Below are positions 1 through 64,000 of a stretch of DNA of 64,000 nucleotides, piece by piece; positions within the stretch are counted from its first letter, which is position 1; each line of letters opens with the position of its first letter. Source of the stretch: Malacoraja senta (Eukaryota); contig CM075989.1 of assembly GCA_038087875.1 (NCBI GenBank), positions 3,596,001 through 3,660,000 of the forward strand, read 5' to 3'. The notes below the pieces were generated by a model. That model saw only the letters and a list, made by a program, of their open reading frames with translations. It was not told the DNA's origin and did no database searches. Made by a program: the position numbers and the translations under genes.

Positions 1-83
1 CAGTCGCTGCTTTCTCGGCGACCTGCTACGACTGTGACTGTCGCAAGTAGTCGCCGAAAAAATCACCTAAGTGGGACAGGCCC
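1..83. mobile_element. Right end of Harbinger-type MITE (truncated by window edge)
   Basis: Ends in AGTGGGACAGGCCC followed by TTAA; same terminal core as the complete MITEs at 827, 3312, 14967 and 42902. Confidence 0.7.
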
Positions 84-181
84 TTAAGGGATTCAATGAT
101 TCAGTGATACTTTATGGTCACATGTACCTAGGTACAGTGAAATGCAATGCACAAAGTACGCAAACACTATCTGGCACCGAG

Positions 182-381
182 AAACTTATTTATATTCATA
201 AGCGTTTCTTGAGGGCCTCTGAGGGAGCGCTGTATGTATGTATTTATGTCTGTATTGTTAGATCTATGTACCACTGTATGTAGCATGTTAGTACCTGCAC
301 TAATGTAAAGCACTTTGGTCAACAAGAGTTGTTTTTAAATGTGCTATAGAAATAAAATGGAATTGACTTGACTTGACTTGA
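182..381 (+). mobile_element. L2 LINE 3' end fragment
   Basis: Similar to the 3' UTR at 9030-9197 (GTAAAGCACTTT...AAATGTGCTATA.AAATAAA), with (TTGAC)n tail. Confidence 0.7.
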
Positions 382-826
382 GAACGCAAATGTCTATAAC
401 ACAAGGTTGCTGAGGACCACAACTATCAGGATATAGTAGATCTATCTGATTTCGGGATAGTTAAGTCTGTGCTCCATTGAATATTCTGAGTAATGGTCTT
501 ATATTGGGAATGAATTTGTGGTCTCTCATTTATCCTGCACTTTACTAGTCTTGTCTGGCATAATGTTGAGCTGAATTTGAGATCAGCCATGATTGAATGG
601 CGGAGTAGATTTGATGGGCCGAATGGCCTAATTCTGATCGAAGAAGTTATGAACTTATTGTGAATTTACGACAGATTCATCAATGAGGTCGGCAGTAGCG
701 GGGATAGTGCTGATATTCAATGGTAAAAGTTCAGTAGTATTTTACTTGTCACATGTACCGAGATACAGTGAATATTTTTGCTTTGCATATACGGCACGGT
801 GGCGCAGCGGTAGAGTTGCTGCCTTA

Positions 827-1677
827 AGGGGCTGTCCCACTTGGGTGACCTAATTGGCGAGTTTAGAAGAGTTTAGGAGAGTTTGAAAAAAATGTCATGT
901 TATAATAATAATAATAATCATTTTATTTACTGGCGCCTTTCTAAAACCCAAGGACACCTTACAATGCATAGAATCACAAAAAAAATACAAAACACATAAT
1001 CGGAATAAATTAAATATAAAAACACCACAGTACACAAATCAAGGACAGAATTCAATTTCAAGAGCACCAAAAGAAAATAAGAAACACAATTTGAGGAGAG
1101 AGCAGCGGCGACCAATTCGCGCCAGCGTCCACTCTCCCCTCCGACCGCCATCTTGTACACGGACTGACAGGCACAGCACACAAAATCATCCCCCCACAAT
1201 GACCACCACTTGTTGAAGACGTCCTTCGACTATGTTCAAGACCAGCTTTGACTAGCTACGACTAACTTCGGGAAAATTGGACACCGAAGAGTGGAGAGTG
1301 AAGACGACCTCCTTCGATCTCCTTCGACCTCTCTTCGACTATGATGAAGACTATCTACGACTACCTTCGACTACCTTCGACTACCCTTGATTACCTACGA
1401 CAAACATGCCGACCTACTACGACCTACTATGACCTATTACGACTAAACCTACGAGTAAAAGAAGTATAATTTTTTTCCATGGCGACCTTTTTTTACTCAT
1501 GGGCATTTTTCAACGTTGAAAAATAAGCCGCAACCTAGCTGAGGCCTCGAGTACGCAGGGACCACTCTCAAGCATGAAGGAGAGTTACGAAGACCTCGTA
1601 CGACCTCGTGTCGACCATGCTGCGAGGGCAAACTCGCCAGAACTCGCGGATTAGGTCGCCCAAGTGGGACAGCCCCT
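827..1677. mobile_element. PIF/Harbinger-type MITE
   Basis: 28-bp TIR AGGGGCTGTCCCACTTGGG(T/C)GACCTAAT with 1 mismatch; TTA TSD (824-826, 1678-1680) restores SINE sequence GCCTTACAGC; internal CGACT-rich short repeats. Confidence 0.9.
902..1210 (-). mobile_element. Short retroposon with L2-type 3' tail nested in MITE
   Basis: Minus strand ends GTGTCCTTGGGTTTTAGAAAGGCGCCAGTAAATAAAATG(ATT)n, an L2-like tail; flanked by TGTT. Confidence 0.6.
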
Positions 1678-1821
1678 TTACAGCGCCAGACACCTGGATT
1701 CAATCCTGACTACAGGTGCTGTCTGTATGGAGTTTGTACATTCTCTCCGTGACGTGTGTGAGTTTTCTCAGGGAAGCTCTGGTTTCCTCCTACACTCCAA
1801 AGACGTACAGGTTTGTAGGTT

Positions 1822-2512
1822 TGTGCGACTTGGGTGGGGGAGGGATAGAAAGAGAGGGATCCCGACAGTCCTTTCAGGTTAGGCAGAGGTTCTCTTGCAC
1901 CTCCTTAAACCTCATCTACTGTACCCATAGTTCAAGATGTGGACTCTTATACATCGGCGAGACCAAACGTAGACTGGGCGATCATTTCGCTGAACACATT
2001 CGCTCAGCCCGCCTGAACTAACCTGATCTCCCGTTTGCTAAACATTTTAATTCTCCTTCCCATTCCCACTCAGACCTTTCTGTCCTTGGTCTCCTCCATT
2101 GTCAGAGTGAGGCTAAATGCAAATTGGAGGAACAGCATCTCATATTTCGCTTGGGCAGCTAACAGCCCAGTGGTGTGAAAATTGATTTCTCTAACTTCAA
2201 GCAACCCCGGCATTCCCTCTCTCTCTATCCCTCCCCCACCCAAGTCGCACCAGTGTCTCGTTTTCACCCAACAAACAGCTGTTTCCTTTATCATCGTTAT
2301 GTTTTTGCATATCTTTCATTCATTGTTCTTTATCTCTCCACATCATTGTGTATATCTCTCGTTTCCTTTATCCCTAACCAGTCTGAAGAAGGGTCTCGAC
2401 CTGAAACGTCACCCATTCCTTCTCTCCAGAGATGCTGCCTGTCATGCTAATTTACTCTAGCTTTTTATGTCTGTCTTCGGTTTTAATCAGAATCTGCAGT
2501 TCCTTCCTACAC
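1822..2512 (+). mobile_element. Penelope-like element 3' part (GIY-YIG fragment plus pLTR, with inverted 5' segment)
   Basis: ORF contains CTSLNLIYC...CGLLYIGETKRRLGDHFAEH (GIY-YIG); 1822-1860 is the reverse complement of about 2213-2250; CTGAAGA...GAAAC motif at 2383-2407. Confidence 0.85.
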
Positions 2513-2529
2513 AAGTTAGGGAGATGAAT

Positions 2530-2825
2530 TTAGTTTTGTTTAGTTTAGAGATACAGCGTGGAAACAGGCCCTTCGGCCCACTGGGTCGTGGGCAGATCCT
2601 ATCCTCAATTTAGGGGTAATTTATACTTATACCAAGGCAATTAACCTGCAAACCTGTACGTCTGTGGAGTGCGGAAGGAAACCGATCTTGGAGAAAACCC
2701 ATGCGGTCACGGGGAGAACTTACAAACTCCGTAGAGACAGCACCAGTAGTCGGGATCGAACCCGGGTCTCTGGCGCTGCAAGTGCTGTAAGGCAGCAACT
2801 CTACCGCTGTGCCACCGTGCCACCC
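2530..2825 (-). mobile_element. HE1-like V-SINE
   Basis: tRNA head, V-domain and (CTAAA)n tail on the minus strand. Confidence 0.85.
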
Positions 2826-3311
2826 CTTTTTTCTTTGCATTTAATGAACTTCCACGACCACACTTCATAGTGAACTACGGTGGCAAATTGTCCCAGGTGT
2901 GTCTAGGATAGTGTTAGTGTGTGGGGATCGGAGGTCGGTCGATGGGCTGAAGGGCCTGTTTCCGTTCTGTATCTCTAAACTAAACTTTTAAAAATGACAC
3001 ATGAAAATGATCAATTATGAGAGGGGGAATGTGGCAATGCAAGAACCTTCTTCTTTATCATGCCCACTCTGGTCCCCGTCCTTACACTCCCCCCTCCGCG
3101 CACTATTCCCCCTCCCCCCACCCCCACACTCTCACTCCCCCTCCTCCCCGCTCTCATACCAGACTCAGGGAAGCAGGGTTGCATTTTGTCCCGTACCTCT
3201 GTTCATTCTGTGATTCTAACCTGCTTGTATCAGTCAGGTGAGAAAATAAGGTGGCAAATAGCTTGCGGAGTTAGCTGACATTTAATGTCTCTTTAGCTCC
3301 ACTCAACCTAA

Positions 3312-3568
3312 AGGGCCTGTCCCACTGTACGAGGTAATTCAAGGGTTCTCCCGAATTTACCCCAGATTCGAACTCGGAGAATATCCGTAGCGGGTCTGTA
3401 GGAGTTCGTGGATGTCTCGTAGTGGCTCGTACGAGTAAAAAGTAACCATTTTTTTCATCATGAGTATTTTTTTACTCGTGGACATTTTTCACAGTGTTGA
3501 AAAAACATCACGAGTTTACCGGATTTCCCGAGAACTCTTGAATTACCTCGTACAGTGGGACAGGCCCT
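3312..3568. mobile_element. PIF/Harbinger-type MITE
   Basis: About 39-bp TIR AGGGCCTGTCCCACTGTACGAGGTAATTCAAG.GTTCTC; flanks TAA/TTA. Confidence 0.85.
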
Positions 3569-3822
3569 TTACTCTTTAAACCTTGTACCACCCTGATTCG
3601 GCTGTGTAAAAGAGTTTTTTTCTGCTCCAGAGAAAGTTAAACCTTCCATACAGAGATGACTGTGATGAACTAAGCCCGTCAGTGGGCCATGAAGGTTGGA
3701 GAGCGTGTGAGGCAACATTATTTAGAGCAAGGAGCAGCGTTTGTTCAGTGCTTCTTCCTATACCTAATATTATCACTAAGACAAACACATATGAAGAACA
3801 GTTTACCATGACCGAAGAAAAA

Positions 3823-4112
3823 TATAGATTATAGGTTTCAGGTGAAGGGGAAAAGATTGAATAGGAATCTGAGGGGTAGCTTTTTCACAGAAAGGGTGGT
3901 GGGTGTATGGAATGAGCTGCCAGAGAAGGTAGTTGAGGCAGGGATCATCCCAACGTTTAAGAAACAGTTAGGTACATGGATAGGACAGGTTTGGAGAGAT
4001 ATGGACCAAATGCGGGAAGGTGGGACTAGTGTGGCTGGGACATTGTTGGCCGGTGTGGGCAAGATGGGCCGAAGGGCCTGTTTCCACACTGTATCACTCT
4101 ATGACTATGTCT
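3823..4112 (+). mobile_element. CR1 LINE 3' fragment
   Basis: Encodes FFTERVVGVWNELPEKVVEAG (CR1 ORF2 C-terminus); GGGCCGAAGGGCCTGTTTC 3' UTR. Confidence 0.85.
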
Positions 4113-4643
4113 CTATAAAAATATAAGTTAGCCTTAAATATTTGGCTCTAATGCATTCAGTGTGTAAGGAGAAACAACATTTTGAAGCCAAGCCAGATAA
4201 AAAAATCAGAAAAATACAGACCAAATTAGCCTTGTCTTCTCTACCTGGTATCCATTTTGAAGTCAGGAGCCATTTTGTTTGATGGTGCAGTCTTGTAAGC
4301 ATAGATTCTGTGCCACATTAAAGGTAGTTCAATATTTAAAAATTCCCAACCAGAAACCAAGTAATTGTATCAAATTGAATCAATATTCCTTCAGTCAATA
4401 ATAAATATTATTTTAAATAATGCATTCATAGCAAATAAATCAAAGCAAAGCAAGTTCTGTCTCCTCTATGTGACTGTATTTCTTGTGTTTTACTGTTAGT
4501 CACATATGTTTCTTTCATTAAACGTAGCTTGGTTTCTCTCTTTGTCTTCTGTGAATATCCAACACTCTTTGATTGTCTCTGCAACGCCATTTTAAGGCTT
4601 TAGGTTCTTCTCTCATTCTCTCCCCTGCTTTTCTTTTAAACAT

Positions 4644-5045
4644 AGACTGTAGAACAATATAGCACAGAACAGGTCCTTTGGCCCACGATGTCTGAGCTAA
4701 ACATGATGCCAAGCTAAACTAATCTAATCTGCCTGCATGTGATCCATATCCCTCCATTCCCTGCATATCCATGTGCCTATCTAATCGCCTCTTAAATATC
4801 ATAAATACGCATCTGCCTCCACCACCACCCCTGACAAAGTGTTCCAGACTCTCCGCGCCCACTTTGTTAATATCTCGCCCTGAAATTCTCCTTTGTCCAT
4901 TTCGCCTTAAAGCGAAGCCCTCTATTCTTTGACATTTTCACAGTGGGAAAACCGTTCTGACAGTCGACCCTATCTGTGCCTCCCATCATTTTTATATACT
5001 TCTGTCAGCCCTCCCCTCATCCTCCGACACTCGAGAGAAAACAGT
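4644..5045 (-). mobile_element. Degenerate CR1 LINE 3' fragment
   Basis: Similar to the CR1 ORF2 end and 3' UTR of other copies in the window. Confidence 0.7.
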
Positions 5046-5584
5046 GCACTGTCTTGTTAGGCACTTGCGTTAAATTAGTTATGACGTTTAATCAAGTGGC
5101 GAAAATATCTTCGTACAAGTGTTCTGCATAGTGTTGAAGGAGACTGTGTGGATAATGGAGAAATGAGTGATTCACAGTGTTGCTCCCTTCTCCTTTCATG
5201 CTTGAGTTGGATTTAGAGAGTTAGATTTAGCTCTTCGGGCTAACAGAATCAAGGGATATGGGGAAAAAGCAGGAACGGGGTACTGATTTTGGATGATCAG
5301 CCATGATCATATTGAATGGCTCGAAGGGCCAAATAGCCTACTCCTGCACCTATTTTCTATGTTTCTGTGTTCACCCAATGCTGAAGATGACTGTGAAACA
5401 TGAAGTGAATTTGGGGAAATCTGAAGGTGTTCATTTGCAGACGAATACTTTCAAAGCTGAGGTCCACTGGAAGAAAATGAGGTGCAGGAATTTGGATTTT
5501 ATTTTTCTTCCTAACCCAAAGCTGAAACCAGTGAGATCAGACAGCTCAGTATAAGTCTTTCAAAAGAAAATACTAATGGAATCT

Positions 5585-6113
5585 CCCAGTTGCCAAACAC
5601 TTTAACTCCCACTTCCCCTCCCATTCCCACACTGACCTTTCTGTCCTGAAATATGAGGTGCTGTTCCCCCAATTTACATGTGGTCGAACTCTGACAGTGG
5701 AGGAGGCCACACGCCCTCATATTTTGCTTGGGCAGCTTACAGCCCAATGGTATATTGATTTCTCTAACTTCAAGTAACCCTTGCATCCCTTCTCTCTGTC
5801 CCTCCCACACCCTAGTCGTCGTACTAGTTTCACTGTCATCCTGCTAAGTTTCCCTGTTTGTATCATTTGTTATGACTTTCTCCACAGCCAACATTGGACC
5901 ATTGTGGGCTCCACCTTCCCTTCATCATCGTTGCTGCCTTTGATCTGTCCTTTTGCATATCTTTCATTCATTTGTTCTGTGCACCTTTTCATATCTCTCT
6001 GCTCCCTCTCACCTGATTCTCAGCCTAAAGGTTCTCGACCTGAAACGTCATCTATTCCTTCTCTCCAGAGATGCTGCCTGACCCACTGAGTTACTCCAGC
6101 ATTTTGTGTCTAC
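5585..6113 (+). mobile_element. Penelope-like element fragment with internal inversion
   Basis: Homologous to 2030-2470; segment 5649-5709 is inverted. Confidence 0.75.
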
Positions 6114-6160
6114 AATCATGGGAACTCAGCTCTCTGTCACTGTCCAGGCTCAGTCCCATT

Positions 6161-6511
6161 GAAATATAGAAGATTGTTAAGGGCTTGGACACGCTAGAGG
6201 CAGGAAACATGTTCCCGATGTTGGGCGAGTCCAGAACCAGGGGCCACAGTTTAAGAATAAGGAGTAAGCCATTTAGAACGGAGACGAGGAAACACGTTTT
6301 CTCACAGAGAGTGGTGAGTCTGTGGAATTCTCTGCCTCAGAGGGCGGTGGAGGCAGGTTCTCTGGATGCTTTCAAGTGAGAGCTAGATAGGGCTCTTAAA
6401 AATAGCAGAGTCAGGGGATGTGGGGTGAAGGCAGGAACGGGGTACTGATTGGGGATGATCAGCCATGATCACATTGAACTCCTGCACCTATTGTCTATTG
6501 TCTATTGTCTA
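6161..6511 (+). mobile_element. CR1 LINE 3' fragment
   Basis: MFPMLGESRTRGHSLRI...RVVSLWNSLPQRAVEA; (CTATTGT)n tail. Confidence 0.9.
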
Positions 6512-7430
6512 TTTAAGGACTGACCTGCTTGCTTTTAACAAATGTCGTGGAAAGCTCATTATTCTAAAGATTGAGTATGTGCTGGAGCTGATACTGATGA
6601 AACGATCGTGCTGCAAATGTTCTGCGTGCTGGGGAGTTTGGTGGCTGCTGCAGAACCCGAGGTTGTTGACACATTTCAACGATTGACTGGAAGAATCTTC
6701 GAGTAATTAACCTTTGGCCACAGCAGGAGCACATTAAACTGAGACTCCTCGAGGCTGCAGGAAGTGAGTTTTACTAATTGGCAACGAGATGCAACAGCCT
6801 GCACTAAAGTGATTCCAACAAAGGGAAGGAGTTTGCACCATCCTTTGTTAGATGTCATGGGTGCAGAATCTGCTTCAATTAACAGAACAACACGGGCAGC
6901 TGAAGTAGTTGTGTTGAAAATCAATCTTTTGAATAACATACACTCTGGTATTAAAAAAATCTCATTTCTCTTTTTAGTTTAGTTTCGTTTAGTTTAGAGA
7001 TACAGCGCAGAAACAGGCCCTTTGGCCCACCGAGTCCGCACCGACCAGCGATCCCCGCACACTAACACTATCCTACACATACGAGGGACAAGTTACAGTA
7101 CATGGGTTTTAGTTCACCATTCAAAAACAATAGTTCATTATGGAAGTAACTGATTCGTATGCTATAGTGGACAATGTTATGTCCACATTGTTAAATGTAA
7201 TGTAACCTCCCCATATAATGTCTTGTCCGGCCAGCGATCACCCCGTACACTAGCACTATCCTACACACTCGCAGCAATTTACAATTTTTACTGAAGCCAA
7301 TTAACCTACAAACCAGTATGTCTTTGGAGTGTAGGAGGAAACTGGAGTACCTGGAGAAAACCCGTGTGGTCACGGGGAGAACGTACAAACTCTGGACAGA
7401 CAGCACCCGTAGTCAGGATCGAACCAAGAT

Positions 7431-7756
7431 CTCACCCTGGCCACAAACTCTTTGAATCACTTCCCTCTGGAAGGCGACTCCGGACTGTCAAAGCTGCCAC
7501 AGCCAGACTTAAAAACAGCTTTTTTCCACGAGTAGTAGCTCTACTCAATAACCAAATATCTGTAGCCTCCTTTTGCTCTGGTATTTTATTTAATTCACAT
7601 GTTTAATCACTAATGTTATATTATTAATGTTTAATGTTTTGTGTGTCATTCCTAACTGTCACTGTATGTCATGTTGTTACTTGCGGGCGGAGCACCAAGG
7701 CAAATTCCTTGTATGTGAATACTTGGCCAATAAACGTATTCATTCATTCATTCATT
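7431..7756 (+). mobile_element. Rex1/Babar-type LINE 3' end inserted in a minus-strand SINE (about 7230-7780)
   Basis: HPGHKLFESLPSGRRLRTVKAATARLKNSFFP C-terminal motif; (ATTC)n tail. Confidence 0.75.
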
Positions 7757-7835
7757 GTAAGGCAGCAACTCTATCACCGCATCACAATCCCACCCTCTAT
7801 CCGAATAAGACTTTACCCATCTATTTAATTTCAAC

Positions 7836-8048
7836 GGTAGACAAAAAGGCTGGAGAAACTCAGCGGGTGAGGCAGCATCTATAGAGCGAAGGAAATAGGC
7901 AACGTTTCGGGCCGAAACCCTTCTTCAGACGTTTCAGCCTGAAAAGTTTGCCTATTTCCTTCGCTCCACAGATGCTGCCTCACCCGCTGAGTTTCTCCAG
8001 CATTTTTGTCTACCTTTGATTTTCCAGCATCTGCAGTTCCTTCTTAAA
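7836..8048. mobile_element. Mini Penelope-like fold-back insertion
   Basis: Inverted pLTR arms; 14-bp TSD TATTTAATTTCAAC (7822-7835, 8049-8062). Confidence 0.85.
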
Positions 8049-8593
8049 TATTTAATTTCAACCACAGCCATGAACTTCTACCCACTTGCTGCTGCTCCCT
8101 AATCTACTGATCTATACTGCCATGTATAAAATTCACAGTTCCACAAGCACCAATTCATCTTCATGACTGCAACGTCTTATTCTGGCCAATTGACATCTTC
8201 AGACCATTCTCCCCACAGCAACAGAATAGATACATGTTTCTGTCCATAGCCATTTATTTCAATTTTTTTTGCAACCAGTTCAAGCTCATTTTTTTTCAAA
8301 GTGTCTTAGCCTGTTTTAGTCAGGGATCCCATTCACTTTCCACGAGAAAATACATTTTCAAAAGCCACCCAGGGTAGAGGAATTAAGAACTAGAGGGCAT
8401 TGGTTTAAGGTGAGAGGGGAATGATTTAATCCAAACCTGAGGGGCAACTTTTTAAAGCAGAAGGTGGTAGGTAGGAACGAGTGCCTAAGGATGTAGTTGA
8501 GGCAGGTACTATAATAACATTTGAATAACATTTAGACAGGTACATGAATAGGTCACTTTGGCATATTGGTTGTAGTCCTCGAAAAGATTATCC

Positions 8594-9197
8594 ACACATT
8601 TATCTCCTCCCGCCTAGATTACTGCAACTCCCTTTAAACTGGCATCAGCCAATCTTCCCTGTCCCACCTGCAACTGGTCCAAAACGCCGCAGCGAGACTC
8701 CCGACGGGCACCCGAAAAAGGGACCACATCACCCCGATCCTGGCCTCTCTCCACTGGCTCCCTGTGCGGTTCCGAATAAATTTCAAGATCCTCCTCCATG
8801 TCTACAAAGCCCTCAATGGGCTTGCTCCCACCTACATTAAAAGTCTTCTCACCCACCACTCCACCTCCAGGTCCCTCAGTTCGGCCGACTTGGGGTTGCT
8901 GAATATCCCGCGGTCTAGGCATAAGCTCAGGGGCGACCGCGCCTTTGCGGTTGCAGCTCCTAGACTGTGGAACAGCATCCCTCTTCCCATCAGAACTGCC
9001 CCCTCCATCGACTCCTTTAAGTCGAGACTAAAAACCCATCTGTACTCCCAAGCCTTTCTTGACGTCCTCTGAGCGAGGGCTATATGTATGTAGTTTGTTT
9101 GTCATACTATTCTTATACAAATGTAAAGCACTTTTGCCAACGAGAGTTGTTTTTTAAATGTGCTATATAAATAAATGTGACTTGACTTGACTTGACT
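8594..9197 (+). mobile_element. L2 LINE 3' portion
   Basis: LDYCNS...LQLVQNAAAR...DHITPILASLHWLPVRFRINFKIL...GDRAFAVAAPRLWNSIP; (TTGAC)n tail. Confidence 0.92.
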
Positions 9198-9609
9198 AGT
9201 TCTGGTTGCCCCATAACTGGAAGGATGTGGAGGTTTGGGTATGGGTGCTAAAGTAGTTTATCAGAATGTGGCCAGGATTACATAGATACATAGACAATAG
9301 GTGCAGGAATAGGCCATTCAGCTCTTTGAAGCAGCACCGCCATTCTATGTGATCATGGCTGATCATCCACAATCGGTACCCCGTTCCTGCCTTCTCTCCA
9401 TAACCCTTGATTCCATTAGCCCTAAGAGCTCTATTTAACTCTCTTTTGAATGCATCTAGTGAATTCTCCTCCACTGCCTTCTGAGGCAGAGGATTCCACA
9501 AATTCACAACTCTGAAATAGTTTTTCCTCGTCTCAGTTCTAAATGGCCTACCCCTTATTCTTAAACTGTAGCCCCTGGTTCTGGACTCCCCCAACATCGG
9601 GAACATGTT

Positions 9610-10002
9610 GGTAGACAAAAATGCTGGAGAAACTCAGCGGGTGAGGCAGCACCTATGGACCTTTCTGTCCTGGGCCTCCTCCATGGCTAGAGTGAGGACC
9701 ACCATAAATTGGAGGAGCAGCACCTCATATTTCGCTTGGGCAGTTTGCACCCTAGCGGTATGAACATTGACTTCTCTAATTTCAGGTAGTCCTTACTTTC
9801 TCCTCCCCTCTCAGCTCTCCCTCAGCCCTCTGGCTCCACCTCTTCCTTTCTTCCTACTGCCCCACCCTCACATCAGTCTGAAGAAGGGTTTTGACCCAAA
9901 ACGTTGCCTATTTCCTTCGCTCCATTGATGCTGCCTCACCCGCTGAGTTTCTCTAGCATTTTTGTCAACGTTCGATTTTTCAGCATCTGCAGTTCCTTCT
10001 TA
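9610..10002 (+). mobile_element. Penelope-like insertion with inverted 5' pLTR piece
   Basis: 17-bp TSD AACATCGGGAACATGTT (9593-9609, 10003-10019); about 9610-9658 is inverted relative to 9921-9970. Confidence 0.88.
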
Positions 10003-10377
10003 AACATCGGGAACATGTTTCCTGCATCTAGCGTGTCCAATCTCTTAATAATTTCATATGTTTTTATAAGATATCCTCTCATCCTTCTAAATTCCAGTGT
10101 ATACAAGCCCAGTCGTTCCATTCTTTCGACATATAACAGTCCTGCCATCCCGGGAATTAGCCTTGTGAACCTATGCTGCACTCCCTCAATAGCAAGAATC
10201 TCCACAAATTAGGAGACCAAAACTGCACACAATACTCCAGGTGTGGTCTCACCAGGGCCCTGTACAACTACAGAAGGACCACTGCTCCTATACTCAACTA
10301 CTCTCATTATGAAGGCCAACATGCCATTAGCTTTCTTCACTGCCTGCTGTACCTGTATGCTTATTTTCAGTGACTGA

Positions 10378-10628
10378 AACACTTTTTCTCACAGAGAGTT
10401 GTGAGCCTATGGAATTCTCTGCCTCAGAGGGTGGTGGAGGCCGGTTCTCTGGATACTTTCAAGAGAGAGCTAGATAGGGCTCTTAAAGATAGCGGAGCCA
10501 GGGGATATGGGGAGAAGGCAGGAACAGGGTGCTGATTGGGGATGATCAGCCATGATCACATTGAATGGCGGTGCTGGCTCGAAGGGCCGAATGGCCTACT
10601 CCTGCACCTATTGTCTATTGTCTATTGA
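10378..10628 (+). mobile_element. CR1 3' fragment nested antisense in CR1
   Basis: CR1 3' UTR with (CTATTGT)n tail interrupting host sequence AGTGACTGA|TGTACAAGG. Confidence 0.85.
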
Positions 10629-10979
10629 TGTACAAGGACACTCTGATCTCGTTGTATTTTCTCTTTTCCTAACCTGACACCATTCAGATAACAATCTGCC
10701 TTCCTGTTCTTGCCACCAAAGTGGATAACCTCACATTTATCCACATTAAACTGCATCTGCCTTGCATCTGCCCACTCACCCAACCTGTCCAAGTCACCCT
10801 GCATCCTCATAGCATCCTCCTCACAGTTCACACTGCCACCCAGCTTTGTGTCATCTGCAAATTTGATAATGTTACTTTTAATTCCTTCTTCTAAATCATT
10901 AATGTATTTTGTAAATAGCTGCGGTCCCAGCACCGAGCCTTGCGGCACCCCACTAGTCACTGCCTGCCATTCTGAATAA

Positions 10980-11425
10980 TGGGGTATTAGCTAAAGGGAG
11001 AGGTTGGATAGACTTGGATTATTTTCTCTGGAATGCCGGAGGTTGAGGGGTGACCTGATAGAATTATGTGAAATCATGAGAGGTAGTTAGAACCTCTCTC
11101 CCAGGATGGAGAAATCTAATACTAGAGGGTATACAGTCGTTTTAAGAGGAGAGGGGCAAAGTTGAAAGGAGATGTATGGGGCAACTTCTTTACACTCTCT
11201 GGAATGCAATGCCAGGGTTGGTGGTGGAGAAAGAGACAATAATGGCGTTTAAGAGACTCATGGACAGACATAGACTGTAGATATGCGCGCAAGGCAGGGG
11301 TCTGAATTATGTGCAGGTAAATACGAGTACCTGCTCATAATCTTGGTCTTGGTATCATGTTCGGCACAGGTATTGTGGGCTGAAGGGCCCTATCTTGTGC
11401 TGTACTGTTCTATTTTCTCTATTCT
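10980..11425 (+). mobile_element. Degenerate CR1 3' fragment
   Basis: Diverged ORF2 C-terminus and GGGCTGAAGGGCC...TGTGCTGTACTGTTCTAT tail; appears to continue the fragment at about 9198-9281. Confidence 0.65.
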
Positions 11426-11703
11426 ATCCCATCGGGCTCTATGGCCATGGAATTAAGTATGAAGTGCAGTAGAGTGACTTAATGCACAGCAAGTTTGGTT
11501 TAGTTTATTGTCACATGTATCAAGGTACAGTGAAAAGCTTTTGTTGCATGCTAACCAGTCAGCGGAAAGACAATACGTGATTACAATCGAGCCATCCACA
11601 GTGTACAGATACATGATAAAGGGAATAACGTGAATAATCTTTAGTGCAAGATAAAGTTAGTAAAGTCCGAGGGTATCCAATGAGGTAGATAGTTGCTCTC
11701 CAA

Positions 11704-12026
11704 TTTAGTTCAGTTTAGTTTAGTATAGAGACATAACCTGCAGAAACAGGCCCTTCAGCCCATCGAGTCCTCACCGACCAGCAATCCCCACTCATTAACA
11801 CTACCCTACACACATTAGGGACCATTTCACTTTTATACCAAGCCAATTAACCTACAAACCTGTACATCTTTGGAGCGTGGGAGGAATCCGAATATCTCGG
11901 AGAAAACCCACGCGGTCACGGGGAGAATGTACAAACTCTGTACATACAAGCACCCGTAGTCAGGATCGAACCCGGGTCTCTGGCGCAGTAAGGCAGTAAC
12001 TCTACCGCTGCGCCGCTGTGCCACCC
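11704..12026 (-). mobile_element. HE1-like V-SINE (full length)
   Basis: tRNA head, V-domain, CR1-type tail and (CTAAA)n. Confidence 0.88.
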
Positions 12027-12499
12027 CAAGTTGTGGTAGGATCCCACTGATAATCTCCAGCCTGCTTACAAATGTTTCCTCGTTTTAGCCAGGCTGTTGC
12101 AACAGCGTCTGAAGGAGCTAGGCCGCTCTCCTGATTCCATTTCCACCCCCGTGCCTGGCCAGCTGCTCCCTGCCTCTGGGTGCCTTCATTATCGGTGCAA
12201 TCAGTGGTTTTCTGGCACAACCTCGCCACACAGGAAAAGGTGAGATCGACCCTGACAGCAATTAGTATCTCCACTAACGCGAGCCAACCAGCGTTCCTGG
12301 ACAAACGCCCGTGCTGGGAAGGGAAGGGAAGCATGGCGGCAAGAGTACCAGAGATCCCTGCTGCACCGCCTGTTATCTCAGAAGGAAAAGCTTATGCCTG
12401 AAGCGAAAAGAAAATCTATTTCATCAGACGCAAGCCTCTGTGTGCTCATGACGATCACAGAATATTCTCTGCTAATTGCTTTTGTTGATTTAGTTAACA

Positions 12500-12965
12500 T
12501 CATACGTAGAACAGTGCAGCACATGAACAGGCCCTGTGGCCCACAATGTCTGTGACGTACATGATGCCACGACCAACACCTGCACATAACCCATTCCCTG
12601 CATATCCATGTGCTCATCCAAAAGCCGCTTAAATGCCACTGTCGCATCCGCCTCCACCACCACCCCTGGCAAAGTGTCACTCCGTGTGTGAAAAACTTGC
12701 CCTGCACATCTGTTTTAAACTTTGCCTCTCTCACCTTAAAGATGTACCCTCTAGTCGTTGACATTTCCACGCTGGGAAAGAGGATCTGACTGTCTCCCCT
12801 ATCAATGCCTCTCGTAATTTTATAAACTTCTATCAGGTCTTCCCTCAAGTTGGCACTGCTGAGAAAACAGTCCAACCTCTCCTTCTAGGTAATACCCTCT
12901 AATTCAGGCAGCATTGTGGTGAGCCTCTTCTGCACCCTCTCCAAAACGACCAGAACTACACACAA
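12500..12965 (-). mobile_element. Degenerate CR1 3' fragment
   Basis: LREDLIEVYKITRGIDRGDSQILFP...TRG CR1 motif. Confidence 0.8.
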
Positions 12966-13853
12966 TATTTAATGCTTCCATTTCTCCATCCAACAAAAGG
13001 GGTCATTTTGGTCCATGGTATCTATGGCACTGTACAGAGCACTCACATGCCACCAGTAATTTTCCTTGTGAGTTACTGTCCCCACATTCCCTTCAACCCT
13101 CCCCCCCTCTCCAAATTCTACCCCTTACTTACACAACTGGGGCAAATTAAAATGGCCTATTAACCTGCCGACCAGCATGACTTTGGGATGTGGGATTAAA
13201 CCGCAGTACCCTGGGCAAAGACACTATCACAGTAAGAACGTCTCTGGGATGCCTTTTTTTTTGTTTTCGCGATACTGCATGGAACAGGCCCTTCAGCCCA
13301 CTGAGTACATGCCAACCGCTAATCACCCATTCACATGTTCCATGTTATCCCACTTTCTCATCGACTCCCAACACAATAGAGGCAATTTTCACAGTCAATT
13401 AACCTACAAACCAACATCCCTTTTGGATGTGGGAGGAAACTGGAGCACCCGGGAGAAATCCGCATGGTCACACGGAAAACGTGCAAACTCCGCACAGACA
13501 GCAACCGAGGTCAGGATCGAACCGGGGTCTCTGCGCGGTGAGGCAACGGCTCTGCCAGCTATGCCGATGGGGTTTCAGGCAATAAACCAGGTAACAAACT
13601 GAGTTAATAAACCAGCAACAGGCCGTTTGTACCTCTAGTTTAAAGGAATTGGACGGGTACATGGATAGGAAAGACGTAGAGGGATATGGACCAAACACGG
13701 GCAAATGGGACCATCTTAGATGGAGCATCGTGGTCGGCATGCATGAGTCGGGCCAAAGGGCATGTTTCCATGCTGTGTGAATCTATAACTGATGACTGAA
13801 GGTGATAATATTTCCTAAAACATTTTAGAAATGAACAAACAATACTGGTTGTT

Positions 13854-14425
13854 AAAGAAGGAACTGCAGATGCTGGAAAATCGAAGGCACACAAAAATGC
13901 TGGAGAAACTCAGTGGGTGCAGCAGCATCTATGGAGCGAAGGAAATAGGTAACGTTTTGGGCCGAAACCCTTCTTCAGACTGATAGGGGGTGGGGAGAAG
14001 AAAGGAAAAAAGGAAAAAGGCGGAGGAGGAGCCCGAGGGCTGGGGGAGGGGAGGAGACAACCGGATGGCTGATGAAGGGGAGGGGACAGCAAGGGCTAGC
14101 AGAATTGGGAGAATTCAATGTTCAAGCCGTAAATTGGAGGAAATGCACCTCATATTCCGCTTGGGCAGTCTACATCCTGGGGGCTTGAACATTGAATTCT
14201 CCCAATTCTGCTAGCCCTTGCTGTCCCCTCCCCTTCATCAGCCATCCGGTTGTCTCCTCCCCTCCCCCAGCCCTCGGGCTCCTCCTCCGCGTTTTCCCTT
14301 TTTTCCTTTCTTCTCCCCACCCCCTATCAGTCTGAAGAAGGGTTTCGGCCCGAAACGTTACCTATTTCCTTCACTCCACAGATGCTGCTGCACCCGCTGA
14401 GTTTCTCCAGCATTTTTGTGTACCT
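13854..14425. mobile_element. Penelope-like palindromic (fold-back) insertion
   Basis: About 243-bp near-perfect inverted arms (13886-14128, 14183-14425); 19-bp TSD ACAAACAATACTGGTTGTT (13835-13853, 14426-14444). Confidence 0.92.
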
Positions 14426-14780
14426 ACAAACAATACTGGTTGTTTGGGTGGACCTTATAGTGTGCTTGACTTCATTCAAAGACAAATGGAGAGCTCTCCA
14501 GGTAGACTAATCATTGGTGTTGTGTACAAAGTGGCTGGGACAGTTGTCTTTATAACAATCATAAAAGCTATTTGATATCTGAAGCACTTTTGAATTATTG
14601 AGTTGTGATAAAGTCCTTCAAAAATATAAATAATACTTTCTTTGGTGATATTGACCTATTTGAAGAAATTATTGACTGATTTTATTATAAACGTTCTGTC
14701 TTCGTGGGAAAAATTAAATCAGAAAACATTTATTACTTACTAGGGAATGAGATGAGACTGTCATTTTCTTTAGCGAAAAG

Positions 14781-15862
14781 TTTAGAGTTTAGAGATGCAG
14801 CGAGGAAACAGGCCCTTCGGCCCACCGAGTCTGTGCTGACCAGCGATCGCCGAGACTAACATTATCCTACACACTAGGGACAATTTACAATTTTCACCAA
14901 AGCTAATTAACCTACAAACCTCTTCGTCTTTGGAATGTGGGAGGATAGAACATATAAGATTATTAAAGGGCCTGTCCCACGGGCATGCGAATCCATGCGG
15001 CAAGCGCGACCTAACCGCAAGCGGGTGCCGTGCGGGGGCCGCGCGGAGGTCGCGGGGCCGGTCCCACTTCGATCGCGGGAGCCGCATGGAGTTGTGGTCC
15101 CGACATCGCGCGGGGCTCCGAAAAACTGACACTGTTCAAAAATTCCATGCGGCAACGGCCTGCCGCCCCTCAGCCGCATCGAGGCCGTGCGCACCGCCTC
15201 GACGCCGGACACACTGTCTTGACGGCACTCGACCTTCGCGCGGGCCCCGCTCCCGATTTGGTAGTGCTTGCCGCATGCTGGTGGGACCGGCCCTATACGG
15301 GGATCACTCGACCTCCGCGCGGCCCCCGCTTGCGGTTAGATCGCGCTTGCCGCATGGAGTCGCATGCCCGTGGGACAGGCCCTTAAGCGTTTGGACATGC
15401 TCTAGGCAGGAAACATGTTCCCGATGTTAGGGGGAGTCCAGGACCAGGGGCCACAGTTTAAGAATAAGGAGTAAGCCATTTAGAACAGAGACGAGGAAAC
15501 ATTTTTTCTCACAGAGAGTTGTGAACCTGTGGAATTCTCTGCCTCAGAGGGCGATGGAGGCCGGTTCTCTGGATACTTTCAAAAGAGAGCTAGATAGGGC
15601 TCTTAAAGATAGCGGAGTCAGGGGATATGGGGAGAAGGCAGGAACGGGGTACTGATTGGGGATGATCAGCCATGATCACATTGAATGGCGGTGCTGGCTC
15701 GAAGGGCCTATTGTCTATTGTCTATTGAAACCGGAGCACCCGGGAAAACCAACGCGGTCACGGGGTAAACGTACAATCTCCGTACAGGCAGCTGCCGTAG
15801 TCAGGATCCAACCCAGGTCTTTGGCGCTGTATAGGCAGCGACTCTACCTCTGTGCCACCATG
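14781..15862 (-). mobile_element. HE1-like SINE split by a plus-strand CR1 3' fragment (about 14946-15727)
   Basis: SINE 3' half at 14781-14945 and 5' half at 15728-15862 rejoin at GGGAGGA|AACCGGAG. Confidence 0.8.
14967..15383. mobile_element. GC-rich PIF/Harbinger-type MITE
   Basis: About 59-bp TIR starting AGGGCCTGTCCCACGGGCATGCGA; TAA TSD (14964-14966, 15384-15386) inside a CR1 fragment. Confidence 0.9.
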
Positions 15863-16518
15863 CTGTCAAGTGGGAGAATATTGCTTCAATTTGATTTACA
15901 CCACATTGTTTGTGTGCAGAGAAATCAAAAAGGCTTTTTGTTTTGTGATTGATTTGTCTTCAGAATGACTCAAGTATTACAAGAGGCAGCAGGAGGCCAG
16001 GTGAGGAGAGCAGGGAGATCCGTGCATCAACCTGTCACTGCAGTCAGGAAGTGTGGAGGGGGGGGGGGGGGGGGGAGGCATAGCGGGAAATGAGATGGTG
16101 GCAGAAATTGATGGTCAGACTCTATAATTAAGAAGTACGTGTCAGCAATGGCATTCATTCCTAGTGGTTACTGGTCTGGAGTTCACTGTCTCAAGAAGTG
16201 GTGGAGACAGAGACACTGAGGGCTTTCAGCAGCAATGGTTGGGCTAATGAGAGAGGATAATTTGCAGAGCTACGAGGAAAGAATGGGCAATGCCGCTGAA
16301 TGGATCTCACTACAAAGAGCCGGGTTCGAGAGGATGGCGGAATCGACCTCTTCTGTCACACGACCATTGAATCGTCCGATGAAAAGGAGAGTGGTGGCAT
16401 AGAAACATAACATAGAGACACAGACAAAAGGTGCAGGAGTGGGCCATTCAGCCCTTCGAGCTAGCACCTGCCATTCAATATGATCATGGCAGATCATCCA
16501 AAATCAGTACCCTGTTCC

Positions 16519-17022
16519 CAGGGCCTTCTTAACAGCATTATAGGCCCCCGGGCAAAGCAGCGCACTGGGGCCCCTGCCTACACAACCACTCACAGGAATA
16601 AAAATGTCGACAAAATTAAAACCCGTTCAAACGCTGCTGCCCCATTGTGCTGCAAAGCTGATTTTTTAATACGTTTCAGTCTTGAAGATGAACGTTCTCC
16701 TGAACAGTTGGTCACCATCATGCACGTGAACACTCTGAGTGCAATTTCAACGTCGGCAAACACAGATTTCAAGTTGTCCGAAATTATTTTGATCCTCTTC
16801 TTCAGATCCGTCATATCGAGTAAGACGCACACTTCGCTTTCGCTCCTGTTTTTTCACATCGCTATAATCTGAATCTGGCTTTCAATTCGTATTCACTAAA
16901 TTTGTCTCTAATTTCCTGAAGACAGGTTTTCAGAGACTCAACAAGTATGTTCACATCCTCTGACTGCAAGACTTGTTTTGTTCACTCTCTCAAGAATGTC
17001 ATACCAAAGAATTGTGAGAAAG
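16519..17022 (-). mobile_element. hAT transposon remnant (transposase C-terminal dimerisation region)
   Basis: ALRVFTCMMVTNCSGERSSSRLKRIK resembles the hAT dimerisation motif; terminus starts CAGGGCC; runs into the gap. Confidence 0.8.
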
Positions 17023-17222
17023 NNNNNNNNNNNNNNNNNNNNNNNNNNNNNNNNNNNNNNNNNNNNNNNNNNNNNNNNNNNNNNNNNNNNNNNNNNNNNN
17101 NNNNNNNNNNNNNNNNNNNNNNNNNNNNNNNNNNNNNNNNNNNNNNNNNNNNNNNNNNNNNNNNNNNNNNNNNNNNNNNNNNNNNNNNNNNNNNNNNNNN
17201 NNNNNNNNNNNNNNNNNNNNNN
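17023..17222. other. Assembly gap (200 N)
   Basis: Run of N. Confidence 1.
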
Positions 17223-17568
17223 GGACCCAGTTCTGCGAGTTTGGTAACCAGCTTGGAGAGGATGCTTGTATTAAATGCCGAGCTGTAATCAATGAATAAC
17301 AGCCTGACATTTAAGTTTTTGTTGTCCAAGTGGTCCAGAGCGGAGTGCAGGGCCAGCGAGATCGCATCCACCGTTGATCTGTTGTGGCGGTAAGCGAACT
17401 GCAGTGGGTCCAGGTTTTTGTCGAGGTAGGAGTTGATTTGCGCCATGATCAACCTCTCAAAGTACTTCATCACCACAGGCGTTAGTGCCACAGGTCGATA
17501 GTCATTGAGGCACGTCACCTTACTCTTCTTGGGCACTGGTATAATTGATGCCCTTTTGAAGCAGGTGA
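17223..17568 (-). mobile_element. Rex1/Babar LINE reverse transcriptase fragment
   Basis: [13 protein letters not shown]...[20 protein letters not shown]...[18 protein letters not shown]...[12 protein letters not shown]. Confidence 0.9.
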
Positions 17569-18380
17569 TAGTCACTAAAACAAGTGGTATTGTAACTATA
17601 AACTTTTCAGAGGTGATCTACACATTTTGTCTGCTACTTGTAGGCTTACATGTATGGAATTTTATATTAAAATGTAGCTTAGATCCGTTTGGTCCAGTCA
17701 CTTTTTAAGTGCACATTTTAATTACTTTCCATTCTACCATAGAGATATAAAGTCGATAAGACTTTATTTGTATTTCCATGATTCTACAGACCTTGGCTGG
17801 GAACCTGGGAGGGGTGGGGGGAACCCTGGTCCGTGGCGGCTCCTGGTCCGTTCCCTCTGCGGATGCCGCCTGGCCCGCTGAGTTCCTCCAGCACTGTTTT
17901 TTGTTTGGCTCTGGAGTTGAAGGTGGACACGGGGGGCTGGGGTGGCTCAGCGGGACGGGCAGCCGCTCTGGAGAATGGGTGGCTTTTCAGGTCGAGACCC
18001 TTCTGCAGACAATCACAAGTACTCTCACCGACGAGAGTTCAGTTCAGTCTGAAGAAGGGTCTTCGCTCCAGAGTCGCTGCCTGTCCCGCTGAGTTTCTCC
18101 AGCTTTATGTCTAACTTCAATTTCAAGAGTTAAATAAAAAACACAGAGTGCTGGAGGAACTCAGCGGGCTAGGCGTATCTGTGGAGGGAATGGATTATGA
18201 GTTGTTTCGGGCCAGGGTTCTTCTTCAAAAGGAAGGACCTGCAGATTAAAGATACTAGAGCAGATACTAGTATCTTTGCTGCAGATCAGGCATGATATTC
18301 TTCCGATTTAAATCGTAATTCCGATTTTATTGTTTTCCTATTTTCATTTTTTGTACCGAAGCAGACGATGGCTGCAGCCA

Positions 18381-18384
<4 letters not shown>

Positions 18385-18411
<27 letters not shown>
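18385..18411. repeat. (GA)n microsatellite
   Basis: About 13 GA units. Confidence 0.95.
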
Positions 18412-18437
18412 TATGCAAGAAAGCAGCTATGACATAT

Positions 18438-21400
18438 ACTAGTAAGATTAAACGAGAACTTACCAAGTTTGAAGTTTGATCTTTATTTTATGAGGAGTTA
18501 CATTGGTGATTACGTGAAGAAGACCCGTCAGGGCGCATACGCGTCAATCTTCAAAGCAGCGTTATGAAATCACAGATAACACAATATTTGAAGTAACATA
18601 TTAAGATGAGCAACATGAGAACTACCATATGATCTTTTTTATGAGAGAGGGTTGGGCGTGGCGGGCACGTAATCACCAATGTAACTCCTCATAAAATAAA
18701 GATCAAACTTCAAACTTGGTAAGTTCTCATTTAATCTTACTATTTTACTTCGGAGTCACGTGAGTGACTATGTGAAGGGTTCAAAGCTCTGTGATTTTAT
18801 GCCGCAGATCCAAATCCCAGCTTCTCACTGCATTGATTGACTTTCGATGAGAAACAATCAATAATGCGTTAAACATGAAATTTGAATATCATGCAGTAAA
18901 AATTGATTTGAATAATCAAAACAACCAGTAACCCCTCTATCCCAGGGGAAACTAAACAGGACTTAATCCTGAATTTGCAAACAGCCTCTCGCCGATCGGC
19001 AATCAGCCGATAGTAAATTAAAAAAAAACAATTCATTTGACCACCCGGCACCTGTAAGAATATGGCCGATGTGAACATCCATCGCGCTAGCCGACGACGT
19101 TGCTGCTGCACTAGTGGAAAAGGATATATACACTTCAGTGTTAATACCTGCCTGAATCAACATTTGCTTTAAACCACCTTGAGATAGTCTGCACTGACAT
19201 TTTCCTATGTGGCTACATGTAAATAATAAACAATGCTGTTTCCACATTTCTTAAGGTCTTTATAGCTTCAATATAATGAAAATAAATGTGCCATTACACA
19301 TAAACATGGAGCAGTAGATTATGCTGAAACACAATTTTAACAAACCTGTGACACCTGGCCTGCTCTGTTTGAGCAGGACGCAAATATATAACATAACTTT
19401 CTCTTCAGCAACTTCCATCCTGTCTAGCAGAAGCTTTTGCAAATTCTGCACTTGCTATGCTGAACCAATGCCATGAGCATAACCACTTTCATGATTAGTT
19501 TGGCAAATTCAGAGACATGACAGGAACCTACTGTCGAAGCATCTTGAGGAGCACACTTACATCCCAGGTCGTCATATACCTGAGTTTAGGAGGTTTAGAG
19601 TTGAAATTCCTTTCGTCAATCGAGCTCTGATATGATGAAACCCAATAGGATCTTTCCTGACCCCATCAAAACCATACGAGGACAAAGCACTTAAAGCTGT
19701 ATTAATGGTGCTATAACTGAGCCCCTCATCATCGTAGAGTGTCGACAGGAACTCTAAAATATCCACAATACCTGCAGTACTATAGTCAATATTATTTTGT
19801 ACACAATATTGCTCCCATTTTTTTTTAACATAAGTAATATACCCCTTTTGAGTACTCTTTCTCCAGGCTACAGTGAGCATGTCCACCGTTCACCCAGACA
19901 GTCCTTGCTCCAGGTATGGCCTTCTTAAAACCTGCAAATTAACAAGTCAATACTATCACATAACAGATGACTTTCCCGTGTTAGCGGATGCTCCAGTCAA
20001 TTGCTACGCTTGGGAACCACGAAAAAGAGGTTGGATCCCTAACTGTAACATCAAAGGGAACCATGCTTGATTCGGCCAATTAGGTATTACAAGCACCCCT
20101 AAAGCGGCATCGTGCTTGATTTCTTGCAGACTCCGACCTATTAGGCAAAATGGTAGGAAAATATATAAAACAAACCACCCCAATGTAACGTCAAAGTATC
20201 AATTGCAACTGCCACCTGGTCTGGTTCCCATGAAACCTATTTAGGCTGCTGATGGTTGAACCTTGATGCAAAACAAATCGATACTGAACACCTCCTGGTT
20301 CAACATCCAATCTATGTTGTCATGGAACTTTCGTGACTTGGCGTCTGCTACTATGTAGAATCTACCTGGTAGATAAATAGCTGAAATATCTTTTTCAATG
20401 CACCAAGCCCAAATGTGATTAGTCAATCTGTCACAAAATACTGACTTGATTCCACCGATGTGATTAATATATATGCCACTTGCGTAGTATTGTCAATCTG
20501 AAAACTGAACATGCAGATTACATTTGTTAGAGCAATAAGCCTCTTAATAGTTAATTGCCCATGTCTGCAGAAGCGATGCCTCTTGCTCAGTCCATCTGCC
20601 ACCACAGCTAAAACTCATATCCGTGACACCCCACCCGAGTGCACTGACATTCATCTGCAAAATCATGGAAGGCTGGTCAAGCATTACCTTGCTATAACTT
20701 CTGGACACATGGTGAATCCACCATTGCATATCAGAAATAGCCTTTACTGATAACTGCATAGGTCTATTATAATGACCCAAATGTATCCTTAATGTCTCCA
20801 TTAGCTTGATACACCTGTCAATTAGCTCTACCCTTTTTTCCCTGGGCAGAGTCACTTAATTGAATCATTTGTGACCCAAATAATCAGGTGTTAATTTGGA
20901 TTCCTCTGGATGAATAATGCCCAATCTTTGAAAATTGGATTTAACAACTATCACCTGTTACTTCAGCTGTTCACTTGGATACCCCTGTAATCAAGATATC
21001 ATCGAGATAAGCCATGAGCACAAGACCCTGGCCTCTCAGCATGCCTATTATAGGTTTTAACAATTTTGTTGCCATAGTTGATCCATCCAGGTGAATTTCA
21101 AATATCCTTATCCTGCAAATAAACAGACATTGAGTATAGCACATCTTTAAGGTCTATAGTCGCCATATAGCATCCTCTTGACCCAGTTGCTTGGCAGTGA
21201 CGATTCCATCTTACAATGTCTATACTATATCCCCCATTTTTTTGGCCTGGGAAAATATTAGACACAAATTGATGGGGTTGGTGAACCAACTTTACCATTA
21301 CACCTTTATCGCATAAGCTTGTAAGCGCAGTCTGAACATCCATCTGTTCTGTTAATGAAAACTGAATAGTTCTCCCAAGAACATGCTGAATGTGCAAATC

Positions 21401-23222
21401 ACAATTTGGATTGAAATCCATTCAAAACCTTTGAATAACACTCTGTATAAACAGAGCTAAGGTAATTTGCTTCCATTCATCCCAGAAACAGATGTAATGT
21501 ACCCCAGATTTAAGTTGTGTCACATTTGATATGTGCATCTGAGAACCAGGCCCACCTACCTCCTTGGTACCTGGTGGATGTTTGACCATGTTCCCGCTTC
21601 GTTTGTAGGGGTACATCATTTTTAGGAAACTTGCCGATTGCTGGTGGCTTGATCAAGCCCACCGTCTTTGCCTCGTTATCCATGCCCTTGACACTCTTGG
21701 CGAGGTCCTCTCCGAAGAGTAGGTTTGCCGGCTGAATGTTGCTAGGCTGGAAAAATACTGCAATCTTGGAATTAATGATGGGCCGAATGGCACTTTCCCT
21801 GAGACAATTTATCTAAAAAATGGGTGCTACAAAGCAACCCTAGTACCTCTTGATGCATCTCCGACACATGCCCTCCATCCACCGTTCTCGCGAATGCCGT
21901 GATTCCTGAGTCAAGTAATTTTAGGATTCTCTGCAGCTTCATCTCCTGGGCACTGCACGCCCATGCCCGTCTGGCTCCATATCACCCGGTTCACTGCTGG
22001 CACCTTCAGCAACTCGCAGTTACCCCGGTCTCTTGGTGATTCCAGACTGACTGGACAGCGAATCGTACTGCCAGAGATGGGAACTCTGACAACGGCCATC
22101 TTCGCTTTCCCAGTGGCACTCCACACTCTGACGGGACAGCGAATCGTGCTGCCAGAGAATGGACCTCTGACAACGGCCGTTCTTTGCTAGTCAACAAAGT
22201 CTCCGTCAGAGTCGGGTCAGAACTGAGCTGACCCTCTGCAAGCGCCTTTTAAATGAGGGTGCTATCCAGCAGCCTCTATATCGTGGAGGCCAGCTCTTCT
22301 CCCAGTGGCACTCCATACTCTGACGGGACAGCGAATCGTGCTGCCAGAGAATAAACCTCTGACAACGGCCGTTCTTCGCTAAGTTCCAAGTCTCCGTCAG
22401 AGTCGGGGTCAGAACTTAGCTGACCCTCTGCACTCACCTCATGCATGAGGGTGCTTCAAGCAGCCCTCTACCAGGTGCTGCCAGCGTGGCCTTTCTGCAG
22501 CCTACCGCCCACACAACTCCTCCCCCCGGAGTGTGCGTTTCTGGAGCAACCTCTGGATGAGGTGCTCCATTTGGGAGAACCGTTTTAAAACGTCTCCAGC
22601 CCCGTACAGGCTCGTTGTGGCCCGACTCCGTTGAGTCTGAGGGCCTCCCAGACTTCCCCGTGCCTTACGCCCAACAGGCGTTGGCTTTGGTGCTTTTTAC
22701 CACTGAGTCTGAAGTCGCCCCTCTCCCGGTCGGCGACTGTGCAGGGGTACGAGGCAGCCGCTGACAGACCGCTTTCCCGCGGCTCTCCTATGCTTTACCT
22801 GTGGCTGTCCTCCCCCTGGTCGTCTTCACCATGGTGCCAGTAATAAAAAACACAGAGCACCACAAAAAAGGAACTTTCCCCTCCAGCTAAGTTTCTCACT
22901 TAGCTGGAGCTTTAAAACTATATAAGTACTTTAAAAGTACTTACTACAGGAGGAGCTCTGTCCTCCCCTGCTCGTCTTCACCATGGTGCTGCCTGTGACA
23001 AAACACAGAGCACAGCACCACAGTAAAGGAAACTGTTTTACTCCAGCTAAGTTTCTCACTTAGCTGGAGCTTTAAAACTCTTTAAAATTACTCTAAAAGT
23101 ACTTACCACGGGAGGAGCTCTGTCCTCCCGCTGTCCGTTCGCCAATGCGACCGACGTAATGACGCGCATGTGCCCTGACGGGTCTTCTTCACGTTGTCAC
23201 TAACGTGACTCCGAAGTAAAAT
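18438..23222 (-). mobile_element. DIRS1-type tyrosine-recombinase retrotransposon, copy A (family 1, full length, degenerate)
   Basis: Left end at 23222 (ATTTTACTTCGGAGTCACG...); ICR at 18667-18777; RT motifs YMATIDLKD and MAYLDDIL (about 21000); RNase H-like ALGWG; recombinase AWRKSTQKGY, YSTINTALSALS, STSAAATS...AGW. Confidence 0.93.
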
Positions 23223-24609
23223 ACACAATAAACTATATTATAAATACACAATAAACAAGTTATGCATTCTTCTACTCTTACATGGGTATGACCACACATA
23301 ACCCCCCCCCCCCCTTCCTTTCCAACCTCAGCCTCACGGACATTAGAGTACCTCTAGTTCCTAAAACCCATTTCCATCACTGGACAGCACCACTTACACT
23401 TGAAAATAAACAGGTAAATGGGGAGGTGGAGAGGCAGTGTATCGGGGAACAAACAGCCCAACAAACCAGACCGCAAATCCATTAGAGTTCCTTTAGCATC
23501 TTGCAAGCTGTACAAAACCGATTCCGTGATCATCACCATCCATTTCATGGGGTGATATAACCAACAACTTATGTAATAACATGCAAAATACATACTGCAC
23601 AATAACTCTCCCCCCCCTCCCCAAGAACAATAGCCAAATCTATAAGATAAGCCGCCCCCCTCAACCCGGTTTTACACTCGATCAACGGGTACATCGCGCT
23701 CCTTGATTAATTCCATCTCCACTGATAGTTTACTGGAAGTTTATACACAATCCCCGTCCAGAACAGGCGTTCTGAGATAATTGACTTGTGTTAAGAGATA
23801 TTTTCTCGACACTTACGTCCCCTCCTTACACACCCCAGATAGCTAGTAGTTACTTGTTGTTATATTCATACCAGGTTTGCGAGGGAAAGTTTGCCTTTGC
23901 AAATTTCAAAAACAAAAACATGGTAAACTCACTTGAAGATGTGAAGTTTAACTTCCCCATTGCTTTTGGTACCAGTCCATTGATTTGTATTAATTTTAAA
24001 CTCTCATCAGTGTGTGTATATAAAGTTGATCCCAGGCTCCTTGCCACCTTGCACAGTACCATTTTCAAATTTCACAATTCCGGACATAATTAACAGAGAA
24101 AATTAGTTTGTTACAATGAGCAGAAAATATGAAAATACAAACAGAAATTGGCTACTCAGCCCATCAAATCATTTAACGAGGATTGTAACTGAAGTAAACA
24201 AATCACTTTGCATTCCTACCTTCCATAATATATTTTTATCCCCTGCATACCTACTTTTGCATTGAAAGTATTCAAAGCCTTTGCTTCTCCTACCCTTTCG
24301 GGAAGAGAGCGAGGATACGTTACAAAACATCCTCCGCAGAAATCCTCTACACTGGCGCCACACATGGATGTGTTCTCAGCCCCTTACTATACTCCCTATT
24401 TACTCATGACCTTATCGCAAAATTTGGCTCCAACTCCAAGGACTATTTTGCCAATGACACCACTGTAGCTGGTTGGATTTTGAACAATGACGAATTGGAA
24501 TACAGGAATAAGATTGAGAGCTTGGTAGCATGGTATCAAGACAACAACCTCTCCCTTGTTATCAAGAGGTAGGAGCTAGTTATTGCCTTCAGGAAAAAAG
24601 GTTGGGTAC

Positions 24610-24813
24610 TGTAAATAGTCATTACACACGTGTGACATTATAATAGTCTTTTAATAAGTATACAGAGTTAAACAATACATGAGTAGTCACTGATTCCAGT
24701 CTGCTACTGTACTGCGCAGAAGGAGAAGCAGGCATTATTATAAATGATACTTAAGGCGGGGTTAGTAGTGGTGAGGTAGCTATGTGATTGGTTGCATGCC
24801 TAAACCATCTACA
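24610..24813 (-). repeat. 3' LTR of Gypsy copy 1
   Basis: Direct repeat of 26052-26255; adjacent to PPT CTTCTAAGGGGAAGGA. Confidence 0.95.
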
Positions 24814-24918
24814 TCCTTCCCCTTAGAAGATTAAACATGAACACTTGATTAAACATGGTGGATAACTATGGCAACGACTTAAACAAAATCACCATACCGA
24901 ACAGCTTCCTCTTCCGAA

Positions 24919-26022
24919 ATGGCTTCCTCTTGCCGAAAGCCTGCTCAGCTCGTCTTCGATTCGGACATCGCGGAGCGCTGGGCTACTTTCGAACTGGACT
25001 ACCGCCACTACATGACTATTGCTCATTGGAACGAGACCGATGATGTCGCTTCTTCTCAACCTTGCCGGCCTCGACGCCATGAGAAGAGCCAGGACCTTCA
25101 ATTATGCCCCAGCGGTCCTGGGTGCCAACAATCAGGTACTGGTACCCATGGAAACTGCGGAAGACCCGCATGTCCTGCTACGCAAGTTCGGGGAGATTTG
25201 TGACCTGCCCTCTAATCGTATTTTAGAAAGGGCGCGATTCTTTACTCGCAAGCAGTTGCCCGGTGAGCCTGTTGAGCGCTTCATCGCTGATTTACGTTAC
25301 CTAGCCCAGAGGTGCAGGTTCGAAGCTATGATAGACCAGCTAACTAGAGACATTTTGGTGACAGGGATGATCAATCAGAAACTGAGATCAGAGCTCCTCC
25401 GCAGACCCGATCTCACTTTAAATTAAGCCATGCATGCCTGCAGAATGGCTGAGGCCATTGACCCGCCAGGCAGTCAGCATGATTCGGACACTAAATCTAT
25501 CAACCTGACTGGGTTCAATAGACCGCGACCTCGATCTGATAACACTCAATTTGTGCCTCGGCCCGGCCCCGCATCTGGCGGTGAAACCCCCAAATGCCCG
25601 AACTGTAACTACATGCATCACAGGCAGTCGCCATGCCCTGCCTTCAGTAAAGCCTGCAACTATTGCAAGAAATTAAACCATTTCTCTGCTGCCTGTCATT
25701 CTCGTGGGAAGGTGCCACGAGCTTCCAGACCCAACCTAAACATGCTGATGCAAGCTGATAACATGTATGGTTCTCTGTCCTTGCTCGACGCTACCCACAC
25801 TGACGATCCAATTATTTCGCAAGGGGAGGCGAGTGTGCATTCACTCCTTCACGCACCTGGCCGATTACCTGATCCAACTGTTCTGATAACTGTCAACAAT
25901 TCCAGCTTTCACGCTAAGCTCGACACTGGGGCAAAAGTGAATGTAATGTCAATAAGCCTTAAGAAGATAAGGAATAATGAGCTAATGATTGCAGACCGTT
26001 CCACTCTGCACGCCTATGGAGG
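24919..26022 (+). pseudogene. Gypsy gag plus N-terminal aspartic protease (frameshifted, truncated), antisense to the LTRs
   Basis: ILERARFFTRKQLPGEPVERFIADLRYLAQRCRF; zinc knuckles CPNCNYMH and CNYCKKLNHFSAAC; protease KLDTGAKVNVM; ends at LHAYGG. Confidence 0.9.
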
Positions 26023-26051
26023 CGTGGGTTCGTATACCACTTCTGACACCA

Positions 26052-26255
26052 TGTAAATAGTCATTACACACGTGTGACATTATAATAGTCTTTTAATAAG
26101 TATACAGCGTTAAACAATACACGAGTAGTCACTGATTCCAGTCTGCTACTGTACTGCGCAGAAGGAGAAGCAGGCGTCATTATAAATGATACATAAGGCG
26201 GGGTTATTAGTGGTGAGGTAGCTATGTGATTGGTTGCATGCATAAACCATCTACA
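26052..26255 (-). repeat. 5' LTR of Gypsy copy 1
   Basis: Followed on the minus strand by PBS TGGTGTCAGAAGTGG. Confidence 0.95.
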
Positions 26256-26696
26256 GGTACAATCGCTGGTCAGCATCAATAGTGTCAAAGAGGAGATAAT
26301 CGAGACCTTCAGGTTTCTTGGCGAAAATATCACCAACAACTTATCTTGGAACAACCACATTGAAACTACCACCAAGAAAGCAACAATGCCTCTACTTCCT
26401 TAGAAGACTAAAGACATTTTCTGCATGTCTCGAACAAATCTTACCAACCATTAAAGTAGCATCTTCAACCGTGGTCACAACATCACAGCTTGGTTTGACA
26501 ACAGTTCTGCCCAAGACAGCTAGAAATTGCAGAGAGATGTGGATATAGCCAGTCCACCACACAAACCAGCCTTCCTCCCATTGATTCCAACTACACTTCC
26601 CGCTGCTTCGGAAACATCGGCAACTCAATCAAGGACCATTTTAACACCAGTCATTTCCTCATCTCCAGCCTCTTCATCGCACTTTCTCTGTAACTT

Positions 26697-26970
26697 TTTA
26701 GTTTAGTTTAGTTTGGATATGCAGCACAAAATCAGGACCTTCAGCCCACCGAGTCCTCGCTGACCAGCGATCCCCACACACTAACACTATCCTACACACA
26801 CTAGCGACAATTTTCAATTTTACCAAGCCAATTAACCTACAAACTTGTACATTTTTGGAGTGAGGGTGGAAACCGGAGCGACCCAGAGCAAACCCACACA
26901 AGCCACAGGATCGAATCCGGGTCTCTGGCGCTGTAAGGCTGGAACTCTACTGCTATGCCACCGTGCCGCC
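26697..26970 (-). mobile_element. HE1-like V-SINE
   Basis: tRNA head, V-domain and tail. Confidence 0.85.
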
Positions 26971-26988
26971 CAATTGTAACTCTAACAT

Positions 26989-29562
26989 TAGAAACATAGA
27001 AACATAGAAAATAGGTGCAGGAGGAGGCCATTCAGCCCTTCGAGCCAGCACCGCCATTCATTGTGATCATGGCTGATCGTTCCCTAACAATAACCCGTGC
27101 CTGCCTTCTCCCCATATCCCTTGACTCCACTAGCCCCTAGAGCTCTATCTAACTCTCTCTTAAATCCATCCATTGACTTGGCCTCCACTGCCCTCTGTGG
27201 CAGGGAATTCCATAAATTCACAACTCTCTGGGTGAAAACGTTTTTTTCTCACCTCAGTCTTAAATGACCTTCCTTTTATTCTAAGACTGTGGCCCCTGGT
27301 TCTGGACTTGCCCAACATTGGGAACATTTTTCCTGCATTTAGCTTGTCCTGTCCTTTTATAATTTTATATGTTTCTATAAGATCCCCCCTCATCCTTCTA
27401 AACTCCAGTGAATACAAGCCTAGTCTTTTCAATCTTTCCTCATATGACAGTCCCGCCATCCCAGGGATCAATCTCGTGAACCTACGCTGCACTGCATCAA
27501 TCACAAGGATGTCCTTCCTCAAATTAGGAGACCAAAACTGTACACAATACTGTACACAACCAGATGTGGTCTCACCAGAGCCCTATACAACTGCAGAAGA
27601 GCCTCTTTATTCCTGGACTGAAATCCTCTTGTTATGAAGGCCAACATTCCATTAGCTTTCTTCACTGCCTGATGTACCTGTAAGCCAACTTTCAGTGACC
27701 GGTGTACAAGGACGCCCAGGTCTCGCTGCACCTCCTCCCCCTTAACTAACCTACCCCATTGAGATAATAATCTGCTCCCTTGTTTTTGCCGCCAAAGTGG
27801 ATAACCTCACATTTATCTATATTATACTGCATCTGCCACGCATCTGCCCACTCACTCAACCTGTCCAGGTCACCCTGCAACCTCCTAACATCCTCTTCAC
27901 AGTTCACACTGCCACCCAGCTTTGTTTCATCCGCAAACTTGCTAGTGTTGCTCCTAATTCCCTCTTCCAAATCATTAATATATATAGTAAAGAGTTGCGG
28001 TCCCAACACCGAGCCTTGCGGCACTCCACTCGCCACTGCCTGCCATTCTGAAAGGACCCGTTCACTCCTACTCTTTGTTTCCAGTCTGCCAAGCAATTTT
28101 CTATCCATGTCAACACCCTACCCCCAATACCATGTGCTCTAATTTTAGTCACCAGTCTCCCGTGCGGGACCTTATCAAAGGCTTTCTGAAAGTCTAGATA
28201 CACTACATCCACTGGCTCCCCTTCATCCATTTTACTTGTCACATCCTCAAAAAATTCCAGAAGATTAGTCAAGCATGATTTCCCTTTCATAAATCCATGT
28301 TGACTTGGACTAATCCTTTTACTGCTGTCCAAATGCCCCATTATTACCTCTTTAATAATTGACTCCAGCATCTTTCCCACCACCGAAGTCAGGCTAACTG
28401 GTCTGTAATTCCCCGTTTTCTCTCTCGCTCCTTTCTTGAAAAGTGGGATAACATTAGCTATCCTCCAATCCACAGGAACTAATCCTGGTCTATTGAACAT
28501 TGGAAAATGATCACCAACGCGTCCACTATTTCTAGAGCCACCTCCCTGAGGACCCTGGGATGCAGACCATCAGGCCCAGGGGATTTATCATCCTTCAGTC
28601 CCATTAGCCTACCCAATACTATTTCTCGCATAATGAAAATTTATTTCAGTTCCTTTACCCCCTTAGATCCTCTGCCCTCCAGTACATCTGGGAGATTGTT
28701 TGTGTCTTCCTTAGTGAAGACAGATCCGAAGTACCTATTCAACTCTTCTGCCATTTCCTTGTTGCCCATAATTATTTCACCAGTGTCTGCCTTCAAGGGA
28801 CCCACATTTGACCTTGCTACTCTTTTTCCCTTAACATATCTAAAGAAGCTTTTACTGTCCTCCTTTATATTCCTGGCCAGCTTCCCTTCGTACTTCATCT
28901 TTTCAGCCCGTATTGCCCGTTTTGGTTGCTTCGGTTGTCCCATGAAAGTCTCCCAATCCTCTGGCTTCCGGCTACTCTTTGCTGTGTTATACATCTTTTC
29001 TTTTAGTTTTATTCTATCCCTAACTTCTCTTATCAGCCACGGTTGCCTCCTACTCCCCTTAGAATCTTTCTTCCTTTTTGGAATGAAATGATCCTGCGTC
29101 TTCCGGATTATACCCAGAAATTCCTGCCATTGCTGTTCCACCGTCATTCCTGCTAGGATCCCTTTCCAGTCTACCTTGGCCAGCTCCCCTCTCATGCCTT
29201 CATAGTCCCCTTTGTTCAACTGCATCACTGACACTTCCGATTTCACGTTCTCCTTCTCAAATTGCAGATTAAAACTAATCATATTATAGTCACTACCTCC
29301 AAGCGGTTCCTTTACCTCGAGTTCTCTTATCATATCTGGTTCATTGGACAACTAAATCCAGAATTGCCTTTTCTCTGGTCGTCTCCATTACAAGCTGCTC
29401 TAAGAATCAATCTCGGAGGCATTCTACAAACTCTCTTTCTTGGCGTCCTGAACCAACCTGATTTTCCCAGTCTACCTGCATATTGAAATCCCCCATCACC
29501 ACAGTGGCATTACCTTTGTTACATGCCAGTTTTAACTCCTGTTACATGCCAGTTTTAACTCC
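26989..29562 (-). mobile_element. CR1 LINE, 5'-truncated ORF2 (partial endonuclease, RT, 3' UTR)
   Basis: NYRPVSLTSVVGK, QHGFMKGKSCLTNL, YLDFQKAFDKVPH, SGVPQGSVLGP, KFADETK; (TTTCTATG)n tail; frameshifted. Confidence 0.95.
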
Positions 29563-32500
29563 ATTATAATGCTGTAAGACTGTATTCCGCACTGTATTCT
29601 AGTTTCCTCCCCGTGACCGCGTGGGTTTTTTCCGAGATCTTCGGTTTCCCACACAAAGATGTACAGGTATGTAGGTTAATTGGCTTGATTTAAATGTAAA
29701 TTGTGTGTGTGTAGGATAGTGTTAACGTGCGGTGATTGCTGGTCGGTACGGACTCGGTGGGTCGAAGGGCCTGTTTCTGCGCTGTATCTCTAAACTGCCT
29801 TCATGCTCCTTTTGGATAAAGGAATGAAGCATGACATTATAGGCAGCGTTGTAAATTCTATTCAAGTCTCTGCTTCATAATTTATCACTTAGGCAACACT
29901 GTGGTGCAGCTGGTAGAGTGGGATCTGCCTCACCGTGCCAGAGACCCAGATTCAATTCTGACCTCTGATGCAGCCAGTTACGCATTGTCCTGCCTTTCCG
30001 CAACAAAAGCTTTTCACTCTACCTCGATACATGTGCAGTGCAACTCAACTCAACCGTGGACGCTCTTGTGCACAACAGCTCACAAGCTGTTTCTTGCCTC
30101 ACCTTCTCCCCTTTGGTCAGAATGCCAGCGTTTATAAGGAGTAGGCTGATGAGGCCAAACCAATACCACTTATTTGGACCCAGCCGTTACCAATGATGCT
30201 GTCAGACAGTAATAGGGATCAGAGCGGCATCCGACAAAGGGGACGCTGTCACAGCCCAAAAACTACACTAACCTGTGATGGGAAAGCTTTCAGACACAAT
30301 AACCAGGGATAGAATCAGCAGTCACTTGGACAAATTAGACGAATGAGAGAAAGGCAGCATGGATTTGTTGAAGGCTAATCGTGTTAAACAAATGAAATAT
30401 GAGCTTTGATGATGGGGTATGAACAGTCGATGGGGTAAGTGCAGTGTATGAACTTTCAGAAGGCAGTTGATTAAGTGCTGCACAATGGGATCACAGAACA
30501 CCAACGTAAATCCCAATAGCTTTAGTTTTTTTTAAGTACACGGTGATTATAAAAATATAAGAGAGTCACGAATACATATTGCAGAAGTAAATAGTAAGAT
30601 TAAACGAGAACTTACCAGTTTGAAGTTTGATCTTTATTTTATGAGGCGTTACGATGAGCGATTACGTGAAGAAGGCCGTCAGCCCGCATGCGCGTCAATC
30701 TTCAAAGCAGCGGTATGAAATCACAGATAACAGTTGTTGAACTGAACGTAGTAAGATTAGAGAGGACTACCAGATGACCTTTATGATACGAGGGTTGGGA
30801 GCGGAGGGCACGTAATCGCTCATTCTAACTCCTCATAAAATAAAGATCAAACTTCAAACTGGTAGGTTCTCGTTTAATCTTAGTATTTTACTTCGGAGTC
30901 ACGTGAGTGACTACGTGAAGATTTTAAAGCTCTGTGATTTCATGCCGTGGAAACGAGTCCACACAAGCACAACTGCATCCGTTGACCACAGATAAGGGAA
31001 ACATTCATAATGCATACAGACATGACATAGATTTAAAAACATGCTGATGCCTATCCAATATCTTCTTAAATTATAATAATAGTAATCCCTCTCATCCGGG
31101 AGGAAACTATAAAATAGAACCTAAAATAGAGTTGGCAAATACCCCCGGTCTGGCTATGGGTTTTTATAAAATGTTTGGAAAGCTCGTTCATTAGACCATC
31201 CTGCAGTCGCTAGGATGTGGTCCAGCGGAACGTACATAACCCTTGCTGCTGATGTTCTAGCAGCCCTGGTGGAGTGAGATTAGAAAATATTAGATTCTAC
31301 TCCTGCATAAGCCCAAACCCCGTTTTAATCACCTGGAGATGGTCTGAACTGATACCTTCTTATGAGGTTTTTCGTAACTAACAAACATTGCTATTATCAG
31401 AGCCTCTAAGGCTCTAGGTGACCTTGACGTCTTGTTGTAAATGTATGGCCACACATAACCGAAGGTTCATGGGGCATGCCATGAGAACTAGTTTGAGACC
31501 TGACTCCCCTGGGCTGCTCTGCTTAACTAAATCATAAACATAAAATATTATATAATTTGCAGGTGTAACCATCCTTTCCAGTCGCAATTTATGTAGTGAC
31601 TTGACCCATTGCGCTGAGGATAACTACCTTATGAGAGACGGGCCAAAGATAAGGATGTAGCTGGAGCCCCCTGGTGAAGTAGTGTTGACAGAATGTCAAT
31701 ATACCATACTTCCGTGTACTTGGGCCTGGGAGAACTTGTGTTAAAAGATATCCTTTATAAACTGGATATCAGAGGGTGAGACCCGACACAGTGGGTCCCG
31801 CTCGCTGCAGCAAATATGATGAGAAGGCACGTTGGTCACAATTAATGGCATTATAACTTAATTTATTGTCAAGGACCCATTTGAAATGAACTTCAGGACG
31901 TCAGTTATCCGTGCCGTATTATATGTAACATATCATTTAAACAAAACGCTTACCATCTCCTGAAGAGGAAATGTACTGATTTTTTGGTGCTATCCCTGCA
32001 CTCTGCAGTGAGCACATACATGGATCGGTCTGACAATCTGAGCCGCAGGAGCAGTCTTCTCAGAGTCTGCAAGTCAATGAATTGATTTTATCATGCAGAG
32101 GCTGGTTTCCCAAGTCACAGGCTGAACCAGCAAAGTTTATGTTTAGAATAACCATATAAGGTTCTATTATTATTCCCAACATAAGCGGGAACCATGGCTG
32201 CATAGGCCAGTCAGACAGTACGAAAAAACCTGAAGCGGGATCTTGCTGAATTTATTGCAAGACCCGACTGATGAGGCAAAATAGAGAAAAGACATAAAAG
32301 AACATTCCTCCCCGAGTAGCGAGAATGTATCTCTCGCCACTGTGAACCACATATTTTTGCATCGAGCCATAATGTCATAAAATACTTTGTGATTCAACAT
32401 CCATACTGTGTTGTCATTGATTTTACGTGATGATACACCAGCGCCAAATGAGGTTAGGTAAATATGACAGGATACTTTGACTTGATTGCACCCATGTGAC

Positions 32501-34516
32501 TAACATATGCCACCACCACAGTGTATCAACTAGGAATTGAGCATGCAGATTATGCATATTCGCACAATAACCCTTTAACCCAAAGAATGCACCTAGTGTC
32601 TATAGGTAGTTGATACCAATAACTGAAGAATTTGTAACTCATGCAAATCCCATCTGCCTCCGTAACTAGAGATGACATTCGTAATTTTCCATCTTTGAGC
32701 ACTAGCATCAGTTTGTAATATAACTGAAGATTTAGTGACCAAAACCTACTGGAGCAATGCTGAATACTGTTCGTCCACCATTGTGACTTTGGTAGCTTCA
32801 GCTGGTAATAGCATAGGTCTGTTAACAATGACCTACATGGCACCTGAGAGGTTACTACTTTGCACGTTGTAAGTTCTGATAATGCAAAGGCCCAATTTGC
32901 ACAGCTGAAACACAGCTGCTATATTGCCAATTACACTTGATGAATAGAAGGCTGCTTCATAACAACAAGGTTGTTACAGGCTTCTATTGTTTCCAATCTC
33001 TTGCCCCAGGGCGGAGTCAGACAAATTAATAGTTAAAGGTAAATCCCAATAATCAATGACGCTAGTTGGTATCAACTTAAATTTAACTGGATGGATGAGG
33101 AACCTCAATTTTTCAATTATAGTGTGCGGCTGAAACAGTTGATTTTAGTAAAATACAGCGTTTAGAATATCATCCAGCTAAGCCATAACAAGTGTTTTTG
33201 AGCTTTTGGCAGTCCAAGCACCGGTTTAGTAATTTGGTAAATAACCTGGGAGCTGAAATTAGCCTATTTTGCAATGCTTTAACTGTTATCATTGCCCCAT
33301 CCAGATAAATTTCAAATGTCTCCGGTGATCCCAGAGAATGGGACCTGAATAGTATGCATCTTTGAGATCGATGCATGCCATAAAGATCCTATAGAAATCA
33401 GTTGTTTAGACAGTAACGAAGTTCCCTATTCTGAAAGTCTATATTGCACATGCCAGTTAAATCAAGGATGAACGGACCTCCTCCATCTTTCACAATGAAC
33501 AGGCCATGCCTGCCATAACTCCGTGCCTGCCTCGAACGAGCCTGTCACGAAAGAGAACTCTGGCCATAATTCTGAGCTTGTCTCGGAAGGCAATCCTGGA
33601 CATAATACTGAGCCTGCCTCGAAAGATAATTCTGGCCCCAATTCCAAGCCATGCTTGGAACCCTAGTATACTGTGCAGTATAAACTAATCACATGTTATC
33701 ATTTTAGTTTATAAACGGATCTGAATCTCATGTTATCATTGTCATTTGTACAAAAACCCAGGTGTAAATATTACCAACGTAAATGGTCCACATACCCCAT
33801 GTTTCGGAAGAACCAGACCCACCTACCTCCATGGCTACCGGTGGTCTTATGGTAAGCCCAAAGGCCCCTGATGCAGGTTCATTCCCATCCTTGATTGGAG
33901 AGTAGGACTGGTAGGGTGCGTGGATTCCATATTTTCCCTGAGACCGGCTTGGGCCTTGGCCTGAAAGACCTCTGCCCAGCTTTCAAGCTGTCACCAGCTT
34001 CAGTGAACTGCTAACTGCCAATGAAGGTGTGGGGTGTGTCGTCGCCGAAACGATGAAGCTTTGCTCGTCGTTGGTACCTTGATTAGTCCGACAGCTTTTG
34101 CTTCCTCATCCAGGTATACCTGTTGGATAAGTCTTACCTGAAGAGAAGATTCGGTGGCTGGTTTCATTTCCTGGATTTCATGCCCTTCCAATGTCACCCC
34201 TGACAGCGCTGTTCACTGCCGGCTCTTGTAGCGTGAGGGGAACTCTGGCCCCTTCCGGGTTTACTGCCAACGGCTGTGTAGATGGTTTATGCAAGCAACC
34301 AATCACATAGCTACCTCCCCACTACAAACCCCGCCTTAAGTATCATTTATAATAACGCCTGCTTCTCCTTCTGCGCAGTACAGTAGCAGACTGGAGTCCG
34401 TGACTACTCATGTGATGTTTAACTCTGTATCCTTATTAAAGACTATTATAATGCTACACGTGTGTAATGACTATTTACATGGTGTCAGAAGTGGGATTCG
34501 AACCCACGCCTCCATA

Positions 34517-34970
34517 GGCGTGCAGGGTGTAACGGTCTGCAATCATTAGCTCATTATTCCTTATCTTCTTAAAAAGGCTTATTGACATTACATTCACTTT
34601 TGCCCCAGTATCGAGCTTAGCGTGAAGGGACACTCGCCTCCCCTTGCGAGATAATTGGATCGTCAGCGTGGGCAGCGTCGAGCAAGGACGGAGAACTATA
34701 CATGTTATCAGCTTGCATCAGCATGTTTAGGTTAGGTCTGGAAGCTCGTGGCACATTCCCACGAGAACGACAGGCAGCAGAGAAATGGTTTAATTTCTTG
34801 CAATAGTTGCAGGCTTTACTGAAGGCAGGGCATGGCAACTGCCTGGAATGTATGTAGTTACAGTTCGGGCATTTGGGGGTTACACCGCCAGATGCGGGGC
34901 CGGGCCGAGGCACAAATTGAGCGTTATCAGATCGGGGTCGCGGTCTATTGAACCCAGTCAGGTTGATAGA
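34517..34970 (-). pseudogene. Inverted gag zinc-knuckle/protease fragment of Gypsy copy 2
   Basis: CPNCNYIH...CNYCKKLNHFSAAC on the minus strand; homologous to about 25493-26014 with an internal deletion. Confidence 0.9.
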
Positions 34971-34974
34971 TTTT

Positions 34975-36465
34975 ACACCCCTACACCCCTACGAACGGGA
35001 AGACCTTCTGGTGCTAGGCATTGACTTTGTCCCCACTAAGCAGCTTCAGTGCCTAGCCGAGCATACTGCCGCCGACCCCGCTCTGCAGCTACTTTCTCTA
35101 GTGATAAAAAGAGGTTGGCCGAGCAAGCGCGCCAGTGCGCCCGCAGAGACACAGCCTTTTTTCCTGGTTCGTGACGAGCTGGTCATCCAAGACGGCGTTA
35201 TTGTTAAGGGCTACAAGGTCGTGGTCCCCTCCTCCCTGTATGACAAGTACTATAGCGTGGCCCACAGCGGGCACCCGGGCGTTGATGCCACGATTGCCCA
35301 TGCACAGTGCCAATTCTACTTGCCTGGAATGGCTAAGTACATTCGGGACCGTGTCTCGTCTTGCTCTACCTGCAACAGCCTTGCGTCCCACCAGCAAAGG
35401 CAGTCCCTTTTGCAACAACCCGCGCCTGCCCTGGCCTGGACCTCGGTGGCCGCCGACATTTTCGAGTGGCGTGGTAAACACTACCTCGTCCTTGCTGACT
35501 CGTACTCGAACTGGTTCGAGGTTGACCTTCTGACCTCCCTCACGTCCGAGATGGTCATCCGTAAGCTGAGGAAACATTTTTCCACTTTCGGCTCGCCTGT
35601 CCGTCTGCAGACCGACAACGGCAGGCAGTTTACCAGCCACGAGTTCAAGAGCTTTGCCAACAAGTGGAACTTCCTCCACTTCACGAGCAGCCCTGAGTAC
35701 CCGCAGAGTAACGGGCTTGCTGAGCGGGCTGTCCGGAGTGCCAAACTACTAATGGAGCAAGCGCGCCTGGCGAATTCCGACTTTTACCTCGACCTCCTGA
35801 ACCTAAGGAACATTTCCAGGGACGCAACCCTAGGCTCAACTGCTCAGAGGCTGATGTCCAGAACAACATGACCGCCGATTCCGATTTCTCAACACAAGCT
35901 GCTGCCTCGAGTGCTGGAGCCTGCCTCTGTCCAGACGCGCATTCAGGCTAAGCATGACATCCAAAGACGGTCACATGATAGATCGTGCAAGCCTCTCAAG
36001 CCTCTGCTGCCTGGACAGGCCGTTCGTCTACATACTGCTAGCGGATATTCCCGTCTGGCCACCGTGGTTGGCATTGCCGATGCACCTCGTTCGTACCTTG
36101 TGGACTTTGAAGGGACTGTCTACCGCAGGAGTCGTCAGCACCTGCTTGCTGTACAGGAGCCGCTCCCGCCGGCAGCCGGACCTTATGCTCCACCGCTGCA
36201 GTTCCAGCCATCTGCTGCTGATCCCATTGCCGGCCCCTGCATGCCTCAGTCCCCTCGCGTGTTGTGTTCACCTCCGCGTGGGTCGCCCATTGCTAACCAT
36301 TTTTCTAGCCCTCCTGCACGTTTGTCCCCCTTGCCGCTTTCTGTTTCCCCTCCGGCGTCGTCGCCTCCGGGTCTGGGTCTTTCTGGTGAGGGGGGGGAAG
36401 GGTTGGTCCGTATGCGCTCGGGCCGTGTCAGCAAGCCGCCTGTTCGGTATGGTGATTTTGTTTAA
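34975..36465 (+). pseudogene. Gypsy integrase (HHCC plus DDE) with premature stop at 35869-35871
   Basis: AHSGHPG...CSTC; AADIFEW; LQTDNGRQF; SSPEYPQSNGLAERAV; in-frame C-terminal continuation ending RSGRVSKPPVRY. Confidence 0.93.
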
Positions 36466-37959
36466 GTCATTGCCATAGTTACCCACCATGTTTAATCTTC
36501 TAAGGGGAAGGATGTAGATGGTTTATGCATGCAACCAATCACATAGCTACCTCCCCACTACTAACCCCGCCTTAAGTATAATTTATAATAACGCCTGCTT
36601 CTCCTTCTGCGCAGTACAGTAGCAGACTGGAGTCCGTGGCAACTCATGTGATGTTTAACTCTGTATACTTATTAAAGACTATTATAATGCTACACGTGTG
36701 TAATGACTATTTACAGGCTGGAACCAACTCTTCCGGCAGCAACCCCTTCATTTGCGAGTATTCCCTTGAAGCCATATGCATGTGCTCCGGTATGTTCCAT
36801 GGACATACTTTCGAATTTGAAGTCAGTTACACACTGACCACTCGCACTCCCCTCCACAGAGAGGGAGATTCGTAGGCAGCCCTGAAAACAGGTGCTGCCG
36901 CAGGCCCCTGAGGATACCTGCGCTGATATGGCCCCTCCAACGGACCTATATCATGATTGAGCATCACATTTGTGGGATAAACGCCCGAGGGCGCTATCCA
37001 TGCTCCATCTGGGTTAAACGTCCTAGGACGTACCCAGGTATGTCGGAGGGGAAGCATCCTGGCCTGACTCGTCCGAGTCCAAAGGCCTGACCGACTTATT
37101 CTGGGATTTACTTCCTTTCTGGGTGAACCATAGCGGTCTGGGAGCCACTGACCGCACTGTCAGCGACTCGGGTGGCGAGACCGACTTACCCTTGGCCTTA
37201 CCCCCTTTTCTGGTGAACCACAGCGGTCTGGGAGCCGGTGACCACATTGTCAGCGACTTGGGTGGCGAACCCGATGGCCGCCGGCTACCCGCGCTTCCGC
37301 GGTCCGGACCGGGATCTCCCCACAGTCCACAACCGGTTTCCCCGCGGCCCGTCCGGACTTCGCCCCGAAATCATCCAGCAGGAAAAACTCTGTAAGAAGA
37401 GATTCCTGCAAGAAAAAACTGAACCTGGAAATAAGTTTAAAACTTACCTGCAGGTTTAAACTTATCGCTGGAAGGAGCAACGCGCCTGCCAGTCAGTCGT
37501 TGCGCAATGCGTTAGACGTAATGGCGCGCATGCGGGCTGACAGCCTTCCACACGTAGTCACTCACGTGACTCCGAAGTAAAATTTGTCATCCTTGCCTCG
37601 TCTGATTTAGAGTTGACCTCAGACCAATCTGCTACAATGTGGTTGATTTTTGACTGCCCTCTCTACTGCTTTGTGTTAAGCCCACTCCGCTATGTTGGAT
37701 ACCTCCAACACATAGACTTCTACAGGTCGCAAAGGTTCCTCACCATCACTGTTATCATTGGTAATAAAGCCAGGTTGAAAGTCCTGTGAGTGAGATAGCA
37801 ACCCGCACAGAATCACGGCTTTTCATTCATCTGCTCCTGAACTGAACGACACTCTGGGCACCAAATGCTCAGTGTTAAATCCTAGACTTAACAGACAAGC
37901 ATCACGACACTGTTAATATGATTGTGTAGCTGAATATTTTGTGACTGGCTGCAATATAG

Positions 37960-38700
37960 AACGGTACAACACAAGAACGAACCCTTTGGACCACAATATC
38001 TGGGCTGAATATGATGCCAAGAACAAATCTCATCCACCTGCGATTGATCCATATCCTTCCATTCAGTGCATATCCATTTGCCTATCCAATATCGTCTTAA
38101 ATGCCTCAATAGTATCTGCCTCACCCACTAACCCAGGCACTCACCAGCCTCTCTGTAAAAAAAGTTTCCTCCCACATCTTCTTTAAACCTTGCCCGTCTC
38201 ACTTTTAAAGCTATTCCTTCTCGTATTTGATTTTTCCATCCTGGGAAAAAGGTTCTAACTGTTTACCCGATCTATGCCTCTCATAATTCGATATACTTCT
38301 ATCAGGTCTGCCCTCAACCTACAACATTCTGGAGAAAACAATCCAAGTGTGTCCAACCTTTCCCTGTAGCCAATACCCCATAATCCAGTGGATTCTGGTG
38401 AAGATCTAGGACTGACATGAGGAAAAACATTCTCATCCAGAGAGATGTGAATCTGTGGAATTTTCTGCCTCAGAAGACAGTGGAAGCCAATTAATTGGAT
38501 GCATTCAAGAGTGAGTTGGATTTAACTCTTAGGGCTAAATGAATCAGGGGATATAGGGAGAAAGCAGGAACGGGGTACTGATTCTGGATGATCAGCCATG
38601 ATCATATTGAATGGCAGTGGTAGCTCGACTATTTTCTACCTTTTGAACCTCCTCTGCACCCCTTCCAAAGCCTCCACATCCTTCTTGTAATGGGTTTATC
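37960..38700. mobile_element. Nested CR1 3' fragments (minus-strand host, plus-strand insert at about 38405-38640)
   Basis: CR1 ORF2 C-terminus and 3' UTR similarity on both strands. Confidence 0.7.
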
Positions 38701-40049
38701 ACAACACCATACAACACTCCAAAAGCTGCAAGCGCACCATATGCCTTCTTCCCCGTTCCAGTGCACATGCCGTGCACTTATTTTCTGTGAATCCCTTGCA
38801 ATCGGTTTCAAGGTTGGAAAAAATGTTCCTGTTTTCTGTCAATATTTCAGAGAAGGCATAAGTAAAAGGTGAGTAACACAAACACGAGAACGGAAAGGAG
38901 GGAAATAATGAACACGGAGAATGCAAACTAACATGTTACTCGAGAGATGGAACACCCAGCGTATTTGTACTTGTTAAAGTAAAGTGTAATTGAAGGTTCA
39001 CCAGATGAGCAAAATCTACTTCCAGTAAATTCAATTCTCTTCTTGACTATAACGACTATACTGAATATCTCCTCCATTGAGCAGAGCTAAAAAGTCACCC
39101 ACTCCTTCTCTTGAGTGATGCTGCCTGTCCCGCAGTTACTCCAGTTTTTTTGTGTAAACCAGCATCTGCAGTTCTTTCCTGCACATTCATCCCTGTTAGT
39201 CTGTGGCCAATATCTACCATCAAACTCCTGAGGTGTCAACTCAGTGGCGCCTTTGCAAGAAACACACAGATGCAGGGGGGAGGGTAGTTGGCGGAGTTAT
39301 TTGAAAGTTCGTCCATGCAACAATATTATCGGGTATTTCTCGGAATCTCGAGTTATAAACTGTTTGCGACTAAAAGCAGCGATGACTCAGAGGAAACAAG
39401 CCAACTAGACTCGTTGTCAGGGACAACAGAAAGCGAGCACGAATGTGAATAAAACAATGAGTAAGGATTAATATTATGCAACGCTGTACTTTATATCAGC
39501 CAGTTGAAAGGTGCCAAAGAATTTTTCTTTGCGGTGAACTCAACGACGTGAACTCAACGACCGGGAAGTTCAGATCAGTAAGTACCAGATATTTGTTGCA
39601 GAAGACAAAATGTCACGTCGACTACCTTATATTATTAAATAAACGGTTTAGCTTCGGGATCTTTCTTGATAATTTAGCAGAACTGCTCAAGTGAAAAATA
39701 CTAGATATTGTTGGTTGCAGAATTGGGAGTTAAATCGGAATTCGGAAGGAAGGTCCCTACACAAAACGTCACCTATCTCTGTTCTCCACAGATGCTGCCT
39801 AACATGCTGAGTTACACCAGTACTTGGTGTTCTACGTAAGCAGTTCCTCGAGTCTCCACAATTCTTCGATTTTTTGCATTAGATTAGCACGCAACTTCCG
39901 TTTCTAACCTCACTGGCCTGCGGTTTTAAGGACTCAGTTTTATCAGTCATCATGGTTAGAAACAAGTGCATCTTGTGTATTCTTCGGCAGAACTGGGAAA
40001 GTGAGAGCTTTCTTCTGTCTCGTTCAGGATCACACATAGTGTGTCGCAG

Positions 40050-41152
40050 TGTATGCAGTGGCGCAGCGGTAGAGTTGATGCCTCACAGCGCCAGGATCCC
40101 GGGTTCGATCCTGTCTATGGGTGCTGTCCTTACAATTTGTACGTTCTCCCTTATGACCACGTGGGTTTTCACCCACACTCCAAAGATGTACAGGTTTGTA
40201 GGCTAATCGGCTTGGTAACATTGTAAATGATCCCTTGTGTTAGTGTGTGGGGATCGCTGGTCCCACCTGGGGCGCCGTCGAGTATGGCCGCCCTGCCAGC
40301 AGTCTTTTCACCCTTTTTTTATTTTTAGCTAGTTAAAAGTGTTTATTTTTGGAGGTCTTTTAGTCTTTTTATGTGGGGGGGTAAAGGGGGAAACTATTTT
40401 ATCAGTACCTACCTGGTCGGAGATGCGGCTTTTCTCCGAGCCGTATCTTCGCCCCTTCCTCGCGGCCTACCGGCAGACTGGAGCGGCGTTTTGCTGCCGG
40501 GACCGGCCAGGACTTCAGCTTCGGCGGTGGCACAGCGCTGAAGTACCATCGCGGAACGGGCGATGCCTAACCCGGGTCGCCGGGCAGTAAGCTCCGGAGT
40601 GCTGTGGCCGCCGGCTCCAACATCGCGGAGCTGCGGTCTGTGGTCTGCGGAGCTTCCAGCCGCGGGCGGCGCTGATCCCTAAACACCGCGGAGCCTGGGA
40701 TCTCACGACGAGGTCGCCAGAGTCGGATCTCCGACCAGCGCGGCTCGTGGACTTCGGGAGCCGCGGTCTCCTGGGAGGAAGCGGCCGCTCCAGACACTCC
40801 GGGCCGCTGAGAGTGTTCACCCGACGCCGGAGCTTCATCATCCGGCGAGAAGGCCTGAAGCATCGGGCTGCCGTATCGGCGACTGCAAGGGCCTCAATAG
40901 GCCCCGACTATGGGTGAACTGGGGATAGGACTGGACTTTGCTGCCTTCCCCCACAGTGGGAACCATTGTGGGGGGATGTTTATGTTTACTGTTAAATTCT
41001 TTAATGTTGAGTTATCTTTATTTGTGTGCTGCATGGCAAGTCAAATTTCACTACACCAATTGGTGTATGTGACATTAAATGTCCTTTGTCCTTTGGTCGA
41101 CGTAGACTCGGTGCCCCAAAGGACCTGTTTCTGGGCTGTATCGCTAAACTTT
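40050..41152 (+). mobile_element. HE1-like SINE split by an 831-bp insertion
   Basis: GGGATCGCTGGTC|...|GACGTAGACTCGGTG continuity across the insertion. Confidence 0.8.
40263..41093 (+). mobile_element. Non-coding GC-rich non-autonomous retroposon with Rex1-like 3' tail
   Basis: TSD TGGTC (40258-40262, 41094-41098); 3' end AATTTCACTACACCAATTGGTGTATGTGACATTAAAT(GTCCTTT)2. Confidence 0.7.
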
Positions 41153-41419
41153 AGTCACCACATCATCAGTCCATCTACACATCACACTGCCTCGGAAAAG
41201 CAGCCAACATAATCAAACACTTGTCCCACCCCGCTTCTCTCTGCTTCTGTCCGGCTGAAGGTGCAGATGTTTGAAAGCGCGTACCAACAGACACAGGAAC
41301 AACTGCTTCCCTCCTGTTATCAGGCTTCTGAACAGTTCCTTCATAAGCCAGAGGTCTGATTCACCTCTACACGTTGTAAACATTGGACTTTGTCAATGGA
41401 ACTAATGCATTACTAATCA

Positions 41420-41995
41420 GTTGTATAGGGCTCTGGTGAGACCACATCTGGAGTATTGTGTTCAGTTTTGGTCTTCTAATTTGAGGAAGGACATTCTTGT
41501 GATTGAGGCAGTGCAGCGTAGTTCACGAGATTGATCCCTGGGATGGCGGGACTGTCATATGAGGAAAGATTGAAAAGACTAGGTTTGTATTCACTGGAGT
41601 TTAGAAGGATGAGGGGGTATCTTATAGAAACATATAAAATTATATAAGGACTGGACAAGCTAGATGCAGGAAAAATGTTCCCAATGTTGGGTGAGTCCAG
41701 AACCAGGGGTCACAGTCTTAGAATAAAGGGGAGGTAATTTAAGACTGAGGTGAGAAAAAACGTTTTCACCCAGAGTTGTGAATTTATGGAATTCCCTGCC
41801 ACAGAGGGCAGTGGAGGCCAAATCACTAGATGGATTTAAGAGAGAGTTAGATAGAGCTCTGGGGGCTAGTGGAATCAAGGGATATGGGGAGATTGATAGG
41901 GGACGATCAGCCATGATCACAATGAATGGCGGTGCTGGCTCGAAGGGCCGAATGGCCTCGTCCTGCACCTATTTTCTAAGTTTCTGTTTCTATGT
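41420..41995 (+). mobile_element. CR1 3' fragment nested in an older Rex1-type 3' remnant (about 41160-42170)
   Basis: Very similar to the reverse complement of 26989-27590; NLWNSLPQRAVEA. Confidence 0.88.
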
Positions 41996-42901
41996 TACAA
42001 TTCTGAGAACAATGTTATGCACTATGTACCTTCCCTCTTATTGATTGCACTTTGTTTGAATTGATTGTATTTAAGAATTGTATACCTGATCTGATATGGG
42101 TAGCATTCAAAACAAAGATATGCACTGCACATCGTACATGTGTCAATAATAAACCTAAACATTAAACTAAACAACATATCTTCCGCAATACCTGTTCCAC
42201 AACTTTCTGGTGTGTTTATCTTTAGCCACCTCCCCTGTTTATGAATGGTAATATTTCAGGTACAAGGTGGCCATCTTTGCAGCTCATCTTTACAGTCATT
42301 CCCTCTTTGTGGTTTAACCATACCCCTCTACATTCAGCATAAACAGAGGATGCTGTGCTCCGACTGCAGTCCTGTTGCAAATGCCTCTGAATGTTGTGGG
42401 TTGTGTAATGCTGGTGTCTCCCATTCTCACCCCGAGAGGATGAGATGGACAATCGTTACAGAGCACCACAAATCAGCAAACGACCCAGCGGCCAAGTCAT
42501 TGTGGTGGAAGTTGTGATTCTCTGATCATTCTGTGTGGAGACGTCGGACGCTAGGAGTGCGCCGGGTTAAACCAGGATATTGCCACCAGCGCCTTCAAGT
42601 TCGGCTGCAGGAGGAACCCCCAAGACAACAATGGAGAGGAATGTTGGTTCATGCGAAATGTTCCAGTATATTGGGGAGCACAGTGACGCAGCAGCAGTGT
42701 TGCTGCCTTCCAGCGCCAGAGACCTGGGTTTGATCCTGGCTACGTGTGCTGTCTGTACGGAGTTTGTGCGTATTCCCCGTGACCAGCGAGTGTTTTCTCC
42801 GAGGTTCGGTTTCTTCCCACACTCCGAAAATGTACAGGTTAGTAGGTTAATTGGCTTGGTCTAAGTGTAAATTGTCCATAGTGTGTGTAGGATAGTGTTA
42901 A

Positions 42902-43219
42902 AGCCCTGTTCCACTGCACGAGTTCATTCAAAGAGTTCTTTCGAGTTTGCCCTGATTCGAACTCGGAGATTTACAGTAATGGCCGCTCGTCGGTGCTCGG
43001 GGCTCTCGTGGACATTTTTCAACATGTTGAAAAATCTTCACGAGTCTTCCCGAGCTTACCGCGTTTCCCGAGTACCTGTCGTTAGCGTTACGAGCCGCTA
43101 AGGGACGTCCCCAAGCTCCGACGTACCCGCTACGTTCATTCTACGTGCATATCACGAGTTTGATTTATTTTAAATTCGGGGGAGCACTTGAATGAACTCG
43201 TACAGTGGGACAGGGACAT
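42902..43219. mobile_element. PIF/Harbinger-type MITE inside a plus-strand SINE (about 42675-43250)
   Basis: Imperfect TIRs CCCTGTTCCACTGCACGAGTTCATTCAA and TTGAATGAACTCGTACAGTGGGACAGGG; TAA duplicated in SINE sequence GATAGTGTTAATGTGCGGGG. Confidence 0.82.
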
Positions 43220-43566
43220 TAATGTGCGGGGATCGCTGGTGGGTGCGGATTCAGAGCAGGTCGTTGAGGCTGGGACTATAGCAACGTTGAAGAAACAATT
43301 AGACAAATACATGGATAGGACAGGTTTAGTGGGATATGGGCCAAACGCACGAGGGTGGGACTAGTGTAGTTGGTCGGTGTGGGTAAGTTGGACCGAAGGT
43401 CCTGTTTCCATACTGTATGACTCTATGACACACATTTGATTTGGTTAATGTAATGTCAATGAAACACACAGCTGTTTCTAAAATTTTGTTTTTTGCCAAT
43501 GTATGTTGCTTACTAACGTGTCTGATCAATTCTGCACCAGGATCGGTACTATTTTCTATTTCCAGC

Positions 43567-44786
43567 ATGGGTAATCCTGGATGGAAAGGCAGATTTGTAA
43601 TTGTTCTTTGCGTCACCATCACCTTGTCTTGTCCAATTACCCAAGCAGCTAGAATACTGATCGTGCCTGTTGATGGGAGTCACTGGATCAATATGAAATG
43701 TTTGATAGAAGAGCTGAACCTTCATGGCCACAGCATCACTGTGCTCAGTCAGTCAACGTCCTGGTATATCAAAGAGAGCCCAGATTAGTATCAATCCATT
43801 ATAATTCAAATGCCAAGAGAATCTGAAAATTACAACCTGATGGAAAATATTGTACAAATAACATTAGAAAACTTACAGAAAGGCTCGACAGTCTGGGACA
43901 AAATTAATCTCCAATATGAAATGTTGATGTTTATGTTTGAGTATCATCAATAGGTGAAAGAGATAATCAAAGCATTATTCGAAAACAATAGCTCGTTGAA
44001 CCAACTTGAAAATGCAAATTTTGTGTTAGTACTTACAGATCCGGCATTTGGTATGGGTTCAATGCTTGCTTATTATTTAAAACTGCCGCTGGTGCCGATG
44101 GCAGGTTGGTGGGGAAGGTCATTTACTCACTGCCCCCTCACCACCGTCCTACATCCCATGCACTGGCTCACATTTGACAGACAAAATGAATATTCTCCAA
44201 AGAACACAAAATGTCCTGCAAACTCTTAATGAGTTGCTGATTGTAGAGTTTTTGATACTTAATGAAATCTGCCATCAGTATCTGGGACCAGACACGGACA
44301 TCAAGTCGATTCTCCTCAGAGCTGATGTGTGGCTGATGAGGGTGGATTTTGTGTTTGAATTCCCAAGACCCACCATGCCAAACATTGTGTACATCGGAGG
44401 CTTCCAGTGTAAGCAGAGTTTGAGGAGTTTGTCCAAAGTTCAGGGAAACATGAGCTCGAATCCCGAGGAGCAGCAAAAGTGATCAACATTGCAAGTGATA
44501 AACGGCACATCTTATGGGGACAACATGAAGAGACTCTCCGCTCTCCATCGGGACCAGCCAGAGTCGCCAATGGAGAGAGCCGTTATCTGGGTTGAGTACG
44601 TTGCCCGACACAAAGGAGCGGGGCATTTGCGCTCAGAATCCCACCGACTCCTCTGGTACGCTCACTATTGTGTAGATGTGATGATCTTTCTGTTGTCTGT
44701 GTTACTCCTGCTCACTGTGCTGGTGGTTGGAACACTGAAGAAAGTTTGTCGTGATGTTTTTTAAGAAAAAACAAAAGACGGAGTGA
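43567..44786 (+). pseudogene. UDP-glucuronosyltransferase pseudogene 1 (single coding exon, UGT5-type)
   Basis: Signal peptide plus ILIVPVDGSHWINM; LTDP; DVWLMRVDFVFEFPRPTMPNIVYIGGFQC; LHRDQPESPMERAVIWVEYVARHKGAGHLR; TM helix and KKQKTE tail. Stops at 43786 and 43951, frameshifts, and deletion of the UDP-sugar-binding signature near 44455. Confidence 0.93.
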
Positions 44787-47039
44787 GATTTTTCCCTTGG
44801 TAGATTTTGTTCTTTCAAATTAATCAAATAAAGTTTTTCAAGCCTTTGATCCACGGAGTCTCCTTTCCACAAAACATTGATTCAATATGTGGTAATAAAA
44901 GCCAGAAATGTGAGTGAAATAATAACATTTGTGCATTGATATGCAGATGAAAAGTGTAATTAGCTGAACCTCATTTTCCTGAAGCCTTAAATTTACTGAC
45001 AGTTATTCACAATTAAGTTACCTTTGGTTATCTGGGCACAAACCTTTGGGATTCACTGACAGAGTGGACCTTTACTGCACTATTCTCTCTTCCAGTCAAT
45101 CATGCCAACTCTCACTCTCAATCTGTCAGCATGTTTGCCTTCGTTCCAGTACCCCATTATTGTCATACAATACCACAGTGAGCCTCCTTTAGACTTTAGA
45201 GATACAATGTGGAAACAGACCCTTCGGCCCACTGAGTCCGCGCCTACCAGCGATCACTCCATACACTAGATAGACACAAAATGCTGGAATAACTCAGCGG
45301 GTCAGGCAGCATCACTGGAAAAAATATTAGGTGACGTTTCTAGTAAGAACCCTTCCCAGACCCCATACACTAGCATTAACCTACACATTAGGGACTATAG
45401 ACATTTTTTCAAACCGAAGCTAATTAATCTACAAGCCTGTATTTGGAGGGTTGGAGGAAATCGAAGCACCTGGAGAAAACCGCATCACAGCGCACTCGTC
45501 ACTCTTCACTCTCCTCCATAACCTTTATGTGATGTGGTGACCAGAAATGCACACAATAATCTAAATGTGGCCAAGGCAAAGTGATATACAAAATGAATTG
45601 GAACTTTCTGTACTCAATGCCCCTACAGATGAAGGCAAGCTTGCCTTATGCCGTCCTCACTACCCTCCCCACTTGTGTTGTTACATTCAGGATGCAATGG
45701 ATTTCAAACCAAGATCTCTCTGTATCACAGTGCCCCTAAGCATTCATGCCATTAACTTTAGTTCAGTTTAGTTTTGAGATACCACGCGGAAACAGGCCCT
45801 TCAACCCACCGAGTCCACTCCGGCCAGCGATCACCGCGCACGAACACTAGCTTGCACACACTATGGACACACCGGTCACAGGGAGAACGTATAAACTCCG
45901 AGGCAACAAATCAACTGAATTTGACCTTGCCAACAAAAAAATATTGCCAACCAAACATGTTATGCAGCTCGGAATGAAAAATAAACGCATCAAAGCAAAC
46001 ATTACTCAACCAAAGCTCTTCTGAGACTTTGTCCCCATCAACTGAAAATCGTTGATCACTTTCCCGTGATTGAAATCTCAGCGACATTGGAAAGGAAACT
46101 TCCATCGCGATTGTATTTACCAAATTAAGTTTCATACTTGCGGTTATTTTTAGAAACAGTTTGGGGAGGGGGGGGGGGGGTACTTCGGTGTTGTATTTGT
46201 CCGTTATGTTACTCGCGGACAAGTGAGCAAGGTGTGAGGGGGCCGGCGTTTTGTTTTCTTGCGGGGACTGGAAGCGGTCGCAGAGTCCCAGGCTCCAGTG
46301 AAGGAGATTGTTTCACTGGTAATTCAGCAGCGGGTGAAGGCACTGCAGCCGCGGGTTGAAGTCCCATCGCAGTCACATCTTTCTGACATTCAGATAACAT
46401 CGAATTCACTGATACCCAAGGTATGTAAATCGAAAACACTTCCCAATTCTCCACCATCTCGGTGTTGTATCAATGCATGCTTTCTATTTACAGTTTCGGC
46501 AACGAATAGGAATATTTAATTTTTTTAAATCTTGAACAAACTTGCCGAGAGCTTATTTTTTTCATACTCGATATTATCTAAACACATATATTTTGTATCC
46601 TCCATACACACACATTTCTACTCCCCAGATTTCACTCAATAGTCAATATTCCAAATCCATTAATCCATTCCCGGCCCATTTGACTGTTTTTGCTTTTACT
46701 TGCACATGTTTTGTCTGAAGAAGTATCTCGAGCTGTACATTTTCTCCAGAGATGTTACCTGGCCCGCTGAGATACTCCAACTGTTTGTGTCTATCCCATG
46801 TTTTGTTGCGGGCTTCACATACACACTTGCGTTTGTTGCAGTGTTCGCCTGATCTCCGATGAAGAATGAGAGCTGTTTTAACGATCCCGATTAGGGTGAT
46901 GCTGCTGTAAACTAGCTTAATCGCTAAACCACTTCATCCAACCGTGCTGAGTCCATGCGCCAGCTCTCACACCTACGCATTGGCCATGAGGGCACAGACT
47001 CAAGCACAGACTCCAATGTTACAGTTCCCTAATCCCGTA

Positions 47040-47285
47040 CAATTTGTTTCCTTGATATCCGTCCCCTTTGATGCCCCCTTTTTCACAGCTTACACTTCCA
47101 TCATTACGTTTTTGCATATCTCAAATTCATTAGTTCTATATCGCTCTATATACCGTCTCCTGTCTCCCTCTTCCGTGACTCTCAGTCTAAAGAAGGGTCT
47201 CGACCGGAAACGTCACCCATTCCTTCTCTCCAGAGATGCTGCCTGTCCCGCTGAGTTACTCCAGTATTTTGCGCTTGCCTTCATC
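47040..47285 (+). mobile_element. Penelope-like pLTR fragment
   Basis: Homologous to 2280-2480, including GAAGGGTCTCGACCGGAAACGTCACC. Confidence 0.75.
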
Positions 47286-47375
47286 CTAAAATCCACAAAC
47301 AGGACTGCCCTGGCAGACCCATTGTTTCTGCCTGCTCCTGTCCCACAGATCTCATCTCCAAATTCCACAATTCAG

Positions 47376-47659
47376 GGGCGGCACGGTGATGCAGCGGTAG
47401 AGTTGCTGCCTCACAGCGCCAAAGACCTGACTATGGGTGCAGTCTGTACGGATTGCACGTTCTTCCCGTGACCTGAGTGGTTTCCTTCTACCCTCCAAAG
47501 ACGTTCAGGTTTGGAGGTTAATTGGCATGGTAACATTCTAAATTGTCCCTAATGTGTGTGGGATAGTGTTAGCGTGCGGGGATCGCTGGTCGGCATGGAA
47601 TCGGTGGGCCGAAGGGCCTGTTTCCGTGCTTTATCTCTGAACTAAACTAAATTAAACTA
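47376..47659 (+). mobile_element. HE1-like V-SINE
   Basis: tRNA head, V-domain and (CTAAA)n tail. Confidence 0.85.
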
Positions 47660-47940
47660 CCTTGTCCCCCCTTGTCCAGTCCCTTCCGACTTACATCCGA
47701 GACACCTCACAAGCTCGTCAACACTTTAATAACTTTCAATTCCTAGGTCCCCATTGCCCCAGCATGGACGATCAGTACATTCCACCGTTCCCCACTAGGA
47801 GGGGCTCAGGGCCCTTATGGTCTTCCTTGAACAGGAACTAAATCGGTTCTCCTCTGCACTCTCCTCCACCTTCCGAAATCTGTCCTCACCCTCAACAATC
47901 TCTCTGTTGACTCCTCTCACTTTCTTCATGTCTCATGTTT

Positions 47941-48222
47941 GGCACGGCGGCACAGTGAGGTAGCGGTAGAGTTACTGGCTGACAGCGACAGAGACCCGGG
48001 TTCAATCCTGACTACGGGTGCTGTTTGTACGTTCTCCCTGTGACCTGGGTAGGTTTTCCCCGCATGCTCCGGTTTCCTCCCGCACGTGCAGGTTTGTAGG
48101 ATTCATTGGCTTCTGCAAAATGTGAATTGTCCAGAGTGTGGAGGATAGCGCTAGTGTACGGCGTGATCACTGGTCGGCGTGGCCTCGGTGGACTGATGGG
48201 CCTGTTTCCACGCTGACTCTCT
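47941..48222 (+). mobile_element. HE1-like V-SINE
   Basis: tRNA head with GGGTTCAATCC B box, V-domain and tail. Confidence 0.82.
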
Positions 48223-48950
48223 TAAGTCTATTGGTACTCGCATGGATTACAGCTGTGCCTGTTTTGTCAAATAGTCCTTGAACCAGGCGTACACTGGCAC
48301 CATCCCCAACTCTTTCTCCACATTGACGACAGCATCGAGGCTGCCTCCCCCACCCATGCAGAACTCGAGATGCTGCCTGTCCCGCTGAGTTACTCCAGCA
48401 TTTTGTGTCCATCTTCGGAGTAAACCAGCATCTGCAGTTCCTTCCTAACCCTATTGTTCACAGCAGTTCTCAATCAGTGAACCCGTATGTATTTGCCGAC
48501 CAAAAGTAAAGTCAGAGCAGAACACTGTGCTGTAGCTAAATACATTTGAATGTTACAGCTGAGTAATGCAGGTGTGTCCCATTCTCACCCTGAAATGGAC
48601 AACCATTACAGGGCATCCCAAATCAGCAAAGGACCTGTTGGCCATCACAGGTCATTCTGGTGGAAGATCTGTTTCTATGATCATTCCGCTAAAACTTTTG
48701 CATCTACAAAGTTACAATTTACCATTCCACCATTGCGTGTGACACTGCTCTGTGTGTTGCAAGGTCTTGCTCCTTGAACCAGTAGAACCTGCCGTATCTG
48801 TTGTTCCATATTTCTGTTCCAACCTATCACTCTGGTTGAGTGGACTATTCCTGCTTCCAAATCATGTTTACAAAGGGGGACCCGGTGCGGGCGGGGGGGG
48901 GGGGGTGGGCTCTTTAGTTTTAGAATCCTCTGCCCAGGGAATAACCCTGC

Positions 48951-48993
48951 GTTTGTTTGTTTGTTTGTTTGTTTGTTTGTTTGTTTGTTGTTT
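48951..48993. repeat. (GTTT)n microsatellite within a short retroposon-like insert
   Basis: About 10 GTTT units. Confidence 0.9.
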
Positions 48994-49398
48994 ATTCCGG
49001 TGAAGGCGTTGTGCACACGGCAGCCAGCCAACAGTCGCTTGTCCTTTTCCTCCTTGTGCTCCTTGTGCGTTGTGACTGTTGGCAAACCAATTTCCCTCCG
49101 GCGATGAATATCATGTTATTGTATCGTACCGTGCATGTTGAGTAGGAAGGAACTGCAGATGCTGGTTTACACAGAAGATAGAAGCAAATGCTGGAGTAGC
49201 TCAGCGGGTCAGGCTGCATTTCTGGAGAAAAAGGATGGGTGATGTTTCAGGACTGAACAAGTCTGAAGGTTTCTGACCCAAAACATCACCTATTCTTGTT
49301 CTCCAGAGATACTCAGATTTTGAGTCTGAGAACAGATTCTCCTTAACTTATTGGCCGCGTAGGCCATCAATGGATATTTATAAGGCAGAGATTTATAG

Positions 49399-52300
49399 AT
49401 TTTACTTCGGAGTCACGTGAGTGACTACGTGAAGAACCCCGTCAGGGCGCATGCGCGTCATTACGTCTGACGCATTGGCGACAACGGCAGCAGGAGGATG
49501 GAGCTCGTCCTGCAAGGTGAGTAATTACAGCTCCATCAAAGTCGGGGAGACTTTGGAGGAGTTAGAAAAAGTAAGAAAGTGTTTCTGTGTTCTTTTTTCC
49601 CCACATACTGGAACAAGGAAAAGGTGCAGGCTGCTGACGACAAGGAGAGAGAGAGCTGCGGGATGCAGTCTCTGAAAGGCAGCCTGTCACCTCGGGGGAG
49701 TCGCAAGCCGGTAGCGGTGCGGGGCGACAGACTTGGCAAAGTGCCCAGCCGGGTACACAGCCAACGCCAGTCGGGCGGTCGGCATAACCCAAGTCTGTAA
49801 GGGCTATAGACTCCGCAGAGTCGGGCCACGAGAGTCCCGTCGGGGACAGGATACCGTTCCCCAGCGGTTATCCAAAAGGAGCAGCTCATACAGGGGCTGC
49901 TCCACAGAGACGCTCCAGGAGGAGTAGTGCTGGAGGGAAGCCATAGAGAAGGCTCCGCTGGCAGTGCCTAGGAGAGGTTCTGCTTCATAAAGCCACACTC
50001 CAGGAGGAGTTGTGCAGGTGGGAAGCCATAGGTAAGGCTCCGCTGGCAGTGCCTAGGAGAGGTCTGCTTCATAAAGCCACACTCCAGGAGGAGTAGTGCA
50101 GGCGGGAGGCCGTGGGGACGGCTCCGCTGGCAGTGCCTAGGAGAGGCCTGCTTCACAAAGCCACACTCCAGGAGGAGTTGTGCAGGCGGGAAGCCTTAGG
50201 GAAGGCTCCGCTGGCAGTGCCTAGTAGAGGCCTGCTTAAAAGCACCCTCTTTGCAAGAGGTGAGTGCAGAAGGGCAGATACGCTCTGACCCTGAGTCCGA
50301 CGACGACTTCCAAAGGGAGGGCAGGCAGCTGCCAGAGCTGACACTGTGTGCAGCACGGTTTGCCATGTCGTCGGACGCTGGTGAGCCTCTGGGTGAGGAA
50401 ATTGCCACCAGCATAAATTACCAAGTCTCACATCAGCTACAGGAGCTGACAATGGATGAGACAGTAAGGAGGCATAAAGCCCAATCAACTGTAGACTGTT
50501 AAAAGTTACTGTTGGGAACAGGAAGAATTGGGGCAAGATGGGCATACTAATGAGAGCCCAGGAGCATGTCAAGCTCCAGCATATTTTTAAAGTTGCTGGC
50601 ATCTGGTATAATGAGCATGGCCAGGATGGTGGATGGAGAGGCCATGACAAATTACAACAAAAGGCGCTATTGTGGAGTGCCCACGTTGAGATCAACTGCC
50701 TTGGCAAGACTGCGATTACACCAACCATCAATTCTAAAATGCTTCACTCTGCCAGCCTGGCACAGTGCAACTGGCACAGCTGTTTGGCGAGGATTTCGCA
50801 CAGAAGGTGAAGGAGCTGGAGGAGAAGTATCCCTATAAGCAAGGAGACTGGTCTGGGCAAGGGACGAGTCCAGCTACGATACAGCGCAGTTGGCGTTTGG
50901 CTGTAGCACCGCCAGGGAAGGGGAGATATCCAGCTCGAGGCCGGGGAAGAATGCCAGGTGGTAAGGAGGTAAGTGGGTCTGGTTCGCAAGTACACAGATC
51001 TAATGTGATACCTCAGATATGGTTATACTGAAGGTTATTGAAGGGTATCGAATAAAGCTTAATGCAAATTCTGATTTACCCATGCAACATGTTCCAAAAA
51101 GGAGTTTGACTTCAGTATCACCGAACAATTGGAAGTTCAGGTGGAACTTGCAAGCTTATGTAATAAAGGTGTAATTGCTAAGGCAGTTTACCAAAGCCAT
51201 CAGTTTGTGTCCAATATCTTTCCCAGACCAAAAAAGGATGGGGGGATGCAGAATTATACTGGACCTGAATAGGCTTAACCCTTTTGTAGAGTATAGACAT
51301 TTTAAGATGGAAACGTTTGAGAAGGAGATCTTAAAGATGCGGATTCCGTGTCTGTTCATTTGCAGGATAGAAGATTTAAAATTCAGCTGGATGGGGCAAT
51401 TATGCCAATACAATGCACTGCCTAATGGTTTGTCTTCAGCTCCTAGAGTGATTACAAAGTTGTTAAAACCTATTCTAGGCATGATGAGAAGTCAAGGGCA
51501 TGTGCTCATGGCTTAACTAGATAATATTTGATTGTAGGACAATCAAAGGAAACAGCTGAAGCATCAGTGGCAGTTGGTAAAAACCACTTTTTAACATAAG
51601 CTATCCAGAGAAATCTAAATTTATACCTGTGACACAAATTGACTAGTTGGGTTCACAATAGACTTAATCAACATGATTGTGACCTTGCCCAGGCAAAAAA
51701 AAAGGGTAGAGCTAATTAAGAGCTGTATCAAGTTAATTGCTGACACACAGCCTTCAATTAGCCAGGTGACAAGTCTGCTGTGGTAATTGCTGGCAGCATT
51801 TCCAGCAGTTCAATATGGCCACTTTATTATCTACAATTACAAAGGTCAAAGGAACAAGCACTGAGGATACATTGGGGTCATTATAATAGACCTATGCTTC
51901 TATCAATAGAGGCTGTTGCTCGTGTACAATGGGGGATTCAGCATGTGTCCACTAGTAGTTCCAAAGTGTTATTGGACCAAGCTTCCATGATTTTGCAGAC
52001 CGATGTCAGAGCACTTGGGTAGGGTGCTACTGATACAAGATCCAGCTGTGGAAACAGATGGACATTGCTTCTGCAAACATGGGGAATTAACCAAGGTTAT
52101 TTTATGGATTCAAGGCTTATGGCACTAGCTAAACTAGTTTGCATGTGCAGTGCAAAATAGACAACACTGCAGCAGTTGCTGATATGAATCACATGGGTGG
52201 AATCATGGATATTTGGATTGGAGCTATCTGCCAGGGAAACTTAATGTAGTTCCAGATGGCAGCTCATGGAAATTCCGTGATAATACAGAGTGGATGTTGA

Positions 52301-54192
52301 ACCAGGATGTGTTCAAGAACATAGTGCTTCTATATGGAAGGCCAAAATAAGTTTCATGGGCACCAGATCCAGGGGCAGTGGCAATTGATGCTTTTTCACT
52401 AAATTGGGATGATATGTTTGTGTATATTTTCCCACCATTCTGCCTCATAGGTCGGTGTTTGAGAAAATCAAGCAGGATGCCGCTTCAGGGGTTTTGGTGA
52501 TACCAAATTGGCCGATTCAACCATGGTTCCCTCTGATGTTACAGATAGCGATCCAACCTCTTTTTGCTGATTCCAAACAGTAGGAATTTGCTGGACGTTA
52601 ACATCCAGTAACACGTTAAGTTCATCCGTTATGTGTTCGTATTGATCTGTTCATTTGCAGGTTTTTAAGAATGCCTTACATTGGTCGAGGACTTTCTAGG
52701 CCAACGGTGGATATACTCACTGCAGCCTGGAGAAAGAGTACTCAAAAGCAGTATATGACTTATGTAACAAATGGGAACAATATGGTGTTCAAAAGAATAT
52801 TCAATATGATACTGTAGTTATTGAAAATGTGTTAGAGTTTATCTACACTTTATTATGATGAAGGTCTTAGCTATACTGCTATCAATACAGCTAGAAGTGC
52901 TTTGTCCGCATATCTTGTAATAGGTACACGGGCACAAAGTATAGGATCTCACCCTCTCATATCTAGGTTGATGAAAGGAATCTAATTCCAAACCGCCTAA
53001 GCCTAGGTATATGGTAATCTGCGAGGTAAGCGTTGTTCGTAACATACTTCGTCATTGGGTCCCTGTCACGGCTATAACTTTGTTAAAATTAACCATGAAA
53101 TTGGCTATGCTAATGGCATTGGTGTCAGTACAGAGAGTGCAGACTTTCCAAAAAACTTCAGTTCGAGAGAATGGAAGTGAATACAGAGAATGTTCTGTTT
53201 TATATTTCTGACCTGCTCAAACAAAGCAGGCCAGGTGTGACAGGTTTTAAGATTGTGTTCTCAGCATATCCTACAGCTCCATGTTTATGTGTAAGGACAC
53301 ATTTGTTACATTACATTGAAGCCACAAGGGCTTTAAGACAAGAAGAAACAGGATTATTTGTCAGTTACAAGAAGCCAACATAGAAGAGTGGCAGTTCAGA
53401 CTATCTCAAGGTGGTTAAAGCAAGAGTTGGTTCAGGCAGGAATTAACATTTATGTGTTTACATCTCATTCCACTAGCGCAGTAGCAACATCCGTGGCCAG
53501 GGCGATGGACGTTCCTATCGACCATATATTAAAAGCCGCAGGTTGGAAAAATGAACTTGTGTTTCAGCAATACTACCATCGGCCGATTGCCGATGGAGGG
53601 CTGTTTGCCAACTCAATATTGAGTGCTGTTGCTATTGTTTAAAGTCTGTTTTCAATACTGTTTCATTCTGTTTCGTTTGTTGCCCTACATTAAGAGGGTT
53701 TATTGGTTGTTTTATGACCAAAAATAAAACTGTTTTGTTTTTGCATGATATGCAATGTCATGTTTACAGCATTATTGATGATACTCAGTCAATCGATGCA
53801 GTGAGAAGCCGGGATTTTGATCTGCGGCATAAAAATCACAGAGCTTTAAAATCTTCACGTAGTCACTCACGTGACTCCGAAGTAAAATAGTAAGATTAAA
53901 CGAGAACTTACCAGTTTGAAGTTTGATCTTTATTTTATGAGGAGTTACGTTGGTGATTATGTGCCCGCCACGCCCAACCCTCTCTCATAGAAAAAAGGTC
54001 ATAATGGTAGTTCTCATGTTGATCATCTTAATATGTTACTTCAATTATGGTGTTGTCTGTGATTTCATACCGCTGCTTTGAAGATTGACGCGCATGCGCC
54101 CTGACGGGGTTCTTCACGTAATCACCAACGTAACGCCTCATGAAATAAAGATCAAACTTCAAACTGGTAAGTTCTCGTTTAATCTTACTATT
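49399..54192 (+). mobile_element. DIRS1-type retrotransposon copy C (family 1, full length, degenerate)
   Basis: ATT-bounded ends inside a CR1 3' UTR; RT CRIILDLNRLN...HFKMET...ALPNGLSSAPRVITKLLKP; RNase H LQTD; recombinase HSTSAVATS...ILKAAGWKNELVFQQYY; ICR at 53853-53963. Confidence 0.95.
49913..50237 (+). repeat. 84-bp tandem repeat, about 4 units, in DIRS ORF1
   Basis: Units start CTCCAGGAGGAGT at 49913, 49998, 50082 and 50166. Confidence 0.92.
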
Positions 54193-54226
54193 CTTGATTA
54201 GTAAGGGTGTCATGGGGAGAAGGCAA

Positions 54227-55430
54227 TAGACAATAGGTGCAGAAGTAGGCCATTCGGTCCTTCGAGCCAGCACTGCCATTTACTGTGATCATGGCTGATC
54301 ATCCACAACCAGTAGCCCGTTCCTGCCTTCTCCCCATATCCCTTGACTCTGCTATCTTTAAGAGCTCTTTTTTAACTCTCTTTTGGAAGCATCCAGAGAA
54401 TTGGCCTCCACTGCCTTCTGAGGCAGAGATTTCCACAGCTTCACAACTCACTGCGTGAAAAAGCTTATTCTGTGGCCCCTGGTTTTGGACTCCCCCAACA
54501 TCGGGAACATGTTTCCTGCCTCAAGCCTGTCCAATCCCTTAATAATCCCTTCCTCAAATTTAGAGACTAAAACTGCACAAAATACTCCAGGTAAATACAC
54601 ACTACTGAATGGTCTCACTAGGGCACTTGTCAAATGCAGAAGGACCTCTTTGCTCCTATACTCAACTCCTCTCCTCAACTTTAGCTTTATTCGCAGCCTG
54701 CTGTACCTGCATGCTTACTTTCAGTGACTGATGGACAAGGGCTACCAGATCTCGTTGTACTTCCCCTTTTCCTAACTTGCCACCATTCAGATAATAATCT
54801 GCCTTCCTGTTCTTGCCACCAAAGTGGATAACCTCACATTTATCCACATTAAACTGCATCTGGCATGCATCTGCCCACTCACCCAACATGACCAAGTCAC
54901 CCTGCATCCTCATAGCATCCTCCTCACAGTTCACACTGCCACCCAGCTTTGTGTCATCTGCAAATTTGCTAACGTTACATTTAATCCCTTCATCTAAATC
55001 ATTAATATATATTGTAAAAAGCTGCGGTCCCAGCACTGAGCCTTGTGGTACCCCACTAGTCACTGCCTGCCATTCTGAAAGGGAACCGTTTATCCCTACT
55101 CTTTGTTTCCTGCCTGTCAACCAATTTTCTATCCTTGTCAGTACTTTACCCCCAATACCAAGTGCTCCAATTTTGCCCACTAATCTCCTATGTGGGACTT
55201 ATCAACGACTTTCTGAAAGTCCAGGTATACAACATCCACTGGCTCTCCCTTGTCCATTTTCCTAGTTACATTCCCAAAAATTCAAGAAGATTAGACCACC
55301 TTGATTTCCACTTCGTAAATCCATGCTGACTCGGACCGATCCTGTTACTGGTATCCAAATGTGCCGCTATTTCATCTTTTATAATTGATTCCTGCATCTT
55401 ACCCATCACCGATGTCAGGCTAACTGATGT
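54227..55430 (-). mobile_element. CR1 LINE, truncated and internally deleted
   Basis: SGVPQGSVLGPQLFTIYINDLDEGIKCNVSKFADDTKLGG. Confidence 0.92.
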
Positions 55431-55669
55431 CAGGAAAGATAATGGAGTTGAGAGGGAAAGATAGATCAGTCATGATTGACTGGCAGAGTGGACTTGATGG
55501 GCCAAATGGCCTAATTCTTCTCCTAGAAATTATGTACATATTTATTTCCTTCAAAATACACTGAACTCTCATTGGAAAATGAAATGTGGCCTTAAGCTTT
55601 TGGGGAAATATTGCACAACAATTAAAATCCTTTGAATCCCCCTTAACGCAAATTAGTTTAGTTTTGTTT

Positions 55670-55958
55670 AAGAATAAGGATTAAGCCATTTAGAATGGCG
55701 ACGAGGAAACACTTTTTCTCACAGAGAGTGGTGTGTCTGTGGAATTCTCTGCCTCAGAGAGCGGTGGAGGCAGGTTCATTGGATGCTTTCAAGAGAGAGC
55801 TAGATAGGGCTCTTACAAATAGCGTAGTCAAGGGATATGGGGAGAAGGCAGGAATGGAGTACTGATTGGGGATGATCAGCCATGATCACATTGAATGGTG
55901 GTGCTGGCTCAAAGGGCCAAATGGCCTACTCCTGCACCTATTGTCTATTGTCTATTGT
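55670..55958 (+). mobile_element. CR1 3' fragment inserted in a SINE tail
   Basis: Same subfamily as 6161-6511; (CTATTGT)3 tail. Confidence 0.85.
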
Positions 55959-56465
55959 TTAGAGATACAGCATGGAAGCAGGCCCTTTGCCCCACCGAGT
56001 CCATGCCGACCATCGATCACTCGTTCTGTATGATCTCAATTTCCCATCCACTCTCTCCACACTTGAGGCAATATACAGAGGCCAATTAACCTACAAACCT
56101 GCATGTCTTTGGGATGTGGGAGGAAACGGGTGGCAGACTAACTCAGCGGGTCAGGCAGCATCTATGGTGAACGTGAACAGGTCATGTTTCGGATGTCAAA
56201 GGGTAATGGGATGACGGCAGGAGAATGTGGTTGAGAAGGAAACATAGATCAGCCCTGATTGAATGGTGGAGTAGATTGGATGGGCCGAATGGCCTAATTC
56301 TGCCCCGAGAGCTTATGAACATGTAATCTATCCCTGAAGTGATGAGTTACCTCTCTGAGGTACTCCAGCACTTCGTGTCTTTATTCTCTTTTTGCCAATG
56401 TTTGTCACTTACCAACATTTCTAGCCAATTCTACCACAGGGTCAGTGTGATCATCTTTCTTCAAC

Positions 56466-58096
56466 ATGGGTGGTCTTGGATGGAAAAGCACATTAAAGCA
56501 CATCAAAGGTCACATTTGTTCTTGGTATCATCTTCGCCCTGTCTTGTCCAATTACCCAAGCAGCTAGAATATTGGTCGTGCCTGTTGATGGAAGTCACTG
56601 GATCAATATGAAAATTCTAATGGAAGAGCTGACCATTCGTGGCCACAGCATCACTGTTCTTTGTTACTCCGCAACCTGGTACATCAAAGAGAGACCCGAT
56701 CTGTATCAAACCGTCATAGTTCAAGCACAAGATAACTTTGTAGCACCTTCAAGGAAAGAAATGATGGAAAAAATGGTGCTAATGTCACTGGACAGATTAC
56801 AGAATGGTCACACACTATGGGGCAACATTATGTTACAAAATCTAATGATTACAATTATGTACAATTTTCATAGAATTTCTCAAAATTTCCACATGGCAAT
56901 CTTTGAAAATAAAAGCTTGTTGAATCAATTGGAAAATGCAAACTTTGACCTAATTCTCACAGATCCTGTATTTGGCATTGGGTCAATGCTTGCGTATTAT
57001 TTAAAAGTGCAGCTGGTGTACAACGTTTGATGGCTGATCATTGGGGAAGCCCATTTTCTCACTGCTCCGTCACCACTTTCCTACGTCCCACTTCCTGGCT
57101 CACTACTCACAGACAAATGGATTTTCTCCAAAGAACAGAAAATGTCATTCACCGTCTCTTTCAACACATAATTTCTGAGTTTTTGGTGTTCCCACTTTAT
57201 AATAAATTCTGCCATCGGTATCTGGGACCAGACACGGACATCAAGTCGATTCTCGAAAGAGCTGATGTGTGGCTGATGAGTGTAGATTTTGTCTTTGAAT
57301 TCTCAAGACCCACCATGCCAAACATTGTGTATATCGGAGGCTTCCCGTGTAAACCAGCACAGCCTCTGGCAGCAGACTTTGAGGAGTTTGTCCAAAGCTC
57401 AGGGAAACATGGACTTCTTGTAATGTCATTGGGTTCCATTGTCGACTCTTTACAAATGGAGATTACAATGAAAATAGCAGAAGCTTTATCTCAAATCCCC
57501 CAGAAGGTTATCTGGAGATATGATGGTGAGACCCCTCCCAATATAGGGAATAATACATTGCTGGCAAAATGGATCCCTCAGAACGACCTGCTGGGTCACC
57601 CCAACACACGAGCCTTTGTTTCACACGGAGGCACCAATGGCATTTATGAAGCCATTTACCATGGGGTGCCAGTGATCGGCATGCCTCTGCTTTTTGACCA
57701 GTTTGACAATGTAATTAGACTCGAATCCCGAGGAGCAGCAAAAGTGATCAACATTGCAACCATGCACTCCACAGACCTGTTGCAGGCACTCAACGAGGTG
57801 ATAAATGGCGCATCTTATGGGGACAACATGAAGAGACTCTCCGCTCTCCATCGGGACCAGCCAGAGTCGCCAATGGAGAGAGACGTTTTCTGGGTTGAGT
57901 ACGTTGCCCGACACAAATTCTGCGCTCAGAATCCCACCGACTCCCCTGGTACGCTTACTATTGTGTAGATGTGATGATCTTTCTATTGTCTGTGTTACTC
58001 CTACTCACTGTGCTGGTGGTTGGAACACTGATGAAACGTTGCCGTATTGCTTGGAAGAAAAAGTTGTTGGGTCTAATAACTAGAACTTATTTCTGA
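56466..58096 (+). pseudogene. UDP-glucuronosyltransferase pseudogene 2 (single coding exon, UGT5-type, near full length)
   Basis: VVPVDGSHWINMKILMEEL; complete UGT signature WIPQNDLLGHPNTRAFVSHGGTNGIYEAIYHGVPVIGMPLLFDQFDN; TM helix. Signal-peptide frameshift, TGA at 57028, frameshifts at about 57115 and 57916. Confidence 0.93.
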
Positions 58097-58297
58097 ACAG
58101 CATTGGCAGAAGCAAGTCCAAGGGACTGCTCTCGGATCAATGTTAAGGGAAATCGAGAAATAAATGAGGAGCTAAATGTTAGCACTGCTTGCAGGAGATT
58201 TGACTGAAGATGTTGCAGGAACATATGAGCCTGAAATATTACTGAGAAAATGAGATTACAGTTGATGTGAAGGCGAGGCCAAACATTGTTTGTAAGG

Positions 58298-59092
58298 AAG
58301 ATAGACACAAAAAAGCTGGAGTAACTTAGCTGGTCAGGCAACATATATGGAGAAAAGGAATAGGTGACATTTCAGGTCGATAGACTTTGTCAGTCTAAAG
58401 AAGGGTCTTGACCCAAAACATCACTTATTCACTCTCATCTGAGATGCTGCCTGTCCCGCTGAGTTACTCCAGCTTTTTGTGTCTATCTTCTGACTGAGAG
58501 TCAGAGGAGAGGGAACCGACAGATATGAAAAGGTACATAGAACAAATGAATGAGAGATATGGAAAGAGACAGATCAAAGCCAGCAACGACAATCAACGAA
58601 AGGTTGAGCCCACAATGGTGCATTGTTGGCTGTGGGGAATGTGATAATGAATAATGCAAACAGTGAAACTCAGCAGGATGACAGTGAAACTAGTACAAAA
58701 ACTAGGGTAGGGGAGGGACATAGAGAGGGGATGCAAGGGTTACTTGAAGTTAGAGAAATCAATATTCATACTGCTGGGTTGTCAGCTGCCCAAGCAAAAT
58801 ATGACATTTCATAATGTTGGGTACATCTTTTAAAATTGAATTGTCAGTCACCCACTGAAGATGTCCACATGCCTGTCTCCATACCACCTCCCTCGACTCT
58901 GTCCAGGGACCCCGACAGTCCTTTCAGGTTAGACAGTGGTTCACTTGCACCTCCTCCAACCTCATCTACTGTATCCGTTGTTCAAGATGTGGACTCTTAT
59001 ACATCGGCGACACCAAACTCAGACGGGGCGATCGTTTCGCGGAACTCCTTCGCTCAGTGCACCTGAACCTACATGATCTCCCGGTTACTAAC
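58298..59092. mobile_element. Penelope-like cluster: fold-back pLTR (58298-58490), minus-strand 3' part (to about 58805), GIY-YIG fragment (58905-59092, plus strand)
   Basis: Inverted arms; the plus-strand segment encodes FTCTSSNLIYCIRCSRCGLLYIGDTK. Confidence 0.82.
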
Positions 59093-59724
59093 AGCCCCAT
59101 ATGAAGCTTTTCAAAAAGGGGGGTGGCATGACAGGATTACAAAATTTTAATGTGAAATAACGTGCATGTCGCGCACATCATGAGCGCGAAGTGCGTCACG
59201 GCCGGGGTCCAGGGCCCCCTTAAGGGCCCTGGAAGCTCTGGGTTTTTAGATGCTCTGTGGTGCATTCTGAGCCTTATTTTGGAGCTTTTTTGCACCAAAT
59301 CTATGACCAATATTTCAGAAATAAATTTGGTTGTCAAGAGTAATGAGTGGGTGTAATCGGATGTTTGAGGTCATTGCTGTATCCTTTTTTTAAAATCAAG
59401 AATTGAAGTTGTCCTTGTTTTATTAATCAAGTTTACTGTTGTAAAATGTTATGTAAAATGTTATAAAGGAGCATGCAAAAATTGCAAATAAAATACTGTA
59501 AGTTTTTGCAGTAAATAAAATCTTTTTTTAGAAAATGTTTTGTGTGTTGATTTGATTGCCTGTTACTGTTAGTGTGTGCAGTGCACCTTTAATAGTCTTC
59601 CTGACCTAACCATTTCACATCACATCAATTTCAACATGGAATAGTGATGTGAATACAACATTTAGTTCGACCAATTTCCATCATGAAAATTATCACTTTT
59701 CTATGATCGCTTTCAAACTAACCT

Positions 59725-62700
59725 ATTTTACTTCGGAGTCACGTGAGTGACTACGTGAAACATAGAAACATAGAAACATAGAAAATAGGTGCAGGAGTAG
59801 GCCATTCGGCCCTTCGAGCCTGCACCGCCATTTGATATGATCATGGCTGATCATCCAACTCAGTATCCCATCCCTGCCTTCTCTCCATACCCCCTGATCC
59901 CTTTAGCCACAAGGGCCACATCTAACTCCCTCATAAATATAGCCAATGAACTGGCCTCAACTACCTTCTGTGGCAGAGAATTCCACAGATTCACCACTCT
60001 CTGTGTAAAAAATGATTTCCTCATCTCGGTCCTAAAAGTCTTCCCTCTTATCCTTAAACTGTGACCCCTAGTTCTGGACTTCCCCAACATCGGGAATAAT
60101 CTTCCTGCATCTAGCGTGTCCAACCCCTTAAGAATTTTGTAAGTTTCTATAAGATCCCCCCTCAGTCTTCTGAATTCCAACGTGTACAAGCTGAGTCTAT
60201 CCAGTCTTTCCTCATATGAAAGTCCTGCCATCCCAGGAATCAGTCCGGTGAACCTTCTCTGTACTCCCTCTATGGCAAGAATGTCTTTCCTCAGATTAGG
60301 AGACCAAAACTGTACGCAATACTCCAGGTGTGGTCTCACCAAGACCCTGTACAACTGCAGTAGAACCTCCCTGCTCTCATACTCAAATCCTTTTGCTATG
60401 AATGCTAACATACCATTTGCTTTCTTCACTGCCTGCTGCACCTGCATTCCTACTTTCAATGACTGGTGTACCATGACACCCAGGTCTCGTTGCATCTCCC
60501 CTTTTCCTAATCGGCCACCATTCAGTTAATAGTCTACTTTCCTGCTTTTGCCACCAAAAGTGGATAACCTCACATTTATCCACATTATACTGCATCTGCC
60601 ATGCCTTTGCCCACTCACCCAACCTATCCAAGTCACCTTGCAGCCTCCTAGCATCCTCCTCACAGCTGAGACTGCCCCCCAGCTTCGTGTCATCCGCAAA
60701 CTTGGAGATGTTGCATTCAATTCCCTCATCCAGATCATTAATATATATTGTAAATAGCTGAGGTCCCAGCACTGAGCTTTGCGGTACCCCACTAGTCACT
60801 GCCTGCCATTCTGAAAAAGACCCGTTTACTCCTACTCTTTGCTTCCTGTCTGCCAGCCAGTTCTCTATCCACATCAATACTGAACCCCCAATACCATGTG
60901 TTTTAAGTTTGTATGCTAATCTCTTATGTGGGACCTTGTCGAAAGCCTTCTGAAAGTCCAGATATAACACATCCACTGGTTCTCCCTTATCCACTCTACT
61001 AGTTACATCCTCGAAAAATGCTATAAGATTTGTCAGACATGATTTACCTTTCATAAATCCATGCTGACTTTGTCCAATGAACTCACCACTTTCCAAATGT
61101 GCTGCTATCCCATCTTTAATAACTGACTCCAGAATTTTCCCCACCGCCGATGTTAGACTAACTGGTCTGTAATTCCCCGTTTTCTCTCTCCCTCCCTTTT
61201 TAAAAAGTGGGGTTACATTAGCTACCCTCCAGTCCTCAGGAACTACTCCAGAATCTAAAGAGTTTTGAAAAATTATCACTAATGCATTCACGATTTCTGC
61301 GGCTACTTCCTTAAGTACTCTGGGATGCAACTTATCCGGCCCTGGGGATTATCGGCCTTTAATCCATTCAATTTACCTAACACCACTTCCCGGCTAACCT
61401 GGATTTCACTCAGTTCCTCCATCTCATTTAACCCCCGGTCCCTTGCTATTTCCAGTAGATTATTTATGTCTTCCTTAGTGAAGACAGAACCAAAGTAATT
61501 ATTCAATTGGTCTGCCATGTCCTTGTTCGCCATGTCCTCTGGTAGGCTGCTCGTTCTGGCTAATTTGTAGGCGTCCTCTTTTGTTTTGATACTATCCCTG
61601 ATTTCCCTTGTTATCCACGGATGCACTACCTTCCCTGATTTATTCTTTTGCCAAACTGGGATGAACACTTGTTGTAGTTCATCCATGCAGTTTTTAAATG
61701 CCTTCCATTGCATATCCACTGTCAACCCTTTAAGAATCATTGGCCAGTCTATCTTGGCCAATTCACGTCTCATACCCTCAAAGTCACCTTTCTTTAAGTT
61801 CAGGACCTTTGTTTCTGAATTAACAATGTCACTCTCCATCCTAATGAAGAACTCAACCATATTATGGTCACTTGCCCAAGGGGCCATGCACAACAAGACT
61901 GCTAACTAACCCTTCCTCATTACTCAATACCCAGTCTAGAATAGCCTGCTCTCTCATTGGTTCTTCTACATGTTGGTTTAGAAAACTATCCCGCATATAT
62001 TCCAAGAAATCCTCTTCCTCAGCACCCCTGCCAATTTGATTCACCCAATCTATATGTAGATTGAAGTCACCCATTATAATGGTTTTACCTTTGTTGCACG
62101 TGTTTCTAATTTCCTGTTTGATGCCATCCCCTACTCCACTACTACTTTTAGGTGGCCGGTACACCACTCCCACTAGCGTTTTCTGCCCCTTAGTGTTTCG
62201 CAGCTCTACCCATATCGATTCCACATCCTCCAAGCTAATGTCCTTCCTTTCTATTGCGTTAATCTCCTCTCTAACCAGCAACGCTACCCCACCTCCTTTT
62301 CCTTTCTGTCTATCCCTCCTGAATATTGAATATCCCTGAATGTTCAGCTCCCAGCCTTGGTCACCCTGGAGCCATGTCTCCGTGATCCCAACTATATCAT
62401 ATTCATTAATAACTATCTGCACATTCAACTCATCCACCTTATTACGAATGCTCCTTGCATTAAGATACAAAGCCTTCAGGCTTGTCTTTACAACACTCTT
62501 ACCCCTTATACAATTATGTTGAAAAGTGGCCCTTTTTGATTTTTGCCCTGGTTTTGTCTGCCTGCCACTTTTACTTTTCACCTTGCTACCTACCTTGCTA
62601 CCTAGTGAAGAAGGCCATCAACCCGCATGCGCGTCATGTCAGCGTAGGTATCCTCAGGGGCCTGCGGCAGCACCTGTTTTAGGGCTGCCTACGTATCTCT

Positions 62701-64000
62701 CTCTCTATGGAGGGGAGTGCGAGGTATACTCGCAAGGGAAGGGGCTATAGTCCCCTCACGCTACAAGTGCGGGCAATGAACAGCACTATCAGGGGTGGCA
62801 TTGGAGGGGACATGAAATCCAGGAAATAAAACCAGCCATCATATTGGCGACTCACACCCCACGCCTCATCGGCAGTAGCAGTTCACTGAAGCTGGTGGCA
62901 GCTTGAAAGCTGGACAGAGGTCTTTCAGGTGAAGGTCCAAGCCAGTCTCAAGAAATATGGAATTCACAAACACTACCAAGACCACCGGGAACCATGGAGG
63001 AAGGTGGGTCTGGTTCTTCCGAAACATGGGGTGAGTGGACCATTTACAAGTTGGTAATATTTACACTTGGTTTTGTACAAATTGAAATGATAACATGTGA
63101 TTGGATTATTATTGCACAGTATACAAGGGTACCAAGTATGGCTTGGAATTGGGGCCAGAGTTGTCTTTCGAGGCAGGCTCAGTATCATGGCCAGGATTAC
63201 CTTTCGAGACAGGCTCGGAAATAAGGCCAGAGTTGTCTTTCAAGGCAGGCTCAGTATTATGGCCAGGATTACCTTTCGAGACAGGCTCGGGAATTTTGCC
63301 AGTTGCCGTTTCGAGGCAGGCATGGAATTATGGCAGGTGTGGCCTGTTCATTGTGTAAGATGGAGGATATTGGTTCATAATTCATTTAACTAACATGTGC
63401 AACATAGACTTTTCAGTATATGGAACTTGTTACTGTCTAACAACTGATTTTCCTTAGGATCTTTATGGCAAAGAGGCATACTATTCAGGTCCCATTCACA
63501 GGGATCACCGGAGACATTTGAAATGTACCTGGATGGGGCTATGATTACGGTTAATGCGTTGCAAATGGGTTAAACTTCAGCTCCCAGGTATTTACCAAAT
63601 TACAAAACCGGTGCTTGGACTGCTCAGAGCTTAAAAACACTTGTTATGGCTTAGTTGGATGATATTCTAAACGTTGTGTTTTGCTAAACTCAACTGTTTC
63701 AGCCGCAACTATATTTGAGAAATTGGGGTCCCTCATCCATCCAGTTAATTTAAGTTGATACCAGAGTTAATGATTATTCTGATTTACCTTTAACTATTAA
63801 TTTATCTGGGACTCATCCCTGGGGCAAGAGATTGGAATCAGTAGAAGCCTGTAACAACCTTGTTATCAAGCAGTCTTCTATTCATCAAGTGAAATTGGGA
63901 ATATAGCATTGGCCTTTGCATTATCAGAATTTACACGTGCAAAGTAGTAACCTCTCAAGTGCCATATAGGTCTTTGTCAACAGACCAATGCTATTACCAG
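59725..64000 (+). mobile_element. DIRS1-type retrotransposon copy D (family 2), split by CR1, internally deleted, runs off the window
   Basis: ATTTTACTTCGGAGTCACGTGAGTGACTACGTGAA at 59725; resumes GTGAAGAAGGCC at 62605; 62636-64000 is collinear with the reverse complement of copy B. Confidence 0.9.
59760..62604 (-). mobile_element. CR1 LINE with near-complete ORF2 (APE endonuclease plus RT)
   Basis: YLNARSIRNK, GITETWL, GVVYRPP, MGDFN; RT motifs; (TTTCTATG)n tail; 5-bp TSD GTGAA (59755-59759, 62605-62609). Confidence 0.96.

Follow-up and report, generated by a model that had tools for sequence, protein, structure and literature searches.

Two Ty3/Gypsy retrotransposon insertions in a stretch of the Malacoraja senta genome (the window, 64,000 nt of contig CM075989.1, positions 3,596,001 to 3,660,000) carry their gag-protease DNA in the orientation opposite to that of the long terminal repeats (LTRs), raising the question of whether they belong to a defective lineage that propagates in the rearranged form or arose independently through a recurring error. 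The original prediction suggested such a lineage and allowed two routes, mobilization of the rearranged genome in trans over several cycles and recurrence of the same switch, of which only the latter is supported. The features of the two copies are listed below (TSD stands for target site duplication, PBS for primer-binding site, and PPT for polypurine tract), with ruler positions referring to L129, a normal copy of the same family (4674 nt).

24605..24609, no strand: copy 1, left TSD, GGTAC
24610..24813, minus strand: copy 1, 3' LTR
24814..24904, minus strand: copy 1, PPT with a short 3' remnant in sense orientation (ruler 4381-4471)
24905..24917, no strand: copy 1, distal joint, a templated short repeat of just-copied DNA
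24918..26024, plus strand: copy 1, inverted gag-protease with the ATG at 24919 (ruler 283-1397; subfamily B); stops and frameshifts break the open reading frame
26017..26051, minus strand: copy 1, 10-nt PBS extended into a 35-nt tRNA-Leu copy, its last 8 nt common with protease
26052..26255, minus strand: copy 1, 5' LTR
26256..26260, no strand: copy 1, right TSD, GGTAC
34272..34276, no strand: copy 2, left TSD, GGCTG
34277..34479, plus strand: copy 2, 5' LTR
34480..34514, plus strand: copy 2, 10-nt PBS extended into a 35-nt tRNA-Leu copy, its last 8 nt common with protease
34507..34973, minus strand: copy 2, protease and the 3' part of gag, inverted (ruler 1397-866; subfamily A), with a 64-nt deletion near 34624
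34974..34979, no strand: copy 2, distal joint, a short duplicated filler
34980..36465, plus strand: copy 2, normally oriented integrase region, with a stop at 35869-35871
36495..36512, plus strand: copy 2, PPT
36513..36715, plus strand: copy 2, 3' LTR
36716..36720, no strand: copy 2, right TSD, GGCTG

Copy 1 (24610-26255) has the LTR/PBS/PPT polarity of the minus strand, whereas its gag-protease lies on the plus strand; copy 2 (34277-36715) has the plus polarity. Both are flanked by perfect 5-bp TSDs, and their LTR pairs are 96.5% and 97.0% identical, respectively. TG..CA LTRs, a PBS, a PPT, and a short TSD, all typical of Ty3/Gypsy elements, are present, and L129 displays the pol order PR-RT-RNaseH-IN, with RVT_1, RT_RNaseH, and rve domains and an aspartyl protease match whose E value of 5e-4 is below the curated cut-off. 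By their Gag motif and tRNA-Leu PBS, these elements would presumably belong to the Mag clade. The 203-nt LTR fits the lengths in Mag A and C (213 and 174, respectively), and its end motifs are unlike those in Table 3 of PMC3601003.

When placed on the ruler, the inversions of both copies begin at one common protease site (approximately 1397-1400), confirming the shared PBS-side junction that had been proposed for them. In copy 1, the inverted DNA extends back to position 283, 1 nt ahead of the ATG, and the sense strand resumes at 4381, so that the whole gag is inverted and joined near the PPT, as originally described. In copy 2, it extends back to position 866, with the 64-nt internal deletion, and the sense strand resumes at 2929. 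The earlier description of this copy, with antisense protease-gag rejoined ahead of a normally oriented integrase, also proved correct: the integrase is recognized on the plus strand by the Pfam domains rve (E value, 4e-11) and Integrase_H2C2 (E value, 3e-11). A Pfam search with the gag pieces of the window gave no match.

The original prediction overlooked that the next 25 nt beyond the PBS derive from tRNA-Leu instead of the element. Whereas the PBS of normal copies is 10 nt long, in copies 1 and 2 the match to tRNA-Leu runs for 35 nt from the PBS on. This identification rests on tRNA-Leu genes of the same genome, which match the extra bases; Rfam called no tRNA in the 35-nt piece and reported only a T-loop match to tmRNA. 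The Leu-CAA genes contain an intron that is absent from two other captures, L036 and L182, the latter of which terminates in CCA. The final 8 nt of the tRNA copy have a single match in the ruler, in the antisense orientation at 1397, and no sense matches.

Over-long tRNA copies attached to an LTR end were found at 654 places genome-wide. The base at tRNA position 58 (m1A) is wrong in 96 of 294 captures; copy 1 carries such an error (window position 26033). In the first 100 rows, counted by hand, there were 36 errors in 100 at this position versus 3 in 400 at four neighboring open positions (Fisher p=1e-24). Such a concentration of errors supports the tRNA as the direct template and likely marks the modified base m1A58, modifications having been placed by position from zebrafish. 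Part of the variation in the variable loop could come from missing tRNA genes.

These observations make it very likely that each copy arose independently as the dead end of a single faulty round of reverse transcription, in which an LTR with a 35-nt tRNA-Leu copy was joined to inverted gag-protease at the 8-nt match. The first plus-strand strong-stop DNA would read the attached primer beyond m1A58 and often stall at 34-35 nt, right ahead of the variable-loop cytosine (m3C47d in Leu-CAG). Its 3' end, unable to pair with the short PBS, would anneal in protease to a sense template that is still intact, most likely the genomic RNA, and be extended backwards through gag, yielding antisense DNA. Random drop-off would be followed by joining to the unfinished minus strand via microhomology or a short templated filler, and the two intact LTR ends would then integrate normally. 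As the sense leader and 5' gag are missing from the products, they are probably not packaged again. A plus-strand DNA template in place of RNA, or host repair in place of reverse transcriptase (RT) at the distal joint, would leave the same kind of sequence.

The family census (60 rows, sorted by hand) includes 35 rows with a normal 10-nt PBS, 24 tRNA-extended ones, and a single ambiguous one; captures make up ∼40% of the PBS-bearing ends of this family. Among the 24 captures, 16 are inversions, 7 are of the sense type, and 12 contain the protease junction; together with one locus from outside the census, this junction totals 13 cases at 12 loci. It is base-exact across these 12 loci, which are spread over 7 contigs; four other inversions in the family (L116, L118, L123, and L124) switch at other sites. 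Besides copies 1 and 2, the junction occurs at 10 loci, all on other contigs, which makes mis-assembly of the two copies unlikely. The second end is present at 9 of these 10 loci, and the count of insertions that the original prediction had called for yields 7 with exact TSDs of their own and 2 with TSDs carrying 1 or 2 mismatches. Limitation of the junction to two segmentally duplicated copies, which would have counted against the prediction, was not observed. For copies 1 and 2 themselves, segmental duplication is ruled out by their differing TSDs, flanks, and subfamilies; their LTRs, inverted DNA, and pol stem from different subfamilies.

The distal joints, which are microhomologies or short fillers, differ at all 11 loci that have one, so the rearranged structure is not repeated at several insertion sites, contrary to what would be expected of a defective lineage. 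In a tree built from 44 gag-PR segments, either inverted or normal (without L107 and L115, which are too short, L025 and L028, which represent the same loci as L135 and L130, and L105, which has no usable segment), a single clade for the inverted segments of the 10 junction copies is rejected (AU p=1.7e-6). This result, along with the distinct distal joints and subfamilies, speaks against the propagating lineage. The nearest neighbor is a normal copy for 9 of the 10 junction copies, which are scattered among normal subfamilies; the tree has 9 label changes, compared to a shuffled mean of 9.2, and only 2 of 833 columns have a variant common to two junction copies yet absent from normal ones. 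Junction copies are also no younger than normal ones (LTR-pair identities of 95.5-99% and 97-99%, respectively). Four pairs with identical junctions and matching interiors (L044/45, L222/223, L224/225, and L226/227) were considered as retrotransposed lineages and rejected; they also share flanks, which makes them segmental duplicates or haplotigs. One or two ancestral inversions, giving rise to non-autonomous lineages that were mobilized in trans and later deleted differently, are for all these reasons very improbable, even though the proximal junction is identical in all 13 cases, the full-length tRNA match would make a good PBS, the 8 subfamily B junction copies are mutually unresolved in the tree, and its starred branches force only 2 origins. 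Position 58 is also correct in 12 of the 13 hot-spot junctions; the single wrong base, versus 33% genome-wide (binomial p=0.043), could reflect shared ancestry, although the family's other captures that extend past position 58 (L114, L115, L118, L119, L121, and L124) are all correct there as well.

A variant with the same tRNA read-through and mis-priming, in which the two halves are separate DNAs in one integrase complex and host end-joining connects them mid-element, is less likely but has to be taken seriously. Each of the head-to-head copies L103 and L116 carries two U3 ends between perfect TSDs, and L103 pairs an A-type LTR with B-type inverted DNA. Templated fillers and tandem slips, which are compatible with polymerase-theta-type joining, are found at the joints of copy 1, copy 2, and L110. 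However, template switching by RT yields microhomology joints without an additional step, and L108 and L219 regain the sense strand close to the switch site, at distances of 3 and about 18 nt, respectively, as predicted for one common RNA template. In each of the family's 13 inversions, the sense strand restarts downstream of the switch; since most deletion-type captures likewise restart 3', this position discriminates weakly. L216 contains short stretches in sense orientation upstream of its switch, and these require a second template. Inversion within genomic DNA after insertion, by repair or recombination, could not yield an intron-less, CCA-ended tRNA sequence with errors focused at position 58, and the base-exact recurrence of the junction makes this origin, like assembly error, extremely improbable. 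Retention of the inverted copies owing to LTR-driven antisense RNA that silences the family is improbable, too: its support is the geometry, with an LTR facing 0.03-1.1 kb of antisense gag-protease, which makes an antisense transcript possible. Nevertheless, microhomology accounts for the excess of inversions without selection, inverted copies decay like their neighbors, and captures in other families are mostly sense deletions (43 of the 50 classifiable ones; 16 of the 66 captures are not orientable).

The preferred scheme, a failed plus-strand transfer primed by a tRNA-extended strong-stop, resembles several known systems. Non-autonomous LARD and TRIM elements retain LTRs, PBS, and PPT but have lost the coding regions; the inverted copies share this organization, whereas no amplification was seen, there being neither a common distal joint nor a clade. 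According to Hardy et al. 2025 (PMC12657518), HIV-1 proviruses carry 7-54-nt tRNA inserts at deletion junctions, which arise when RT proceeds past m1A58 into the tRNA primer during aberrant (delayed) second-strand transfer, with a changed base at position 58 in 5 of 44. Such tRNA sequence beyond the PBS defines the junctions here as well. However, the HIV-1 strand lands on minus-strand DNA, producing a sense deletion, whereas copies 1 and 2 continue antisense; no mention of inversions was found in the main text of that article. The HIV-1 set is somatic (one own sequence and 43 from GenBank), whereas in the present family captures account for 24 of the 60 rows, 16 of these 24 are inversions, and they sit in a genome assembly. 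In Ty1 and Ty3, which also have a short PBS and normal progeny without primer sequence, the first plus-strand strong-stop DNA, with its extra tRNA-copied bases, comes to a halt after 12 nt and is regarded in PMC5371799 as leading nowhere within the particles, whereas the captures described here span anything between 12 nt and the entire tRNA and end up integrated. As in L1 twin priming (PMC2837659), a second 3' end would anneal within the RNA and prime antisense cDNA, and the product is an inversion with an internal deletion between TSDs and microhomology at the priming site. The L1 primer, however, is the nicked target strand, whereas here the inverted piece does not adjoin the TSD but lies internal to the LTR, next to the tRNA copy. 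The primer would be the plus strand of the element itself, extended by tRNA sequence, which would set the switch site and let it recur base-exactly.

Read-through into the tRNA with deletion is already known from HIV-1 (PMC12657518). In a search that covered subscription and older literature thinly, neither inversions primed by tRNA in LTR retrotransposons nor such hot spots or such frequency turned up. Strand-transfer errors in retroviral vectors are a possible precedent. The suspected satellite lineage becomes a readable record of plus-strand transfer, both accomplished and failed, in short-PBS Gypsy elements, a step that has been worked out mainly in yeast. Since the tRNA sequence sets the start of the inversion, identical junctions in different copies do not prove common descent, which bears on the annotation of non-autonomous families and the calling of PBS length. 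Antisense copies that arise repeatedly behind an LTR also represent a candidate source of silencing RNA.

More broadly, short-PBS Gypsy families of this genome probably often integrate tRNA-extended strong-stop DNA, an LTR version of twin priming in which the tRNA programs the hot spots of inversion, and hundreds of fossil tRNA "reads" would then archive germline m1A58, m3C47d, and m1G37, as well as the RT error profile of each family at the time of insertion. With RT errors at modified bases retained in the captured pieces, past germline tRNA modification would become testable from genome sequence. Three further junctions recur in related families, all of them inversions with unrelated flanks in 80-88% identical backgrounds, and two of these three pairs differ at position 58.

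Both Gypsy elements in the window carry the arrangement set out in the original prediction, a gag-protease segment opposite to the LTR-PBS-PPT polarity and, in copy 2, an integrase in normal orientation, with the strands as claimed and perfect target site duplications (TSDs):

24610-26255: copy 1; LTR-PBS-PPT polarity on the minus strand, gag-protease on the plus strand; perfect TSD
34277-36715: copy 2; polarity on the plus strand, protease-gag on the minus strand, integrase on the plus strand; perfect TSD

These copies are most likely products of a reverse-transcription error, a variant of the known read-through and twin-priming errors. The LTR pairs are 96.5% (copy 1) and 97.0% (copy 2) identical, and both copies contain a 35-nt tRNA-Leu copy joined to antisense protease. 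The LTR, inverted DNA, and pol all belong to subfamily B in copy 1 and to subfamily A in copy 2; the base at tRNA position 58 is wrong in copy 1 and correct in copy 2.

The normal copy L129 (4674 nt), used solely as a coordinate ruler, shows the domain order PR-RT-RNaseH-IN, so the family can be assigned to Gypsy; it may belong to the Mag clade. In a hand-sorted census of 60 rows matching a pattern of LTR end plus PBS, which by design drops about a quarter of the sites, the PBS is 10 nt long and gives way to the element's own leader in 35 rows, tRNA-Leu sequence runs on past the 10 nt in 24, and 1 row is ambiguous. The bases beyond the PBS match the Leu-CAG/CAA genes of Malacoraja senta (14 hits to the search pattern, of which 10 are full genes). 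The last 8 nt of the 35-nt tRNA copy occur in the ruler once, in antisense in the protease (position 1397), with zero sense occurrences there, and a Leu-CAG-type loop lengthens the protease match to 11/12 nt.

This protease junction is found at 12 loci (13 junctions). The antisense stretches of 11 loci end at ruler positions 283, 440, 561, 597, 705, 866, 899, 997, 1070, 1135, and 1365, no two of these 11 loci being found to have a distal joint in common; at the remaining locus, L107, the stretch breaks off with no second end. The distal joints carry short microhomologies or short templated fillers. Outside the window, TSDs are exact and distinct in 7 of the 9 two-ended loci and show 1 or 2 mismatches in the other 2. 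A tree was built from 44 gag-PR segments (10 from junction copies, 2 from other inversions, and 32 normal). In it, a single clade of junction copies was rejected (AU p=1.7e-6, with the bootstrap not fully settled), the starred branches alone force 2 origins, label changes (9) are no fewer than with shuffled labels (mean, 9.2), and the nearest neighbor is a normal copy for 9 of the 10 junction copies. Thus, the predicted propagating defective lineage is not borne out. The tree alone would still accommodate a small lineage of junction copies within subfamily B, for which the wrong base at position 58 in only 1 of the 13 hot-spot junctions could speak (p=0.043 versus the genome rate); however, that position is also correct in the family's other captures, i.e., LTR ends with a tRNA copy longer than the normal PBS. 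Homologous switching of the reverse transcriptase to a helper's sense RNA should be unable to refresh an inverted segment, so that the subfamily of this segment would mark its origin. Locus L103, with an A-type LTR and a B-type inversion, suggests capture between two co-packaged genomes.

Judging from the sequences, the tRNA is the direct template of the captures, many times over. An LTR end with 28 nt of tRNA copy (≤2 mismatches) occurs at 654 places genome-wide, flanked by LTRs of many families, while a reversed control pattern had 0 matches genome-wide. Allowing any base at five positions gives 294 matching sites, and position 58 is wrong in 96 of them; in the first 100 rows, counted by hand, it is wrong in 36, versus 3 of 400 at positions 54, 55, 59, and 60 (Fisher p=1e-24). 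Among 90 captures examined for their end point (66 of them chosen for length), the modal end, at 34 to 35 nt, lies just before the variable-loop C (26 captures). This C, present in 10 of 10 tRNA-Leu genes, is wrong in 12 of the 21 rows extending beyond it, among them each of the 3 independent Leu-CAG captures. Zebrafish tRNA-seq data list m1A58, m1G37, and m3C47d in Leu-CAG; m3C47d is not listed for Leu-CAA (bioRxiv 10.1101/2024.01.30.575011), so unseen gene variants may account for part of the variable-loop mismatches in CAA captures. The intron site is crossed without an intron in captures L036 and L182; in the latter (near 178260 of G000:C4936), the LTR end is fused to a complete, spliced tRNA-Leu-CAA that ends in CCA. 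L182 has integrase-like sequence on the side opposite the LTR and is called a tRNA gene by ARAGORN. Captures L036 and L044 span the anticodon loop, with a mismatch at position 37 in both and at 34 in L036, the sites of m1G and modified C34 in zebrafish (same source).

In Ty1/Ty3, the first plus-strand strong-stop DNA includes bases copied from the tRNA; it is displaced and becomes a dead end, the primer sequence not being inherited by normal progeny (PMC5371799). The normal copies here, with their short PBS and a leader of their own, would fit this scheme. Most likely, the 3' end of the tRNA-extended strand would anneal wherever possible. Annealing to minus-strand DNA would cause a deletion, the published outcome of primer read-through in HIV-1 (PMC12657518). 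Annealing to sense RNA, where this strand resembles the second primer of published L1 twin priming (PMC2837659), would prime antisense cDNA that then joins the unfinished minus strand. The sense restart lies downstream of the switch in 13 of 13 focal-family cases, and rejoining occurs within 3 nt of it in L108 and within about 18 nt in L219, an inversion in another family. These data support sense-RNA priming moderately, given that a 3' bias is also seen in deletions and that a second template is required for L216, another such inversion. A literature search of incomplete coverage found no report of tRNA-primed inversion, a recurrent hot spot, or a genome-scale modification signature in LTR retrotransposons.

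In a genome-wide sample of 66 loci, the captures run on in sense at 43 and in antisense at 7 (2 of them in the focal family), with no orientation assignable at the other 16; the antisense start of L144 was confirmed (as L220). Of the focal family's 24 captures, 16 run antisense, 12 of these at the protease hot spot. Three junctions, all inversions, recur in related families, with different flanks and backgrounds 80-88% identical:

L216/L217: in integrase
L218/L219: in RNase H
L220/L221: at the gag start

Position 58 differs within two of these pairs, and the integrase junction follows a capture ending near tRNA position 37. Four other identical-junction pairs were rejected as duplications with common flanks. 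A second family (L190, L193, L199, L200, L204, L206, L210, L213, and L214) has a 9-nt PBS and, ∼13 nt after it, a sense leader box that corresponds to the T-stem/variable arm of the tRNA, possibly forming a bipartite PBS; 5 of its 14 PBS-bearing rows are extended. The focal family seems to have an interrupted version of this box, which could explain the dominance of the antisense protease site there.

Several loci show additional rearrangements. L103 (G000:C1:10624500-10629000), with the protease junction at both ends, and L116 (G000:C5:66645200-66648300) have head-to-head LTRs, both ends being U3, and perfect 5-bp TSDs; an inverted LTR is also present in L048, L167, and L171. The inverted segment of L108 is split by a later 1.6-kb insertion with an A-rich end. 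The 3' LTR is truncated at U3 in L109, L111, L113, L121, L128, and L130 (in the four checked, the TSD has at most 1 mismatch), resembling the asymmetric LTRs described for HIV-1 proviruses (PMC9278108).

Other features of the window are as follows:

24198-24609 and 26256-26550: decayed LINE-like reverse-transcriptase fragment in which copy 1 is nested
27000-29350, minus strand: LINE fragment, presumably CR1/L2-like
38423-38628 and 41452-41985: inverted copies related to the 27000-29350 fragment
22027-22455 and 37084-37263: short direct-repeat clusters
30589-30888: pair of 80-nt inverted repeats 140 nt apart, possibly a MITE
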